A stretch of 64,000 bases of DNA from Phormidesmis sp. (GTDB lineage Bacteria; Cyanobacteriota; Cyanobacteriia; Leptolyngbyales; Leptolyngbyaceae), in NCBI GenBank assembly GCA_965248535.1, contig CBDFJR010000002.1:1536001-1600000 (forward strand). The letters are read 5' to 3'. This document shows, in pieces, positions 1-64,000 of the stretch. The translations under genes were made by a program, and so were the position numbers. Within the stretch, counting starts at the first letter, position 1. Every line of letters starts with the position of its first letter. The notes under the pieces were generated by a model. It was given only the letters and a program-made list of their open reading frames with translations, did not search any database and had not been told where the DNA came from.

Positions 1-45
1 GATGCCCTGATCAAAGGAGCGATCGCCGATCGCTTGAAGTCCTGA
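1..45 (+). CDS. possible 3' end of a CDS running into the window (…DALIKGAIADRLKS*)
   Basis: Open frame from base 1 to TGA at 43-45 with HIP1-like motifs typical of local coding DNA; too short to identify. Confidence 0.35.
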   Translation, partial: DALIKGAIADRLKS

Positions 46-167
46 GCACCCAGCGATAATGACTAGCGTTGACTAGAACTGAACCTATTAAATCAGTATT
101 CCCGGACTCGCTTAGATTTTATAGGCGGTTAGCTCGTTTGGGTGAAGAGATTTAAGCGATTTCTCCA

Positions 168-216
168 CACAAGAAAGGGGAATCAGAGTGTCTGGTTAGA
201 CTGCTCTCATTCCCCT
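168..216 (-). terminator. probable intrinsic terminator of infC
   Basis: Minus strand AGGGGAATGAGAG…CTCTGATTCCCCT stem followed by TTCTTGT, about 30 nt after the infC stop. Confidence 0.5.
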
Positions 217-243
217 GCCTTTTTAGAATGCACTTCGCAGAGA

Positions 244-780
244 CTATTTTTTAGGAGCCATCAGCATCATCATATTTCGCCCTTCTTTTTTGGGCGCTTG
301 CTGCACCTCCGCAAACTCTTGCAGATCGGTGGCCATGCGTTTGAGCAACTCTTCGGCCAAATCGCTGTGCTGAATCTCGCGACCCCGGAACATGATTGTC
401 GCCTTCACTTTGTCGCCTGCTTTTAAGAAGCGCTCTGCCTGATTGATCCGCACGTTATAGTCGTGCTCCTCAATCTTGTAGCGCATCTTCACTTCTTTGA
501 CATCGACGTTGTGCTGCTTTTTCTTAGCTTCTTTAGCTTTTTTCTCTTGCTCGAACTTGTGCTTACCGTAGTCTACGATTTTGCACACAGGAGGATCGGC
601 TTTGTCACTGACCAAAACCAGGTCGAGTTCCTTCTCGTCTGCCAGTTGCATCGCTTCACGAGAAGACATGATTCCTAGCTGGGAGCCGTCTGAGCCGATC
701 ACTCTGACAGTCGGGAAACGAATGCGTTCATTGATGACGGGAATATCTCGATTAGGTCTTTTCTCAATCAGAGGCGCCAT
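244..780 (-). CDS. infC: translation initiation factor IF-3
   Basis: [50 protein letters not shown] and [14 protein letters not shown] motifs. Confidence 0.98.
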
Positions 781-1042
781 TAATTATTATTGTTAGGGGA
801 TTAGGTGAACAAAAAAGAGAAGCAGTCAATCAAACAAAACGGAGGAATAAGAGGAATCAAATCAAACCGGGTATTGCTTATCGATCGGGGAAACTCCGTC
901 GATCACTAGATGACTCTAACCGTCATTCTACTCACTCTGGTCTAAGTTCTGTCTAGTTCTTAACTTAAATTCTAAACGACGAAGAGGTGAGTGGGGCAAA
1001 AAGGTCGTTTAGACTGGCGAACAAACGGTGAAACTGACGTTG

Positions 1043-1110
1043 AAGAATGTGGGTTAAATCTTGTTAGTTACTTGCGTGGGCAGGGGGTACGGCACTGCCG
1101 TACCCCTACG
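1043..1110 (-). repeat. 68-bp REP-like element (GTAG plus GC hairpin plus tail), copy 1
   Basis: Perfect hairpin GGGGTACGGCA-C-TGCCGTACCCC (1084-1106) preceded by GTAG on the minus strand; aligns without gaps to copies at 28478, 28553, 28644 and 62391. Confidence 0.8.
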
Positions 1111-1173
1111 TGGAAACTTAAAACTTGTAGAATTGGGATGAGGGCCTAAATTCTTAATAATGTTGAGGAAGTT

Positions 1174-2088
1174 GTGACAAGCGCTTTACATTGGCGGCAG
1201 CGGGTAGGCAGTCAGCGCGATTGGGTCTGGCGAGGCTGGCAAACTCGCTATACCTACATTCGTGCTGAGAGGGTCGAAAAGGCTCCGCCGCTGATGTTGC
1301 TGCACGGGTTTGGGGCCTCGATCGGGCATTGGCGACAAAATCTATCGGTCTTGGGTGAGCATCACACGGTTTATGCCCTCGATATGCTGGGGTTTGGGGC
1401 TTCTGAGAAAGCGATCGCTCCCTACAATGTGGCGCTTTGGGTTGAGCAAGTTTATGACTTCTGGAAAACGTTTATTAGAGAGCCGATCGTGCTGATTGGC
1501 AACTCGATCGGCTCTCTGGTCTGCATGGCGGCGGCGGCGACCCATCCCGATATGGTGCGGGGGTTGGTGATGCTCAATTTGCCCGACCCGTCGATCGAAG
1601 AAGAGATGATTCCTGAGCCATTGCGCCCTGTGGTGGCGACGATTAAAAGCTGGGTGGCTTCGCCGCTGGTGCTCAATCTCCTGTTTCAGTTTGTGCGAAA
1701 GCCGGGCGGCGTAAAGCGCTGGGCATCGCTTGCTTACGCCAACTCTGACGCAGTGACGGATGAGTTGGTCGAGATTTTGCTAGGGGCGGCTGAAGATCGG
1801 GGATCGGCGCGGGCTTTCTGCGCCATTTTTAGAGCGATCGTGGCTCCTAAATTTGGCCCCAGTGTCAAGAAGACGCTGCCTCACCTGCAAGTGCCGATGC
1901 TGTTGCTGTGGGGCAAGAACGATCGGATGATTCCGCCTAGTCTAGCGGCTCAGTTTGGTCGCTATAACGCCGACATGAAGGTGGTAGAAATTGAGAATGC
2001 AGGTCATTGCCTGCACGATGAAGCGCCTGAGCAAGTCAACTCAGAAATCCTAACCTGGATTGCATCCTGGTCTGGAACGTCAGCCTGA
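1174..2088 (+). CDS. alpha/beta fold hydrolase
   Basis: LLHGFGAS oxyanion motif, GNSIG nucleophile elbow, WGKNDRMIP and AGHCLHDEAP catalytic Asp/His regions. Confidence 0.93.
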   Translation: MTSALHWRQRVGSQRDWVWRGWQTRYTYIRAERVEKAPPLMLLHGFGASIGHWRQNLSVLGEHHTVYALDMLGFGASEKAIAPYNVALWVEQVYDFWKTFIREPIVLIGNSIGSLVCMAAAATHPDMVRGLVMLNLPDPSIEEEMIPEPLRPVVATIKSWVASPLVLNLLFQFVRKPGGVKRWASLAYANSDAVTDELVEILLGAAEDRGSARAFCAIFRAIVAPKFGPSVKKTLPHLQVPMLLLWGKNDRMIPPSLAAQFGRYNADMKVVEIENAGHCLHDEAPEQVNSEILTWIASWSGTSA

Positions 2089-2127
2089 CTTTTTTCTAGA
2101 AATCCCTGCTGCGGAGAATTTTTATCT

Positions 2128-2721
2128 GTGACCCCTGACCCTATGACTTTGTTAGAAGCCCCGATCGTCGAACTGTCTCACCCCTCAGAAGACCTGTTTC
2201 GGATTTCTCCCCTGATTCGCATCACGCTGCTGAGTCTCTATGGGGCGTTGACGACTCCGTTGCCGTTTCTGGCGGCAGTGACGAAATCTCCAGTGCCGCC
2301 TAACTTTCTGTGGGCAGGCATTGCGCTGGGCGCGATCGGACTTTATGCAGTCCTGTGCGAACGGGTTGTGGTCGATCCGCAAGGAATTCAGGTGACCTAT
2401 CCGCAGTGGGTGCCGAAATTTTTTCGTAAAGGATGGCAACTGCCTTGGGCAGAGGTCAAAGCGTTAAAGCCCCGATCGACGGGTCAGGGCGGCTTGGTCT
2501 ACTATTTTCTCAGCCAGTCGGGGCAGGGCTATTTGTTGCCGATGCGGGTGGCAGGGTTTGCGCGGCTAGTCCGGCGAGTCGAGGCAGAAACCGGAATTGA
2601 CACGCGAGATGTCAAACCCCTGTCTCAACCGTGGATGTACATTATCTTGCTGGGGCTGACGGTGATGCTGTTAGCGATCGACAGTTGGACGATCTGGACG
2701 GCAACCACTCTGACCCACTAG
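2128..2721 (+). CDS. hypothetical membrane protein (start may be ATG 2143)
   Basis: 197-aa ORF with three hydrophobic segments, co-oriented with the hydrolase. Confidence 0.75.
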   Translation: MTPDPMTLLEAPIVELSHPSEDLFRISPLIRITLLSLYGALTTPLPFLAAVTKSPVPPNFLWAGIALGAIGLYAVLCERVVVDPQGIQVTYPQWVPKFFRKGWQLPWAEVKALKPRSTGQGGLVYYFLSQSGQGYLLPMRVAGFARLVRRVEAETGIDTRDVKPLSQPWMYIILLGLTVMLLAIDSWTIWTATTLTH

Positions 2722-2742
2722 GTTAAGAATTCGCCGCCGGAT

Positions 2743-3552
2743 TTAAGTAAGGCTAGAAGTCATCAGGTCAGTCGTCATCTCAAAGTTAGCGGTGACGGTT
2801 TGCACATCGTCGAGGTCTTCTAGGGCATCCATGAGCTTGAGGATCGATCGGGCGAGATCGGGGTGATCCACCTCGATCGTAGTGGTCGGAATCCAGCGCA
2901 ATTCCACCAGGCTAACCGTGTACTGGGTTCTGAGGGTTTGGCTCAACGCTTCCAGGTTTTCGATTTCGGTCAGGACTTCGGCAACTTTTCCGTCTTCGGT
3001 GTCGATGAGTTCATAGGTTTCGGCACCGCCTTCGAGACAGACTTCTAGAAAGTCTTCTTCGTTGACGGCATCGAGTTCAGGCGGGCGATTGCGTCCCCGC
3101 TTGGTGGATGAAGTTGTCATCGCCACTTCGACTACACCTTTTTGCTCAAACATCCAGCCGACGCACCCAGATTCACCCAGGTTGCCGCCGTTTTTGCTAA
3201 ATGCTTCTCTGAGGGTGGCGGCGGTGCGATTGCGGTTGTCGGTGAGCGCTTCGATTAATACGGCGACTCCACCAGAGCCATATCCCTCATAGCGAATGGC
3301 TTCTAGCTCGGTGTTGTCTGCGCCTTTGCCTGCACCTTTAGCGATCGCTCGATCAATATTATCGTTGGGAATGCTGGCAGCTTTGGCCTTCTCGATCGCG
3401 GTGCGAAGCTGAAAATTAGCGGCCGGATCGGGAACGCCACTACGAGCCGCCACGATAATTTCTCGCGAAATTTTGGTGAAGACTTTGCCTTTGACCGCAT
3501 CGACTCGTGCTTTTTGGCGCTTAATATTCGCCCACTTACTATGTCCTGCCAT
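2743..3552 (-). CDS. yebC: YebC/PmpR family protein
   Basis: MAGHSKWANIKRQK N-terminus; YEGYGSGGVAVLIEALTDNRNRT; LEDLDDVQTVTANF. Confidence 0.97.
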   Translation of the reverse strand: MAGHSKWANIKRQKARVDAVKGKVFTKISREIIVAARSGVPDPAANFQLRTAIEKAKAASIPNDNIDRAIAKGAGKGADNTELEAIRYEGYGSGGVAVLIEALTDNRNRTAATLREAFSKNGGNLGESGCVGWMFEQKGVVEVAMTTSSTKRGRNRPPELDAVNEEDFLEVCLEGGAETYELIDTEDGKVAEVLTEIENLEALSQTLRTQYTVSLVELRWIPTTTIEVDHPDLARSILKLMDALEDLDDVQTVTANFEMTTDLMTSSLT

Positions 3553-3611
3553 ATCGAAATGAGAATGGATGCTAACAGTAGATGTTTAATTTAAGCGATC
3601 GTAGACGTTTT

Positions 3612-4447
3612 TCAACCTTTTCCCCCGGTGAAGGTGACTCCTTGAATAAAGTATCGATTAAAAAAGGCGTAAATTGCCAAAGCTGGAAGGGTAAAAATCA
3701 TAGAAGCCGCCATGATGTAGTTCCAGTAGGTGACATATTGCCCTTTAAACGCATTTAGCCCTAGAGGAAGGGTAAACATTTCTGGGTTTGACAAGACGAC
3801 TAGAGGCAATAAAAACTCATTCCAGGAACCCATAAAAATAAAAATAGTTTGAGCCGCTAGCGCAGGTTTTGCTAATGGCATCACGACTTGAAAAAAGGTT
3901 TCAAATCGATTTAATCCATCCAACGCGGCGGCTTCTTCTAACTCTTTAGGAAAGTTGAGAAAAAATTGCCTCATCATAAAAATAAAGGTGGCGTTGACGA
4001 GCGCAGGCGCAATTAAACCTTGATAAGAATTGAGCCATCCTAACGATTTGAGAATTAAGAACTTGGGTAAAAGCGTAATTTGTCCTGGTACGACTAAGAC
4101 AGCTAAAATCAGAAAAAATAGAAATTGCTTACCAGGAAATTTGATTCGAGCCAGTGCATAGCCTGCCATTGAGTTAAACAGCAAATTAAAGAGAGTCACG
4201 ATCGTGGCTACTATCTACGCTATTGAACTAACCATCTTCCAAACAAAGGTTCTTGTAAAAAGATGGTTTTGTAGTTGTCTAAGGTGAATGCTTTAGGAAC
4301 AAAATCTGTCCCGCCTGATGAAATCTCGGACAATGATTTGAAGGAGGCAGACAGCGCCCAAGCAAACGGAATAAAGGTCAAAAACCCATAGACAGCCAGA
4401 GCTATGTAAAGAAGCCACATCCACGATCGGGCCGATTTTGCAATCAT
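3612..4447 (-). CDS. carbohydrate ABC transporter permease (MalG-like), interrupted by two apparent single-base insertions at 4215 and 4228
   Basis: Removing C4228 and C4215 joins ORFs 4220-4447 and 3612-4199 into GRWLFNSVIVATIVTLFNLL; EAA loop ELEEAAALDG present. Confidence 0.85.
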
Positions 4448-4456
4448 GTTTCACCT

Positions 4457-5359
4457 TTAGTCTAATGATTCTTCTTGAAATAAACTGCGTTGAATTAGCG
4501 TCACTATCATAATCACTAGGGCTAGCATTAAAGTTAGAGCTAGAGCATATCCCATATCCAAGTTTTTGAAGGCATATTGATAGATTAGAAGCACGATCGT
4601 TAGAGTGGCATTATTTGGCCCGCCTGATCCACCTGAGAAAATATAAGACTGATCAAATAACTGAAAAGTGCCAATAATTCCCATTACGATCACAAAGAAC
4701 GTCACGGGTTTTAGGAAAGGAAGCGTGATGCACCAAAACTTCTCCCACGGGGTGGCACCATCGATTGAGGCTGCCTCATATAGACTCTCTGGAATATCTT
4801 GTAAGGCAGCTAAATAAATCACCATAAAAAGTGGAGCCGTCGCCCAAATGTTCATCAGCATAATGCCCTTGAGAGCAACGTCTGGATCGCCCAACCAATT
4901 GTAAGTAGGCAGCCTCAAAAAGCCGAGAAAACTATTTAGTAACCCATTAGTGTTATAAATCCACATAAAGATCAGAGTCAGAACGGCTGATGATGTGACA
5001 GTTGGTAGAAAAAACGCGACTCGAAACCAGCTTTTTCCGCGAATGTTAGTATTAAGAATTAGGGCTAATCCTAGCGCTAAGATAGTTTGAATGGGAACCA
5101 CGATCGCTACATAGTCCACCGTGTTTTTTAGGGCAATCCAAACTCGCTCATCCGCTCCCATTCGTATAAAGTTTTTAAGCCCAGCAAATCGATAGCTGAT
5201 TTCACCCAAGAGTTGAACTCGATAAAAAGCCAGCACGATCGTGAAGATTACCGGAATAATTAAAAAGATCCCTAAGACCACGATCGCTGGAGTCATAAAT
5301 AGATAGCCTGACAGCGTTTCTCGTGTGCTTTGTTTGTTCAGAATCGGTTTATTCAGCAT
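4457..5359 (-). CDS. carbohydrate ABC transporter permease (MalF-like)
   Basis: Multiple TM helices; IYLAALQDIPESLYEAASIDGA EAA motif. Confidence 0.95.
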   Translation of the reverse strand: MLNKPILNKQSTRETLSGYLFMTPAIVVLGIFLIIPVIFTIVLAFYRVQLLGEISYRFAGLKNFIRMGADERVWIALKNTVDYVAIVVPIQTILALGLALILNTNIRGKSWFRVAFFLPTVTSSAVLTLIFMWIYNTNGLLNSFLGFLRLPTYNWLGDPDVALKGIMLMNIWATAPLFMVIYLAALQDIPESLYEAASIDGATPWEKFWCITLPFLKPVTFFVIVMGIIGTFQLFDQSYIFSGGSGGPNNATLTIVLLIYQYAFKNLDMGYALALTLMLALVIMIVTLIQRSLFQEESLD

Positions 5360-5364
5360 ATCGA

Positions 5365-6618
5365 CTAGTTGGATAGATAAATTTCTCGATTTGCAGTATC
5401 TTGAGCTTTTTGCATCGCATCTTTAAGCGATTGTTGACCGATCAAAGCGCTAATAAATTGATTGTCAAAGTTTGTCAAAATCGTAGGCAGCGTTTCTCCA
5501 GATTGCCAGATCGTTGCATAGGTTGACCCAGCAATTAAGGGAGCATAAAGAGAGCTACGATCGGAGGTCAATTCTGCCAATACCGATCGTCGAGACGGCA
5601 AAGCAAATCCCTGATTTCCAGAGGCTTTCATTGTGGCTTCGCTCGTTAAGTAGTCGATCAGTTTCCAAGCAGCTTCTTTATGAGTTGAGCGACGGTTCAT
5701 CACATAGGCAACAGTGTAAGCCATTGTTCCTTTTCGACTATTAATTGTCGGCACTTCTGCGGTTGCAAACTTCAAATTTGGAAACGTTTCTTTAAAGTAG
5801 GGAATGCTCCAAGCCCCTGATAAAACCATCGCAACTTTTCCCTGACCCAGCATCTCGTCACCAGAGCTTGCCCCCACATCAGACGGTTGAGCCGATGAGC
5901 GATCGTGGCGATATTGCTCGATCACAAGCTGCAAACCCTTTAAGCTTTTGGGCGTGGCGAAGGCTGCATACTGATCGCGATCGACCAATTCGCCGCCAAA
6001 TGCCTGAAGAATAAACTGCTGTCGGGGCAATTCTGGAGTGATGCCAAATCCGTATCGAGTAACTTTTCCGTCGGGTGCAGCGATCGTTAGCTTTTTTGAG
6101 TCTTGAATTAGCTCATTCCAGGTTTTGGGAGGGCGGTTAATCCCTGCGGTTGCGAAAGCTTTTTGATCATAAAAAAGAGCCAATGTTGAGAAATCTTTTG
6201 GGATTCCATAGAGGTTTCCATGATGCTTAAAGGCGTTGATTAATGTGGGTTCAAAATCAGCTAAGTTAAATTCAGGTTTGATGTAGGAATCGAGCGGCTC
6301 TAAGACTTCATATTTCATTAAGAGCGGCGCTTCAAAGGCATCTAAATAAAACACATCGGGGGCAACTTCTCCGATTAAGCGGGTTTTGATCACATCCATA
6401 TATTGGCTGTTGATCACTTCGTGTTTAACTTTAATGTTTGGATATTTAGCCTCAAATTGGTCAATGACGTTCTTTAAAAGTCGAGACTCGATCGGGCTGC
6501 TTTGCCAACCACTGAGCGTAATCTCGATCGTACCCTCAGCATTTTGATCGTGAGAACGACACGAATTTATTAACAAAAGTAAACTTGAAACTATCAAACT
6601 AGAAAGCAGCTTTTTCAT
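5365..6618 (-). CDS. carbohydrate ABC transporter substrate-binding lipoprotein
   Basis: Lipoprotein-type signal (LLLINSC); family-1 SBP motifs APDVFY, LYGIPKDFSTLALFY, PPKTWNEL. Confidence 0.93.
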   Translation of the reverse strand: MKKLLSSLIVSSLLLLINSCRSHDQNAEGTIEITLSGWQSSPIESRLLKNVIDQFEAKYPNIKVKHEVINSQYMDVIKTRLIGEVAPDVFYLDAFEAPLLMKYEVLEPLDSYIKPEFNLADFEPTLINAFKHHGNLYGIPKDFSTLALFYDQKAFATAGINRPPKTWNELIQDSKKLTIAAPDGKVTRYGFGITPELPRQQFILQAFGGELVDRDQYAAFATPKSLKGLQLVIEQYRHDRSSAQPSDVGASSGDEMLGQGKVAMVLSGAWSIPYFKETFPNLKFATAEVPTINSRKGTMAYTVAYVMNRRSTHKEAAWKLIDYLTSEATMKASGNQGFALPSRRSVLAELTSDRSSLYAPLIAGSTYATIWQSGETLPTILTNFDNQFISALIGQQSLKDAMQKAQDTANREIYLSN

Positions 6619-6764
6619 AGATAAATTTCTAAAAGGCTGTATCTAACGAGCATTATCAAGTTAGTTAAATCTAAATCTGACTTCCATAAGACAGACTTTA
6701 GAACAAAAGCCCTCGCAATTGAGATAATGACCGTGAGAATCGCCAAGACGATGGAACAGTGCCC

Positions 6765-8083
6765 ATGATTTTGCAACAATTACGAGACGGTTTAAGGCGG
6801 CGAAATTTTTGGCAATGCCTGTCTAGAGTGTTTGCGCTTTGTCTCAGCCTGCTGCTGATCGGGTGTCAATCCCCGCCCGATCGTCGGATGTGACTCACCT
6901 AACCCTGTGGCAAGGAGTCAACCCGCCGCCCAACCGAGACGTTTTGCAAAAACTGGTCAATCAATTCAATCAGCAGCACCCAGATATTCAGGTTGAGTCG
7001 CTCTATGTGGGGCAAGGCGATCAGCAAATGCCCAAAATTCTCTCAGCCGTGGTGGGCAACGCCGCCCCCGATATGCTGTGGTTTGCGCCCATGTTGACTG
7101 GGCAACTGGTGGAATTGAATGCTCTACGATCGCTCGACGATTTCCTATCAGATTCGCCGTTGAAACCTCAGCTCGATCGCGCCCTTTTTGACACGATGAC
7201 TTATCAGGGTCACGTTTGGTCAATTCCCTTCAGCACAAACAACGTCGGAATTTTCTATCGTCCCAGTCTGTTCAAAGCGGCGGGGATCACCGAGTTACCC
7301 AAAACCTGGCAAGACTTTCGGCAAGTGGCAAAGCGGCTGACTCGTGACACCAATGGAGACGGGCGGGTGGACACTCACGGAATGGTGCTTCCCCTCGGCA
7401 AAGGAGAATGGAGCGTGTTTACATGGCTGCCGTTTATGTGGAGCGGGGGCGGCGAATTGATCGGTCAACCCAATGCAGGCACTGAGGCGTTAAGTATTGT
7501 TAACGAAGGCGCGATCGCGGCTCTGCAATTCTGGCGTGACTTGGTTCAAGATGGCTCGGCGATTCTCTCGCAGCCAGAGCGAGGCTATGAGTTGGATGGT
7601 TTTATCGCTGGAAAGGTGGCTATGCAAATCTCTGGGCCGTGGACACTCGGACAGCTTCAAGCGGCTAAAGTCGATTTTGGCGTGTTGCCCATCCCGATCG
7701 GGACTCGACCTGCAACCGCGATCGGGGGTGAAAATCTATTTCTGTTCCAATCAACTCCAGCGCGAGAAAGAGCCGCCTTTGCGTTTGCAGACTATGTGAT
7801 GAGTGAAGAATTTCAGACTCAGTGGGCGATCGGCACAGGCTATTTGCCCATCAATCTCAAAGCTCGTCAAAATTCTGACTATCTCAAGTTCAAAGCTCAA
7901 CAGCCTGCCGTCGATGTGTTTTTGCAACAGGCAAAATATGGACGATCGCGCCCCATTTTCCCCGGCTACAATCGCATCTCAGACAATTTAGGACGAGCGA
8001 TCGAAGCCACTCTCTTAGGTCGAAGCTCTCCCACAGAGGCGCTTAACGCTTCCCAACAACGCCTAGATTTGATCTTCAAATAG
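6765..8083 (+). CDS. carbohydrate ABC transporter substrate-binding lipoprotein, with an apparent one-base deletion in the C-run at 6871-6874
   Basis: ATG 6765 gives a signal peptide ending LSLLLIGC; adding one C joins it to the 6839-8083 frame (QSPARSSDVTHLTLW); SBP motifs APDMLW, PKTWQDF, GKVAMQISGPW. Confidence 0.85.
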
Positions 8084-8085
8084 TC

Positions 8086-8118
8086 AGAAGTCGGGGTTCT
8101 GTCAGAACCCCGACTTCT
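8086..8118. terminator. perfect inverted repeat between convergent genes (probable bidirectional terminator or REP-like palindrome)
   Basis: AGAAGTCGGGGTTCTG-T-CAGAACCCCGACTTCT lies between two stop codons. Confidence 0.7.
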
Positions 8119-8125
8119 AGTGGAG

Positions 8126-9886
8126 TTAGGCGATCGGCGGTGGATTTTGACGCAGTTGGCTGGGGGTCAGCGTCTCCATGCTGAAGTTTTGCCAGTCGTT
8201 CGTGACAAACTTCAACCGTCCGCCCCCAACGCCGCCGTTGTTGCTCCAATCAGCCGCCCACGGAGACGATGTGCTCCGCCAATAGTCGGCTCCATCACTA
8301 GCGAGATAATGGGTAGAAGCCCGATCGTCGATTCCATTCGGGTCATTGAGCACCAATCGACTCTGAAACCGAGTATAAATTCCAGCAATATCCGTGGGGT
8401 CAATGGTGGCTCGATCAGTCCAGAAGTGATAGTTATAGCCATTTCCCGTCACAACACTGGTTCCGCCACCGTTATTAGACTCGTCTTTGACCGAGGGCGG
8501 CTGTGAGGCATTGTTGGCAAAATCTTCCTTAAAATCGGCCCCATCTACGCGAGTAGCGTGCTGAAGCAAAACCCATTTCCCTGTTGACTTGCTGAGATAC
8601 CACGCATCTAGGTTTCGCAGTTGCACACGAGTGTTGCTATTGGCAGGAGGGTTCCAGCCCGCTTCGACATAGACTTGTCCCCACGCCGTAAACGCTTTCC
8701 AATCGCTAGGTGGGTTGTTGCCATAGCCCGAAACAGGTTTGTCATACCAACTGTAGTAACTAGGAACTCCAGACGGATGCCCCTCATTGGCCAAGGTCGA
8801 ATCATCAAAAGCGGGCGACAGAGTTGAGATCGGAGCCGGAATCGAAATCGGAGGAGGAACGGGAGCCGAAATAGAACTTTGAATGGGAGATGAAACCAGA
8901 GTCGGAATCTGAATGGGAGGTGAAACCGGAGTTGAAACGGAAATGGACGGTTGTGACACCCCAGATCCCGCAGAGATTAACTTGGCATCAGCCCAATCTG
9001 CATGGTCATAAGAGACCCCATCACCGCCGTCAGTGACGACTAGCTTTAAGACTTGTTTGCCTGTCACATCAATGTCGATCGCTCTAGCCGCAGTTCCTCC
9101 CCGCACCACGCCACTGTCAAACAGCTTCTGGTTATCGCCCCATACTTGAAAATCAACCGTTCCGTTGCCACCTGATTCATCATCGACCCCGATCGCTGAT
9201 AAAAAGCGGCTGTAGTTACCACTCAATTGATAATAGACCTCTGACAGCGAGTGCACCCCTAACCCTTTGCTAAACGACTGTCCAGCAATTTTGAGACTGT
9301 GGCCATCGGCCGTCCCTTGTTCGCCGTTGCTCAGGTCACGCTCGATCGGGCCCCAGCCATTGGTTTGAGAGTTGGGGGTCAAGTCGCTGATATAGGTCGC
9401 TCCCCCAGCCGGAGGCGCAATCACGCTAGCTGAAGAAAGCGCGCTGCTGGGGATCACCTGCTGTCCAAAGCCTGGCCCCGCCCACTCTAGGCTGACCGAA
9501 GCTTCTCCTCCCTCTTCGTAATATTCCACCTTGAGATCATGCTGACCGCTAGAAAGGGCGATCGTGCCTTGGTCTTGTTTAGAAGCGTGTGCAGTCCAGT
9601 CATCAATAATTGGTTTGCCGTCGATCCAAACTCTGATGCCATCGTCTGAATGGGTATAAAACGTGTAACTCCCATCTGTTGGAGCAGTGACTTTGCCTGT
9701 CCATCTGGCTGAAAAGTGATCGCTTGCGATCGCGGAACTAGGAGAACCATAAGCCCAGTTGAAGTTGAGAGCGGAATCGATGCGCGTCAGTGCAAGGGTG
9801 TTGGTGTTGAGATCAGTGCTGTTGAAGTACTGTGCTGTCAATCCACCACCGTTGCTAATAACGGAACTCACCATAAAAAACTCCAA
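8126..9886 (-). CDS. PA14 plus NPCBM/NEW2 carbohydrate-binding protein with a Pro/Ser linker and an unassigned C-terminal domain
   Basis: PA14 motifs (FSARWTG, YTFYTHSDDGIRVWIDG, LKVEYYEEGG); NPCBM motifs (NGWGPIERDLSNGE, KGLGVHS, DHADWADAKL). Confidence 0.88.
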   Translation of the reverse strand: MEFFMVSSVISNGGGLTAQYFNSTDLNTNTLALTRIDSALNFNWAYGSPSSAIASDHFSARWTGKVTAPTDGSYTFYTHSDDGIRVWIDGKPIIDDWTAHASKQDQGTIALSSGQHDLKVEYYEEGGEASVSLEWAGPGFGQQVIPSSALSSASVIAPPAGGATYISDLTPNSQTNGWGPIERDLSNGEQGTADGHSLKIAGQSFSKGLGVHSLSEVYYQLSGNYSRFLSAIGVDDESGGNGTVDFQVWGDNQKLFDSGVVRGGTAARAIDIDVTGKQVLKLVVTDGGDGVSYDHADWADAKLISAGSGVSQPSISVSTPVSPPIQIPTLVSSPIQSSISAPVPPPISIPAPISTLSPAFDDSTLANEGHPSGVPSYYSWYDKPVSGYGNNPPSDWKAFTAWGQVYVEAGWNPPANSNTRVQLRNLDAWYLSKSTGKWVLLQHATRVDGADFKEDFANNASQPPSVKDESNNGGGTSVVTGNGYNYHFWTDRATIDPTDIAGIYTRFQSRLVLNDPNGIDDRASTHYLASDGADYWRSTSSPWAADWSNNGGVGGGRLKFVTNDWQNFSMETLTPSQLRQNPPPIA

Positions 9887-10627
9887 AAAACTTTAAGAGG
9901 GCAAAATCTGAGTAGGTTTGAGCGACGATCGCTCCCTGCATCTTTAACAACAGGAACGCCGTCAAACAGGACAAAAATCTGTGAATCTTGAAGCATCAGC
10001 GCGATTGCCACACTGAAGTAGAGCAATTCTTGCTAGAGATTTGCCGCGATGCTCAGAGCGTTAAAAAACAGGGAACTACAGGCTGAATGTCTACGATCGA
10101 GGGTCTTGGTTTAGTGGTTCTATTGTTCAATCCAAAACGCCAATCGATATCACCGTGTTCGGTCTAACTTGCTACCTACACACTGTAAACGACAATGACT
10201 AAGTTACCTACGTGTTTACAGTTGTCTTTTCCGGAAATTTATATTTTTTATACGTATTTCTTCTGTTTTCGTTGAGAAAACTGGTGGTTTGAGGGAAAAA
10301 TCATCTCAAAACTAGGGGTTGAGGGTCATAACTTCTTGTGTTCTTCATAACACGCCCTTAGTTTAATCTCTAGTAAGAGTTAATGTCCAGTGTTGAAGAT
10401 CAAAGTTACTGAGTTCTTAATAGTCCCAGTGTTGCTATAAATTGAATGATTGATTATCGATAAATGGACTTTGTAAGTAGCATAATATTTATAATAAAAA
10501 ACTTCTTTACGATCGGCTATTTTAATGATTATATCTTGTTCCTTCTAGCATTAATAACTGCATTACTAGTATCGTTCTTTCAATCAGGGAAATTTGCTGC
10601 ATAGAGAGCTACCTTCCCTGACCAGTG

Positions 10628-11659
10628 CTACAGCTTTGACGCACACAGAGCCGCGCCAATTAGCCCAACGTGGGGGTTGAGAACAATCTGAACGGGAATG
10701 CGCTCTAAAATCGAACCCATGCGACCTTTATGAATGAAGGCAGTCAAAAAACCGCCCTCCTGAATCAAGGGTAGAATCTTCGCCGCAATGCCGCCTGCAA
10801 TATACAAACCCGCGTAGGGAAGCAGTTTTAGCGCTAGATTTCCCGCTTCAGCGCCATAGGATTCGACAAACATTTGCATGGTCTTTTCGGATAAAAGATC
10901 GCTGTTTTCTAACGCTGCCTTGGCGATCGCTGCCGCCGGGTCAACCGTTTTTTCGCGTCCTGCCTGAGATTCCCACGCTCTGACGACTTCACCCACTTCA
11001 GGCGACTCGGTGGCAAACTGGCGATCGCGCAAAAACTGATAGATGGCCACCACTCCCTGACCCGACACCACGCGCTCGGCTGAGATGCGATCGATGTGGT
11101 GTTTGTCGAGCAAATAGCGAGAAAGCTGAAACTCTAGCTCCGATCGGGGTGCAAAATCTGCGTGTCCGCCTTCGGAGCCAAACACCTGATAGCCATCACC
11201 TGTATGGATTAGATAGCCTTGTCCTAACCCGGTTCCCGCCCCTAGAACGGCGATCGGGGCCTTTTCTTGAGGCTGTCCGGCTTGCAGCAGATGCAGATCT
11301 GACTCGTCTAAACCCAACACCCCATAGCCGACTGCTTCAAAGTCATTGATCAACGAGATCTTAGAAATCGCTAACACCTGCGACATCCGATCGGCTTCTA
11401 AAGTCCAGCCGACGTTAGTCACTTTTGACGTGTTGTTAACCACAGGGCCAGCGATCGCAAAGCACGCTGTTTCGGGCGCAAAAGTCTGCCCCAATGCTTG
11501 CTCGGCCGCCGAGAGAAACGTCTGCACCATCGGCACCAAATCGGGAAAATCATGACTGGAATAGCGCACTTCATAGAGCGACTGCAACGAGTCTGCTGAT
11601 TTGACCAAGCGCAAAATCGTCTTGGTGCCGCCGATGTCTCCTGCTAGCAATGTGGTCAT
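10628..11659 (-). CDS. glk: glucokinase
   Basis: LAGDIGGTKT, LINDFEAVGYG, GAGTGLG, SEGGHADFAP, GLYIAGGIA. Confidence 0.96.
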   Translation of the reverse strand: MTTLLAGDIGGTKTILRLVKSADSLQSLYEVRYSSHDFPDLVPMVQTFLSAAEQALGQTFAPETACFAIAGPVVNNTSKVTNVGWTLEADRMSQVLAISKISLINDFEAVGYGVLGLDESDLHLLQAGQPQEKAPIAVLGAGTGLGQGYLIHTGDGYQVFGSEGGHADFAPRSELEFQLSRYLLDKHHIDRISAERVVSGQGVVAIYQFLRDRQFATESPEVGEVVRAWESQAGREKTVDPAAAIAKAALENSDLLSEKTMQMFVESYGAEAGNLALKLLPYAGLYIAGGIAAKILPLIQEGGFLTAFIHKGRMGSILERIPVQIVLNPHVGLIGAALCASKL

Positions 11660-11761
11660 TAGTTAACTCCTCTAACTACGTGAAACTTAGCGAACTTGAG
11701 ACAGATCTGCAACGCGCTTCAGACACCTCTACAATGCAAGAAGAGTGCAAGAAGAGACGAA

Positions 11762-12403
11762 ATGAATTCACCGATCGCTGATTTAAGAAAAGACTACACC
11801 CTAGAAGAACTCAACGAAACGCAGGTTGATTCTAATCCCTTCGTGCAGTTTCAGCGCTGGTTTGATCAGGCAGTGGCGGCACAGCTTCCTGAGCCTAACG
11901 CCATGACTGTTGCAACGGCGACTAAAGCGGGCATTCCGTCGGCGAGAATTGTGTTGCTAAAAGGCTTTGACGATCGGGGTTTTGTGTTCTACACCAACTA
12001 CCACAGTCACAAAGCGCAAGAGTTAATGGACAATCCCCACGCGGCGATCGTGTTTTTGTGGGCCGAGTTAGAGCGACAGATTCGCATTGTGGGCAATGTC
12101 GAAAAAATTGCGGCCGAAGAATCGGATGCTTATTTTTATAGTCGCCCGATCGCCAGTCGTCTCGGTGCTTGGGCTTCAGAACAAAGCCAGGTGATTGCCA
12201 GTCGCGATGTTTTAGAACACCGATTAAACGAGCTAAAAACCCAGTACGAAACTCAAGAGATTCCCCGTCCGCCCCACTGGGGAGGGTTTCGAGTCAAGCC
12301 AATCGAGATAGAGTTTTGGCAGGGGCGATCAAGTCGATTGCACGATCGACTGCGCTATCGGCTGCAAAATGGAGAGTGGATGCGCGATCGCTTGTCTCCT
12401 TAA
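11762..12403 (+). CDS. pdxH: pyridoxamine 5'-phosphate oxidase
   Basis: [48 protein letters not shown]-terminus; ATG 11762 chosen over the longer ORF start. Confidence 0.96.
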
Positions 12404-12525
12404 AAAAGTTCTGAGCGGTTTTGGGCTTTCGTGAGACGTTAGTTTTAGCTACGATAACTACACATCAAATTTGAGGAGCAGCCTTGCTGTTCCCGTGCCG
12501 GGTTTTTACGTTTATTTTTTATGTC

Positions 12526-12906
12526 ATGGCGATCGAACTTGGCCCGTTTATTTTTCCGATTGATCCCACTGTGATTGCGGGGGTCGCTCTGTGGTCGCTG
12601 GCTCTCTACTTGGGGTTTTCCCCGATCGGGGACTGGGTGATCGAGCAACTCAATCGCTGGTTTAATTTTGCAGAGCGATCGCTCTACACATCAGAAGAAG
12701 AATTTGAGAAGACTCGACCCGCAAGAGAAGCCCAAAACGCCTTCTACGCCTCTGTTTTCAGCATCATTCCATTTTTGGCGGTGGGTGCTCTGTGCAGCTA
12801 TGGAGTCGAGGTGAGCTTGGGCAAAAGTTGGGCCATCAGCGTAGGCATTCTCGCCTGCATGGGCTGCGGAATTTATGAACTGGGTCGCCGAGACGGGCAG
12901 ATCTGA
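12526..12906 (+). CDS. hypothetical membrane protein
   Basis: ORF with three hydrophobic segments; ATG 12526 is the likely start. Confidence 0.75.
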   Translation: MAIELGPFIFPIDPTVIAGVALWSLALYLGFSPIGDWVIEQLNRWFNFAERSLYTSEEEFEKTRPAREAQNAFYASVFSIIPFLAVGALCSYGVEVSLGKSWAISVGILACMGCGIYELGRRDGQI

Positions 12907-12969
12907 ATCTTAAACTTCTCCCGTCGCAAATTCTCATAGACTAACAGTGGCAAGTCAAGGAAACTAACT

Positions 12970-13956
12970 GTGACTCATCCTCGTGTTATTTGTCTGGGCG
13001 AAATCTTATTTGACTGCATTGCCGATCAGCCAGGGCGATCGCTTGAAACGGTTGACTCATGGACTTCTTATGCCGGGGGTGCGCCCGCAAATGTGGCCTG
13101 TGCGTTGACAAAGCTCGGCACCGCGTCGGCGTTTGTGGGCTGCGTTGGGCAAGACGACCCCGGACGATCGCTCGTTGAGTTGCTGCAAGCGGTTGGGGTA
13201 GACACCACGGGCATCCAGTCTCACCCGACTGCGCCGACGCGCACAGTGATGGTGTTGAGGTCAGAGACGGGCGATCGTAGCTTTGTGGCCTTTGGCGGCA
13301 AGCGCTCCTCGTCAGAGTTTGCTGACACCCATCTGCAAGCCGCCCAGCTAACCCCGGCTCTGTTTGAGTCCGCCGACTTTTTGGTCTTGGGCACCCTCGA
13401 ACTGGCTTATTTAGACAGTCGTGGCGCGATCGCTCGGGCCCTCGAACTGTGTGAACAGTTTTTCGTCAAAATTGTCCTCGATGTCAACTGGCGACCCGTG
13501 TTTTGGGCCGATGCTCAAGCGGCTCTGCCCATGATTCACGATCTGATCAAACGAGTCGATTTTCTCAAAGTGGCCCAAGAAGAAGCCGACTGGCTCTTTG
13601 GCACCACCGACCCCGGCGCGATCGCTCATCGCCTAGGCACCCTAGAAGGGGTTTTAGTCACCGCAGGCGATAAGGGCTGCGCCTATTGTCTCGGAGAAAA
13701 CGAAGGAAAAGTGCCCGCTTTTAAGGTTGACGTTGAAGACACAACCGGAGCCGGAGACAGCTTTGTAGCAGGATTTGTGCATCAACTCTGTCAGCATGGC
13801 ATTCAAAACTTGACGAACCCTGATCTAGCCAAAAGCGCCGCCACCTATGCCAGCGCTGCGGGAGCGTTGACCACCCTCAGACTGGGCGCGATCGCCGCTC
13901 AACCCACCGCCGCCGAAGTTGATGCGTTTCTCTTTTTGCAGCAGCAAGGAGGTTAA
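12970..13956 (+). CDS. PfkB family carbohydrate kinase (fructokinase-like)
   Basis: GGAPANVA and DTTGAGDSF PfkB signatures. Confidence 0.95.
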   Translation: MTHPRVICLGEILFDCIADQPGRSLETVDSWTSYAGGAPANVACALTKLGTASAFVGCVGQDDPGRSLVELLQAVGVDTTGIQSHPTAPTRTVMVLRSETGDRSFVAFGGKRSSSEFADTHLQAAQLTPALFESADFLVLGTLELAYLDSRGAIARALELCEQFFVKIVLDVNWRPVFWADAQAALPMIHDLIKRVDFLKVAQEEADWLFGTTDPGAIAHRLGTLEGVLVTAGDKGCAYCLGENEGKVPAFKVDVEDTTGAGDSFVAGFVHQLCQHGIQNLTNPDLAKSAATYASAAGALTTLRLGAIAAQPTAAEVDAFLFLQQQGG

Positions 13957-13957
13957 T

Positions 13958-14425
13958 GTGGGCGTTGAAATCGAACGCAAGTTTTTAGTCACTCACGATC
14001 GCTGGCGTGATCTCGCTCCCGGCGTGCTTTATCGTCAGGGCTACATTCCCACGCAGTCAGGGCAAACGGTGCGCGTCAGAATTGCAGGCGATCGCGCCTT
14101 TATCACCCTTAAAGGAGCCTCTCAGGGAATTGCCCGATCGGAGTTTGAATACCCCATCCCGATCGAGGATGCCAATGAGATCTTAACCACTCTCTGTTCG
14201 CCGCCTCTCATTGAGAAATATCGCCACAAAATTGACTTAAACGGTCTGACTTGGGAGGTTGACGAATTTTTGGGCGAAAATCAGGGGCTAGTGATCGCAG
14301 AAGTTGAGCTAGAAAATGATGACCAAGCGATCGAGCGACCCGACTGGATCGGCGAAGACGTGTCTCACGATGTGCGTTACTACAACTCTAATCTAGTCAC
14401 TCATCCCTTTAGCCGCTGGTCGTGA
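13958..14425 (+). CDS. CYTH domain protein
   Basis: EIERKFLV, VRVRI, EFEYPIP, WEVDEFLGENQGLVIAEVEL; GTG start after AGGAGG. Confidence 0.93.
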   Translation: MGVEIERKFLVTHDRWRDLAPGVLYRQGYIPTQSGQTVRVRIAGDRAFITLKGASQGIARSEFEYPIPIEDANEILTTLCSPPLIEKYRHKIDLNGLTWEVDEFLGENQGLVIAEVELENDDQAIERPDWIGEDVSHDVRYYNSNLVTHPFSRWS

Positions 14426-14499
14426 CGTTGGTTTTATAGATTCAGCATCGGCACCAACGGCTCTCAGCGATCGCTTCAAACGATTCAAAATTGTAGGAA

Positions 14500-15066
14500 T
14501 CACGGCTCCACGTCTGACCAGAGCCGCTCTAACTGGCGTTGCCAGGCGGACAAGACCTCTTCTCGCGATCGCGCTCCCATTTCTAGTTCGCCCATGAGTC
14601 CTTCTTGATAAAAGCGATCAAGGGTTTGCAGAGTGGATTCTAGCGATTGCCCCTGGCGTTTTGCGGCCTGAATGATTAGACGAATCCGCTTTTCGGCAAA
14701 GGCGTTGAATCCGATGTCGATGCCCGATGCTCGCAGCGCTATCAGTCGGTGAACTGCTGTGGTGAAATCGGCGATCGTCAGCCCGGCTAAACTGTGCTGA
14801 AAGACTCCCCACAACACCTCTTGATGCAGCCCATAGCGCACTTCTTGAGTCGCGTCAAAGTTGGCTTCTAATAATTCTGCTAGATAGAGTTGGGCATCTT
14901 GGGCAGGCACGATCGGCACCAAAACCCTCAGCCACGAGTGATCGTCTGACAGCAACACCAACACCCTAAACTGATCGGTCTCTATCTGATAAGAGTTGGC
15001 ATCAGCGATTTGAACAGAGGAGCCAAACGAGTCGGTAAGCGCTTTAGCAAGGTCTTCTTGAATCAT
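14500..15066 (-). CDS. hypothetical protein, possible YbjN/chaperone-like fold
   Basis: WLRVLVPI…LLEANFDATQEVRYG pattern recalls YbjN/CesT-like domains; ATG at 15066. Confidence 0.65.
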   Translation of the reverse strand: MIQEDLAKALTDSFGSSVQIADANSYQIETDQFRVLVLLSDDHSWLRVLVPIVPAQDAQLYLAELLEANFDATQEVRYGLHQEVLWGVFQHSLAGLTIADFTTAVHRLIALRASGIDIGFNAFAEKRIRLIIQAAKRQGQSLESTLQTLDRFYQEGLMGELEMGARSREEVLSAWQRQLERLWSDVEP

Positions 15067-15177
15067 GAATCCTATAAAGTGACTTCTTTCCACCCTACAC
15101 CGTGGGCACACTGCAAAAAAATCCCCCGATCGGCCGACGATCAAGGGATTTGACAGGGAGATTAAGAAAATTGACGA

Positions 15178-16425
15178 CTAGACCAACCACTCTTGCACGG
15201 CTTCTTCTTTGGTGTTGGTGCGACGACTGGGCGTTTCGCGCTCAAACTTCATGTGCACTTCCCGCGTTTGTTCACCATCGACGGCAACGGCCATGATCGG
15301 GTAGTCAATCAAGCCATCTTGGAACGACATCTGAAAACGGAACGTGCCATCGGCGTTGAGTTTGATCGGCTGACCCGCGATCGTCACGGTGGCATCGGGT
15401 TCGGTTGCGCCATAAACAATCAGTTCGGCATCGGCCACTAGCCAAAACTGCCGGGGACGAATGGGCGGTGCCGAAGCGCCAAAGCCAATGCCTGACATGC
15501 CCACCCCAGACATCGTTAAGCCAGAAGTGGTCGGCACGGCCCACATCCCCACCCCTGATGGAAAGACGTAGGAGCTAATTGCTTCTTCGTGAATCGGCGC
15601 TTGCTGCATTGAGCCATAGAGCGACCCGGCGATGCGCTGGGCTTCGACGCTTTCGGCTAGGTCAAAGATGCGATCGTAGATGGGGTTGCCCACGCCGCCG
15701 TTAGGTGCGGTTGCAGGATAGGCCATGCGCTTGGTCGGAGAAACCAGCTCTAAGAAGGTCTGACCGCGCAGATCTTCATCCCACTCGACGGTGACAAAGT
15801 GGTCTTCGATCCAGTCAGAGGGGTAAACGGGAGGCACCCGAACCGGGGCCGATCGGGCTAGCACCAGCCAGCGACCATCGGCACAGCGATAGCCCATCTC
15901 AACCATATAGTCACGATCGCTGACGGGAATCGGCAGATACCATTCTCTTGCTAGCTCATCGCAGGGATATTCTTGAACGCTGTGGGGGCTTTGATATTCG
16001 ACGCTGATATCGGTGACATCGTAGAGGCGCAGAGCTAGCTGCTGACCGCCTTGGCGACGCAAATCTTCTTTATGCTCATTGGGCACATCCCAATAGGTAT
16101 AAGCCCACTGGGGGTCGCGGGGCATGATCACGACGCGGCTCTCACCATAGCCTTCAGGCAGGTCGGTGAGATCTTCGTCAACGGCTGCCAATGCACCCCC
16201 TACGAGATCGCTCTGTCCAACATCAAACTTTGCTGCTTCCACTTCTTCTTGTGCCTCAATTGTGCGGGTTTGGGTCGGGGAAAGTCGGCTGCGCTGAATC
16301 TCTTCGATCGAGGCTAAAAGCTGGTCTTTTCGCATTCGACTATAGCGAGAGACTCCATATTCACTGGCGACTCGGCGCAGTTGCCGGAGCGTCATTTCAT
16401 TTAACGGAGGACGTTCGGTTGCCAT
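15178..16425 (-). CDS. DUF4912 protein with an N-terminal Rho-N-like domain
   Basis: MTLRQLRRVASEYGVSRYSRMRKDQL (Rho-N like); MPRDPQWAYTYWD; FWLVADAELIVYGATEP. Confidence 0.88.
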   Translation of the reverse strand: MATERPPLNEMTLRQLRRVASEYGVSRYSRMRKDQLLASIEEIQRSRLSPTQTRTIEAQEEVEAAKFDVGQSDLVGGALAAVDEDLTDLPEGYGESRVVIMPRDPQWAYTYWDVPNEHKEDLRRQGGQQLALRLYDVTDISVEYQSPHSVQEYPCDELAREWYLPIPVSDRDYMVEMGYRCADGRWLVLARSAPVRVPPVYPSDWIEDHFVTVEWDEDLRGQTFLELVSPTKRMAYPATAPNGGVGNPIYDRIFDLAESVEAQRIAGSLYGSMQQAPIHEEAISSYVFPSGVGMWAVPTTSGLTMSGVGMSGIGFGASAPPIRPRQFWLVADAELIVYGATEPDATVTIAGQPIKLNADGTFRFQMSFQDGLIDYPIMAVAVDGEQTREVHMKFERETPSRRTNTKEEAVQEWLV

Positions 16426-16480
16426 AAAACAAGCTCCAATCAGGCGGACGGAATTTTTCTAATGAATAAAAACGCATAAG

Positions 16481-16498
16481 TTTACGTTTGTTAACAAA
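16481..16498. promoter_or_regulatory. possible HLR1 (RpaB-type) direct-repeat site
   Basis: TTTACGTT-TG-TTAACAAA, one mismatch per half against (G/T)TTACA(T/A)(T/A)-N2-repeat, about 55 bp upstream of the DUF4912 gene. Confidence 0.3.
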
Positions 16499-16799
16499 TC
16501 GGGGATCGCTTTCTGACCCCAATGTTGCAGGAAAGACATAATGGGTCAAGGGGTAAAACGGTTGAATTTAGAGGCGATCGACGAAATTATAGGCACTATG
16601 GGGATCGTCATGTCATGAAGCTCTGACATAATTTTGAGCATGGGGATCGAAGCGCTAACCCTGAGAGTACAAAGATCCCAAAAGAAATCTAAATGTCAGA
16701 GTTTCTTAACTTAAGCGCCAAAAATTGGGGCTAATGGATGAATGACGCAGAGTTTGATCGTTTCCTGTAGACTGCTGTAAAGTCTGATGTTGCTTATTT

Positions 16800-17615
16800 A
16801 TGGATTCTTCTGAGCCTGACGTTTGGGATGCTGATGCTGTTATGGGAGATGACCCGGAACGGGTTCCCCTCAGTCAAGCCGTTCGCCCCTTAAAACTGGG
16901 TTTGATCTCTAAAGTGCTGGCCTCGGCGGTGGGGCTGTGGCTACGATCGCAGGTCGAGCACATTGAGGCGCTAGAAGTAGAGGTGGAAGCGGGCGATCGC
17001 CAAATTCTCTCAGGCTGCATTCCCCAAGTCAGGCTGTCGGCTCACAGCGCGGTTTATCAGGGCTTGCATCTCAGTCAAGTGCAGTTGACGGGGCAAAATA
17101 TCCGCATCAATCTAGGGCAAGTCTTGCGAGGAAAGCCTTTGCGGTTGCTCGAACCGATTCAGGTCGGGGGCACGGTGCTGTTGCAGCAGGCTGATTTGAA
17201 TGCGTCGCTGGCGGCCCCGCTGTTGGCAAATGGGGTAACTGAGTTTTTGTTGACGCTGCTGAATGCCAGTGATCTAGGCGACGTGCCTCTAGACTCTGAC
17301 CCTCGGCTCAATCTGCAAAACCTAGAGATTATTCTCGATGTAGATTTAGTGACCCTGAGCGCTTCCTTAATTTCAGTGACGGGCACGGCTACCCCGATCG
17401 CAATTCGCACCGGGTTTTCGTTGGCGAGTCCTCACGAGTTGATGCTGGTCAATCCTCAATGGCTGCCCCACGCCACGGCCAAGCGAGGGCTGCCCTTGAG
17501 CGACTTAGAGGGTTACACGTTTGACTTGGGGGCAGAAACTCAGATTGAGCGACTGATGTTAGAAGCCGGACAGGTTAGCTGTCAAGCCACTCTATTAGTC
17601 AGGGTCGAAGATTAA
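16800..17615 (+). CDS. DUF2993 (LmeA-like) protein
   Basis: WLRSQVEHIEAL…ILSGCIPQV…AVYQGL…INLGQVLRGKPLRLLEP pattern. Confidence 0.8.
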   Translation: MDSSEPDVWDADAVMGDDPERVPLSQAVRPLKLGLISKVLASAVGLWLRSQVEHIEALEVEVEAGDRQILSGCIPQVRLSAHSAVYQGLHLSQVQLTGQNIRINLGQVLRGKPLRLLEPIQVGGTVLLQQADLNASLAAPLLANGVTEFLLTLLNASDLGDVPLDSDPRLNLQNLEIILDVDLVTLSASLISVTGTATPIAIRTGFSLASPHELMLVNPQWLPHATAKRGLPLSDLEGYTFDLGAETQIERLMLEAGQVSCQATLLVRVED

Positions 17616-17688
17616 GAGAAGCTAGAATCTCCATAATCGGTTGAATTGATCGAGCGATCGCTAGCTGACCTAAAGCGATCGGAGGTTT

Positions 17689-18558
17689 TTATTTAGGCAA
17701 CAAGGGCAACACAAGGGTCACAAAATAGTAGACCAGCGGAGCCGTAAACACGTAGCTATCAGCGCGATCGAGAATGCCTCCATGACCCGGAATCAACTGC
17801 CCAGAATCTTTGACCCCCGCATCGCGCTTCATCATCGACTCGGTTAAGTCACCCAATAGACTAGCAATGCCGATCAAAAGACCGAGGGCTATCCCCGCGA
17901 TCGGCCAGCCCGACCAATGGAGATACCACGATCCCAGAATGGCCACTGCAACACTAGCCGCTACGCCAAACACCGCTCCTTCGACGGTTTTTTTAGGGCT
18001 GATATCTGAGAGCCGCGTGCGCCCGATCCAGCGCCCGATCGTGTAGGCCCCAATGTCAGCCGCCCAAATGCACAAAAATGCCAACAGGGTGTCAGTCAGC
18101 CCGCTTGGAAGCGCCTCTAAACCATGCCAAGAGCTTGTCCAGAAGCCGTTAAGGGGTAAATTGCTCACCTCAGCTTGACCCAAAAATCGCAGGCGAATCC
18201 AATAACTAGGCAAATAGCCGCCGTAGAATAAGCCCATGATCGAAGCTGAGATATCTGCGATCGTCGCAAATTTGGGCTGAAACAGCAGGTAGAAACAGAT
18301 AAACGTTCCGGCCACCGGGAAGATGGCATCGGCCATCGGTGGCGAAATGTTAGAAACGACTAATAAAATTTGGCTCACGACCAGCGTTGTTTTGACCGCC
18401 GGGGCGATGCCTTTAGCACGAGCAAGCTGAAAATATTCTAACTGCCCCAAATAGATGATGAGGCAAAACCCAGCCGTAAAGTACCATCCGCCCAGCAGCA
18501 TCATGCCTAGCGCTAGAACGATCGCGACAATTCCACTACTGATTCGAGACCAAGGCAT
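17689..18558 (-). CDS. cdsA: phosphatidate cytidylyltransferase
   Basis: ISPKKTVEG and GDLTESMMKRDAGVKDSGQLIPGHGGILDRADS signature. Confidence 0.97.
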   Translation of the reverse strand: MPWSRISSGIVAIVLALGMMLLGGWYFTAGFCLIIYLGQLEYFQLARAKGIAPAVKTTLVVSQILLVVSNISPPMADAIFPVAGTFICFYLLFQPKFATIADISASIMGLFYGGYLPSYWIRLRFLGQAEVSNLPLNGFWTSSWHGLEALPSGLTDTLLAFLCIWAADIGAYTIGRWIGRTRLSDISPKKTVEGAVFGVAASVAVAILGSWYLHWSGWPIAGIALGLLIGIASLLGDLTESMMKRDAGVKDSGQLIPGHGGILDRADSYVFTAPLVYYFVTLVLPLLPK

Positions 18559-18708
18559 AGCACTAATTTAGGTGAAGGTAACCTGTCTAGGAAAGATGAC
18601 TACTCCTCAGCACTCGCTCAAAGAGGGGTGAAGGTTAAGAAGGTTAAGCGGAGCTTTGCAACACTTTAACGGAGAATAGGGCAACGGGTGAAGCGAGCGA
18701 CGATTTTC

Positions 18709-19326
18709 TTATAAAAGCTTTTCACCACTGAGCACAAAGATCGGATCGACGGCTGCAAAGATTTGGTTAGTGCCGCGAGTTTCAAGACGATTGACCGCAG
18801 ATTGCACCACTTCAATATTACGGGCTTGCAGTTCGGCGAGGCTCTCTGAGATCTGATAAAGCGTTTCTAAGTTGGCCGCCGTTGCCACCACTCGCCCATT
18901 GGGGTTTAGCGATCGCCAGACTTCTTTAAGAATGGCTTTCAGCGATCGCCCGCCTTCGATGCAGACCCGATCGGGGGGCACTAACCCCTTGAGACAGTCT
19001 GGCGCACTGCCTTCGATGATTTCGACATTGGTGACCCCAAAGCGATCGCAGTTGCGGCGAATTAAGCTCGCGACTTCTTCATCGCGCTCAACAGCGATAA
19101 TTTTTCCACCCGGACAGAGCAACCCGGCCTCGACGGGAATCGTACCAGTGCCCGCGCCAATGTCCCACAGCACTGAGTCGCGATTTAGCCGCAGATGAGA
19201 CAGCAGCAGCAATCTAACTTCTCGCTGACTCATGGGAATGCCCGGTAGATTTTCAAACAAATCGTCAGGAATGCCGGGAGTCACGTAAGGCCAAAGGGGA
19301 GAAGGCATGGTAGAAGGAAGGCTCAA
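18709..19326 (-). CDS. cbiT: cobalt-precorrin-6B C15-methyltransferase (decarboxylating)
   Basis: PGIPDDLF…PMSQREVR, LWDIGAGTGTI SAM-binding motif, PDRVCIEGG. Confidence 0.9.
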   Translation of the reverse strand: MSLPSTMPSPLWPYVTPGIPDDLFENLPGIPMSQREVRLLLLSHLRLNRDSVLWDIGAGTGTIPVEAGLLCPGGKIIAVERDEEVASLIRRNCDRFGVTNVEIIEGSAPDCLKGLVPPDRVCIEGGRSLKAILKEVWRSLNPNGRVVATAANLETLYQISESLAELQARNIEVVQSAVNRLETRGTNQIFAAVDPIFVLSGEKLL

Positions 19327-19377
19327 TGAGTCGATCGTAGTGTGATTAACGCAAATCGGGTCAACCTTGACAAAATT

Positions 19378-20859
19378 TCAGGTGCTTTTGACGACTCGTA
19401 GTGTTTTAAGACTGGAGTCTGCACAGCCGCTAATTAGTCCTCCAGCCGCCAAAATCTCTTGGAGCGTAGCGATCGCTCCTTGACTAATCTGTTCACCCGG
19501 CAGCAAAACCGGAATGCCCGGTGGATAGGGGCACACTAGCTCGGCGCTGATGCGATCGACGGTTTGGGCGATCGAGAGCGTTTCACTAGGGGCAAAAAAA
19601 GCCTGACGCGGAGAGAGCAAAGAGCCGTGCGAGTTGTGAAGGCTGAGGCTTCTAACGGGGTTCTGGCTCGGCGCAACTGCCCCGTTAGCTAGGGTAGTGA
19701 AGGCCTGCACGAGTTGATCAATGTCGGCTTGAGTGTTGCCCAAACTGATGATAAATGTGAGGTGCTGCAACGATGGAAACTCAGCCGTCACGCCCAAGGT
19801 TTGGTGCAAGATCTCGTCTGCTCTAAAGCCATCCATCCCCAACTCAGACACGGTGACGGTGAGACGGGTGCGATCGAGGGCCCAAAATCCTGAAGTCTGA
19901 CCCGCTTGGTGAGCATTCAACGTCGAGAGATGAGGAATTTGACCAAGGCGCGATCGGGCTTGATCGGCTAATTGCAGGGTTCGCTCCATCAGACCTGATC
20001 CCTGGGTGGCCATTTGCTGCCGCGCTGCATCCAACGAAGCCAACAGCAAATAACTCGGACTCGTCGATTGCACTAGCTGTAGGGCTTTGCTGACGCGATC
20101 GCGATCCACGCGGCTACCCTGACAGTGCAGCATCGCTGCTTGAGTCATGGCAGAGAGGGTTTTGTGAGTCGATTGCACGGTTAGGTCAGCCCCCGCAGAC
20201 AGCGCAGAATCTGGCAATTCAGGATGAAAGGCAAAATGGGCCCCGTGAGCCTCATCCACCAAGAGTGGCAGATGGTGTCGATGAGCCAGATCAGCGATCG
20301 CCTCCACGTCACCACAAACCCCCTCATAAGTCGGATAGACCATCATCACGGCTTTGCTGTCTGGATGCTGCCTAAGAGCCTCTTCAACGGCTGGGGGGGT
20401 GATGCTGTGGGCGAGGTCACGATCGGCATCATACTCAGGATTGATGAAGATCGGCACTGCCCCCGAAAGAATCAGCCCCGAAATCGCAGATTGATGCACG
20501 TTGCGTGGCAAGATGATTTTATCGCCAGCTTCACAGGTTGCCAAAATAGCCGCGATCACACCACAGGTTGAGCCGTTGACTAAAAACCAGGTTTGTTCGG
20601 CTCCAAATGCCTCTGCTGCCAGGGTTTGAGCAGCTTTGATTGCGCCTTGAGGGGCAAACAGATTATCGAGTTCGGGCAGTTCAGGCAGATCCGATCGCCA
20701 CAGTTGCGACCCTAGCAAATCGGCTAAAACCTCCGGAGTTCCCCGTCCTCGCTTATGGCCAGGTGTGTAAAATGGAGCGTTTGAGCTTTGAGCACAGGCC
20801 CGCAAAGCGTCAAGCAGCGGAGTCGCTATTTGGGAAGATGCAATGTCTAAAGGGGTCAT
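19378..20859 (-). CDS. Orn/Lys/Arg decarboxylase (fold-type I PLP)
   Basis: FYTPGHKRG, LVNGST, LPRNVHQS, LVDEAHGAH, QSTHK (PLP Lys), STSPSY, PYPPGIP. Confidence 0.93.
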   Translation of the reverse strand: MTPLDIASSQIATPLLDALRACAQSSNAPFYTPGHKRGRGTPEVLADLLGSQLWRSDLPELPELDNLFAPQGAIKAAQTLAAEAFGAEQTWFLVNGSTCGVIAAILATCEAGDKIILPRNVHQSAISGLILSGAVPIFINPEYDADRDLAHSITPPAVEEALRQHPDSKAVMMVYPTYEGVCGDVEAIADLAHRHHLPLLVDEAHGAHFAFHPELPDSALSAGADLTVQSTHKTLSAMTQAAMLHCQGSRVDRDRVSKALQLVQSTSPSYLLLASLDAARQQMATQGSGLMERTLQLADQARSRLGQIPHLSTLNAHQAGQTSGFWALDRTRLTVTVSELGMDGFRADEILHQTLGVTAEFPSLQHLTFIISLGNTQADIDQLVQAFTTLANGAVAPSQNPVRSLSLHNSHGSLLSPRQAFFAPSETLSIAQTVDRISAELVCPYPPGIPVLLPGEQISQGAIATLQEILAAGGLISGCADSSLKTLRVVKST

Positions 20860-20897
20860 CTAAGTTGGGGAAATCAAATTATTCGTTAGGATATTCT

Positions 20898-21074
20898 ATG
20901 GTCTACCCAACCTCTACACCTTCCTTTCCTCCACCTGTGCCAAATCCTGTTCCTGAGCCGATGCCTGATCCCGTTCCCGAACCGATTCCTAGTCCTGTGC
21001 CTGAGACAATTCCCAGCCCGGTGCCTTCTCCCGTTCCTGCCCCTATTCCTCAGACGATTCCAGGCCCTGTTTAA
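20898..21074 (+). CDS. small proline-rich repeat protein (58 aa)
   Basis: ATG after TAGGA; P-x-P-x repeats with varied synonymous Pro codons, which suggests protein-level selection. Confidence 0.6.
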
Positions 21075-21104
21075 CCGTTTTTTCGCTTACCTTCATAACT
21101 CAAC

Positions 21105-22196
21105 ATGCTAAGAGCCGGGATTGTTGGACTGCCCAACGTTGGAAAATCGACTTTATTTAATGCCCTGGTTGCCAATGCCAAGGCGACCGCTGCCAACTTT
21201 CCCTTTTGCACGATCGAGCCAAATGTGGGCATCGTTTCGGTGCCCGATGAGCGTCTCAAAGCCTTAGCCACGATCTCTAGCTCGATCGACATTTTGCCTG
21301 CGCGGGTCGAGTTTGTCGATATTGCTGGCTTGGTCAAGGGGGCTAGCAAGGGCGAAGGGTTGGGCAACCAGTTTTTAGCCAACATTCGCGAGGTCGATGC
21401 GATCGTGCATGTGGTGCGCTGCTTTGAAGACGATGATATTATTCACGTCTCTGGGGCGGTCGATCCCGTTAGCGATATCGAGGTGATTAATTTAGAACTG
21501 ATCCTGGCTGATCTCGGACAGATTGAAAAGCGCGTCGATCGGGCCCGCAAACAATCCCGCACTAGCAAAGAAGCGCAAGTCGAAGTAGGGGCACTAGAAA
21601 AACTGATCCCGGTGCTAAATGCGGGCCAACCTGCTCGTCAAGTCACGCTGACCGAAGAAGAAGAACTCTTGCTCAAACCTCTGGGGCTGCTGACTCGCAA
21701 GCCGATTATCTATGCTGCAAACGTCGCTGAAGACGATTTGGCGACGGGCAACGCCTTTGTTGAGCAGGTGCGAAAACTGGCCGAGCAGGAAAAAGCCCAG
21801 GTCGTGATCGTTTCGGCCCAGGTCGAAGCGGAGTTGGTCGAGCTTAGTGAAGACGATCGCTTAGATTTTCTAGCCGCTCTCGGCGTTCAAGAAGGCGGCT
21901 TAAAGTCTCTAATTCGCGCCACCTATGAGCTTCTAGGGTTGCGAACCTACTTCACCACGGGCCCCAAAGAAACTCGCGCTTGGACGATCCACGCCGGAAT
22001 GACGGCTCCTCAGGCGGCGGGTGTGATTCACACTGACTTTGAGCGGGGATTCATTCGCGCTGAAACCGTGGCCTATAAAGATCTGACCACCACCGGATCG
22101 ATGGGCGCTGCCAAAGAGAAAGGCTTGGTTCGCAGTGAGGGTAAGGAATATGTGGTTCAGGAAGGCGATGTGATGCTGTTCAGATTCAACGTCTAG
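21105..22196 (+). CDS. ychF: redox-regulated ATPase YchF
   Basis: [62 protein letters not shown]. Confidence 0.98.
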
Positions 22197-22582
22197 GTTG
22201 ATAGCTGGGTGAGGCTAGTAATGGCAGAGACCAGGCGATCGCGCTCAAGGGGTCGGGCTAAAAACCTGCGGAAGCCCATTGCGATCGCTTGGTTAAAATC
22301 TAGATCTTTAATCGACCCACTCACTAAAATTGCGGGAGTAAGGCTCCAGCCGTGACTCATCTCTAGGTCTCTCAGCGATCGCATCTGGAGGCAGCGTTCA
22401 TCGTCTAGCACCTCAATGTCACAGATCAAAACGTCGGGCTGGCAGCGCGCAAACGCCTCTAGGCTCTCATTGACAGAACCCGCTACAACAATCTCTACTC
22501 CGTCTGCGTGCAGCATCTGATCGATGCGGGTAGTGATGAGATCGTCTGAGATCACCATCAGGTGTAGCGGGTTCATTGGCAA
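22193..22582 (-). CDS. stand-alone response-regulator receiver-domain protein (atypical)
   Basis: PDVLICDI, PAILVSG, AMGFRRFLARP (R in place of the conserved K). Confidence 0.75.
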   Translation of the reverse strand: MPMNPLHLMVISDDLITTRIDQMLHADGVEIVVAGSVNESLEAFARCQPDVLICDIEVLDDERCLQMRSLRDLEMSHGWSLTPAILVSGSIKDLDFNQAIAMGFRRFLARPLERDRLVSAITSLTQLST

Positions 22583-22639
22583 GTCTCTCGATTTTGTCGG
22601 GCGCGAGAATTGCTGCGTGATCTCAACTAGGCTCTGGGC

Positions 22640-22999
22640 CTAAACTGAGTCTGGGAGAGGCGTTTGACGAATTGAAGGGAGAGGGGCATCATCAGCGATC
22701 GCGTTTCTGACTCTAGCGTGGCTAATCTCTGCTTCTGCCAGGCTAGTGTTGCTCAAGTCGGCATTGAGCAAATTTGCTTTAGTTAAATTGGTTTGCGTTA
22801 AAACCGCCCCGGTTAAAATTGCGTCGCTTAGGTTGGCGTAGCTTAAGTTGGTGCGGGTCAGGTTGGCTTTGGTTAAGTTAGCACCGCTGAGGTTAACGCC
22901 GCTGAGATTGATGTTTCTCAGGTTTGCCGCCATCAAATTTAGGTTTCTGAAGTCTCTCTGCCCTGCCGCATATCGGCTCAAGAACTCTTTCGTATTCAT
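22640..22999 (-). CDS. pentapeptide repeat protein
   Basis: YAAGQRDF start followed by A(N/D)Lxx repeats. Confidence 0.92.
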   Translation of the reverse strand: MNTKEFLSRYAAGQRDFRNLNLMAANLRNINLSGVNLSGANLTKANLTRTNLSYANLSDAILTGAVLTQTNLTKANLLNADLSNTSLAEAEISHARVRNAIADDAPLPSIRQTPLPDSV

Positions 23000-23044
23000 G
23001 TTTTTTGAGGAATGTTAGGGACAGCAGATTTCAATCACGTTCTA

Positions 23045-23076
23045 ACAAAAAGGGCAGACATCTTGTTGTCTGCCCT
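23045..23076 (-). terminator. intrinsic terminator of rbp
   Basis: AGGGCAGACA-ACAAGA-TGTCTGCCCT followed by TTTTGT on the minus strand. Confidence 0.75.
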
Positions 23077-23106
23077 CAAGAGTTAAGAGCGAACGGCTCT
23101 TGTCAA

Positions 23107-23421
23107 TTAATAACGGCGAGAACCGCGATTTTGATTTGACCAGCCGCCGCCGCCACCGCCACCTGAAGAGCCTCTCTCTTCACGGGGCTTTGCTTTGTTG
23201 ACTTTGAGATCGCGACCCATCCATTCAGCACCATCAAGGGCCTCGATCGCAGCCGTCTCTTCTGCATCGGTTCCCATTTCGACAAAAGCAAACCCGCGTA
23301 AACGACCAGTTTCACGATCGGTTGGCAACTGAACGCGCTTAACGGAGCCATATTCTGCAAATGTCTGCGTTAAGTCATCCTGAGTGACTTCATAAGACAG
23401 GTTGCCCACGTAAATCGACAT
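23107..23421 (-). CDS. rbp: RRM RNA-binding protein with a Gly-rich tail (cyanobacterial Rbp)
   Basis: MSIYVGNLSY (RNP2), RGFAFVEM (RNP1), GGGG tail. Confidence 0.96.
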   Translation of the reverse strand: MSIYVGNLSYEVTQDDLTQTFAEYGSVKRVQLPTDRETGRLRGFAFVEMGTDAEETAAIEALDGAEWMGRDLKVNKAKPREERGSSGGGGGGGWSNQNRGSRRY

Positions 23422-23427
23422 AAAATA

Positions 23428-23466
23428 TCTCCAGAATCAGAAGTTGTAGAGAGTTAGATTCGGAGA
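23428..23466 (-). promoter_or_regulatory. rbp 5'-leader box (TCTCCGAA) complementary to the RBS region
   Basis: Minus-strand TCTCCGAA at 23459-23466 can pair with TTCTGGAGA just upstream of the ATG; resembles the box reported in cold-inducible Anabaena rbp leaders (from memory). Confidence 0.5.
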
Positions 23467-23674
23467 GACGCTTGTGAGAACGAATTACACAGCCGAAAAT
23501 AATCTTTGCTAGACTCAGCCTAACACACGACTTGGAGAACGTTCTGATGAATGGAACGTTCCGTAACATTTGCGTGGAGATTATTTTTAATGATTCGCTC
23601 ACGAAAAAGTGGTCTGCGATCAGACGCTTTTCTGACCACAAACCACGCTAGAAAATGATGATTTGGACGAGCGA

Positions 23675-23959
23675 CTAAACGGATGTTGCATTCACGTCAA
23701 CTGTCTCAGAGGCAACGGTTGGGTCTGCTGCAACGTCTTTGTTCTTTTGAGCTTTGACCCGATCGAGCAACATTCCCGACAGTTCTGCTACGAGCAGGGT
23801 GACGACGATGCCATCATCGATTTGCCCAATCAGGGGGATAAAATCAGGCAACAGGTCGATCGGGCTAATTAAGTAAAGCAGAGTGCCGACGATGATCACC
23901 CAGCGATATTTTGAGTTACGAATTAGATTGCGATACCAGTCGTAAAATGGAAGTTTCAT
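23675..23959 (-). CDS. YkvA/DUF1232 family membrane protein
   Basis: LLYLISPIDLLPDFIPLIGQIDD motif. Confidence 0.9.
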   Translation of the reverse strand: MKLPFYDWYRNLIRNSKYRWVIIVGTLLYLISPIDLLPDFIPLIGQIDDGIVVTLLVAELSGMLLDRVKAQKNKDVAADPTVASETVDVNATSV

Positions 23960-24067
23960 AGTGGTTTCCTTGCCTTCAGTTTTAATTGTGTTTGATTATG
24001 CCTTAGATGTCTGGTGTGGAAACCTATCCACAGAAGTGAGGCAGACCGTAAACGGTGAAAATCAGGC

Positions 24068-25255
24068 GTGATTTATTTAAAGTATTTGACGATCGCCCTG
24101 ACTTATTTGGGGTTGGCCCTAGGCTATCTGCCAGGGTTGCGAATGAATCGAGCCACGATCGCGCTGGTAGGTTCGGCGTTTGTGATTGCTTTAGGAATGC
24201 TCAGTCTTAACGACGCGTGGCAAGCGATCGATGCCACCACGATCGTATTCCTGTTCAGCATGATGATTGTGAATGCGAGTCTGTTGTATTCAGGGTTTTT
24301 TCGAGTCGCGTTGAGGATGCTGTTGAGGTTGACTCAAAGCCCGTTTGGGCTGTTGGTGGTGTTGACCTTTGGCAGTGGGGTGTTGTCGGCGATTTTTCTC
24401 AATGACACGATCGCGCTGATCTTTACGCCGCTCGTGTTGAATGTGTCGAAAACGCTGCGTCTCAACCCGATTCCCTATCTGCTGGCGCTGGCGAGTGCGA
24501 CCAATATTGGGTCGGTGGCGACGTTGAGTGGCAATCCCCAAAATATTCTCATCGGTTCATTTTCAGGGATTCATTATTTAGAGTTTGCAACGGCGCTGGC
24601 TCCGATCGCTTTCATCGGATTAGTGATGCAAATTGCATTGCTCTGGCTGCTCTATCCCGCTGTGCGATCAAATATTCCTCAAGAGCGATTTACATTGCCT
24701 GAAAGTCGCGTGTTTAAGCCGCTGTTTGTGAAGACGATCGTGATCACGATCGGGTTATTAACCGCATTCGTTTCAGGGTTGCCCTTAGCTGAATCTGCAT
24801 TCATCGCTGCGAGTCTGCTGCTGATCACGCGACGCATTAAGCCCGATCGCCTCTTGCAAGCCGTTGACTGGAATTTGCTCGTGATGTTTTCGGGATTGTT
24901 TATTCTTACGAAAGCGACTCAGCAGTTAAATTTGCTGGAGCCATTGACGAGAGCGATCGGGTCTTCTGCGGGGCTTCTCAGCGTCACGGCTCTGCTTTCT
25001 AACCTCGTCTCAAATGTGCCTGCGGTGCTGCTGCTCAAGCCGTTGATTGCCCATAGTGACACTCGATCTTGGCTGCTCTTGTCGGCCGGATCGACCCTAG
25101 CCGGAAATCTCACGATCTTTGGTTCCGTCGCCAATTTAATCACTGTTGAAGCGGCCGCCAAGCTGGGATATCGCCTCTCTTTTTGGGAACATTTGCGGTT
25201 CGGCTTGCCGATAACGGGGATGACTTTGGCGATCGCTTACGTCTGGATTCGATAA
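24068..25255 (+). CDS. ArsB/NhaD-type (IT superfamily) anion transporter
   Basis: About 11 TM helices; FLNDT, ATNIGSVATLSGNPQN, SNLVSNVP, STLAGNLTIFGSVAN. Confidence 0.9.
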   Translation: MIYLKYLTIALTYLGLALGYLPGLRMNRATIALVGSAFVIALGMLSLNDAWQAIDATTIVFLFSMMIVNASLLYSGFFRVALRMLLRLTQSPFGLLVVLTFGSGVLSAIFLNDTIALIFTPLVLNVSKTLRLNPIPYLLALASATNIGSVATLSGNPQNILIGSFSGIHYLEFATALAPIAFIGLVMQIALLWLLYPAVRSNIPQERFTLPESRVFKPLFVKTIVITIGLLTAFVSGLPLAESAFIAASLLLITRRIKPDRLLQAVDWNLLVMFSGLFILTKATQQLNLLEPLTRAIGSSAGLLSVTALLSNLVSNVPAVLLLKPLIAHSDTRSWLLLSAGSTLAGNLTIFGSVANLITVEAAAKLGYRLSFWEHLRFGLPITGMTLAIAYVWIR

Positions 25256-25366
25256 AAGCTGAACGACTTTGGAATCTTTGTCCCAATTCAGTATCCTAAA
25301 GAGAGCATTTGCAAGTGATGCAGTTCATTTCAGTCCACTGACTAACGATCGCTTTATGAATCAGAC

Positions 25367-25415
25367 TGACCTCTGACCTCGAAAGTTTGACCTCTGACCT
25401 CGAAATTTCGACATT
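25367..25415 (+). repeat. heptamer tandem repeat (TGACCTC-type, 21-bp higher-order unit)
   Basis: TGACCTC TGACCTC GAAAGTT TGACCTC TGACCTC GAAATTT CGACATT. Confidence 0.7.
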
Positions 25416-25567
25416 TGAGGGGAAGTTGTTGAAGATGAGTTAAGAAAAGCGGGGTTGGCAAAAGCACACGTCATAGTTTAGGCAGCATTATTTGTGTTTG
25501 TAAAATCATGCTCTGGGCTTGTTGACGATCGTACCCCTGTGCTTGCCCCTTGTTTGCCTCTTTAACT

Positions 25568-28456
25568 ATGGTTCGCCCCCAACGTTTGCAGAAACAGCCC
25601 GCTTTTTACCGCTTGGTATTTGTGGTTTGTTTGACGATCGGGCTATTGGTTGCCTCTCCCTGGGTCAGCGCAAAAGAGAGCCAGCAGCCAAAGCCGCAAG
25701 AGTGGCAAATAAACGGTATCTTGGCGGCTTTAGATGATGGTTATCCGGGTGTCAAGCAGGCAGCTTTTGGAAAATTAGCTGAATACGATGCAAAAGATTT
25801 AGCAGCGTTTCCTAAGCAGTCGGAGGAGATGGTAAAGAAAGCGATCGGTCTTGTCAACGACAGCAAGGCAGAGTCTTATCTTCGCATCAACGCGGCTGGG
25901 GCATTGGGAAGGCTAGGCAAAGCCGATGCGAGTGTGGTGAAATCTCTGACCAACTTAGTCAACGATAGCAAGGCAGAGTCTTATCTTCGCATCCATGCGG
26001 CTAGGGCATTGGGAAAGCTAGGCAAAGCCGATGCGAATGTGGTGAAATTCCTGACCAACTTACTCAACGATAGCAAAGCAGACTCCAGTCTTCGCATCAA
26101 CGCGGCTGATGTATTGGGAGCTTCGGGCAAAGCCGATGTGAATGGGGTGAAATTCCTGACCAACTTAGTCAACGACAGCAAGGCAGAGTCTTATCTTCGC
26201 ATCAACGCGGCTGGGGCATTGGGAAGGCTAGGCAAAGCCGATGCGAGTGTGGTGAAATTCCTGACCAACTTAATCAACGATGGCAAAGCAGACTCCAATC
26301 TCCGCATGCAGGCAGCGGAGGCATTGGTAACTTTGAGCAAAGCCGATGTGAATGTGGTGAAATTCCTGACCAACTTAGTCAACGACAGCAAAGCAGACTT
26401 CAGTCTCCGCATCAATGCGGCTTATGCCTTAGGAAAGCTAGGCAAAGCCGATGCGAGTGTGGTGAAATTCCTGACCAACTTAATCAACGACAGCAGGGCA
26501 ACGTCCTATGCCCGCGTCATAGCGGCTGATGCACTGGGAAATCTGGGCAAAGCCGATGCGAGTGTGATGGAGTTTCTGACCAACTTAATCAATGACAGTA
26601 AGGCAGACTTTGATAGCCGCGTCAAAGCGGCTTATGCATTGGGAAATCTCAAACGGCTCAATTTGGCTGAAGTATTTGTTCTCATCAATCTCATCTACGC
26701 TGCTGATTCTAATCATCTTGTTGAGCCGCGTTTCGCTGTCTACTTCTACAGTGGAGGCGACAGCAGCATAAAAACCTTGATCAAGTGGATTGGTCGCCCC
26801 GACTCTAAAAGCATTCCAACTCACCTCACTCACGTCGAAGCCAAAGCAACTTTAGAAGTCTTCAGAGACGTATGGGAACCCAGTAAGAGCTTTAGCAGCA
26901 TTCGTGGTGACTTAGCCAAAGCGATCGCCGATGTCGCCAAAATGGGTAAATGGGAAACTAGTGACATTGCTCTTCTCACCACCCACGCTCAAAACCTTAG
27001 TGCTATCCACTCCAACAGCGCCGATTCTGTTACTAAAGCCATTGAATCTCTCACGGTTTGGCAATGGTTCAACAAAGCCAGAAACGTTATTGCCACGCAT
27101 ATTGCCTTTTGGCTTGCCCTAATCTTCGCCTATCCCAAATTTCCCCAAGTTCAGGCAATCTTCTTCTGGAATCCTTGGGTGCGGCGCATTCTGGGCGTGG
27201 GCTACGTCGGCTTTCTGCTCACCTGGGTTCCCTTCCTGCGCCGCAAACTCTTTGAACCCTTCAAATTTTCATTGCTGGCAGATTCGGGAGTCGATCGCTT
27301 CAACCCCGCCGCCTACTTTCCCCAATCCGACGTGAAAACACTGGATGCAAAAGAAGGGGTTGCGATCTCCACCGCCATTCCTGCGATCAAAAGTCAAATC
27401 GTCCTCGAAGGCGACTCCGGCTTAGGCAAATCGATGTTCTTGCGTCACCTCGTCAAACACTCCCCGCGCACCGTCGTCTTTTTGCCCGCCCGCAAATGTG
27501 AGCAAGGCGTAATCGAAGCCATCCAAACCAAACTGCACGGACAGGCCCAAGATGCCGAATTCCTCAAAAATCTGATTTACAGTGGCGCGATCGACCTCTG
27601 CATCGATGGACTCAACGAAGTCACCGCCGACACCCGCGCCAAAATCACCCAATTTGTCGAAAGCTACTTCAAAGGCAACATCATCATGACCACTCAACCC
27701 CTAGAGTGGCTGCCGCCTTCGACTGCCAAAATCTATCAACTGCAACCGCTCCGCAGCGATCAGATTCAAGACTTCTTGCTGTCGAGAGGCGCGATCGTGG
27801 CTCCTGACTTGGCAGACAAATATACTCACGCCTGCTGCACCTATCTCGCTGAAGTTTTGAACAATCAACAACTGCCCGAAGAACTCGCGGCCATTCAGCG
27901 CACCCTCTCCAACCCGATGGATCTCACCGTCGTCGCGCAAATGATTGCCTTGGGTAAACAGCCCAACCTACTGCGACTGCAAGAGCAGCAATACAACCTG
28001 ATGGCGGCAGAATACCAAAAAGCGTGGAATCAAGACTTCCCCCTCAAAAAATTCTCTGAAGCCGTCTATCAACTCCGCCTCAACGACGAAAAAGCTTTAC
28101 CTGCCACCGAGTTTTATCAAGAACTGGTCAGCATGGAAGACGAAAAATACAAAATGGTCGTCAGTCGCCAATGGAAAGATGGCAAGGGCGAAGCCCAACA
28201 CGAATGGTATTTTCGCCACGACAAAATCATGGAATTCTTCATCGTGCAAACCTTCCTCGGTGACGCACCCCAAGCTCAAAATCGCCTCCTCGATCACATG
28301 GGCGATCCTCGCTTTCGCGGAGTCTATTTCCTGCTCGCCACCCTGCTGCCCTTCAACGATGCCAAAGACCTGCGTGAACGGCTGATCCAATACGCCGCCG
28401 ACACCAAAGATCACACCGTCAGCGACACCTTTGTTCAACTGTTGCGAACCCGATAG
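25568..28456 (+). CDS. signal peptide, HEAT (PBS-lyase-like) repeats, TM segments and NACHT-like P-loop NTPase
   Basis: N-terminal hydrophobic signal; about 7.6 repeats of 35 aa; TM segment HIAFWLALIFAY…GFLLTWVPF; Walker A GDSGLGKS; Walker B LCIDGLNE; NPMDL; WYFRHDKIMEFF. Confidence 0.85.
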   Translation: MVRPQRLQKQPAFYRLVFVVCLTIGLLVASPWVSAKESQQPKPQEWQINGILAALDDGYPGVKQAAFGKLAEYDAKDLAAFPKQSEEMVKKAIGLVNDSKAESYLRINAAGALGRLGKADASVVKSLTNLVNDSKAESYLRIHAARALGKLGKADANVVKFLTNLLNDSKADSSLRINAADVLGASGKADVNGVKFLTNLVNDSKAESYLRINAAGALGRLGKADASVVKFLTNLINDGKADSNLRMQAAEALVTLSKADVNVVKFLTNLVNDSKADFSLRINAAYALGKLGKADASVVKFLTNLINDSRATSYARVIAADALGNLGKADASVMEFLTNLINDSKADFDSRVKAAYALGNLKRLNLAEVFVLINLIYAADSNHLVEPRFAVYFYSGGDSSIKTLIKWIGRPDSKSIPTHLTHVEAKATLEVFRDVWEPSKSFSSIRGDLAKAIADVAKMGKWETSDIALLTTHAQNLSAIHSNSADSVTKAIESLTVWQWFNKARNVIATHIAFWLALIFAYPKFPQVQAIFFWNPWVRRILGVGYVGFLLTWVPFLRRKLFEPFKFSLLADSGVDRFNPAAYFPQSDVKTLDAKEGVAISTAIPAIKSQIVLEGDSGLGKSMFLRHLVKHSPRTVVFLPARKCEQGVIEAIQTKLHGQAQDAEFLKNLIYSGAIDLCIDGLNEVTADTRAKITQFVESYFKGNIIMTTQPLEWLPPSTAKIYQLQPLRSDQIQDFLLSRGAIVAPDLADKYTHACCTYLAEVLNNQQLPEELAAIQRTLSNPMDLTVVAQMIALGKQPNLLRLQEQQYNLMAAEYQKAWNQDFPLKKFSEAVYQLRLNDEKALPATEFYQELVSMEDEKYKMVVSRQWKDGKGEAQHEWYFRHDKIMEFFIVQTFLGDAPQAQNRLLDHMGDPRFRGVYFLLATLLPFNDAKDLRERLIQYAADTKDHTVSDTFVQLLRTR
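25853..26650 (+). repeat. intragenic 105-bp tandem repeat (about 7.6 copies)
   Basis: Units start at 25853, 25958, 26063, 26168, 26273, 26378, 26483 and 26588; GGCAAAGCCGATGCGAGTGTGGTGAAATTCCTGACCAACTTA recurs nearly unchanged. Confidence 0.95.
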
Positions 28457-28474
28457 CTAGAAAACGTCGGGTTT

Positions 28475-28735
28475 CTAAAGATCGTGGATTAGATAATGTC
28501 GGTTACTTGCAGAGATGATGGGCACGGCAATGCTATGCCCTTACGCAGACTAAAGATCGTGGATTAAATCATATCGGTTACTTGCAGAGATAATGGGCAC
28601 GGCAATGCCATGCCCTTACGCAGACTTCTGCTTGGATTTACTAAAGATCGTGGATTAAATCATATCGGTTACTTGCAGAGATAATGGGCACAGCAATGCC
28701 ATGCCCTTACGCAGACTTCTGCTTGATTTGATTTA
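28475..28735 (-). repeat. three tandem 75-bp units, each containing the 68-bp REP-like element
   Basis: Units start at 28475, 28550 and 28641, each CTAAAGATCGTGGATTA…GGGCAC(G/A)GCAATGC(C/T)ATGCCCTTACGCAGA. Confidence 0.92.
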
Positions 28736-28830
28736 CGTCAAAAGTTGAATGGTGGCATCTTTGCCCTAATTCGGTATCCTGAAGAGAGTGCAAGTTTACG
28801 TAACTTAATACCTGCAATCTTCCCGAATTT

Positions 28831-29700
28831 ATGAAATGTATTATCGATCGCCGGGCCAAATTCTCAGCGAGTCATCGCTATTGGCTCCCCGCCCTCAGCG
28901 AAGCCGAAAACCTGGAGCGGTTTGGTGCCTGCGCCCGTCCGATGGGACATGGACACAACTACGTCCTCTACGTCTCAATGCTGGGTGACTTAGACGACTA
29001 TGGCATGGTGCTTAACCTCTCAGATGTCAAGCACGTTATTAAGAACGAAATCACCAGCCAGCTTGATTTTTCGTTTCTCAACGAGGCGTGGGCAGACTTT
29101 CAGCAGACCCTGCCGACGACCGAAAATATTGCACGGGTGATTTGGCAACGGCTCGAATCTCACTTGCCGATCGTCAACATTCGCCTCTATGAACACCCCG
29201 AACTCTGGGCCGATTATCAAGGAAACCACATGGAAGCTTTTCTCACCGTCAGTACACATTTCAGCGCCGCTCACCGCCTTGCCCGCCCTGATCTCAGCTT
29301 TGAAAAGAACTGTGAAATCTACGGCAAGTGTGCGCGCCCCAATGGTCACGGTCACAACTACCATCTAGAAGTGACGATCAAAGGTGAAATCGATCCGCAA
29401 ACGGGAATGTTAGCGGATCTAGTAGCATTTGAGAACGCGATCGCTGATCACGTCACTGAACCGTTTGATCACACGTTTTTGAATAAAGATATTCCCTATT
29501 TTGAACAAGTTGTGCCCACCGCAGAAAATATTGCCGTGCACATTCGCGATTTGCTAGAGCAACCGATTCACAACATTGGCGCACAGCTTTATAAAGTCAA
29601 ACTGATCGAGAGTCCCAATAACTCTTGCGAAGTTTACGGGGCGGGCGTGTCAGACGCGATCGCCATGATGATGCGCGAACCCAAACTAGCGATCGCCTGA
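28831..29700 (+). CDS. queD: tandem-domain 6-carboxytetrahydropterin/6-pyruvoyltetrahydropterin synthase
   Basis: Two PTPS domains, each with FSA(S/A)HR, C-x4-GHGHNY and PT(T/A)ENIA. Confidence 0.88.
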   Translation: MKCIIDRRAKFSASHRYWLPALSEAENLERFGACARPMGHGHNYVLYVSMLGDLDDYGMVLNLSDVKHVIKNEITSQLDFSFLNEAWADFQQTLPTTENIARVIWQRLESHLPIVNIRLYEHPELWADYQGNHMEAFLTVSTHFSAAHRLARPDLSFEKNCEIYGKCARPNGHGHNYHLEVTIKGEIDPQTGMLADLVAFENAIADHVTEPFDHTFLNKDIPYFEQVVPTAENIAVHIRDLLEQPIHNIGAQLYKVKLIESPNNSCEVYGAGVSDAIAMMMREPKLAIA

Positions 29701-29708
29701 CCCTCTCA

Positions 29709-30422
29709 TCAAGGGTTGTGCTGGGAATTTTGAGGCGTGAACTTGAGGGTGAAGTCTTTTTCAAACGATCGGCGCGTCATCGGCTGGTCTAGCATCAAGC
29801 CTTCACCCCCTAGGGTTTCTAGGGGCTTTCCGCCTACCGAAAGAAAGACAGGCGCACTTGGATCGGTGCTCGTTGCCGTGTAAAGAACCTGCCCGACCCG
29901 CCCCATCATGGAGGTGCTGCCGCCGCCCGTGGTGAAGGCTGATGACAAATCGACGTGAATGCCGTCAGTCCTGATTTTGAAACTCCTCACCTGAGTGCCT
30001 TGAGGAATCGTCGTCGTCAGCGTTGTTTCGTCAGGAGCACTGGTTAGCAGAGTCTCGATCGCGGTACTTAAAGTAGTTTCTGAGCGATCGTCGGATTTGA
30101 CAGACTTCAGTTTGACCGGAACGCCAACCAACTCACCCGATCCCTTCAGCCAATAGACTTGAGCCGTTTTTTCCACAGCAGGCGCAGCTTTAGGCACAGC
30201 AGGTCTAATCTGCTGCGTTGCGGCAACCGGAGGCGGAATAACAGGCGATGGCAAGGGTTGCGGCTCGATCTTGGCGATCTCAGGGGCACGTTCTATGGGC
30301 TTGGGCTTTGTGGCGGCGTGCCAGGCGATAAACGCAGTAGCGCTTCCTGCCGTCACCGTCAGCGCCGACAATCCTGCAATCAGCCCGATGGGAATGCGGC
30401 GAGTTTTGGGTTGGTCTTGCAT
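29709..30422 (-). CDS. GerMN domain protein
   Basis: N-terminal TM and Pro linker; TTIPQGT…VDLSSAFTTGGGSTSMMGRVGQVLYTAT. Confidence 0.88.
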   Translation of the reverse strand: MQDQPKTRRIPIGLIAGLSALTVTAGSATAFIAWHAATKPKPIERAPEIAKIEPQPLPSPVIPPPVAATQQIRPAVPKAAPAVEKTAQVYWLKGSGELVGVPVKLKSVKSDDRSETTLSTAIETLLTSAPDETTLTTTIPQGTQVRSFKIRTDGIHVDLSSAFTTGGGSTSMMGRVGQVLYTATSTDPSAPVFLSVGGKPLETLGGEGLMLDQPMTRRSFEKDFTLKFTPQNSQHNP

Positions 30423-30538
30423 TGAAAAACCCCTCCTAATGTTGGATCTCAGACGTTAGACAATCAATCTCTGGAGGATGCAGCCTGGATGACTACAACG
30501 ACTTTGGATCGGATTTCGGAATTGAGATTAAAAATCTG

Positions 30539-31312
30539 TTATTTTTTGGCCTTGGGTCTGATCTGCACAAAGGCCGAGAGTTGAATCTGAGTCGGATCGA
30601 TCTGAAGCTTGAAAATTCGAGCGGTGATGCCAGACTTTTCGAGCCGTCGCAGATCGAGTTGACGGCTGACGGCTTGGGCGATCGCGTTGGTAATTTGAGC
30701 AGGCGCGGATTTGCCATTCACCAAAAGCGTTGGATTCACGAGTTTTAGGGTTCGCCCCAACTCAATGCTGGGTTCTGCCTCAGCCACGATCGCCAGTTTG
30801 TCAGGGTAGCCCTGCTCTTGAAGTTCGGCTTGCAAGCGGATTCGATGGCTGGGCAGGCATTCGAGCCGAAGATTCTGAAAGTCAAACCGTTCAAGCTGCT
30901 GAGAATCGCGACGCTGTAGAAACCGCAGTCCCAAGTTTCGGAGTCGAGTGGTGATCAGCGGCGATCGTAGCCCCTGATTCAGATCCTCTGGCTTGAGAAC
31001 GAGTCTCAGCCCGGCTTGCAGGGGTTGCGCCAGTTTGGGCCTTAGACCTTGCAGCACGATCGGGTCAGTTTCTAGCTCAAGCGCCTCAATGCGAACATCT
31101 TTGATCGGCGACAAGCCGCGCCCAGCCAGCCGAAGCCGATCGATCCGACCTTTGACGATTTGATGGACGGGAGCGTTGTCAATGCGAACTTTGAGCGATT
31201 CAATTGAGACAAACCGCGATCGGATCGTGTTTTCAGCCACACGATCGAGCACCAATCCCGATGGCGAAATCAGACCGATGAGCGTGGATAGCAAAATAGT
31301 GAGCGGTTCCAT
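30539..31312 (-). CDS. DUF2993 (LmeA-like) protein
   Basis: LKVRIDNAP…KGRIDRLRLAGRGL…LELETDPI pattern. Confidence 0.75.
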   Translation of the reverse strand: MEPLTILLSTLIGLISPSGLVLDRVAENTIRSRFVSIESLKVRIDNAPVHQIVKGRIDRLRLAGRGLSPIKDVRIEALELETDPIVLQGLRPKLAQPLQAGLRLVLKPEDLNQGLRSPLITTRLRNLGLRFLQRRDSQQLERFDFQNLRLECLPSHRIRLQAELQEQGYPDKLAIVAEAEPSIELGRTLKLVNPTLLVNGKSAPAQITNAIAQAVSRQLDLRRLEKSGITARIFKLQIDPTQIQLSAFVQIRPKAKK

Positions 31313-31361
31313 TATCTAAAGCTTAAACGCTGAGTTTTTATCGCTCCTATCGCGATCGAGG

Positions 31362-33167
31362 TCATCCCAACGCCTCAGCAATCCATTGTTTGAGCGTCGG
31401 AATCACATCGGCGATCGCCATTTCTTGCACTGCTTTTGTAGCTCGTTGCACCACTTCAACCTTGCCGTCTTTAAGCGATTTTCCGGTGACAATTCGATAG
31501 GGAATGCCAATTAAATCAGCATCTTTAAATTTCACTCCTGCCCGATCGTTGCGATCGTCCAACAGCGTCTCAATGCCTGCTTGATTCAACTCACCATAGA
31601 GTTTTTCAGCCGCCGCCACTTGATCGGCATCGCCGATGTTGGGAATGATCACGATCGCTTGATAGGGAGCGATCGCAACGGGAAAAATAATCCCGTCTTT
31701 GTCATAAGATTGCTCCACCGCCGATTGTGCCAGTCGAGACACGCCCACGCCATAGCAGCCCATCACCAGCGGCACTTCTTCGCCCTGCTCATTGGTGTAA
31801 GTGGCACCCAGAATTTTTGAATATTTGGTGCCCAGTTGAAAAATATGCCCGATTTCGATGCCGCGGGTTGTTTGCAGGAGTTGGGCAGCGTCGTGGATTG
31901 CCCGATCGCCCGCTTTCGCCTTCCTCAAATCGACAATGTGCGATGACTGCTGAAACTGTGCGCCCCAGTTGGCTCCGACGACGTGATAGCCTGCCTCATC
32001 AGAGCCAGTGACGAAGTTTTGCAAATCCGTCACGGTGTGATCCACGAGTCGCACAAATTTAGGCGCAACGTCTTTTTTAGATTGAATGTAATCATCACTC
32101 ATGCCCGGAGACATATAGCCCAAAGGCAACGGTTTTGCTGCCCATTTTTGTTGAGCTTCAGCATCAGGAACCGTCAACGATATAACGGTTTTAGCACTGT
32201 ATTGATCAGCTAATTTGACCAATTCGTTTTGCAGTTTCACGTCGTTGATTTCTTGATCACCTCGAATATTGATCAACACTAAAACGGTGATGCCGCTATC
32301 ATAAACAGCCTGATATAAAACATTTTTAACCAGTTGAGTCGGAGAGCATTTTAAGAACGTGCAAAGCTTCTCGATCGTCTCCGTTCCCGGCGTTTCTCGC
32401 TTTTCGTAAGTTGTGAAAGGTGACGGCTCAGCATCGGGCGGCAGAGAGACGGCTTTTTCGACGTTGGCGGCATAATTTCCATCATCGGTATAGAGAACTT
32501 CGTCTTCACCCGCGTCTGCCAGCACCATAAACTCTTGCGAACCCGATCCCCCGATCGCGCCCGAATCGGCATCGACTGCCCGAAACTTTAGCCCACATCG
32601 TCTGAGAATATTGTGATAAGCCTGACTCATTTTCTCGTAAGACACCTTCATTCCCGCTTCATCAGCGTCAAAGGAATAAGCATCTTTCATGATGAATTCT
32701 CGACCGCGCATCAAGCCAAACCGAGGACGAATCTCATCGCGAAACTTGGTTTGAATTTGATAGAGATTTTGGGGCAACTGACGATAAGAGCGAATCATGT
32801 CACGAGCGATCGCCGTAATCACTTCTTCGTGAGTCGGGCCTAACCCCACTTCGCGCTGTTGGCGATCGACCAACGCAAACATAATCCCTTCGGCTTTGGT
32901 GTAGGTGTCCCAGCGTCCCGATTCACGCCAGAGTTCGGCGGGCTGAAGCTGGGGCAGCAGACATTCTTGTGCGCCCGCCGCATTCATTTCTTCGCGGACG
33001 ATCTGGGAGACTTTTTGCAACACGCGCCACATCAGAGGCAGATAAGCATAGATGCCACTGCCGACTCGACGAATATAGCCAGCCCTCAGCAACAGCTTGT
33101 GACTGGGAATTTCTGCCTCCGCAGGATCTTCCCGCAGAGTGACAAATAGCATCTGAGATAGCCGCAT
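31362..33167 (-). CDS. proS: proline--tRNA ligase
   Basis: MRLSQ…[59 protein letters not shown]. Confidence 0.98.
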
Positions 33168-33571
33168 CGTCTCTTCCTTTCGCGAATTCACACTTCAGTC
33201 TACGGCATCTGCCAGAGCTTAGGGTGCCTGCTGTTAGAAATTAGAAAATCTCTATCGAAGTTGTCCCGATCTAACCTATCTCATTTTATTTACAGGAGCC
33301 AAGCATTTACATTGCATAAATGTTGGGTCTGAGACGTGACAAATGTAACGCGGAAAGCATGACCTTTATGCGAGGTCGCGCATCATCCCTTTGAATTAAA
33401 TTGAACTCATCAAACGAAACGAGAAATCAAATTGATTATCGTCAAATACCCATCGGACTTTCTATCAAAAGCCGTCGAAATAGAAGGTTAATCTTTGCAT
33501 AATTCACCTAGATGAGACGTGAAAGCAAACAAGTCCGCTTCACAACGTTGAACTATCCAACAAATTCCACA

Positions 33572-33730
33572 ATGAACACTTTAACGATCGTCCACACCGT
33601 ACTAAAGACCCAACAATCAGACTCTGCAACTCACTCTTCTCAATCACGAGGGTTGGTTGCAAAATGGTTCACTATCGATGGCAAGTTAGTCTGCCAATGG
33701 TTTCCAGCTAAAAGCAAAGAGAACTTTTAA
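33572..33730 (+). CDS. small hypothetical protein (52 aa)
   Basis: ATG 33572 ORF containing LVAKWFTIDGKLVCQW, which resembles a beta-hairpin. Confidence 0.5.
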   Translation: MNTLTIVHTVLKTQQSDSATHSSQSRGLVAKWFTIDGKLVCQWFPAKSKENF

Positions 33731-34101
33731 CTGAACTGACTCACTAACCCAATCAATCATTCAGGCCCATTGCCTAAATTTCATCTCTTAAAACTAATTT
33801 CTTAATCGGGTGCATAAAGAGATGGAATTTCATCACGATCGTAACGCCAATTTACAGCAGTATGTCTACGATTAATCGAAATAGTGCTGCTATTGATGAT
33901 GACATTTAGGGTGTTTGAGATTGAGTGTTAGTCACGTTTCAAATCTACCGCTCTGACTAACACTGATCAGTTGGCTAAACTTTGTGGCTTGAGATTGTTC
34001 TTTATAAAAATAACGAATTGATCTCGTTTAGTCCATCTGATAGTTCTTAGCAAATTTACTATCTTTCGGATTGTTTATCAAAGGTTTCCTAAGGAGAACG
34101 T

Positions 34102-35322
34102 ATGTCGAAACTTGAACTTCAGGTATGGGTATCACGGACATTTCCAAAAAGTTGGACTCATGTGATTGCAGGGTCGTTTGCTGACCCACAGCGCGATAGC
34201 CAGGGGGCAACTGATCTGTTTTGCTACGATCGCAACGCTGGAATTGGAGCGTTTTTTGCCACCGTCAAAAATGGTCGATTAACCGATGGAACCCTCGTGC
34301 AAGATGGGCCCTATCAAGTCGGCGGAAATCACACATTTGACAGGCGATGGACTCACATCGTGAACGGTTCGTTTACGCCTCCTTATCCTGGGGGCGTGCA
34401 GTTTCTCTTTTATGATGCTGCCTCTGGTGTGGGCGAATTTTATGCCACAGATGGACGGGGTAATTTAACCCTCAAAAAACAGCACACGGGCTGGCGCACC
34501 TCGTGGACTCAAATCATTGCGGGGCGATTTGGCAAAGCCAACCTGCTTTTCTACGATGCGGCAGGCCACACGGGTGAGTTCTATTCTGTAGACGCTTCGG
34601 GAAACATCCATCTAGTCCGATCGGTCACGAATTGGCGCAACAGTTGGCACTCAATCACGGTGGGCAACTTCAGCAGCAGCCAATACGACGATTTGCTTTT
34701 CTACGATAAAGGGGCAGGGACTGGTGAGTTTTATAAGTTTGACGGTAATAGTGGAATGACGCTGTTTAGCGAACACGACAACTGGCGAAATACTTGGCAG
34801 CAGATTGTTCCTGGACAGTTTTCAATAGACAACGCAACCTATAGTGGGCTGCTGTTCTATGAAGAAGGGACTGGCTACACTGAGTTCTATTCAACCGATG
34901 GTCGAGGCAACGTCAGTCAGATTGATGTCAACCCTGGAGACTTGTGGAAGCTCCCGTGGCAAGCAATTGTTTCGGGGACTCTTACCCCAAACTTTGGGCT
35001 GGTCAGCACATCTAGCCTGTGTGGTTACGATGCGCGAGACGGTGCGATTCGCTACTTCTATTTTAACCCTGCGACGATCAAAACGGTGATCGATCTGAAT
35101 GGCAAATGGACAGATGGGAGCACTCGAAATGCAGTGATTTCAGCAGCGTTTACATCTCTCACGATCGATATGTCTGCTTATCATCGTCCTGCTGCCCACG
35201 GGTCTATTGTGGATGCCGCTACGATTACGGTAACGTTTCCAGACAATGCGACTTATACGGGGACACTTCAACCTCCCAACACCCTTCGATGGTCAAATGG
35301 TTCGGCTTGGACGAAGGTTTGA
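34102..35322 (+). CDS. repeat (beta-propeller-like) protein with a small C-terminal beta domain
   Basis: AAGGAG RBS; six repeats of W-x2-I-x2-G-x-F…LLFYD…G-x-GEFY…DG-x-GN. Confidence 0.8.
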   Translation: MSKLELQVWVSRTFPKSWTHVIAGSFADPQRDSQGATDLFCYDRNAGIGAFFATVKNGRLTDGTLVQDGPYQVGGNHTFDRRWTHIVNGSFTPPYPGGVQFLFYDAASGVGEFYATDGRGNLTLKKQHTGWRTSWTQIIAGRFGKANLLFYDAAGHTGEFYSVDASGNIHLVRSVTNWRNSWHSITVGNFSSSQYDDLLFYDKGAGTGEFYKFDGNSGMTLFSEHDNWRNTWQQIVPGQFSIDNATYSGLLFYEEGTGYTEFYSTDGRGNVSQIDVNPGDLWKLPWQAIVSGTLTPNFGLVSTSSLCGYDARDGAIRYFYFNPATIKTVIDLNGKWTDGSTRNAVISAAFTSLTIDMSAYHRPAAHGSIVDAATITVTFPDNATYTGTLQPPNTLRWSNGSAWTKV

Positions 35323-35467
35323 AATCCAGTTTTGAAAAAGACTGAGTGACTCTTAGCCCACATTCCTCGAAGAACAGTAGCGTGAATTTTGCGGCTCTAG
35401 CCATTCTGCAAAATTCACGCTTTGTTTTTGAGTTCACCTTGAGAAGTCAACCAAGGCACCCTCTCCG

Positions 35468-36985
35468 CTACGATCGTCGCGGTCGTCCTAATGTGGTGAT
35501 ATACAACACGGCCTCATCGGCGGGGATGCCCAACACCTCATTGACCTGATCATCAAAGAACCCAGCGATGCCGCTCACGCCCAAGCCGAGATGAATGGCG
35601 GCGAGGTTGAGGCGCTGACCCAAATGTCCGGCATCTAAATGGAGATAGCGATAAGCCCGATCGCCGTATCGCTCGATCGCTGCTTTCAGATCCGCCGTGT
35701 GAAACAAAACCGCGCCCGCATCGCGTCCCAAGTCTTGACCCAAGCAGAGATAGTGCAACTCTCGTCGAAAATTCTTAAAGCGAATTTGCCGCAACTCTTG
35801 CGCTTTTGGCGCGTAGTAATAGCAGCCTTCTTCAAGCCCGGTGACTGATGAAACGGCAATAAAAGTCTCGACTAGACTCAGATCAAAATAGTCGGGAGAG
35901 CCGTCTAAATCTTGCTCAACATAGTGCTGAGGTTGATAGGTAAAATCTAGCAGCGCCTTTAGCTCATCTAGAGTGAGCGCGTCACCGCTATAGGCGCGGG
36001 TCGATCGCCGCCGCAAAATTGTTTGCTCAAGATCTTCTGATTGATCGCCCCACCCGATCGCAGCCACAGCAGTGGGCATCTTGAGACAGAACGGGAAATT
36101 ATATTTGTCTTGCTCCTCTGGGAGGGACGGCTGCCAACTCACTTTGGCAGTAGAACTAGGCAAAATCTGGGTCATCTGATGAAAATAAGCCAGCAGCGAT
36201 CCGTCTTCAAGATCGGGGTAGTCACGCTGAGTGCCAGAAGGGAGGGCAGTTTGGGTGAGCGGTAGATTTTGACTGACTTCTCGAACATCGGCTAGGGGCA
36301 TCACGGCGATCGTGCCTTCTTGCTGAGAGTCTAAATAAAGCAGTTGATTCATCGCTTCATCAGCAAAGCCACCGATCAGGTGAGGCCGAAAATCATTGAG
36401 AGAACTGGCAAGCTCTAGGTTTCCGAGCAGATGCCCCGTGTCGAGAAAAATTCGGCGGTAGGCTCGATCTTCATAGCGCCAAAACGATCGATAAAAAACG
36501 GCTGAGATGACGATCGCCAACTGCGTCCCTTCTAAAACCGGGTTCCAAAAACACGCCGATTGCAGCGATGTCCAAACCTCGCTTTCCCAAAATTGCAGCA
36601 GCGAGTGAGTTTTCGCCTGGTAGTTATAAAGTCCGGCGGGCAAGAAGGGTGTGCCGCGAGAAATCAAGTAGATCTCAGCCGGATAAAGCCCCCCAGCCGA
36701 AGGCGCAGCCCTGACATAGTGAGGCTCACCATCAGTGGGAATCATGCCCGTCAGCCCATAGCTGCAAAACAGCAGTTTGGATAACCGTTGCCACCAGTCT
36801 TGGGTTAAATCTTGGGGCGAGTGGTTGAGATAGGGCTTGAGATCAAACGAGAGGCCAATTTTATAGTCTTTAAAGGGAACGGGCTGCTGACTCCAGTTGA
36901 GAGACTTGCTCTTGGCGTGAATCGTCTCTGGGTCGTATTTGGTGCGCTCGTGGTAGTGATGGGCGATCGACATCAGATCAGGCAT
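35468..36985 (-). CDS. SagB/ThcOx family dehydrogenase (two nitroreductase-like domains)
   Basis: HYHERTKY, RAAPSAGGLYPAE, WRYEDRAYR…LDTGH, RRRSTRAY, RYGDRAYRYLHLDAGH. Confidence 0.9.
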   Translation of the reverse strand: MPDLMSIAHHYHERTKYDPETIHAKSKSLNWSQQPVPFKDYKIGLSFDLKPYLNHSPQDLTQDWWQRLSKLLFCSYGLTGMIPTDGEPHYVRAAPSAGGLYPAEIYLISRGTPFLPAGLYNYQAKTHSLLQFWESEVWTSLQSACFWNPVLEGTQLAIVISAVFYRSFWRYEDRAYRRIFLDTGHLLGNLELASSLNDFRPHLIGGFADEAMNQLLYLDSQQEGTIAVMPLADVREVSQNLPLTQTALPSGTQRDYPDLEDGSLLAYFHQMTQILPSSTAKVSWQPSLPEEQDKYNFPFCLKMPTAVAAIGWGDQSEDLEQTILRRRSTRAYSGDALTLDELKALLDFTYQPQHYVEQDLDGSPDYFDLSLVETFIAVSSVTGLEEGCYYYAPKAQELRQIRFKNFRRELHYLCLGQDLGRDAGAVLFHTADLKAAIERYGDRAYRYLHLDAGHLGQRLNLAAIHLGLGVSGIAGFFDDQVNEVLGIPADEAVLYITTLGRPRRS

Positions 36986-37077
36986 AGGAGTCGAGTCAAG
37001 TAGGCTGTGCCTTTGATCTTGACATGGGTTTGAGCGAATTGAACGAGAACCTCGATCGCCCTGAAAGCATTCTGGAT

Positions 37078-37593
37078 TTAGTCCAGCGAGATGAAGGTTT
37101 GCAGAGTCCAGCGGCCGTTATTGGCGGCAAAAATGGCGCGATGGGGGGGAACTTGAGCGGACGTTTCGGCGGGTTGCTGAGGAAGGATCGCGCACCCAAA
37201 GACGACTCCTTTGGGCGAAATCTGCGACCCGACTGAATTTGCTGAATTGGGGCATTCTGACGCGATCGTGGTTTCTAGCTGCAACCAGAAGGGCGACTGA
37301 GGGTTATCGGGGTTGAGGTAATTAATCGATCGATGGTCGCCAAACCCAAAGTTAGTTTTAGCGGTGACGATCGTGCGAATAAATTTAGCATCTCGATCGT
37401 GCACCGCTTGCTGAACTTGTCGAAAAAATGGCCCAAACGCTAGAGCGTCTGTGGATTGACTCCTACGATCGGGGGGTGGTTGAGCAATGCTGTTTGATGG
37501 CACCACAGGCTCAGAGTGTGCGACTTCTGCCCGCACGAAACTTGCCGCCGTCATGATCACAGCCCCAGTCATCAGCAATACTCGATAATTCAT
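37078..37593 (-). CDS. hypothetical secreted protein
   Basis: Signal-peptide-like N-terminus (…SFVRA/EV); downstream of and co-oriented with Omp85. Confidence 0.65.
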   Translation of the reverse strand: MNYRVLLMTGAVIMTAASFVRAEVAHSEPVVPSNSIAQPPPDRRSQSTDALAFGPFFRQVQQAVHDRDAKFIRTIVTAKTNFGFGDHRSINYLNPDNPQSPFWLQLETTIASECPNSANSVGSQISPKGVVFGCAILPQQPAETSAQVPPHRAIFAANNGRWTLQTFISLD

Positions 37594-37678
37594 AATTTAT
37601 CTCTGCCCGCGCAACAGAAGAGCAGAGTCATCCTCATGAGTCCAAATTCACTCCCTGAGATCAGCATTCCGGATCGGT

Positions 37679-39856
37679 CTAAAACTTCTGCCCAAAGCCA
37701 AACTGCACTCGGCTATCCCCCTGATCGTTTAACCCAAAATCAGCGCGAATAATTCCCAACGGTGATTTGAGGCGCACCCCTGCCCCGATGCCAAACCCCG
37801 ATCCGGGTCTACCGCGCTCAAGGCCGGGTTGCCCCAAGACCGATCGGCTTGACCCTAAATCAGAGGCAAAATCGGCAAACACCGCGCCCCCAATAATGCT
37901 GTAGATCGGAAAGCGATATTCTGCCGATGCCAAAACATAGCTGCGAGCAATGCCGACATCGCCCGCATCATAGCCCCTGACTGAGTTTGGCCCGCCGAGC
38001 GAATAGGCATTATAGGGCGGCAGATCGCCGATCGTGGTGCCACCCTGAATATTCAACGCCACCGTTTCTGGCTGATTTTTAGTTTGCAGCGTGTGGAGAA
38101 TATTGACGGGCACATACTGCGTATAGGTTGCCTGAAGGCGGTTAGCGAGAATGCTGCCGCTGCCGATCGGCAAAAACTGCTCGGTGCTCAAACTCAACAG
38201 AGAGCCATTGGTCGGATCGATCGGGTTATCGCGCTGGTCACGCACGGCATTAAAATTCAACGACACCAGATCATCAATGCCCGTGCCGCTAAACGAAAGC
38301 GGATTGCCGTTACGATCGCGCCGAGTCACATTTCCACTCGCATCTCGCAGGCTGACGCGGTTATAGTTCAAACCCAGTGACCCATCCCAGTTTTGATCAA
38401 TCGGACGGTTGACCGCAACGCCGCCCCCAAATCGACCTTCTCGTACACGATCGCCGTTGGTCAATTTAACATTGTCATCAAAGACGCGAGACAGCCCTCT
38501 GCGACGGAAAGCGTTGACGCTATAGCCGAGCTTGTCGGGTTCGCTGGGGCGATAGGGGTTGACAAACCGCCCGTCAAACTGCACGTCTTTGGTGCCGACT
38601 AAAACATTGGTGCTGAGTTGTTGCCCAATGCCTGCCACGTTGCGGTCTTGATAGTTGACTCCGCCATAGAGACCCAAATCGGTGTTGTAGCCGCCCGTTG
38701 CGTTGACAGCACGAGCGCGGGCTTCGGTGAGGTTATAGACGACGATCGTGCGTTTTGCGTCGCCTTCTAAACTGACACGAGCGTTGGTAAACAGCCCGGT
38801 TTGAATCAGTTTTTGCAAGTCTTGGCGAGCAAGATTTTCTTTAAAAACCTGTCCTGGTTTGAGTTGCACCTGCTGCCTGATATAGCTTTCTTGAGTGCGT
38901 CCGCGAATCGGTTCACCTTTTTCGTTAACGAGTTTGCCTTGTTCGTCAGTGAATCGAATCTGCACATCCCCGATCGCGCCTTCGGCCACTTCGATCGTCA
39001 AGATTCCGTCTCGACTTGGCTGCAAGGCGACGACTCGCGCCAAATTATAGTTATTTTGGGCATACCACTGGTTGATTTGCCGCACGCCTTGATTGAGCGC
39101 CGAAGGACGGGCGATCGTGCCAATTTGGGAGCGAAAAATCTCATTGGCAACGGTGGGCGTGAGGGCTTGAGCATTGACCAATTGCACCGATCGCACGACG
39201 ATCGGCTGGACTTGAAACGTGACACTCAGCCCGTTGGCATTTTCGCGACTGTTGACGCTAGCCGTGCTGAACAATCCGGTTTCTAAAATGGCGGCGACAT
39301 CGGCTTGAAGCTGGCTGCGGCTGGTGCCACCACCGGGTCGAGTGCTGATGCTGCCGCGAACAATCTGCTGTAGCTCGGTGTCTGCCCCGACAACTTGCAC
39401 GTCGGTTGCCGTCACGACTAAATCAGAGGGCAGCGATCGGGGTGGATTGGCGATCGGAGTCGAAGTCGGCGGGCTGACGGTCGGAGTCAAATTTTGAGGA
39501 ATGATCCAGGTTGGCTGATTGATCGAGGTGGGTGGCGTGGGCTTGACTGAAGCTGTGGGCGTGGCGATCGCTGGAGCCGCTGATTCTAGACTTGATTGAT
39601 AGTCTTGATAATATTGAGCGTTTGCTTGGGCCACCCGAACGGATGCTTTTAAAGGCTTTGAAAATGCTCGGAACCCGATCGCTTCAGGAGGAGCCACTTT
39701 AACAGGGGGCGCAGGCACGATCGCCTCAGCCGAAACCACAACATTGGCGGGGTTCTCGATCGCATGCGTGTTGAGAGCAACCGCTTTTGCGTTTTGGCAG
39801 ACATCCCACGCTGAGAGTGCCGCGAGGGTGCAGATTGTGACGGTCGAGAGGCGCAT
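37679..39856 (-). CDS. Omp85/BamA-TamA family outer membrane protein
   Basis: Pro-rich N-terminus, POTRA-like region, LGGPNSVRGYD motif, SPLGIIRADFG, C-terminal FGFGQKF. Confidence 0.93.
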   Translation of the reverse strand: MRLSTVTICTLAALSAWDVCQNAKAVALNTHAIENPANVVVSAEAIVPAPPVKVAPPEAIGFRAFSKPLKASVRVAQANAQYYQDYQSSLESAAPAIATPTASVKPTPPTSINQPTWIIPQNLTPTVSPPTSTPIANPPRSLPSDLVVTATDVQVVGADTELQQIVRGSISTRPGGGTSRSQLQADVAAILETGLFSTASVNSRENANGLSVTFQVQPIVVRSVQLVNAQALTPTVANEIFRSQIGTIARPSALNQGVRQINQWYAQNNYNLARVVALQPSRDGILTIEVAEGAIGDVQIRFTDEQGKLVNEKGEPIRGRTQESYIRQQVQLKPGQVFKENLARQDLQKLIQTGLFTNARVSLEGDAKRTIVVYNLTEARARAVNATGGYNTDLGLYGGVNYQDRNVAGIGQQLSTNVLVGTKDVQFDGRFVNPYRPSEPDKLGYSVNAFRRRGLSRVFDDNVKLTNGDRVREGRFGGGVAVNRPIDQNWDGSLGLNYNRVSLRDASGNVTRRDRNGNPLSFSGTGIDDLVSLNFNAVRDQRDNPIDPTNGSLLSLSTEQFLPIGSGSILANRLQATYTQYVPVNILHTLQTKNQPETVALNIQGGTTIGDLPPYNAYSLGGPNSVRGYDAGDVGIARSYVLASAEYRFPIYSIIGGAVFADFASDLGSSRSVLGQPGLERGRPGSGFGIGAGVRLKSPLGIIRADFGLNDQGDSRVQFGFGQKF

Positions 39857-39938
39857 AAGGCGAGATCAGGGAGGGTGAGATATTTATAGTCTGAAACGAG
39901 AGATTTGGCTGGTTTAGTTTGATGAGTTGACCCCTCCC

Positions 39939-40114
39939 AAAAACTCGGAGGTTTAGCCACTTCTCAAGTCTGTTAAAAACTCGGAAGCCACTTCTGTTTA
40001 AAAACTCGGAGGTTTAGCCACTTCTATAAGTTGATGCCGAATTCCTGCTTAAACCTCCGAGTTTTGCGTAAGGTTTGATGCCGAATTCTTGCTTAAACCT
40101 CCGAGTTTTGCGTA
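39939..40114. repeat. composite repeat: three direct copies of AAAACTCGGAGGTTTA (one with an internal deletion) facing two inverted copies
   Basis: Direct units at 39939, 39975 and 40000; 40-bp inverted units TTGATGCCGAATTC(C/T)TGCTTAAACCTCCGAGTTTTGCGTA at 40031 and 40075. Confidence 0.9.
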
Positions 40115-40195
40115 GTGTAAACAATGAAGAGTGATCCGCTTTTAGAGTTCCCTTAAAAGTGGCTCGTGTTGTTGAATTCTTTCTTAATCGCCCCT

Positions 40196-40969
40196 ATGAA
40201 TGTCTCTCTCAAATCGTTAGGTGTTGCCCCCAATGCCTGGGCTGTGGATGCAGACACCGCCGATATTTGTCGATCGCCCCTAGCGCCCAACCCGATCACG
40301 ATCGCGACAGACACTAAGACACTGCACCTAGATTTAGCTAAAGCTGCAATCTTAGTCATCGATATGCAAAACGATTTTTGTCATGCTGATGGCTGGCTGG
40401 CGCATATTGGAGTCGATGTCAGTCCTGCGAGAAGCCCGATCGGTCCTCTGCAAAGATTGTTGCCGGGGCTGCGAGGTCAGCAGGTGCCTGTGATTTGGGT
40501 CAACTGGGGCAATCGTCCTGATTTGCTCAACATTAGTGCAGCGACTCGCCATGTTTATAACCCAACAGGAGCGGGCATTGGCTTGGGCGACCCCTTGCCA
40601 CGCAATCAAGCGCCTGTGTTAATGGCAGGCAGTTGGGCGGCGGCGGTGGTGGATGAGCTAACCCAAGCCCCCGAAGATGTCTGCGTTGATAAATATCGAA
40701 TGAGTGGCTTTTGGGACACGCCACTGGATAGCATTTTGCGTAATTTGGGCAAGACAACGCTGTTTTTTGCAGGCGTGAATGCCGATCAGTGCGTTATGGC
40801 AACCCTCCAAGATGCGAACTTTTTAGGCTATGACTGCTGTTTGATTAAAGACTGCACGGCTACGACTTCTCCTGATTTTTGTTGGCAAGCGACGCTCTAT
40901 AACGTGAATCAATGCTTTGGGTTTGTGACGGAATCTGAGCAACTTTTAACGGCGATCGCAAAGCGTTAA
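40196..40969 (+). CDS. isochorismatase-family cysteine hydrolase (RutB-like amidohydrolase)
   Basis: D-K-C triad in VIDMQNDF, DKYRMSGF and GVNADQCV. Confidence 0.9.
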   Translation: MNVSLKSLGVAPNAWAVDADTADICRSPLAPNPITIATDTKTLHLDLAKAAILVIDMQNDFCHADGWLAHIGVDVSPARSPIGPLQRLLPGLRGQQVPVIWVNWGNRPDLLNISAATRHVYNPTGAGIGLGDPLPRNQAPVLMAGSWAAAVVDELTQAPEDVCVDKYRMSGFWDTPLDSILRNLGKTTLFFAGVNADQCVMATLQDANFLGYDCCLIKDCTATTSPDFCWQATLYNVNQCFGFVTESEQLLTAIAKR

Positions 40970-41157
40970 ATTCCTCTAGCATCTTGATCGATTCCTAAGC
41001 AACCGTCGGGGAAATCAGGGGAATATTTTTTGGCGATCGCGTCCTAAAATCAAGCGTTTAACGCTTCACAGTCGAGCCGTTTGTATCAGAACTAGCAAAT
41101 CAGTTAGACATAAAAGGCTGAAATCGGACTATTCACTGCACTGATGAGGACACGCTC

Positions 41158-41619
41158 ATGCTCGATGACAGTTGTGTAATTGCCGTTGTTAAATCTCCGC
41201 AAGATTATCAAGCTTATCGGATCAGCCCTCACGACTCAAATCGGTTGGCGATCGTGTTTGACCCGGCGATCGCTAATTTCTCAATGACCTTCTGCGTTGA
41301 GATTTTTGATATTGGAGGAAAAACGCCGCCCAATCGTCATCAAATGGCGATCGAGATGTTTTTTATCCTCAGAGGTCAAGGCATCGCGATCTGTGACGGC
41401 AAGGAAGTGCCGATTCAGACGGGTGACAGTTTGCTGGTGCCGCCAACGGGCATTCATGAAGTGAGAAACACGGGGGCCGAACGACTCTATGCCCTGTGTT
41501 TTATGGTGCCTAACGAAGACTTTGCCGAATTGATTCGCAGTGGGGTGCGAGTGGAGCTAGACGACGAAGATCTGGCGGTTTTGCGACGCACTCCGGTGCC
41601 CAAGTTGTCTCATGTTTAA
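41158..41619 (+). CDS. cupin domain protein
   Basis: PPNRHQMAIEMFFILRGQG and GDSLLVPPTGIHEVRNTG cupin motifs. Confidence 0.9.
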   Translation: MLDDSCVIAVVKSPQDYQAYRISPHDSNRLAIVFDPAIANFSMTFCVEIFDIGGKTPPNRHQMAIEMFFILRGQGIAICDGKEVPIQTGDSLLVPPTGIHEVRNTGAERLYALCFMVPNEDFAELIRSGVRVELDDEDLAVLRRTPVPKLSHV

Positions 41620-43237
41620 GGTGTTGCCCAAGCAAACTGAGTCGATGCAGACCCGCGATCGCGTGCGGTTAGATGCCGATGTTTATTATCCCGATGCGGC
41701 GGGGCCGTTTCCGGTGCTGCTGATGCGCCAGCCTTATGGACGAGCGATCGCGTCTACGATCGTCTATGCTCACCCCATTTGGTATGCGGCTCATGGCTAT
41801 ATTGTGGTGATTCAAGATGTGCGGGGTCGCGGCACCTCTGAAGGAGATTTTCGGCTGTTTGAAGCTGAGATCGAAGATGGCTATGACACGGTGAATTGGG
41901 CGGCGGCGCTTCCGGGCAGCAGTGGCGTAGTGGGGATGTATGGGTTTTCTTATCAGGGGATGACGCAGCTCTATGCGGCGGTCAAGCGTCCGGCTGCGCT
42001 CAAAGCCCTGTGTCCTGCGATGTTGGGCTATGACCTCTATCACGATTGGGCCTATGAGGGCGGAGCGTTTTGTCTGCAAGCCAATTTAGGTTGGGCGATT
42101 CAAATCGCCGCAGAAACGGCCCGACTCAAAGCAGAAGAAGCGGACTTCTTAGCCTTGTCTCAGGCGGCACGCAGCTTGCCGCTCTACGATTCCATCCCGG
42201 CTCGTCCTAACATTATGAAGGAGTTGGCAGCCGATTCGTTTTATCACGAGTGGCTTGATCGTCCCGTTTCTGATCCCTATTGGCAGCGACTGTCTCCTAA
42301 AACCTATGTGGAGTCGTTTGACCTGCCGATGCTGCATATTGGCGGCTGGTTTGATCCGTTTATGCGCGGCACCTTGAATCTTTTTAATGCGATGGTCGAG
42401 CAAAGTCAACAGCCGCAACATCTGCTAGTTGGCGCGTGGGCCCACCTGCCTTGGGGTCGCAAAGTGGGAGCCGTGGACTATGGATCGGAAGCCGCGAGTC
42501 ACTGCGATCGCATCCAAATTCGATGGTTTGACCAATTTCTCAAAGGCATTGACACAGGGTTGTTGACCGAACCTGCGATCAAATTGTTTGAATTGGGAAG
42601 CAACCAGTGGCGATCGCTCGATCGCTTCCCTCAAGACTCAAAAACTCCTTTTTATCTCACCAGCACTGGTCTGGCAGGCATCACGGATGCTGACGGGCTG
42701 TTAACCTGGGTGCCGGGTGCCTCTGCTTTAGATCAGTTTGTGCATGATCCGTGGCGACCTGTTCCGGCGCTGGGAGGTCATGCCTCTGCGCCATCGGGAT
42801 CGGTTGATCGATCGGCTCTGGATGGCCGAAGTGATGTGCTGACTTACACCTCTAGTCCCTTGATTGACGGATTGCGATTGGTGGGAGCCACGATCGTGGA
42901 GCTTAATTGCACGGCCGATCAGCCGAGTTTTGATCTGTCTGTCGTTTTGTCAGAAGTTCGGGCAGGTGGCGGTGTTTACAACGTGGCTCAAGGCTATCGA
43001 CGAGTCAACCCTGGCGACGAGACGCAGCCTGTGCAGATTAATCTTCAGCCGATTTGCATTCAGATCGCTTCTGGCAATGCGCTGCGATTGAGTGTGAGTG
43101 CCGCGTGTTTTCCGGCTCACCCGGTGAACGAGGGAACTGGAGCCACGCCCGCCGAGAGTCGAGCGATCGCCGCTCAGATCATCACGATCGCGCTTCAAAC
43201 TCAGGGGTCTCGCATCTTGTTGCCAATTTCAGGCTAG
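41612..43237 (+). CDS. CocE/NonD family hydrolase
   Basis: RDRVRLDADVY, LMRQPYG, QDVRGRGTSEG, GFSYQG nucleophile, GGWFD, GAWAH. Confidence 0.93.
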   Translation: MFKVLPKQTESMQTRDRVRLDADVYYPDAAGPFPVLLMRQPYGRAIASTIVYAHPIWYAAHGYIVVIQDVRGRGTSEGDFRLFEAEIEDGYDTVNWAAALPGSSGVVGMYGFSYQGMTQLYAAVKRPAALKALCPAMLGYDLYHDWAYEGGAFCLQANLGWAIQIAAETARLKAEEADFLALSQAARSLPLYDSIPARPNIMKELAADSFYHEWLDRPVSDPYWQRLSPKTYVESFDLPMLHIGGWFDPFMRGTLNLFNAMVEQSQQPQHLLVGAWAHLPWGRKVGAVDYGSEAASHCDRIQIRWFDQFLKGIDTGLLTEPAIKLFELGSNQWRSLDRFPQDSKTPFYLTSTGLAGITDADGLLTWVPGASALDQFVHDPWRPVPALGGHASAPSGSVDRSALDGRSDVLTYTSSPLIDGLRLVGATIVELNCTADQPSFDLSVVLSEVRAGGGVYNVAQGYRRVNPGDETQPVQINLQPICIQIASGNALRLSVSAACFPAHPVNEGTGATPAESRAIAAQIITIALQTQGSRILLPISG

Positions 43238-43362
43238 CGAATGGTCTAAAGTCGGCTACGATTGGCAGAAATCACGGATGCTGAGACACTGTTGAGAGCC
43301 TTGTTAGTCTGAGGCGTTTGGGATCTTGTGCAAACAAAGCTCTGTTCTAGAAAGCGATCGCC

Positions 43363-43800
43363 ATGAAACAACTCAGCGTTAACATTGCTCACCTCCCCGA
43401 TGATTGGGCACCCATTTGTGCCATTCGTCAAGCGGTGTTTCAACAAGAACAAGGGGTTGCAGAAGCTTTAGAATTTGATGGGCTTGATGATGAAGCGGTT
43501 CAGTTTTTAGCTTATCTAGACGATCGTCCCGTAGGAACGGCTCGCATTCGCTTTTTAAGTCAATCGACGGCCAAGCTAGAACGACTTGCGGTTTTATTAG
43601 ACGCTAGAAAACAAGGAGTTGGTCAACAGATCATGCAGACGGCTCTTAAATTTTTAGCAGAAAGAAGGGTTGCAGAAGTCCGTATTCATGCTCAAGAGCC
43701 TGTAAAAGAGTTTTATCAGGGCTTGGGCTTTGAGGTGGAGGGCGATCGGTTTCAAGAAGCCGGAATTCCTCACTTTAAGATGAGCAAACGATTGGGATGA
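43363..43800 (+). CDS. GNAT N-acetyltransferase (ElaA/YjcF-like)
   Basis: IRQAVFQQEQGV, ERLAVL..ARKQGVG, HAQ…FYQGLGF, EAGIPH. Confidence 0.92.
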   Translation: MKQLSVNIAHLPDDWAPICAIRQAVFQQEQGVAEALEFDGLDDEAVQFLAYLDDRPVGTARIRFLSQSTAKLERLAVLLDARKQGVGQQIMQTALKFLAERRVAEVRIHAQEPVKEFYQGLGFEVEGDRFQEAGIPHFKMSKRLG

Positions 43801-43804
43801 ATCT

Positions 43805-46420
43805 GTGGGCGCGACGAAACCGGAGTGGATGAAAGGAGTGCCGATTTTAGGGCTGATCTGGCTCACCGGAGCAGTGATTGATCGAGTCTGGTTTGCAATT
43901 GATCACACTGTGCCTGGCTGGGATCAGTCAGACTATCTCACAGGTGCGCTGAACTATTGGCAAATGCTGCAATCGCCGCAGTGGTGGTCTCAAAGCTGGT
44001 GGGCAGAGTTTTGGATGCTGTCGTCTAAAATTCCGCCGTTGGTCTATATTTCGACCGTGCCGTTCTTGGCGATCTTGGGGGCAGGAGTTGAGCAATCTAC
44101 GATCGTCAATCTCTTCTATGGTGCAATCTTGCTTGGCTCTGTTTATGGGCTGGGGGCACGGTTGTTTACCGTTCAGGTTGGGCTTTGGGCAGCCGTTCTT
44201 TGTCTGCTGTTTCCAGAGCTTTACACGATTCGCTTAGACTTTTTGATCGACTATCCCTTAGTCGCAATGGTCACGTTAAGTCTGTTTACGCTCACCATGG
44301 CGTTTGTGATCGAAGGTGAATCGGTTAATGGATTAGACGATCGTCCTTTTTTTAAGGGACTTATCTTACCGTCTGCGGTCTATCTGTGGCTGTGGTCAGT
44401 TGCGTTTGGGGCCGCGTTTGGATTAGCGCTGTTAACCAAACAAACGGTTCTGTTGTTTTTAACCGTCCCGATCGCCGCGTTAGGAGTCACCCTGCTCTGG
44501 CAAAAAGCGTGGATCAAACTGATTCGACTGCTGCTGAGTTTAGTGGTCACCCTGACGATCTGCCTGCCGTGGTATCGCCTCAATTGGCTGCTGATCTTAA
44601 CCGCGAGTAAGCGGGCCACGATCGATTCTGCCATTGCTGAAGGTGATCCGCCCCTCAACACATTAGAAGCCTGGATTTTTTATCTCAAACTGTTGCCCTC
44701 GGTGGTGTCTTATCCCTTATTGCTGGCTGGTTTAGTTGGTCTGTTGCTCTACTGGAAGCGATCGGTGATTTTGGGTGACTGGTTTATTTCCGGCGGACGG
44801 TTGCGCCAGAAAATAGATTACGGTGGCTTGAGAAAACGTGGCTATCGTCAGGCTATTTATCGTCGCTGGTGGCGATCGCTAGGCTGGTTGGCGGTGTTTT
44901 TAGTGGGCGGCTATCTGTTGAGTTCGCTAAACGTCAACAAAGACGATCGCTACATCACGCCATTGTTGCCCGTGTTAGCCGTGGTGTTAGCTCAGGGATT
45001 GGTACTGTTTCCCGATCGACTGCGGGGCTTGCGTTGGGGAGCGGTGGGGTTATCTAGTTTGATGATGTTGTTTAACTTGATGCCGATCGAGTTTATGCCG
45101 AAGTTTTTATCGCTCACTCCCGCTCATCACGCCACCTTAGCCGCAGACTGGCACCATGAAGACGTGATTGATGAAGTCATTCGCACCGATCCTTATCTCC
45201 GCACCACGTTAGGGGTGCTGCCTTCGCTGGCGAGCTTTAATCAACACAATCTCAATTATTTTGGGGCGTTGCGAAACTTTCAAGTCTATGGGCGACAAGT
45301 CGGCACTAATCTTAAGCAGGTCGAACAAGATGCCCGATCGCTGCCCTGGTTTGTGACCAAAAGTGGCGATCAGGGGTCGATTCGTCAACCGCTGGCGCTG
45401 GCTGCGTTAGAAACGACGATCGCTGAAGGCTCAGATCTTCAGTTAAGAAAAACTTGGTCACTGCCCGATCGCAGCACTCTTAAGCTCTATCGTCGTCAGG
45501 TGCCGATGCTGCAAGTGCAGCCCTTGGGTTTGAAGAATTCTGGACAGAATACTGGGCACCCGATTCGCTTAGATCAAGTGCGAGTGCCCAATCAAGCCGC
45601 TCCCGGCAAACCGTTGCCCGTTACCTATCGCTGGTCGGGTGCTTGGAGTCAACTGCGATCGGGCTTGGTGTTAATCACTTGGAGTCGTGCAGCAGGCACC
45701 CAAACCGGAAATCGCTGGCTGCATGATCACGCGATCGCGCTAGGAATGCTGCAAGACAATGCGGGCGAAGACTCTGCTCAATTTCAAATTGTCGAACGCT
45801 TGGCAATGTTGCCGCCTGTTACTGCGGCCGGAGTTTATACCTTAAAGGCCACCTATCTCAATGTTAAAACGGGTGAGACTTACAACATTGCCGTGCCCGA
45901 TGTGTCGTTAACGATCGCTGCTGACGCGATCGCTGGGTCAGATGTCCCGGTTGATTTAGTGACTCGGCTCCGATCGCTGTCTGCCCTCATTCCTAAAGGA
46001 ATCGCCGCGCTCTCAAATGTGTTTGAGCAAGTCAGCACCATCAATCAATACGATCCGACTCAAAGCTATGCGGTGCAGGCGCGTCAGGCGTTAACCTATC
46101 GACTTCAGCAAGAGCCTAATAATCTTGAGTTTGCCTATAATCTGGCCCTAGCCGATGTGTTGAGTCGCAAAGTTGAGCCAGCGATCGCTGCTTTTGAGCG
46201 AGTCACTCAACTTGACCCCAAAAATCCCTATGCCTATGCCTATCTGGCCTTCGTCAATCTCTATGACTTTCGACCTCAAGCGGCCCAAACGGCACTGCGA
46301 TCGGCGTTGACTCTCAACCCGACCTTACCAGAACTGCACACGCTCAATGGAGTGGCCGCTTTGATGCGGGGCAATATGGCGCAAGCCTGGCAAGAGTTGA
46401 GACCGTTGAGAAAACCGTAG
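43805..46420 (+). CDS. GT-C (ArnT/PMT, GT39-like) glycosyltransferase with C-terminal TPR repeats
   Basis: PGWDQSDY loop, KIPPLVY, many TM helices, GLALLTKQ, NKDDRY; TPR-like C-terminus; alternative start 43829. Confidence 0.85.
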   Translation: MGATKPEWMKGVPILGLIWLTGAVIDRVWFAIDHTVPGWDQSDYLTGALNYWQMLQSPQWWSQSWWAEFWMLSSKIPPLVYISTVPFLAILGAGVEQSTIVNLFYGAILLGSVYGLGARLFTVQVGLWAAVLCLLFPELYTIRLDFLIDYPLVAMVTLSLFTLTMAFVIEGESVNGLDDRPFFKGLILPSAVYLWLWSVAFGAAFGLALLTKQTVLLFLTVPIAALGVTLLWQKAWIKLIRLLLSLVVTLTICLPWYRLNWLLILTASKRATIDSAIAEGDPPLNTLEAWIFYLKLLPSVVSYPLLLAGLVGLLLYWKRSVILGDWFISGGRLRQKIDYGGLRKRGYRQAIYRRWWRSLGWLAVFLVGGYLLSSLNVNKDDRYITPLLPVLAVVLAQGLVLFPDRLRGLRWGAVGLSSLMMLFNLMPIEFMPKFLSLTPAHHATLAADWHHEDVIDEVIRTDPYLRTTLGVLPSLASFNQHNLNYFGALRNFQVYGRQVGTNLKQVEQDARSLPWFVTKSGDQGSIRQPLALAALETTIAEGSDLQLRKTWSLPDRSTLKLYRRQVPMLQVQPLGLKNSGQNTGHPIRLDQVRVPNQAAPGKPLPVTYRWSGAWSQLRSGLVLITWSRAAGTQTGNRWLHDHAIALGMLQDNAGEDSAQFQIVERLAMLPPVTAAGVYTLKATYLNVKTGETYNIAVPDVSLTIAADAIAGSDVPVDLVTRLRSLSALIPKGIAALSNVFEQVSTINQYDPTQSYAVQARQALTYRLQQEPNNLEFAYNLALADVLSRKVEPAIAAFERVTQLDPKNPYAYAYLAFVNLYDFRPQAAQTALRSALTLNPTLPELHTLNGVAALMRGNMAQAWQELRPLRKP

Positions 46421-46447
46421 TCACCTTTCAGAACCATAGATTATCTA

Positions 46448-46585
46448 ATACCAATTTGATTTGTGAATGCGACAGATCCGCACGAGGGCACGGCAGTGCC
46501 ATGCCCGTACAAAAAGCGTAGGGGCATGGCATGCCGTGCCCCGTCGGATTGAACGATCAGTCGCAATTGCATCCGAAATTGGTAT
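46448..46585. mobile_element. MITE/REPIN-like element with imperfect terminal inverted repeats of about 31 bp and two internal REP hairpins
   Basis: ATACCAATTT…TGCGACAGATC at the left end matches the reverse complement of GATCAGTCGCA…AAATTGGTAT at the right end; internal GGGCACGGCAGTGCCATGCCC and GTAGGGGCATGGCATGCCGTGCCCC. Confidence 0.7.
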
Positions 46586-46589
46586 AACT

Positions 46590-46635
46590 ACCTTGATTAA
46601 GAACTGATCTGACTCTATAAGTTCTTAATCAAGGT
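46590..46635. repeat. perfect 16-bp inverted repeat with a 14-bp spacer
   Basis: ACCTTGATTAAGAACT-N14-AGTTCTTAATCAAGGT. Confidence 0.8.
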
Positions 46636-46780
46636 GCATTTGTAACTGATCTAACTCCATCAGTAATCAAACCACTTGGATCAGTAGATAACGGAAGTCG
46701 GAGCACTCTTACTTCAAATGAGTTGATTAGGATCGATCGGATCGATCGAACTCTGGTGCAGTGTTAATCTAGTCTCGACT

Positions 46781-47590
46781 ATGCCTCAAGCCAAAAGTCC
46801 GCTTCGTTATCCCGGTGGAAAGTCAAAAGCGATCGCTCAGATCCTGCCTCGTCTTCCTCCCAACATTGGCGACTATAGAGAACCTTTTGTGGGAGGTGGA
46901 TCGGTTTGTTTAGCCGTCAAACAACGACTCGATCATCAAATTAAACACTATTGGATTAATGACTTAAATGTTGATCTCTACTGCTTTTGGTTTTACGCCA
47001 AAACTGAGAGCGAATTGTTTGCCAACGAAGTTGATAGAATCAAGCAAAAATATGACGATGGAAGAGAGCTATTTCAGCATTTCACGCGCAAAGACTTAAA
47101 GCTGAATGACTTTGAGAGAGCCGTGCGGTTCTTTATCTTAAATCGCATTACCTTCTCAGGCACCATAGACTCAGGGGGCTATTCTCAACAAGCGTTTGAA
47201 CGAAGATTTACAGCGTCCTCGATCGAGAGATTGCGAAAACTCTCCGCTCACTTATCAACTGTCCAGATCACCAACGGTGACTACGAAACCCTATTATTTC
47301 AAGACGGAGAGAATGTCTTTATTTTTCTCGATCCACCCTATTTAAGCGCTACAAAATCCAAACTCTATGGCTTAAAAGGCAACCTGCACACTGGTTTTGA
47401 TCACCAAAGATTTGCTGAAAAAATGCGGCAATGTCAACACAACTGGCTGATCACCTATGATGACTCAGCCGAAATTAGAACTCTCTTTAACTTTGCCAAC
47501 ATTACTGAATGGACGCTGCAATATGGCATGAATAACTATAAACAAGTGGGTGCGGCTCAAGGTCGAGAACTCTTCATTCAAAACTATTGA
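46781..47590 (+). CDS. D12-class (Dam-like) N6-adenine DNA methyltransferase, orphan
   Basis: SPLRYPGGKS, EPFVGGGSV, INDLN, FLDPPY; no adjacent endonuclease. Confidence 0.92.
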   Translation: MPQAKSPLRYPGGKSKAIAQILPRLPPNIGDYREPFVGGGSVCLAVKQRLDHQIKHYWINDLNVDLYCFWFYAKTESELFANEVDRIKQKYDDGRELFQHFTRKDLKLNDFERAVRFFILNRITFSGTIDSGGYSQQAFERRFTASSIERLRKLSAHLSTVQITNGDYETLLFQDGENVFIFLDPPYLSATKSKLYGLKGNLHTGFDHQRFAEKMRQCQHNWLITYDDSAEIRTLFNFANITEWTLQYGMNNYKQVGAAQGRELFIQNY

Positions 47591-47623
47591 CAAAATTGTT
47601 GTTCTCTTTTCTTTAGCAATCTC

Positions 47624-48232
47624 ATGCCTCAAGTCTCACTTCAAACCTTAGTCAATGGCATTTGCTCTGGTGAGCATCTGATCAGCTTTCCAACCGATAC
47701 TGTTCCTGCTTTGGCAGCTAGGCCCGATCGGGCTGACCTGATTTTCACCACCAAACAGCGCAGCCTAGATAAACCCCTGATTTTAATGGCTGCCCAAGTC
47801 TCCGATCTCTGGCCCTATGTCATAGGCACCAAAGCCGAGCGCCAAGTTTGGCAACAGATTGCCGATCGCTACCTACCCGGTGCCTTAACCCTCGTGCTGC
47901 CAGCCAGCGATCGCGTGCCTGTCACCTTAAATCCGACTAACCCCGCCACGATCGGGGTTCGAGTGCCCGATCACCCGATCGCTCGCGCAATTTTGTCCGA
48001 GACAGGTGCGTTAGCCACCACCAGCGCCAACCTATCAGGACAACCCGCCCTGCAAACCATGTCTGATATTGAACAAACCTTCTCAGACGTGATGACCCTA
48101 TTGCCCTCTGACCTCGATCGCTTAGGATTGATAGAAGGAATAGCATCTGGGATGCCCTCTACCGTTGCACAATGGACAGATCAGGGATGGAAGATTTTGC
48201 GTCAGGGCACGATCGCCTTATTTTCCGACTAG
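47624..48232 (+). CDS. tsaC: L-threonylcarbamoyladenylate synthase (Sua5/YrdC)
   Basis: FPTDTV, KQRSLDKPLI, PGALTLVL, GVRVP, TTSANLSG, ILRQG. Confidence 0.9.
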   Translation: MPQVSLQTLVNGICSGEHLISFPTDTVPALAARPDRADLIFTTKQRSLDKPLILMAAQVSDLWPYVIGTKAERQVWQQIADRYLPGALTLVLPASDRVPVTLNPTNPATIGVRVPDHPIARAILSETGALATTSANLSGQPALQTMSDIEQTFSDVMTLLPSDLDRLGLIEGIASGMPSTVAQWTDQGWKILRQGTIALFSD

Positions 48233-48308
48233 ATCTCCAACTTTTTAAGAAGTCAGACGATCTTAGCCTTTCGCGTATTCACCATCATCTAAGGGACGTT
48301 AAAGGGCT

Positions 48309-49232
48309 ATGAATTGGATCAACGGGCTGTATTTGGGGAGTGGGTTAGGACTCGGACTCACAGCAGGCTGGTGGCTCTGGCACTTCAAACCTCACACGGC
48401 TATCAAAGAGTCTCAAGACGCACCCAACTCGATCACCGAGTCGTTGTCAAAGCGCTATCACCAGCTAGAACTCGCCTATCAAATGGCCGTCGAGATGAGT
48501 CAGTTTAAAGGCGGGTTTCTCTCTCGCACTGCCCACGAGCTACGATCGCCCCTCAATGGCATCATCGGCGTTCATCAACTCATCTTGGCTGACCTGTGCG
48601 AAGACACCGCAGAAGAACGAGAATTCATCGCCCAAGCCCATGACTCTACGCTCAAAATGGTGCAGATTTTAGATGAAGTCATTAGTGTTTCAAGAGTTGA
48701 ACAAGGAACTGACACGCTAGAACTACAGCCCGTTCAACTAGCAAGCGTGCTCTCACAGATTGAAGATCTGACTCATCTCAAAGCCAAAAATCGCAATCTG
48801 TGGTTAACGATCGAGCGACCCGACCCTGAGATCTATGTGCTAGCAGACCCAAAATGGTTTCGACAAGTGTTGCTCAACTTAGTTAATAGCGCGATCGACA
48901 CTATGCAGCAAGGCAAAATCTCTCTTTCAGTTAAGTCCGTCGATTCAGACTATGCCTATGTGCTGTTAGAAGACGAACGCCCCGCCGATCTGTGGCGAGA
49001 CCCCATCGACTTGTTAAAAACTCTGGCGATCACAGGCAACTCATCAGAGCCAACATCAGTCCTTTTTCACCCCTTAAAAGAACGATCGTCGGGCTTCAAC
49101 TTTCTTTTAAGCCAAACTTTAATGGAGACCATGAACGGACACTTAGAACGGCTAGAAACGTCCACAGATGAGCCATCACCGCTCAATAATCGCATCCAGT
49201 GTTCGATTCCGGTGATTGTGTCAGAAGTCTAA
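48309..49232 (+). CDS. membrane-anchored histidine-kinase-like protein with a degenerate ATPase domain
   Basis: H-box AHELRSPLNGI; N-box-like RQVLLNLVNSA; no DxGxG or GxGLG boxes. Confidence 0.8.
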   Translation: MNWINGLYLGSGLGLGLTAGWWLWHFKPHTAIKESQDAPNSITESLSKRYHQLELAYQMAVEMSQFKGGFLSRTAHELRSPLNGIIGVHQLILADLCEDTAEEREFIAQAHDSTLKMVQILDEVISVSRVEQGTDTLELQPVQLASVLSQIEDLTHLKAKNRNLWLTIERPDPEIYVLADPKWFRQVLLNLVNSAIDTMQQGKISLSVKSVDSDYAYVLLEDERPADLWRDPIDLLKTLAITGNSSEPTSVLFHPLKERSSGFNFLLSQTLMETMNGHLERLETSTDEPSPLNNRIQCSIPVIVSEV

Positions 49233-49310
49233 GGGAGCGATCGTAAACAACACGACAGTGGCTCTGCTAAAAAGTCGTTTTAGAATATATAAGCCGTCAA
49301 CCGACAAATC

Positions 49311-51056
49311 ATGGATGCGCTCATCGGCAAAACCTTACAGGGTGGCAAATACACCCTCAACGCAGAACTCGGACGAGGAGGCTTTGGCATCACCTTTAAA
49401 GCGACTCATCACTATCTCAATCAAATCGTGGTGATTAAAACGCTTAACGAAGCCTTGAGAAACGACCCCAACTTTTTAGAGTTTCAGCGCAAATTTCAAG
49501 ACGAAGCGCGACGGTTGGCGATGTGCGTCCATCCTAATATTGTGCGCGTCAGCGACTTCTTTTTAGAAGATGGCTTGTCGTTTCTAGTGATGGACTATAT
49601 TCCTGGCTTGACGCTAGAAGAGTGGGTGTTTCCCGATCGTCCTCTGCCCGAAGCCACCGCCATTCACTACATTCGGCAAGTGGGTTCTGCCTTGCAGGTG
49701 GTTCATCAAAACGGGTTGCTGCACCGAGACATCAAGCCCCAAAACATCATTTTGCGAGAAGGAACGCAGCAAGTTATTTTGATCGACTTTGGCATCTCGC
49801 GGGAGTTTACGTCTGGCTCACCGCAGACCCACACCAACATGATTTCGTCAGGCTATGCCCCGATCGAGCAATATTTTGTTCAAGAAAAGCGCAGCCCCGC
49901 CACCGATGTCTATGGGTTGGCCGCCACACTCTATGCCCTGATAACGGCCCAGATTCCGACCGCCTCAATTTTGCGTGAACGTCAGCCCATGGCCGACCCA
50001 CGATCGTCACAGCCCCACATCAGCGCCTCCGTCAATCAAGCCATCATGCAAGGCATGGCCCTAGATGTTCGCTATCGCCCTGAGACGATCGCAGCCTGGT
50101 TAAACCTCTTGCCCAGGGCCGAATCCCAAATCTCTGGCATGAATGCTGGGCCTAGCGAGACCCGTCCGATTAGCTTAGAAAGCTCTCCCCAACTCCTATT
50201 CACTCCCTGGCAGACCCCGGAGCCGACCATTCCTGTGTTGCCGCCGAAGCTCTCCCCTGGCATTCCGCCTAAAAAAGTCGAGGCCGGAACTCAGGTGATT
50301 AGGGGCGCTGATTCCAGTCAACTTGATCGGGCCCCCCGCAACCCTAGCTCAAACGTTTTGATGGGCCTGGCGATCGCCGCTGGAGTCACGATCGTAGCAG
50401 TGACGATCGCCGCTTTGCTGTCTCAACCCAAGCTTCCCCAAACGCCGGTCGTCACAGCTTCTGACCCAGGGATCGTGCCCCTCCCCGATCCGTCACCTCT
50501 GCCCACCGTTTCTGCGTCCCCGCAGCCGTCACCAATCGCTAAGGCCACGATCTCGCCCACCCCGTCTCCAACGTCAGAGCCAACTCCGCTCAACCAACCG
50601 CCTCAGCCGCCCAAAAAAGATCTTCCCTTATTATCCTTCGGGCAACTTCCGTCTAGAATCCCTGGTTTTCCGACAGGCACCTCTGAGTCTGAGATCAAAG
50701 CCACCCTGGGCGAACCCACTACCACTAAGACAGGCTATTGGGCTAACACTCGCAGCGACCTCTACGAAGTCATTCCCGATCGGGTGACCCTGGCCTATAG
50801 CTACGATCGCGCCTCTCATAGAGTCCGTCAAACCGAGGCCTCCTTTGCTCCCTCGATCGATGAGCTACTCCTGCAAGTCACGGTTAACGGCATGTTGGGC
50901 AGCCAAGCGCCCGCCGAGGTGATGTCAGGGCTTCAGCGCGTCTATCAGCGGCAGTCTGATCACTATCGCTTTCAGCAAGGTGACTTAAAAGGCGTGATCG
51001 AGCGCAACAGCCGCGATCGCATCTACGTCGCCGTCTGGGATGCAGATTTGCACTAG
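49311..51056 (+). CDS. Hanks-type Ser/Thr protein kinase with a TM helix and extracellular domain
   Basis: [54 protein letters not shown]. Confidence 0.95.
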
Positions 51057-51931
51057 GTAAACTCTACCGTTAAGCTCACTTCAGTTTCTAGCGTGGCTCC
51101 AGGGTCGAGATAAAACAAGCGATCGCCCGTGTTTAAAGCATTCCGAAGCGCGCTCCAGGGTTCTAAACAATAAAAATCTTTGCCCTTCAGCGTCCAAAAA
51201 ACCAGGGCCGAAAACTCAGGGCCATAGCTAAGACTCAGACGAGTGTGACGACTCAGATCTGAGCCACTCGCCACCTGACAACCTAACTGCGGAAAGGCCC
51301 AATCGATTTCAGGTCGATCGAAGTCAAACGTGTTAAAAAATGGCTGCACATCCTTAGACTGCTGATCTAACGCCTCAGTTGAAGGAATCTCAAATCGCAA
51401 TTGATTTTTATCTAACACCAAAAAATAGGGGTGAAACCCGATCGAAAACGGCATCCTTTCGCTAGACCGATTGATATAACGCTGATGAATCGAGAGCGTC
51501 TGCCCTTGCAGCGTGTAGGTAAACTCAAGCTGAAAATCAAACGGATAGACGGCCCGAGTCTGATCAGTGCTCGATAGCCCCAAGGTTAGACTCACCTGAT
51601 CTTGCGTCACCCGATCGAGCACCTCCCAAGGCATCTCTCGCGCAAACCCATGCTGCTTGAGCGTGTAAGACTGCCCGTTATGCGTGTAGGTGTTGTCTGG
51701 CAGATTGCCGCAGATCGGAAACAGAATCGGAATGCCCCCGCGCACCGACAAGCCCGGATCAGCAAACCGTGCCGTATCCATATAGAGCAATTCTCGCCCC
51801 TGCACCTGCCAGCTAGTGATAATGCCACCCCGATCGGGCACCACTTCTAGCCGTGACTGTGCAGCCTGGTCAGTCAGAATATACGTGTCATATTGCTGAC
51901 GACGAAACACGATCGTAAACACAGGCACCAT
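51053..51931 (-). CDS. aldose 1-epimerase family protein
   Basis: [29 protein letters not shown]. Confidence 0.92.
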
Positions 51932-51992
51932 CCCAGATGAATCAATAGGCTATAGATTAACAGGTCACCAGAGCACAAATGAGTATTGTGCT

Positions 51993-54029
51993 CTACTCTC
52001 TGGATGGCGAAATTGCCGCAGCAATCTCTGTAGCGGTAGGAGTTTTGGCATATCGCTTCCGCAGTGGCTCTAGGCTATTGGCCGGGCTGGGCGCGATCGC
52101 CGGAGCCGCCTCGATCGCGGGTGAAGCCGCATCTCCCTGCTGATCAGGGGGCATAGTCGGGGTCGGGGAAGCCTCGTGAGATGGGCTAGGGCTAGGAGCC
52201 GAGATAAACGAATCGTTTTTCCAAGGTGTGGGAGCAGGTTTATCAGCCCCAACACTTGGCGGCGTGATCGGCGTGCCCGCATCAGGCGACGGCACCGCAG
52301 CCGGAGTCGGCGCAGCAGGCAGAGTTGGAGCTTGCTGAATCGGCGACTCTATAGGACTGGGCGCAAGAGTCGTCGGCTCAGTTGCAGGAGTCGGCACCCC
52401 TGAAGGACTGACCGCTGGGGCACTCGGAGCGCTCACCGTCGTGTTGGATTGAGCATCTAGCACCACAGGCGACTTCATGGGTTCGTGAAAGATGTCTGAG
52501 ACGTTTTCGATCTGGTGCAAAATCTCGGTGCCGCGATCGCCACTCACCACCCTGGGCTGAAACCCTTTCACCTCAACGGGCACAAACTCGACTTTCATCT
52601 GTTTGTCTTTGAGTGCGACTTTGAGCACGGCGGTGTCATAATCACTCACCGATTTGCCGCCAAAGATAAAATTGCCCAGCGAATACACGATCGGGCGGCC
52701 TTTATAGATTTCGGCCCCTTGCAAAACGTGGGGATGATGCCCAACCACGAGATCGGCCCCCTGGTCGATCGTAAAGCGCGCCAGATCCATCTGATAATCA
52801 CCGGGATATTTCGCTAACTCTTCGCCCCAGTGATAGTTGACCACGACCCAATCGACTTGACCGCGAATCGCTTTGATATCGGCCGCGACCCGATCGTTTT
52901 GACGCGAATTCGTCCCTGCCACACCTGCCCCAGCCGCCTGAAATTCGCCGTCGTAATAGCCCAAATAGGCGATGCGCTGCCCCTTGACATCGAGAATTTC
53001 TGGGCGGCGGGCTTCTTCGATCGTGCGCCCGGCCCCAATGTGATGAATGCCCGCTTGATCGAGGGTTTTGATCGTCTCGTCTAACCCAGCCGCCTGATAG
53101 TCCATCGCGTGATTATTAGCCAGCGTCACGAGATCAATGCCGCCATTTTTCAACGCTTGCACATTCGCCGGATCGACTTTGAAGTTAAAGGACTTATCTG
53201 CTAGGGGCGTAGTTGCGGTGGTAAAAGGCGCTTCTAGATTCACCATCGCCACGTCTGCCTGACGCACTTCGCCCATGGCTGAGAATGCCCACTGCTGGTC
53301 ACTGCCCACCAGATCGGTGTAAGCATCAGTGAGGGTGACATCTCCCCCAAACATCAGCGTCACAGTGGGATCGGCAGCATTCTGCACGGGCGGTTTCTCA
53401 ACTGAGACATTGCCCAACGCCGTCAAAACCGTGTCAGAGCGAGTCAGAGCCGTGGCCGCCGGAGACGCTGAGGCGGTAGTTTGATCGGTGGGGGCATCGC
53501 TATAGCCTAGCCAGCATCCCATGATGAAAGCGGCGGCGGTGGTGCCTGTGAGCAAGAGCGATCGTAGCGCCCTAAACTGCACTTTTTGACGAGCCGCCTG
53601 CTGCACTTGGGACTGAATCTGGCTGGTTTTGCGAAGGGTTGAAGGGGTTGATTTTGGTGGCAGCCCTAGTTTGACGCGTCTCGCCGGAGACAACACCCTA
53701 ACTGACTGCCGCCAGAGCACTTGCGGAGTGCCGATCAAGCGTCCCGCGACCTGCACCCCTTCAATCACGTCAGAATCGAGCTTCCAGAGGTGATGACAGA
53801 TAAACCGCACTAAGCGGCTGCGAAACTGGGGTGACTTGGCATCACGATCGGGCGATGGGTGAAACTCAACGAGCACCTGCAAACAGCCAGACTGAGGAGC
53901 GGCCTCGACTTTTGCATAAAGGTGATGGGGCAAGAGCAACACATTTAGCCAATAGGCAATGGCTCGAAAATTGCCCGATCGGGCCAGTTCTAACACAGAA
54001 GGGTGATCAGACTCGCCCGCATAACTCAT
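51993..54029 (-). CDS. CapA family (poly-gamma-glutamate synthesis-like) metallophosphoesterase
   Basis: FGGDV, VNLEAP, LANNHAMDY, HWGEE, GHHPHVLQG, YSLGNFIF; Pro-rich tail. Confidence 0.9.
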   Translation of the reverse strand: MSYAGESDHPSVLELARSGNFRAIAYWLNVLLLPHHLYAKVEAAPQSGCLQVLVEFHPSPDRDAKSPQFRSRLVRFICHHLWKLDSDVIEGVQVAGRLIGTPQVLWRQSVRVLSPARRVKLGLPPKSTPSTLRKTSQIQSQVQQAARQKVQFRALRSLLLTGTTAAAFIMGCWLGYSDAPTDQTTASASPAATALTRSDTVLTALGNVSVEKPPVQNAADPTVTLMFGGDVTLTDAYTDLVGSDQQWAFSAMGEVRQADVAMVNLEAPFTTATTPLADKSFNFKVDPANVQALKNGGIDLVTLANNHAMDYQAAGLDETIKTLDQAGIHHIGAGRTIEEARRPEILDVKGQRIAYLGYYDGEFQAAGAGVAGTNSRQNDRVAADIKAIRGQVDWVVVNYHWGEELAKYPGDYQMDLARFTIDQGADLVVGHHPHVLQGAEIYKGRPIVYSLGNFIFGGKSVSDYDTAVLKVALKDKQMKVEFVPVEVKGFQPRVVSGDRGTEILHQIENVSDIFHEPMKSPVVLDAQSNTTVSAPSAPAVSPSGVPTPATEPTTLAPSPIESPIQQAPTLPAAPTPAAVPSPDAGTPITPPSVGADKPAPTPWKNDSFISAPSPSPSHEASPTPTMPPDQQGDAASPAIEAAPAIAPSPANSLEPLRKRYAKTPTATEIAAAISPSRE

Positions 54030-54170
54030 ATCTAAAACTCCCACACGCAACTCAAAACGACCAAGATACAACCCCGCATGACTGGTTTGGATGACTAGAC
54101 TCGTAGCTCCCCAACGCTGGGGTTGGGACTCCCAAGAGGTGCAAAATCTGAGCTAACCTCGATCGATCGC

Positions 54171-54176
54171 TATGAT
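54171..54176 (+). promoter_or_regulatory. candidate -10 box for the 6S RNA
   Basis: TATGAT about 6 nt upstream of the predicted 5' end. Confidence 0.5.
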
Positions 54177-54180
54177 GCAA

Positions 54181-54345
54181 ATCACACAACATTAAACTCT
54201 ATATCGTCTGGTTTGCACTAAAATTCTTTTTTTCAGGGGCCGCGCTCATGCCGGGTTTGTGGATCGGGTGACATACCCCTGACGCTTCCCGTTCACAGAT
54301 AAGCAAAAGGGCTGGCTTAGAGTTGCGGGTGTTGTTGACCGACAA
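54181..54345 (+). ncRNA. ssaA: probable 6S RNA (ends approximate)
   Basis: Rod-like fold with a closing stem (CAACATT/GGTGTTG, AACTCTA/TAGAGTT, TTTGC/GCAAA), a central unpaired bubble and a terminal stem TCAGGGG/CCCCTGA. G-U pairs favour the + strand. The TTTCAGG…CCTGACGCTTC pattern matches my recollection of cyanobacterial 6S. Confidence 0.75.
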
Positions 54346-54597
54346 AGCCTATGCTGTTTGCCAAGCGATCGCTGCTGGTTCTTCTCAGTCTCTATGTCCT
54401 TTACTTAATCAAAACGGCGGCGGGCATCAACCTATCAGAGCGCTATACGGCTCCAGAGTTTGTCAAGTTTCCGGTCAAAGCATTTCTCCATCATTCATAA
54501 TCACGAGCGGATCACGACTCTGGAAAAGTCTCTGCAAGTCGAGAGAAGCAGGTACGATAGGGCATATTCCCTCAAGTCTGCGGTTTCTAGATTAGGC

Positions 54598-55890
54598 ATG
54601 ACCCTCGACCCCAATTTGCCGCCTGCATCCGACCAACCCCACGCCAACAATGGAACCGGGGGCAACAGTGGATCTGATTCTGCTCCAAAGTTTCAGCCGC
54701 CCTCTAAGGCTGAGGTTTTGAGAGAAAAAAATGCGGCTGCGTTTCCCGGAGTGGGCATTCCGTCAAGTGACTCGTCTCGACTGTCAGCTATTCGTCCGGC
54801 CATTTCTCTGATCATACTAGTCGCAATCATCATAGTGATGATCGGACTGTTCATCAACAGTTTTTGGCTAGTGTTATCTGGCTCGATCGTGGCGTTGCTC
54901 TTGTCATTACGAATTCTGTTTCCAATCTTGCAGCCCATCCTGGCAGAACTCGGTGCCGGGCTAGAACAATCCGTTGCGATTGCCGCCGCTGGGCTAGCGC
55001 TAGCGATCGTTGGCTTGCTCAAGCTTGCAGGCTTTGGCACCACTCTAATGATCTGGTACAAGCAAGTAGACTGGAACGCGATCGGGGCCCTCGGTGAGGT
55101 GTTTGGCGCGCTAGGGCAAATTTTTATCGCGATTTTGGCGGTTTATATTGCCTGGCGGCAGTATGTGATCTCTAAAGATCTGACGATTCAGCAAAACACA
55201 ATTACTCAGCAGCAGACGATCGACACCTACTTTCAAGGCATCTCAGACCTGATTTTAGATGACGAAGGGTTGTTAGAAGACTGGCCGCAAGAACGCGCGA
55301 TCGCCGAAGGCCGAACTGCCGCCATTCTCAGCAGTGTGGATGGCGCAGGCAAAGCCAAGATTTTACGGTTTCTATCTAGAGCTAAATTGCTCACCCCTTT
55401 AAAGCGCGATCGTCGCCTCGGTCGGGCCATTCTTGATGGCTCTGGCGGCTATGCTGAAGACCGAAGTCACGGGGTTAGAGTCATTGATATTGGGGTAATG
55501 TTGGCGGCGGCCAATTTATCGGGCACCGACCTGCGCTGGACAGATTTGAGCGAGGCTAACTTGATTCGGGCAAACCTCGATCGCTGTGATCTGGTCAAGT
55601 CTAATCTCGCCCGAACGATTCTCCTCAACGCCAATCTCAAAGGCGCAGACTTCAACGGCGTGCGGCTTTTTTATGGCAGTGCCGAAGCCGCTTCGCCCCG
55701 CAGCCGCACTGAGCCACCTAACTATAAAACGGGTGCCCACACTGGAGCCGTGGTCGAAAATGCCGATTTTACCAATGCTGAAGACCTGTCTCCAGAGCAG
55801 CGCTATTATTGCTGTGCTTGGGGTGGCTCCAAAACGAGAGCCACGATTCCGGGCGGGTGTGACGGCATTCCCAATAAGCTAGGTCGGTGA
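54598..55890 (+). CDS. membrane protein with pentapeptide repeats
   Basis: Several TM helices, then WRQYVISKDLTIQQN…QQQTIDTYFQGISDL and ANLSGTDL repeats; ATG 54598. Confidence 0.88.
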   Translation: MTLDPNLPPASDQPHANNGTGGNSGSDSAPKFQPPSKAEVLREKNAAAFPGVGIPSSDSSRLSAIRPAISLIILVAIIIVMIGLFINSFWLVLSGSIVALLLSLRILFPILQPILAELGAGLEQSVAIAAAGLALAIVGLLKLAGFGTTLMIWYKQVDWNAIGALGEVFGALGQIFIAILAVYIAWRQYVISKDLTIQQNTITQQQTIDTYFQGISDLILDDEGLLEDWPQERAIAEGRTAAILSSVDGAGKAKILRFLSRAKLLTPLKRDRRLGRAILDGSGGYAEDRSHGVRVIDIGVMLAAANLSGTDLRWTDLSEANLIRANLDRCDLVKSNLARTILLNANLKGADFNGVRLFYGSAEAASPRSRTEPPNYKTGAHTGAVVENADFTNAEDLSPEQRYYCCAWGGSKTRATIPGGCDGIPNKLGR

Positions 55891-55907
55891 ACTGAGTGAC
55901 TGTCTGA

Positions 55908-56901
55908 TCACAAGGACACAGATTGTCCGGTCTCTGCCGATCGTCGGGCCGCATCCGCCACTCTCAGGGTATACAAACTGTCGGCTGGGGACACATAAAG
56001 GCGCGTGCCGTCAATTAAGCGATCCAGCACGGCAGTTGTGTCTCTGGCAAAGATGCCCCGACGACCTGCCACCTCGATCGGGCGAGTTCCTTCGTGGTTG
56101 ATCAACACGCCGCCATCTCCATCAAAAATCAATCCGCCTTGGCTGCCCTGCACTTCTAATTTGCGCTCTGGCTGCCAAACCGCTTCCCCTTTGCCATAGA
56201 CGACTTCGGCGATTAACCCACTCTTAAAGCGAAGCTGGGCAGCACAGACACAGGCTATATAGTGCTCAGAGTCAGGGGTTTTTCGCCATTCGCGATTTTG
56301 ACAACTGACGATCGCGACTTCACCAAAGGCATGGGTCAAGCGATGCAACCGCGACAGCGCCCCGATCAGAGGAAACCCAAACAGGTCGGGCTGATAAGTC
56401 CATTTGGGCGGCGCAGGATGTTGAGGAGTCATCGTCACATAGCGGGCATAAACAGGAGTGCCGATCTGAGGCAATGCCTGAATTAAAGCTTGGTGCACTC
56501 CGCCCAACAATTCAATATGCTCGACGTGCAGCAACAGGTTTTGGGAGCTTGCTAGGGCGATCGCGCCCACAGCTTCGTCAACCGTGAGAGCTAGAGGATA
56601 TTCGACCACGACGTGTTTTCCGGCTGAGAGGGCCGCCTGCACGATCGCACCGTGATCGCGATTGATGCCGGAGATGATCACGAGATCAATCTGCTCGTTT
56701 GCCAATCAAGTCAGCCCAGCTACTAAACGATTGAGTCTGGTGAACGTGACCAAACTCCTGAGTTTTTTCTGGCGTATGCCCGGCCACGCCTACTAGCTTG
56801 GCTCTGGGGTCTGCGTTTACCGTTTCGGCCCGCAGTTTGGCTGCATACCCCGTGCCTATCAGCCCCACTCGAATGGGGATCGTCGAAAAAGAAGTCATCA
56901 C
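55908..56901 (-). CDS. bvdR: Gfo/Idh/MocA oxidoreductase, probably biliverdin reductase; one extra base near 56698-56703
   Basis: VGLIGTGYAAKLRAE, NRDHG, GKHVVVEYPLAL, LHVEHIELLGG, GALSRLHR; removing one base joins ORFs 56686-56901 and 55908-56705. Confidence 0.75.
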
Positions 56902-56984
56902 GCTTGCGAATAAGGGCTATGGATCAATCTACCTCACCTGAAGTGTTAGCCTAGAAGAGAATTTGGTTTTTGATATCTCAGTCC

Positions 56985-58040
56985 ATGAACAAAGTTGTGG
57001 TAGGACTCTCCGGCGGAGTCGATAGCTCAGTTGCCGCAGCCGCTCTGCATCATCAAGGCTATGAGGTGGTGGGCGTGACCCTTTGGTTGATGAAGGGCAA
57101 AGGTCAGTGTTGCTCAGAAGGCATGGTAGACGCTGCCAAGCTTTGTGAGTTTTTGGGCATTCCTCACCACATCGTAGACAGCCGCGATCGCTTTCAGGCT
57201 GACATTATCGATTATTTGGTCACAGGCTATAGCGACGGCATTACGCCGCTGCCGTGTTCTCAGTGCAACAAGGCGGTCAAGTTTACGCCGATGTTAAATT
57301 TTGCGCGAGAGCAGTTGGGCATCTCCACGATCGCCACAGGTCACTATGCCCGCACTCGCTATGACGAGCAAACAGGACGCTATCAACTGCTGCGGGCCAT
57401 CGATCGCACTAAAGATCAGTCCTATTTTCTCTATGACTTAGAGCAAGATATTCTTTCGCAAGTTCTGTTTCCCCTAGGCGAACAGCCCAAAACCGAGACG
57501 CGGCGAATCGCGGCTGAATATGGCCTGCACACGGCCGACAAGCCCGAAAGCCAAGATCTCTGCCTGGTAGAAGCAAACGGCTCTATGCGGGCATTTCTCG
57601 ACAAATACATCACGCCGCAACTGGGCGACATCGTAGACCGATCGGGCGCTGTTTTGGGTCAACACGAAGGCGTTCATCACTACACGATCGGGCAGCGCAA
57701 AGGGCTGGGCATCGCCCACAGTGAGCCGCTTTATGTGCTCGAACTTGACCCTGGTCGCAATCGGGTCATCGTCGGCGATCGCTCTGAAGCTCAAGATCCC
57801 GGTTGCACGGTGCAGCGCGTCAATTGGGTCTCGATCGCGGCACCCACGACTCCCATTCACGCTGAGGTTCAGATTCGCTATCGATCGTCTGCGGTTCCGG
57901 CGATGGTGATCCCGATCGAGAATTCTCGGGTGAGAATTGTGTTTGATGATCCACAGTTCAGCATTACGCCTGGTCAAGCCGCCGTTTGGTATGACGGAGA
58001 GGTGTTGCTGGGCGGTGGCATCATCGAAAAGCAGCCGTAA
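56985..58040 (+). CDS. mnmA: tRNA 2-thiouridine(34) synthase
   Basis: [54 protein letters not shown]. Confidence 0.97.
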
Positions 58041-58288
58041 AGGCGTTCCTGTAGCGATCAGTCCCAAAACGGGAGTGGTGTTTTGAGAAGGCTAGAAAGA
58101 AACAAGGCAGTCAAGAGCAATTGCCGAAACATTCGCTTCTTGAGCGCTGCTTCTTTCCCCACTAAAACGTCTATTTTTCTACGTCCTTCTCTAAATAGCA
58201 CTGCCGCAGAAAGGTGTTTAGAGGTGGTTATCAATCCGTGCCTTAGGGAATATTGGCAGAGATAATAGCTCTCTTTCTCTAAACACGA

Positions 58289-60754
58289 ATGAATCAGCCA
58301 TCGCTTCCTGCTTTCTCACTTCCCCGCAGCTTAACTTCACTCGAAGCTTGGGGGTTTGGGTTTAGCGGGTTGCTTTTGTGGTTAGGCACTGCGCCTGCAA
58401 TGCACGCCGCTTTGGGATCTCAAGCCATCTGGGTTTGGCTACCTGGAACGATCGTGGGAATGTTGCTGAATCTGCAAGTCAAACGCTTAGGAACGTATTT
58501 TCCAGACGTTGCTGGCGGTACCCCTAACTACACAACTCGCTTGCTTCAGCGCTTTCCAAATGTAGCTCGCTATGGTGCGATCGGCTACCTGTTGGGCTGG
58601 GCTTCTGTGCCGCCGATGAATGCCATCATCTTGACTGACTTAATTCAGGAAAATTTGGAGCCATTAGGCATTGCTTGCCCAATCATGCCACTCCGCATTG
58701 GCTTTGCTATTTTGCCCTTTATTGTTGCATTTAGCGGCACGCGGACGTTGGGCATTTTGCATACCTTTTTTGTGTTTCCAGCGATCGGGTTTCTCGTCAC
58801 CTTTTGCCTACAGGGTATCGGCTGGCTCAGTCTTGCCCCGACTAGCCCCGGTTTGCTGCCAGACACTTGGTCGGGCATTGCCGCCATCGATTGGATGAAG
58901 TGGTTCTTTATCGCTGTCTATGCCGTTTATGGCTGTGAGACGGCTTCTTCGTTTGTGGCCGATAGTCGTAAACCTACTGCAACGCTACGGTGTTTAAGCG
59001 TCACGGCCGGATTCATTCCGATCGTCTATTTCGCGGGGTCTTGGGTGGTCATGCGGTTGGCGACCGACGTTGGATTAGGAGATAGTGCTTACCTCAATCT
59101 AGTTGCAGCAGCCCAGCCGTTCTGGGGTGTTCTCACTCCCGCACTCGTGACCTTTTTGATTACGTCTGGTTGTTTACTAAGTTCTGCAACAGCCGTTTCT
59201 AACTGCCCTCGCATCTTGTATCAATTGGCAAAAGATGGCTATCTGCCCCCCATATTTTCTGCCGTTTCGCGCCGGGGTGTGCTCGAACCCAGCTTAATTT
59301 TTACGCTATTGCTGAGTCTGCTTTGCCTGGTGTGGGGAGATGTTGCCCATGTGGTGATGGTCACAGGAACAGGCTACCTAACCTCTATGATGGCGATTCA
59401 CTGGGGATTATGGGTCTGCCGCAAACGACCCGAAACCCGGTGGTCTTGGTTATCACTCGGCTTCTTTGGAATGGAGGCTGCTGTTTTGATAGTCGGCGGG
59501 TTGGCGTGGGGCTGGCAAGATTTATTGATTGGCTTACTGTTGCCGTTGGCTGTTGGGATGGCAGCAGTGTGGCTACCTCGTCTGCACTTTGCGCCGTTCG
59601 ATCTAAGTTGGTGGCTACAGCGCGATCGCCAGCCACTTCGTGCGCCTAAAGCTGATTGGATCGCCTTGCAAGTGACGATTCTGATCCTCTTAGTGTGTGG
59701 TGCAGTTAGCATTGGCTGGTTAGTGAGAGCGGGACTTGAACGCCACGGCACGGGTAGCCACATGGCGTTGTTTAGCATTTTGCTGATCACCATTGCCTTT
59801 GTAGGGGTGGCGATCGCGTGCTGGACAAGTCTGCCCCAGATTGCCGCCATCACCGAAGCACGAGAAGAAGTTGAACGAACCCTGACTGATTTGCAGTGGA
59901 CGCAAACGCAACTGGTGCAGGCGGAAAAAATGTCGAGTTTAGGACAGTTGGTGGCAGGCGTTGCCCATGAAATCAACAATCCTGTTAACTTCATTCACGG
60001 TAATCTCATCCATGTGCGAGAGTATTCTCAAGATCTGCTGAATCTGATCCAACTTTACGAGAAGTATTATCCAAACCCCGTACTCGAAATTCAAGCTGAG
60101 GTTGCAGCGGTCGATCTGGGATTTTTGCAGAACGATCTGATCAAAACGCTCGACTCCATGAAAATTGGCACCGATCGTATCTGTCAGATCGTGTTGGGTT
60201 TACGCAACTTTTCTCGCCTAGATGAAGCCGACTTTAAAGAAGTCGATCTTCACGAAGGCATTGACAGCACATTGCTAATCTTGCAACATCGCCTCAAAGC
60301 GCGGTCAGATCGTCCAGAGATTCAGTTAATTAAAGACTATGGCGATCTACCGCCAGTAGAATGCTATCCCGGCCCGTTAAATCAGGTGCTGATGAACATT
60401 TTGGCAAACGCGATCGACGCATTAGAGGAAAGTAATGCGAAACGCACTTATCAGGAGATTGAAGCCAAGCCTAACCAGATTACGGTTCGTACATCGGTGG
60501 TCAAGGCTGAATGGATAGAAATTGCGATCGCCGACAATGGAGGGGGGATGCCTGAAACAGTTCAGCAACGTATTTTCAATCCATTCTTTACAACAAAACC
60601 CGTAGGCAAGGGAACAGGGATGGGAATGTCTATCAGCCATCAAATCATTACTGAAAAACATGGCGGTCATCTGAAGTGCAGTTCTAGTCCTGGGGCGGGA
60701 ACCGAGTTTATGATTCAAATTCCAATTCGGCAACTTGTTAAGAGCGTCTGCTAA
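58289..60754 (+). CDS. APC-family amino acid permease fused to a histidine kinase
   Basis: N-terminal APC-like TM domain (AVYAVYGCET, PRILYQLAKDGYLP); then EKMSSLGQLVAGVAHEINNP, NILANAID, DNGGG, FNPFFTTKPVGKGTGMG. Confidence 0.88.
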   Translation: MNQPSLPAFSLPRSLTSLEAWGFGFSGLLLWLGTAPAMHAALGSQAIWVWLPGTIVGMLLNLQVKRLGTYFPDVAGGTPNYTTRLLQRFPNVARYGAIGYLLGWASVPPMNAIILTDLIQENLEPLGIACPIMPLRIGFAILPFIVAFSGTRTLGILHTFFVFPAIGFLVTFCLQGIGWLSLAPTSPGLLPDTWSGIAAIDWMKWFFIAVYAVYGCETASSFVADSRKPTATLRCLSVTAGFIPIVYFAGSWVVMRLATDVGLGDSAYLNLVAAAQPFWGVLTPALVTFLITSGCLLSSATAVSNCPRILYQLAKDGYLPPIFSAVSRRGVLEPSLIFTLLLSLLCLVWGDVAHVVMVTGTGYLTSMMAIHWGLWVCRKRPETRWSWLSLGFFGMEAAVLIVGGLAWGWQDLLIGLLLPLAVGMAAVWLPRLHFAPFDLSWWLQRDRQPLRAPKADWIALQVTILILLVCGAVSIGWLVRAGLERHGTGSHMALFSILLITIAFVGVAIACWTSLPQIAAITEAREEVERTLTDLQWTQTQLVQAEKMSSLGQLVAGVAHEINNPVNFIHGNLIHVREYSQDLLNLIQLYEKYYPNPVLEIQAEVAAVDLGFLQNDLIKTLDSMKIGTDRICQIVLGLRNFSRLDEADFKEVDLHEGIDSTLLILQHRLKARSDRPEIQLIKDYGDLPPVECYPGPLNQVLMNILANAIDALEESNAKRTYQEIEAKPNQITVRTSVVKAEWIEIAIADNGGGMPETVQQRIFNPFFTTKPVGKGTGMGMSISHQIITEKHGGHLKCSSSPGAGTEFMIQIPIRQLVKSVC

Positions 60755-60880
60755 AAAGCAAGCTTTAGAAGTTAAACGCACAGGGCTACAAAGTCTTTAC
60801 TCTGACTAGATTTCGGCTTTGGAAAAGGTTGAGGAGCCGGAGGAGACGAGTGATGAAAGTTAATGCAACCCAACTTAGAG

Positions 60881-61465
60881 CTATATCTGCTCAAGGGAAC
60901 AGTCGCAGTCTAAAGCTTGTCTCAACAGATCCTTATAGTCTCGATTGGAAATGACATAAGATCCAAATCGCTCTAGGTGTGGGTTTGTCATCTGAGCATC
61001 AAACAGCACAAACTTTTGGGTTCGCAGTCGCTCGACCAGTTTGACCATGGCCACCTTAGAGCCATCTGGAATGTTAAAAAACATCGACTCCCCAATAAAA
61101 GCGCCGCGAATCACAATCCCCAAGATGCCGCCCGCCAGTTGATCGCCTTGCCAGGTCTCAAAACTGTGGGCCCATCCCGCTTGATGCAGCGCCCAATAGA
61201 CTTGTTTAAGCTCCTCAGAAATCCAGGTTGTTTCGCGATCGGAGCATCCCTCCACCACGGCTTCAAAATCTCGATTTACCGCCACCGTGAAGCGATCTTG
61301 ATTGAGAACTCGTTGCAGCGATCGGGGATAGCGAAACCGATCGTCTAGCGGAATCAGCGTCCGTTCTCGGCTCGAATACCAGTCTAAAGTCTGCCCCGAC
61401 TCATCGGCCATTAAAAAATAACCCTGGGCATAGCCTTCGACAATGGACGGCACATCGATTTGCAT
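60881..61465 (-). CDS. aat: leucyl/phenylalanyl-tRNA--protein transferase
   Basis: YAQGYFLM, RETTWI, GWAHSFE, AFIGESMF, SKVA, FDAQMTNPHL; alternative start 61474. Confidence 0.93.
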   Translation of the reverse strand: MQIDVPSIVEGYAQGYFLMADESGQTLDWYSSRERTLIPLDDRFRYPRSLQRVLNQDRFTVAVNRDFEAVVEGCSDRETTWISEELKQVYWALHQAGWAHSFETWQGDQLAGGILGIVIRGAFIGESMFFNIPDGSKVAMVKLVERLRTQKFVLFDAQMTNPHLERFGSYVISNRDYKDLLRQALDCDCSLEQI

Positions 61466-61563
61466 AAGGGTCATTTGCGATGAGTTGCGAGAGTGACCAA
61501 TGACAAACCGATGAGTGTATATTTGGATAGTTTCTTCGTCGATCGTTGCAGGTGTCCTAGCCA

Positions 61564-61893
61564 ATGGTTGAACCCATCCCACCGATCACGCTACCTGCTG
61601 CCACCAACCCAGTTCAGGAGGGAGAGTGGCTCCAGCAAAACCTACACAAATGGCTGGATCAAGAGTTTTTGCCCGAAGCGATCAATCACACGATCGCGCA
61701 ACGAGCAGCCCAGATTTATGTGCGGCAGCGCATGGAGGATGAGAACGACTTAGGTTCCTTAGTGCTGGCGATCATTTCAGAAATGCAAGCCTTTGATTTT
61801 TCCCAAAGTTTCTACAGCGAGTTTGCGGTCGCCAATGCCGTCAGCGATATTCTGCTGGATAGTTTGGGTATCGATCGCTGCTGTGGACAGTAA
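61564..61893 (+). CDS. hypothetical protein
   Basis: 109-aa ATG ORF, divergent from aat and convergent with rpsN. Confidence 0.8.
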   Translation: MVEPIPPITLPAATNPVQEGEWLQQNLHKWLDQEFLPEAINHTIAQRAAQIYVRQRMEDENDLGSLVLAIISEMQAFDFSQSFYSEFAVANAVSDILLDSLGIDRCCGQ

Positions 61894-61910
61894 AAAATCC
61901 TAAGAAAGCC

Positions 61911-61980
61911 TTGAGCACTGAATTTTGAGCGTTGAGTCAACCAGCATTTCTAACTCAAAACTCAAAATTCGTAACTCAAA
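61911..61980. repeat. inverted heptamer arrays (TTGAG- and AACTCA-type) between convergent genes, probable terminator
   Basis: TTGAGCA CTGAATT TTGAGCG TTGAGTC … TAACTCA AAACTCA AAATTCG TAACTCA. Confidence 0.7.
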
Positions 61981-61986
61981 CCTTGG

Positions 61987-62289
61987 TTACCAGCTTGACT
62001 TGACCACGCCTGGCAAAAGCCCCTGGTGCGCCATTTCGCGAAAGACGTGGCGAGATAGACCAAAGTCGCTATAGACACCTCTAGACCGACCCGTAACCCA
62101 GCAAATCTTCCGCACTCGCACACGAGCACTGTTGCGAGGCAACTGCTGAATTTGACGATGGATTGCCAGCTTTTGCTGCTGAGTAGTCGCTTTTGCAAAC
62201 TGCTCTTTTAGCTCTGCTCGCTGTTCGGCATATTTTTCCACCGTTTCTTGGCGTTTTTTAGCCCGCTCAATCATGCTCTTCTTAGCCAT
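61987..62289 (-). CDS. rpsN: 30S ribosomal protein S14
   Basis: [42 protein letters not shown]. Confidence 0.98.
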
Positions 62290-62390
62290 GAAGATTTTTG
62301 ACCCTTTTAAAAGACAGTGCCTCTCATTCTACCGAATTGATCGGGCGAGTGGAGAACTAGATTTGAGATTGTTGCACGATCGCGCTCACG

Positions 62391-62458
62391 AAGGTCGCAG
62401 ATTAAAGAATGTTAGTTATCTGCCAAGATAATGGGCACGGCAGTGCCATGCCCTTACA
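62391..62458 (-). repeat. 68-bp REP-like element, copy 5, overlapping the nth stop codon
   Basis: AAGGTCGCAGATTAAAGAATGTTAGTTATCTGCCAAGATAATGGGCACGGCAGTGCCATGCCCTTACA aligns without gaps to the 28553 unit. Confidence 0.8.
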
Positions 62459-63155
62459 CAAATGGCTTTACTAGGCTATCGGCTTCTAGAGTTGGCTTTT
62501 TAGATAGGTTTGCAGACGGACAGAGGTCGGCAAGCTCACAGCGATCGCACTGTGGATTTCGAGCCATGCAGGTTGCGCGACCGTGATAGATAATCCGAAT
62601 TGACCAATTTTCCCAGTCAGGTTGAGGAATCAGCTTGATCAAATCTCGCTCGACTTTGACGGGATCAGTGTTTTTGGTCAGTCCGAGTCGGTAGGTTAAT
62701 CGCTTAACGTGCGTATCGACCGTGACCCCCAGATTTACACCGTAGGCGTGAGCAGAGACGACGTTAGCCGTTTTGCGCGCCACCCCCGGAAGCTTGAGCA
62801 AATCTTCCATCGTTCTCGGCACTTGACCCTTAAACTCAGTCATGATCATCTGACACGCCGCCTGGATGTTCTTCGCTTTGTTGCGATAAAACCCCGTAGA
62901 GCGCACCAGATTTTCAAGCTCTGTCAAGTCTGCACCCGCCAGAGCCGTCGCATCGGGAAATCTGCGAAATAACTCTGGGGTCACTAAGTTAACTCTCGCG
63001 TCAGTGCACTGAGCCGACAAGATCGTCGCCACCATTAATTGAACGGGCGTTTCATAATCCAACGTGCACGGAGCTTGGGGGTAGAGACGCTTGAGACGAA
63101 TCAGAATCTCCAATGCCCGCTGTTTTTTGGCAGAAATCTTGCGCGTGATGCTCAC
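62454..63155 (-). CDS. nth: endonuclease III
   Basis: ILSAQCTD, HhH LPGVARKTANV, VDTHV, 4Fe-4S motif CMARNPQCDRCELADLC. Confidence 0.97.
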   Translation of the reverse strand: MSITRKISAKKQRALEILIRLKRLYPQAPCTLDYETPVQLMVATILSAQCTDARVNLVTPELFRRFPDATALAGADLTELENLVRSTGFYRNKAKNIQAACQMIMTEFKGQVPRTMEDLLKLPGVARKTANVVSAHAYGVNLGVTVDTHVKRLTYRLGLTKNTDPVKVERDLIKLIPQPDWENWSIRIIYHGRATCMARNPQCDRCELADLCPSANLSKKPTLEADSLVKPFV

Positions 63156-64000
63156 TATTGGGGAATCAGATTAACGGTGTCTCGAATGATCAGAAAAACA
63201 CCCAAGCCCAGCAGCAGCACCAATCCAGTTTGCATTACGCCATCTTGAATGCGGCTTGGCAAAGGTTTTCCACTGATGCCCTCAATGAGCAGAAAGGCGA
63301 GTTGCCCTCCATCTAAAGCAGGCAAAGGCAAAATGTTGATAACAGCTAGGTTAATGCTGATCAGAGCCGCAAAATTAAACAAGCTAGCAGAATCGGATTG
63401 AGCGATTTTGGCACCCGTCGCCACGATCGCCACCGGGCCGGCCACCTGCTCTGCGGTTTTGCTAAAGTTGCTGATCAATTGTCCAAATCCCTGCACTGTC
63501 AGCACGACAATACGCTGAAACTCTTCGGCCGCGATGCCAAAAATGCTCAAAAGATTGCTCGGACGCTGGTAGACTGTTTGACCATTGGGGCGAAGCTGCA
63601 CGCCAATCCGGCCTTTGCCTTGATCATCGGCTTTGGGGGTCAGGGTTAGCGAGACGGCCTCTCCTTGCCGCTGAATCTGTAGCTGAATGGGCTTGCCAGG
63701 GCTAGACTCGATCGCTCGGCGCAACGCCTCGGTTGCCTTCGCCGAAGCCTCTAGAGTCTGACCATTGACCGCGACAATCAAGTCGCCTTCTTTGACCCCC
63801 GCTTGGGCAGCGACCGCATCTTTAGTCACCACTTGCGGCACAATCACACCTGCTTGATAGTTAAAACTGGTGGGCAACCCCACGATCGCGAGTTGCGTCA
63901 CCAGCACCAGATAGGCAAACAAAAGATTAGAGACTACGCCCGCACTGATCACGATCGCTCGATCTAAAACAGGACGATTTCGCAGCAGATTGGGGTCATT
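63155..64000 (-). CDS. rseP: RIP metalloprotease RseP (5' end outside the window)
   Basis: DPNLLRNRPVLDRAIVISAGV..N, PDZ domain, NILPLPALDGG motif. Confidence 0.93.
   Translation of the reverse strand, partial: NDPNLLRNRPVLDRAIVISAGVVSNLLFAYLVLVTQLAIVGLPTSFNYQAGVIVPQVVTKDAVAAQAGVKEGDLIVAVNGQTLEASAKATEALRRAIESSPGKPIQLQIQRQGEAVSLTLTPKADDQGKGRIGVQLRPNGQTVYQRPSNLLSIFGIAAEEFQRIVVLTVQGFGQLISNFSKTAEQVAGPVAIVATGAKIAQSDSASLFNFAALISINLAVINILPLPALDGGQLAFLLIEGISGKPLPSRIQDGVMQTGLVLLLGLGVFLIIRDTVNLIPQ

Follow-up and report, generated by a model that had tools for sequence, protein, structure and literature searches.

A putative transmembrane NLR-related protein of cyanobacteria that joins an N-terminal HEAT array to a terminal NACHT module

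Introduction

The antiphage bNACHT proteins of bacteria have a NACHT module and occur abundantly and as paralogs in cyanobacteria and multicellular bacteria (Kibby et al., bioRxiv 10.1101/2022.07.19.500537). HEAT and other solenoid repeats are the presumed sensors in that report, and relatives carry TIR or EAD domains. The sensors are described there as lying C-terminal to the NACHT and the effectors as mostly N-terminal, with the whole protein on one side of the membrane; the NLR-type receptors whose mechanism is described in this literature sense in the cytoplasm (10.1101/2022.07.19.500537).

Here we describe a protein encoded in a 64,000-nucleotide stretch of Phormidesmis sp. DNA (the window; assembly GCA_965248535.1, contig CBDFJR010000002.1). 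The protein is a variant of these bacterial NLR-related proteins with the layout back to front. A NACHT module, abundance in cyanobacteria, solenoid repeats and TIR or EAD domains in relatives are common to both groups. In contrast to bNACHT proteins, its repeats are N-terminal behind a signal peptide, a membrane passage precedes the NACHT, and nothing follows HD2 where a C-terminal sensor would be expected. An architecture of signal peptide, N-terminal repeats, membrane passage and NACHT was not found in the available text of Kibby et al. (10.1101/2022.07.19.500537).

Two further groups of proteins bear comparison. Toll-like and other transmembrane pattern-recognition receptors link an extracytoplasmic solenoid sensor through the membrane to a signalling domain in the cytoplasm. 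The cyanobacterial protein follows the same logic by analogy, and one of its relatives ends in a TIR domain, but sequence and fold are unrelated and the cytoplasmic engine is a NACHT NTPase instead of a TIR or kinase domain. The KAP family P-loop NTPases are, like this protein, membrane-associated and STAND-like, and they carry transmembrane helices as insertions inside the P-loop domain. Assignment to the KAP family was rejected: the hydrophobic segments reach no further than aa 557, at least 58 residues ahead of the Walker A motif that begins at aa 615; none lies inside the NTPase, and the fold match is to NACHT.

Results and Discussion

Domain order

Translation of the open reading frame at 25568..28456 (+) gives a protein of 962 aa (Table 1). 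A TTG at 25550, upstream of the ATG, is likewise open; homologs start at the ATG. The parts follow one another as signal peptide, eight HEAT units, helical juxtamembrane domain, membrane module and terminal NACHT. ORF translation together with motif, repeat and profile searches located the signal peptide, HEAT units, helical region and NACHT where the initial annotation of this DNA had placed them. That annotation had also recorded the absence of a C-terminal sensor repeat or effector, and in agreement with this nothing follows HD2, the structural match to the NACHT module (VIA-align) running to the last residue.

Table 1. Features of the predicted protein, with positions in the window.
Feature	Position	Strand	Basis or detail
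Sec-type signal peptide, aa 1-35	25568..25672	+	hydropathy, homolog pattern; basic n-region, hydrophobic core, V-S-A then K-E
Ectodomain N-terminal cap, aa 36-95	25673..25852	+	PKPKPQ-WQINGI motif conserved in homologs
HEAT array, eight 35-aa units, aa 96-375	25853..26692	+	TRF, unit identity matrix, Pfam HEAT_2, alphaRep chains
Helical juxtamembrane domain of ectodomain, aa 376-484	26693..27019	+	AF2, subfamily conservation
Continuous 37-residue helix into TM, aa 485-521 (hydrophobic core aa 506-522)	27020..27133	+	AF2, hydropathy
Membrane-interface module: basic aromatic loop aa 523-540, Gly/Pro-rich hydrophobic segment aa 541-557	27134..27238	+	homolog conservation
NACHT module (pre-NBD segment, NBD, HD1, WHD, HD2), aa 558-962	27239..28453	+	VIA-align, Foldseek, motifs
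Walker A	27410-27433	+	GDSGLGKS, aa 615-622
Walker B	27596-27619	+	LCIDGLNE, aa 677-684
TTQP (sensor-1 motif)	27689-27700	+	T-T-Q-P, aa 708-711
SNPMDL	27908-27925	+	aa 781-786
WHD His motif WYFRHDKIMEFF	28205-28240	+	aa 880-891, contains FRHDK (H884)

The HEAT array and its variable face

A 105-bp period was detected by TRF at 25853..26646 (7.6 copies, 81% matches, score 931). The unit table resolves this into eight 35-aa units from aa 96, of which seven are closely alike and the degenerate eighth caps the solenoid. Both the copy number of about 7.6 and the near identity of units 1 and 4, noted initially, were borne out by TRF and the identity matrix, the latter giving 98% identity between these two units in DNA and 97% in protein. 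Pfam HEAT_2 matched eight stretches (E 6.2e-34; 116.6 bits against a cut-off of 27.7), and the tandem helix-turn-helix units identify the array as HEAT repeats. alphaRep chains were retrieved with E 1.7e-24 by single-sequence phmmer and with E 3e-62 by the family profile. The units of alphaRep and HEAT_PBS-type repeats (PDB 9sah, 6fsq, 4zv6, 3ltj) align with those of the array column by column, although a unit has 35 aa here and 31 there, and here natural, putatively exported repeats are joined to a NACHT.

Within the array of this gene, entropy was highest at unit positions 16, 20, 13 and 9. Across the family, sampled as 76 proteins with at least six in-register units, the top five positions were 9, 16, 12, 13 and 8, and position 20 was unremarkable. 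The initial annotation had listed positions 8, 9, 12, 13, 16 and 20 as variable; the first five stand out family-wide, whereas position 20 does so in this gene only. Its statement that the spacing equals that of alphaRep was confirmed, as the positions varying among alphaRep units align onto all six. Between units, pN was 0.41 at the six alphaRep-type positions compared with 0.10 elsewhere.

Near-identical repeats are a general feature, since 55 of the 76 family arrays contain a unit pair at least 90% identical. Among close relatives the position of Walker A shifts in 35-aa steps corresponding to 1 to 11 units, a change in repeat number that fits reshuffling by recombination, many of these sequences being metagenome assemblies prone to repeat collapse. 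Between units, omega was about 1.0 over the six variable positions, rising to 1.36 when only the four most variable were counted. Between two orthologs omega over the array was 0.31, and 6 of their 26 differences fell at the six variable positions, where 4.5 were expected. Thus the initially suggested comparison across relatives brought out the variation in unit number, but these omega values, between units and between two orthologs, provided no evidence for positive selection or an excess of non-synonymous change. Relaxed constraint would also explain the pattern.

Membrane topology

The N-terminus contains R3, R6, K9 and R15, a hydrophobic core at aa 16-30 with a hydropathy of 2.78 over 15 aa, and V-S-A followed by K. 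This succession of basic n-region, h-region and small-x-small site matches the pattern of a Sec-type signal peptide, and cleavage is predicted. A signal-peptide-like segment is present in 78 of the 83 homologs that reach the N-cap motif, 77 of these 78 having a small-x-small site, and a strict rule recognized a signal peptide in 84 of 128 distant representatives. The PKPKPQ-WQINGI motif is conserved across homologs immediately behind this segment. Because the basic n-region, hydrophobic core and V-S-A site are conserved (78/83 homologs), the HEAT array should be exported.

Cysteine content and the domains of relatives point the same way. The ectodomain (aa 36-505) has no Cys and the NACHT part has four; family-wide, Cys makes up 0.31% of ectodomains versus 1.03% of the cytoplasmic part. 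Ectodomains were free of Cys in 42 of 128 representatives, and about 15 representatives, as well as a paralog in the same genome, carry a Cys pair directly behind the signal peptide. In relative P0166 the N-terminal part is Peripla_BP_6 (E 8e-37), and in relatives P0183 and P0213 it is GspD-N0 with or without PDZ, in each case ahead of the same membrane module and NACHT. C-terminal to the NACHT, EAD11 was found in 4 and TIR_2 in 1 of 34 representatives scanned, which were hand-picked for odd lengths, so that these counts are not frequencies. Together the signal peptide, the Cys pattern, the periplasmic-type domains and TIR/EAD11 tails of relatives, and the fold match support the originally proposed layout of an exported HEAT array and a cytoplasmic NACHT. 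We consider it likely that the sensor lies outside and the switch inside.

Behind the signal peptide, the hydropathy profile has two hydrophobic segments, each 17 residues long. The initial annotation had assumed several transmembrane segments; of the two, aa 506-522 is a clear transmembrane helix, while aa 541-557 may not cross. Residues 485-521 form the same continuous helix in both AF2 models. In the long model the segment aa 541-557 is broken, whereas in the short model aa 536-553 form one 18-residue helix (block-mean pLDDT 75-86). The membrane module is near-invariant in 14 homologs and strongly conserved in 141 sequences. Within the transmembrane helix, all of these 141 sequences share W515, and conservation reaches at least 90% at H511, L518 and Y522. 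The family-wide mean of K+R is 3.3 in the loop after TM1, 3.2 behind the second segment and 2.1 ahead of TM1, and the loop has a mean D+E of 0.14. Since K+R reaches 3.3 in the loop, with so few acidic residues, and 3.2 behind the second segment, both stretches look cytoplasmic. These charge counts favour one crossing and a re-entrant segment, and the Gly/Pro-rich segment aa 541-557 is probably re-entrant from the cytoplasmic side. If both hydrophobic segments crossed, the NTPase would lie outside; from the charge counts and domain logic we infer an odd number of crossings.

A different topology would keep both the HEAT array and the NACHT in the cytoplasm. The N-terminal stretch would then be an anchor or unused, the two segments would pair as a hairpin whose external loop is short, and the protein would be a membrane-tethered but otherwise ordinary NLR-like protein with an N-terminal sensor. 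The presence of two 17-residue segments, the continuous second helix of one AF2 model, and the basic residues before TM1 plus those after the second segment (2.1 + 3.2), which exceed the 3.3 of the loop, are all compatible with such a hairpin. Nevertheless, an 18-residue loop with a net charge of about +3.2 and hardly any acidic residues is a poor external loop, and 78 of 83 homologs keep the four basic residues, strong hydrophobic core and V-S-A site. Considering also the periplasmic-binding, GspD-N0 and PDZ domains of relatives at the same position and the Cys-poor or Cys-pair ectodomains, we regard the hairpin as highly improbable.

Cyanobacterial Sec signal peptides serve the plasma membrane and the thylakoid membrane alike. 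The protein could therefore reside in the thylakoid membrane with the HEAT array facing the lumen and be otherwise as described, and its sequence favours neither membrane. The non-cyanobacterial relatives and the secretin-N0 and periplasmic-binding ectodomains point to the periplasm instead, and we consider a thylakoid location very unlikely.

The helices of the juxtamembrane domain were modelled by AF2 with pLDDT above 90, and a fold search with this domain returned nothing beyond generic helical-repeat matches (Z up to 8.4). The domain is conserved in the type-1 subfamily and is missing from the paralog type.

The NACHT module

The AF2 model of aa 340-962 has a mean pLDDT of 93.8, and its NACHT module gave a Foldseek match with E 5.8e-8. 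In VIA-align the best structural matches were the animal NLRs NLRC4 (PDB 4kxf_B; Z 21.4, 375 aligned, rmsd 4.0), NLRP3 (7alv; Z 20.3, 350 aligned, rmsd 3.6) and NOD2 (5irn; Z 19.9). Other STAND clades scored lower (NB-ARC Z 12.8, Apaf-1 11.6, MalT 11.6), and the module thus has an NBD-HD1-WHD-HD2 fold nearer to NACHT than to these. The rmsd to closed ADP-type structures was 3.6-4.4 A, compared with 13.5-15.2 A to active oligomers. The NLRP3 alignment begins at NLRP3 residue 131-134, which we take to be the FISNA segment adjoining the NLRP3 membrane-binding linker. Pfam PF05729 NACHT reached only 17.7 bits over aa 610-630, below its gathering score of 26.7, an operational threshold; we attribute this to a family too divergent for the model. 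The NACHT-like NTPase first recognized from sequence motifs is therefore upheld by the AlphaFold model, with Z 19.9-21.4 to NLRC4, NLRP3 and NOD2 despite the sub-threshold Pfam score.

The NACHT Walker B consensus is hhhhD-G-h-D-E, the sensor-1 Arg sits in an [ST]x-R-P motif, and the WHD His and the HD1 NP(L)xL are conserved motifs with roles in NACHT STAND NTPases. In the present family the G, G and K of Walker A (G-x4-GK[ST]) are invariant in 141 sequences. Walker B retains D680 and E684, and Asn683 replaces the second Asp. As D, G, L, N and E are each at least 90% conserved family-wide, this Asn is a family trait and not decay. The N-P of SNPMDL is invariant and H884 of FRHDK is at least 90% conserved, and these motifs lie in the parts aligned to NLR HD1 and WHD, respectively. 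The sensor-1 Arg is absent, and TTQP has Gln in its place, a residue found without exception in 62 sequences and with at least 90% conservation in 141. With the sensor-1 Gln and the Walker B Asn both family-wide, hydrolysis may be slow or absent.

The protein thus shares with animal NLRs the closed ADP-type conformation, the WHD His and NP(L/M)xL. It differs from them in its identity of only 10-15%, the lack of LRRs, CARD and PYD, an N-terminal sensor apparently across the membrane, the sensor-1 Gln in place of Arg, and the Walker B D-G-L-N-E.

Candidate function

We propose, with a probability of roughly 0.55, that the gene product is an NLR-type (NACHT/STAND) receptor in which one polypeptide spans the membrane and exposes the sensor opposite the cytoplasm. 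The signal peptide would direct the first 470 residues through the cytoplasmic membrane. The exported part would comprise the HEAT solenoid, with helix-face positions 8, 9, 12, 13 and 16 varying by unit, and then the juxtamembrane domain, and the long helix would return the chain through the membrane. The basic, aromatic-rich loop and the Gly/Pro-rich hydrophobic segment would lodge in the inner leaflet, the complete NACHT following in the cytoplasm. A ligand would bind at the variable solenoid face, and the long helix, together with the invariant membrane module, could relay the change to the NACHT. The NACHT might then open from its closed state, swap nucleotide and oligomerise, and the output could come from the membrane module itself, by clustering, or from an unlinked partner that is recruited.

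The protein is presumably a receptor and not a scaffold. It may, as suggested initially, sense a phage, non-self or damage ligand, signal by oligomerisation and use the membrane segment as effector. That the response is of a conflict or defence kind has slightly less than an even chance in our estimate. Most tentatively, we hypothesize a transmembrane NLR that guards the shared periplasm of filamentous bacteria, watching for phage parts, foreign proteins or debris of damaged neighbours with a HEAT face re-dealt by recombination. On oligomerisation its NACHT might assemble the membrane module into a lesion or draw in TIR/EAD-type partners, stopping or sacrificing the cell.

The distribution of the family, which comprises 922 clusters at 50% identity, bears on this hypothesis and on a non-immune role with the same topology. 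In the latter case filamentous bacteria would use the protein as a conserved device of the envelope or periplasm, in which the NACHT acts as a nucleotide-controlled switch and positions or releases a periplasmic HEAT scaffold or reports on envelope state, cell-cell contact or nutrient ligands. The named hosts are filamentous cyanobacteria and one Candidatus Parabeggiatoa. Identity of this gene to Nostocales genes is 62-72% over the membrane module and NACHT, a degree of conservation that is unusual for an arms-race gene and, spanning cyanobacterial orders, would suit an envelope device. The neighbours (a CitMHS transporter, a PTPS enzyme, GerMN-type and LmeA-like proteins) are housekeeping and not defence genes, and no neighbour was common to more than 20 of 77 loci. 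PADLOC had no match over the NACHT region and NCBIfam nothing above cut-offs, and the protein itself lacks an effector domain. A non-immune role would also agree with the Peripla_BP_6 ectodomain of one relative, a solute-binding domain typical of nutrient or signal sensors, with omega not above 1, and with the departure of Walker B and sensor-1 from the hydrolysing consensus.

On the other hand, presence is patchy, in 11 of 31 related genomes and 20 of 401 cyanobacterial genomes phylum-wide. Paralogs, fragments and stop-codon copies were found, and pseudogenisation is frequent; together with the patchiness this is turnover typical of accessory genes. The near-identical units with hypervariable helix-face positions likewise fit an envelope device poorly, as do the TIR/EAD11 tails of relatives, domains treated as conflict-system effectors or adaptors by Kibby et al. 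(10.1101/2022.07.19.500537). We therefore find the non-immune envelope role rather unlikely.

If the layout predicts function, the NACHT switch also serves bacteria for reading the space beyond the cytoplasmic membrane, and one bacterial protein would join TLR-like sensing outside to NLR-like switching inside, which are separate in animals. Comprising about 900 clusters and encoded as one polypeptide, with no partner gene, the family is a compact system for studying how a signal crosses the membrane into a STAND NTPase. It also supplies natural alphaRep-like binders with a defined variable face and a way to address immunity or self/non-self sensing in multicellular bacteria by experiment.

Two named assignments were rejected. 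EruA (NCBIfam NF058535), a NACHT antiphage protein with HEAT repeats, scored 32.1 bits against an equivalog cut-off of 1000 and matched in the HEAT region only, and the database name 'PBS lyase' is unsupported, CpcE scoring 44.7 bits against a cut-off of 330. Database annotation of the family is misleading, since members appear under the names 'PBS lyase' and 'HEAT repeat protein' and their NACHT escapes Pfam; some partial members do carry the name 'NACHT domain-containing protein'.

The domain order of the window protein, in which an exported HEAT array is joined through a juxtamembrane domain and a membrane module to a NACHT, is most likely that of a receptor by which an extracytoplasmic ligand is signalled to a nucleotide switch. 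The gene is a single open frame with an in-frame TTG 18 bases 5′ of its ATG, and the Met-Val-Arg-Pro start of the protein is common to homologs. Cut from aa 96, the array consists of seven alike 35-aa units and a degenerate eighth; at the DNA level, units 1 and 4 share 98% identity. The array matched Pfam HEAT_2 (E 6.2e-34) as well as alphaRep sequences in the PDB, for which E was 1.7e-24 when the single sequence was the query and 3e-62 when a family profile was used. The alignment places the differences among alphaRep units on unit positions 8, 9, 12, 13, 16 and 20 of the window protein, which bears out the statement of the initial annotation that the variable sites have the spacing of alphaRep ligand-binding positions. 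The parts that it had listed were also confirmed, namely the open frame, the 35-aa HEAT units, and the NACHT-like NTPase with its motifs. Some sources name the protein a phycobilin lyase, and this name was dropped (CpcE, 44.7 bits against a cut-off of 330). A third transmembrane segment at aa 364-379 was likewise dropped, since this hydrophobic stretch forms helix 2 of the degenerate eighth unit.

Features of the window gene, its surroundings and family copies in the same genome
Feature	Position	Details
Window gene	25568..28456 (+)	962 aa
21-bp tandem repeat	25367..25412	2.2 copies, 92% matches; within the 312 bp that precede the start codon; may be a regulatory or repeat element
Tandem repeat of the HEAT array	25853..26646	105-bp period, 7.6 copies, 81% matches, score 931 (Tandem Repeats Finder)
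Juxtamembrane domain	aa 376-484	
True membrane crossing (favoured reading)	aa 506-522	
Re-entrant or interfacial segment (favoured reading)	aa 541-557	
Walker A	aa 615-622	GDSGLGKS
Walker B	aa 677-684	LCIDGLNE
TTQP motif	aa 708-711	
SNPMDL motif	aa 781-786	
WHD His motif	aa 880-891	WYFRHDKIMEFF
Intergenic tandem repeats	28475..28729	immediately 3′ of the gene; one of 75-bp and one of 91-bp period, both with two copies, 93-97% matches; in each copy a G+C-rich hairpin on the minus strand (9 pairs, loop of 3)
PTPS neighbour	28831..29700	289 aa; two tandem 6-pyruvoyl-tetrahydropterin synthase domains (Pfam, two stretches, E 6.2e-65)
Full paralog	172..2778 of own-genome stretch L002 (contig C2)	868 aa; about 218 kb upstream of the window gene
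NACHT remnant	1444..2019 of own-genome stretch L003 (contig C5)	191-aa ORF
Further ORF	619..888 of L003	89 aa; upstream of the NACHT remnant

Membrane topology

Placement of the HEAT array outside and of the NACHT inside is well supported. The protein begins with four basic residues, followed by a strong hydrophobic core and V-S-A, then K-E. Of 121 listed close homologs, 83 reach the N-cap motif; a signal-peptide-like segment lies upstream in 78 of the 83, with a small-x-small site in 77 of these 78, and the remaining five have start codons called within the signal peptide. Among distant representatives 84/128 have a signal peptide by a strict rule, and many that fail the rule begin within a HEAT repeat or are less hydrophobic at their start. 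Additionally, the 470-residue ectodomain (aa 36-505) contains no Cys and the NACHT part contains four. Across the family Cys makes up 0.31% of ectodomains and 1.03% of the cytoplasmic part, and the ectodomain is Cys-free in 42/128 representatives. A Cys pair directly behind the signal peptide is present in the own-genome paralog and in about 15 representatives, picked by eye among 20 flagged by script.

Domain exchanges among relatives agree with this orientation. In family protein P0166 a Peripla_BP_6 domain (E 8e-37) is N-terminal to the family membrane module and NACHT, and in P0183 and P0213 the N-terminal part is GspD-N0 with or without PDZ; these swapped domains are typical of the periplasm. 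When P0213 was used as the query, one more N0-type protein (P0288) was recovered, and the named matches among the 120 listed were all cyanobacterial. At the opposite end, EAD11 lies behind the NACHT in P0242, P0192, P0233 and P0221, three of which have a signal-peptide-like start, and TIR_2 lies behind it in P0210; the 34 proteins scanned for domains were chosen for unusual length, so these counts are no frequencies.

The charges around the membrane module also bear on topology. Averaged over 141 sequences, the loop of 18 residues behind the first hydrophobic helix contains 3.3 K+R and 0.14 D+E, and mean K+R is 3.2 after the second hydrophobic segment and 2.1 before the first helix. By the positive-inside rule, both flanks of aa 541-557 would be cytoplasmic. 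Since this segment also contains many invariant Gly and Pro residues, the sequences favour one true crossing together with a re-entrant or interfacial segment. The AlphaFold models agree with the one-crossing reading only in part. Both contain a single 37-residue helix (aa 485-521) running from the ectodomain into the membrane; beyond it the long model has short helices at aa 526-533, 536-541, 546-553 and 555-573, and the short model, at lower confidence, makes aa 536-553 one helix. Together the signal peptide, Cys content, swapped ectodomains, C-terminal tails and charges support the initial reading of an exported array joined to a cytoplasmic NACHT. For a cyanobacterial protein, the lumen of the thylakoid is also a possible far side.

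The NACHT module

Fold and motifs make the C-terminal half a full NACHT module, although it misses the Pfam cut-off and lacks the sensor-1 Arg. Pfam NACHT scored 17.7 bits against a cut-off of 26.7, with the match limited to the surroundings of Walker A, and AAA_16 matched this half at E 2.6e-4. NCBIfam gave no match above its cut-offs for the window protein, PADLOC gave nothing over the NACHT part and just two weak matches, both over the HEAT region, and a single-sequence phmmer search of PDB sequences with the NTPase part had MCM9 as its best match (E 0.11). The AlphaFold2 model of aa 340-962, built on 62 aligned family members, has a mean pLDDT of 93.8, and its top Foldseek matches were NLRC4, NLRP14, NOD2 and NLRP3 (from E 5.8e-8). 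With VIA-align the best superpositions were on NLRC4 4kxf_B (Z 21.4, 375 aligned residues, rmsd 4.0 Å), the NLRP3 NACHT 7alv (Z 20.3, 350 residues, 3.6 Å) and NOD2 5irn (Z 19.9, 360 residues, 4.2 Å), with lower scores for the NRC1 NB-ARC (Z 12.8), Apaf-1 (Z 11.6) and MalT (Z 11.6). The modelling agrees with the NACHT assigned initially, and the NACHT fold and motifs place the protein with bacterial NLR-related proteins.

The structural match to NLRs spans about aa 556 to the final residue, so nothing follows HD2, as expected from the earlier view that the protein has neither a C-terminal repeat sensor nor an effector domain. The rmsd was 3.6-4.4 Å to closed ADP-type structures as opposed to 13.5-15.2 Å to active oligomers, which indicates that the model shows the resting state. 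Each of the five NACHT motifs listed in the table is either invariant or conserved to at least 90% across 141 or 62 aligned relatives. The usual NACHT consensus has a second Asp in Walker B and an Arg at sensor 1; family-wide, the former is replaced by Asn and the latter by Gln. We dropped the KAP NTPases as an assignment because the hydrophobic segments of the window protein lie outside the P-loop domain.

The membrane module

The most conserved part of the protein is residues 511-565. In an alignment of 141 sequences with 38-66% identity elsewhere, W515 and Y546 never vary, and H511, L518, Y522, P523, Q529, F533, W534, R539, G543, P555, R558, P564 and F565 reach 90% conservation or more. As this conservation goes beyond the needs of an anchor, the alignment suggests a specific role for the module in signal relay or output. 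A model of the juxtamembrane domain and membrane module, compared with 48,161 PDB representatives, gave generic helical matches to importin and designed helical repeats, the best at Z 8.4, a level that the tool regards as uninformative for helical proteins. ESM Atlas gave no usable match for aa 376-600. A four-copy complex prediction for aa 480-600, run without controls, scored 0.00 against a mark of 0.42.

Variation and turnover of the array

Among the seven good units compared pairwise, non-synonymous differences make up a proportion of 0.41 over the six alphaRep-type positions, against 0.10 over the remaining 29; the corresponding omega values are 1.0 and 0.38, and omega reaches 1.36 at the four most variable positions. 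The same sites vary across the family. In 76 proteins with at least six in-register units, entropy within proteins is highest at unit positions 9, 16, 12, 13 and 8 (0.41-0.59, against about 0.1-0.2 elsewhere), with positions 11, 14, 15, 17 and 18 fixed by the search pattern. At least one unit pair with at least 90% identity occurs in 55 of these 76 arrays. In the closest relatives the location of Walker A shifts by 35-aa steps, corresponding to about 1 to 11 units, although several of these sequences are metagenome assemblies in which repeats may be collapsed.

Comparison with a same-genus ortholog of equal length, aligned without gaps, gave dN/dS values of 0.31 for the array and 0.10 for the NACHT. 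The variable sites do vary between units; against the ortholog only 6 of 26 array differences fall on the six positions, where 4.5 are expected, and an excess of non-synonymous change was not found. Neither the unit-to-unit omega nor the dN/dS against the ortholog demonstrates positive selection on the array. In the same comparison dS is 0.13 in the array (25853..26692), three times below the 0.40 of the NACHT, a hint that the array was recently recombined or homogenised. These observations fit relaxed or diversifying pressure on a binding face, with turnover of units and perhaps their homogenisation.

An assembly artefact as the source of the repeats was also considered. No piece among Logan contigs runs across the whole array, and the few joints found have short sides of 23-32 letters and skips of 330, 548 and 700, none a multiple of 105. 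The same-genus ortholog, in genome G003, has an ORF of equal length, can be aligned gaplessly across the 918 codons compared and shows 94% identity in its C-terminal part. Because of this gapless match and the in-register arrays of 76 family members we regard the array as real, and the artefact explanation was dropped.

Family distribution and proposed function

With aa 380-962 as the query, 922 of 1.84 billion cluster representatives matched at E ≤0.001 and 496 at E ≤1e-30. In a collection of 5.8 billion proteins 839 pass, of which the 120 listed are 65-94% identical over the query; the named ones among these are all cyanobacterial (for example Phormidesmis, Nostoc, Leptolyngbya boryana, Tolypothrix, Calothrix and Fortiea). 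Furthermore, 444 of 489 candidate stretches in species-representative genomes encode a relative, the best 80 all cyanobacterial, and one distant member is named from Candidatus Parabeggiatoa. Matches were present in 11/31 related genomes, including 5/7 within the same genus, and in 20 out of 401 genomes sampled evenly across the phylum, 13 of the 20 being in a single family (13/46).

The host genome itself holds further copies. The full paralog has a signal peptide with an adjoining Cys pair, divergent non-identical HEAT repeats, and the family membrane module and NACHT, the latter with 64% identity to that of the window gene; it lacks the juxtamembrane domain of type 1, the window gene's subfamily, and represents a second subfamily of about 15/128 representatives. 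The 191-aa ORF corresponds to the C-terminal third of the NACHT (78% identical to the window gene), with a tail matching a Phormidesmis priestleyi protein (P0018), and is a remnant of a third family copy. Family copies are often broken in other genomes as well, as fragments or split copies. Such copies occur in many cyanobacterial genomes (G245, G155, G088, G175, G032 and G375); one has an internal TGA and TAA, several lie in two or three frames, and several are C-terminal stubs.

We propose that a ligand outside the cytoplasm would be sensed by the exported variable solenoid and reported to the nucleotide switch, the signal passing from the juxtamembrane helical domain along the long helix through the membrane and the invariant inner-leaflet module to the closed NACHT. 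In a protein without a tail, output could come from the clustered membrane module or from a partner encoded elsewhere. The TIR and EAD11 tails of relatives, the turnover of copies and the named hosts, all of which are filamentous, together point to conflict or defence-type outputs. According to the Kibby preprint (bioRxiv 10.1101/2022.07.19.500537), Kaur et al. (eLife 2020, PMC7159879) and a further report (PNAS 2024, PMC10907252), NACHT and related NTPase systems are enriched in multicellular bacteria. The architecture of the window protein differs from those of the bNACHT proteins described in the text of the Kibby preprint. The titles, abstract openings and text passages covered by the literature search contained no account of an exported HEAT array linked via the membrane to a NACHT.

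As judged from sequence, a defence-type receptor is a plausible functional reading. Its main rival is a non-immune role in envelope or cell-cell signalling, for which the highly conserved core, the relative with Peripla_BP_6 and the housekeeping neighbourhood of the window gene speak, and against which stand the defence-type tails and copy turnover. Across 77 loci no conserved neighbour or operon partner was found in more than 20. The window gene is stand-alone and outside any recognisable defence island; its neighbours encode a CitMHS-type transporter, GerMN-type and LmeA-like proteins, and a two-domain PTPS enzyme.
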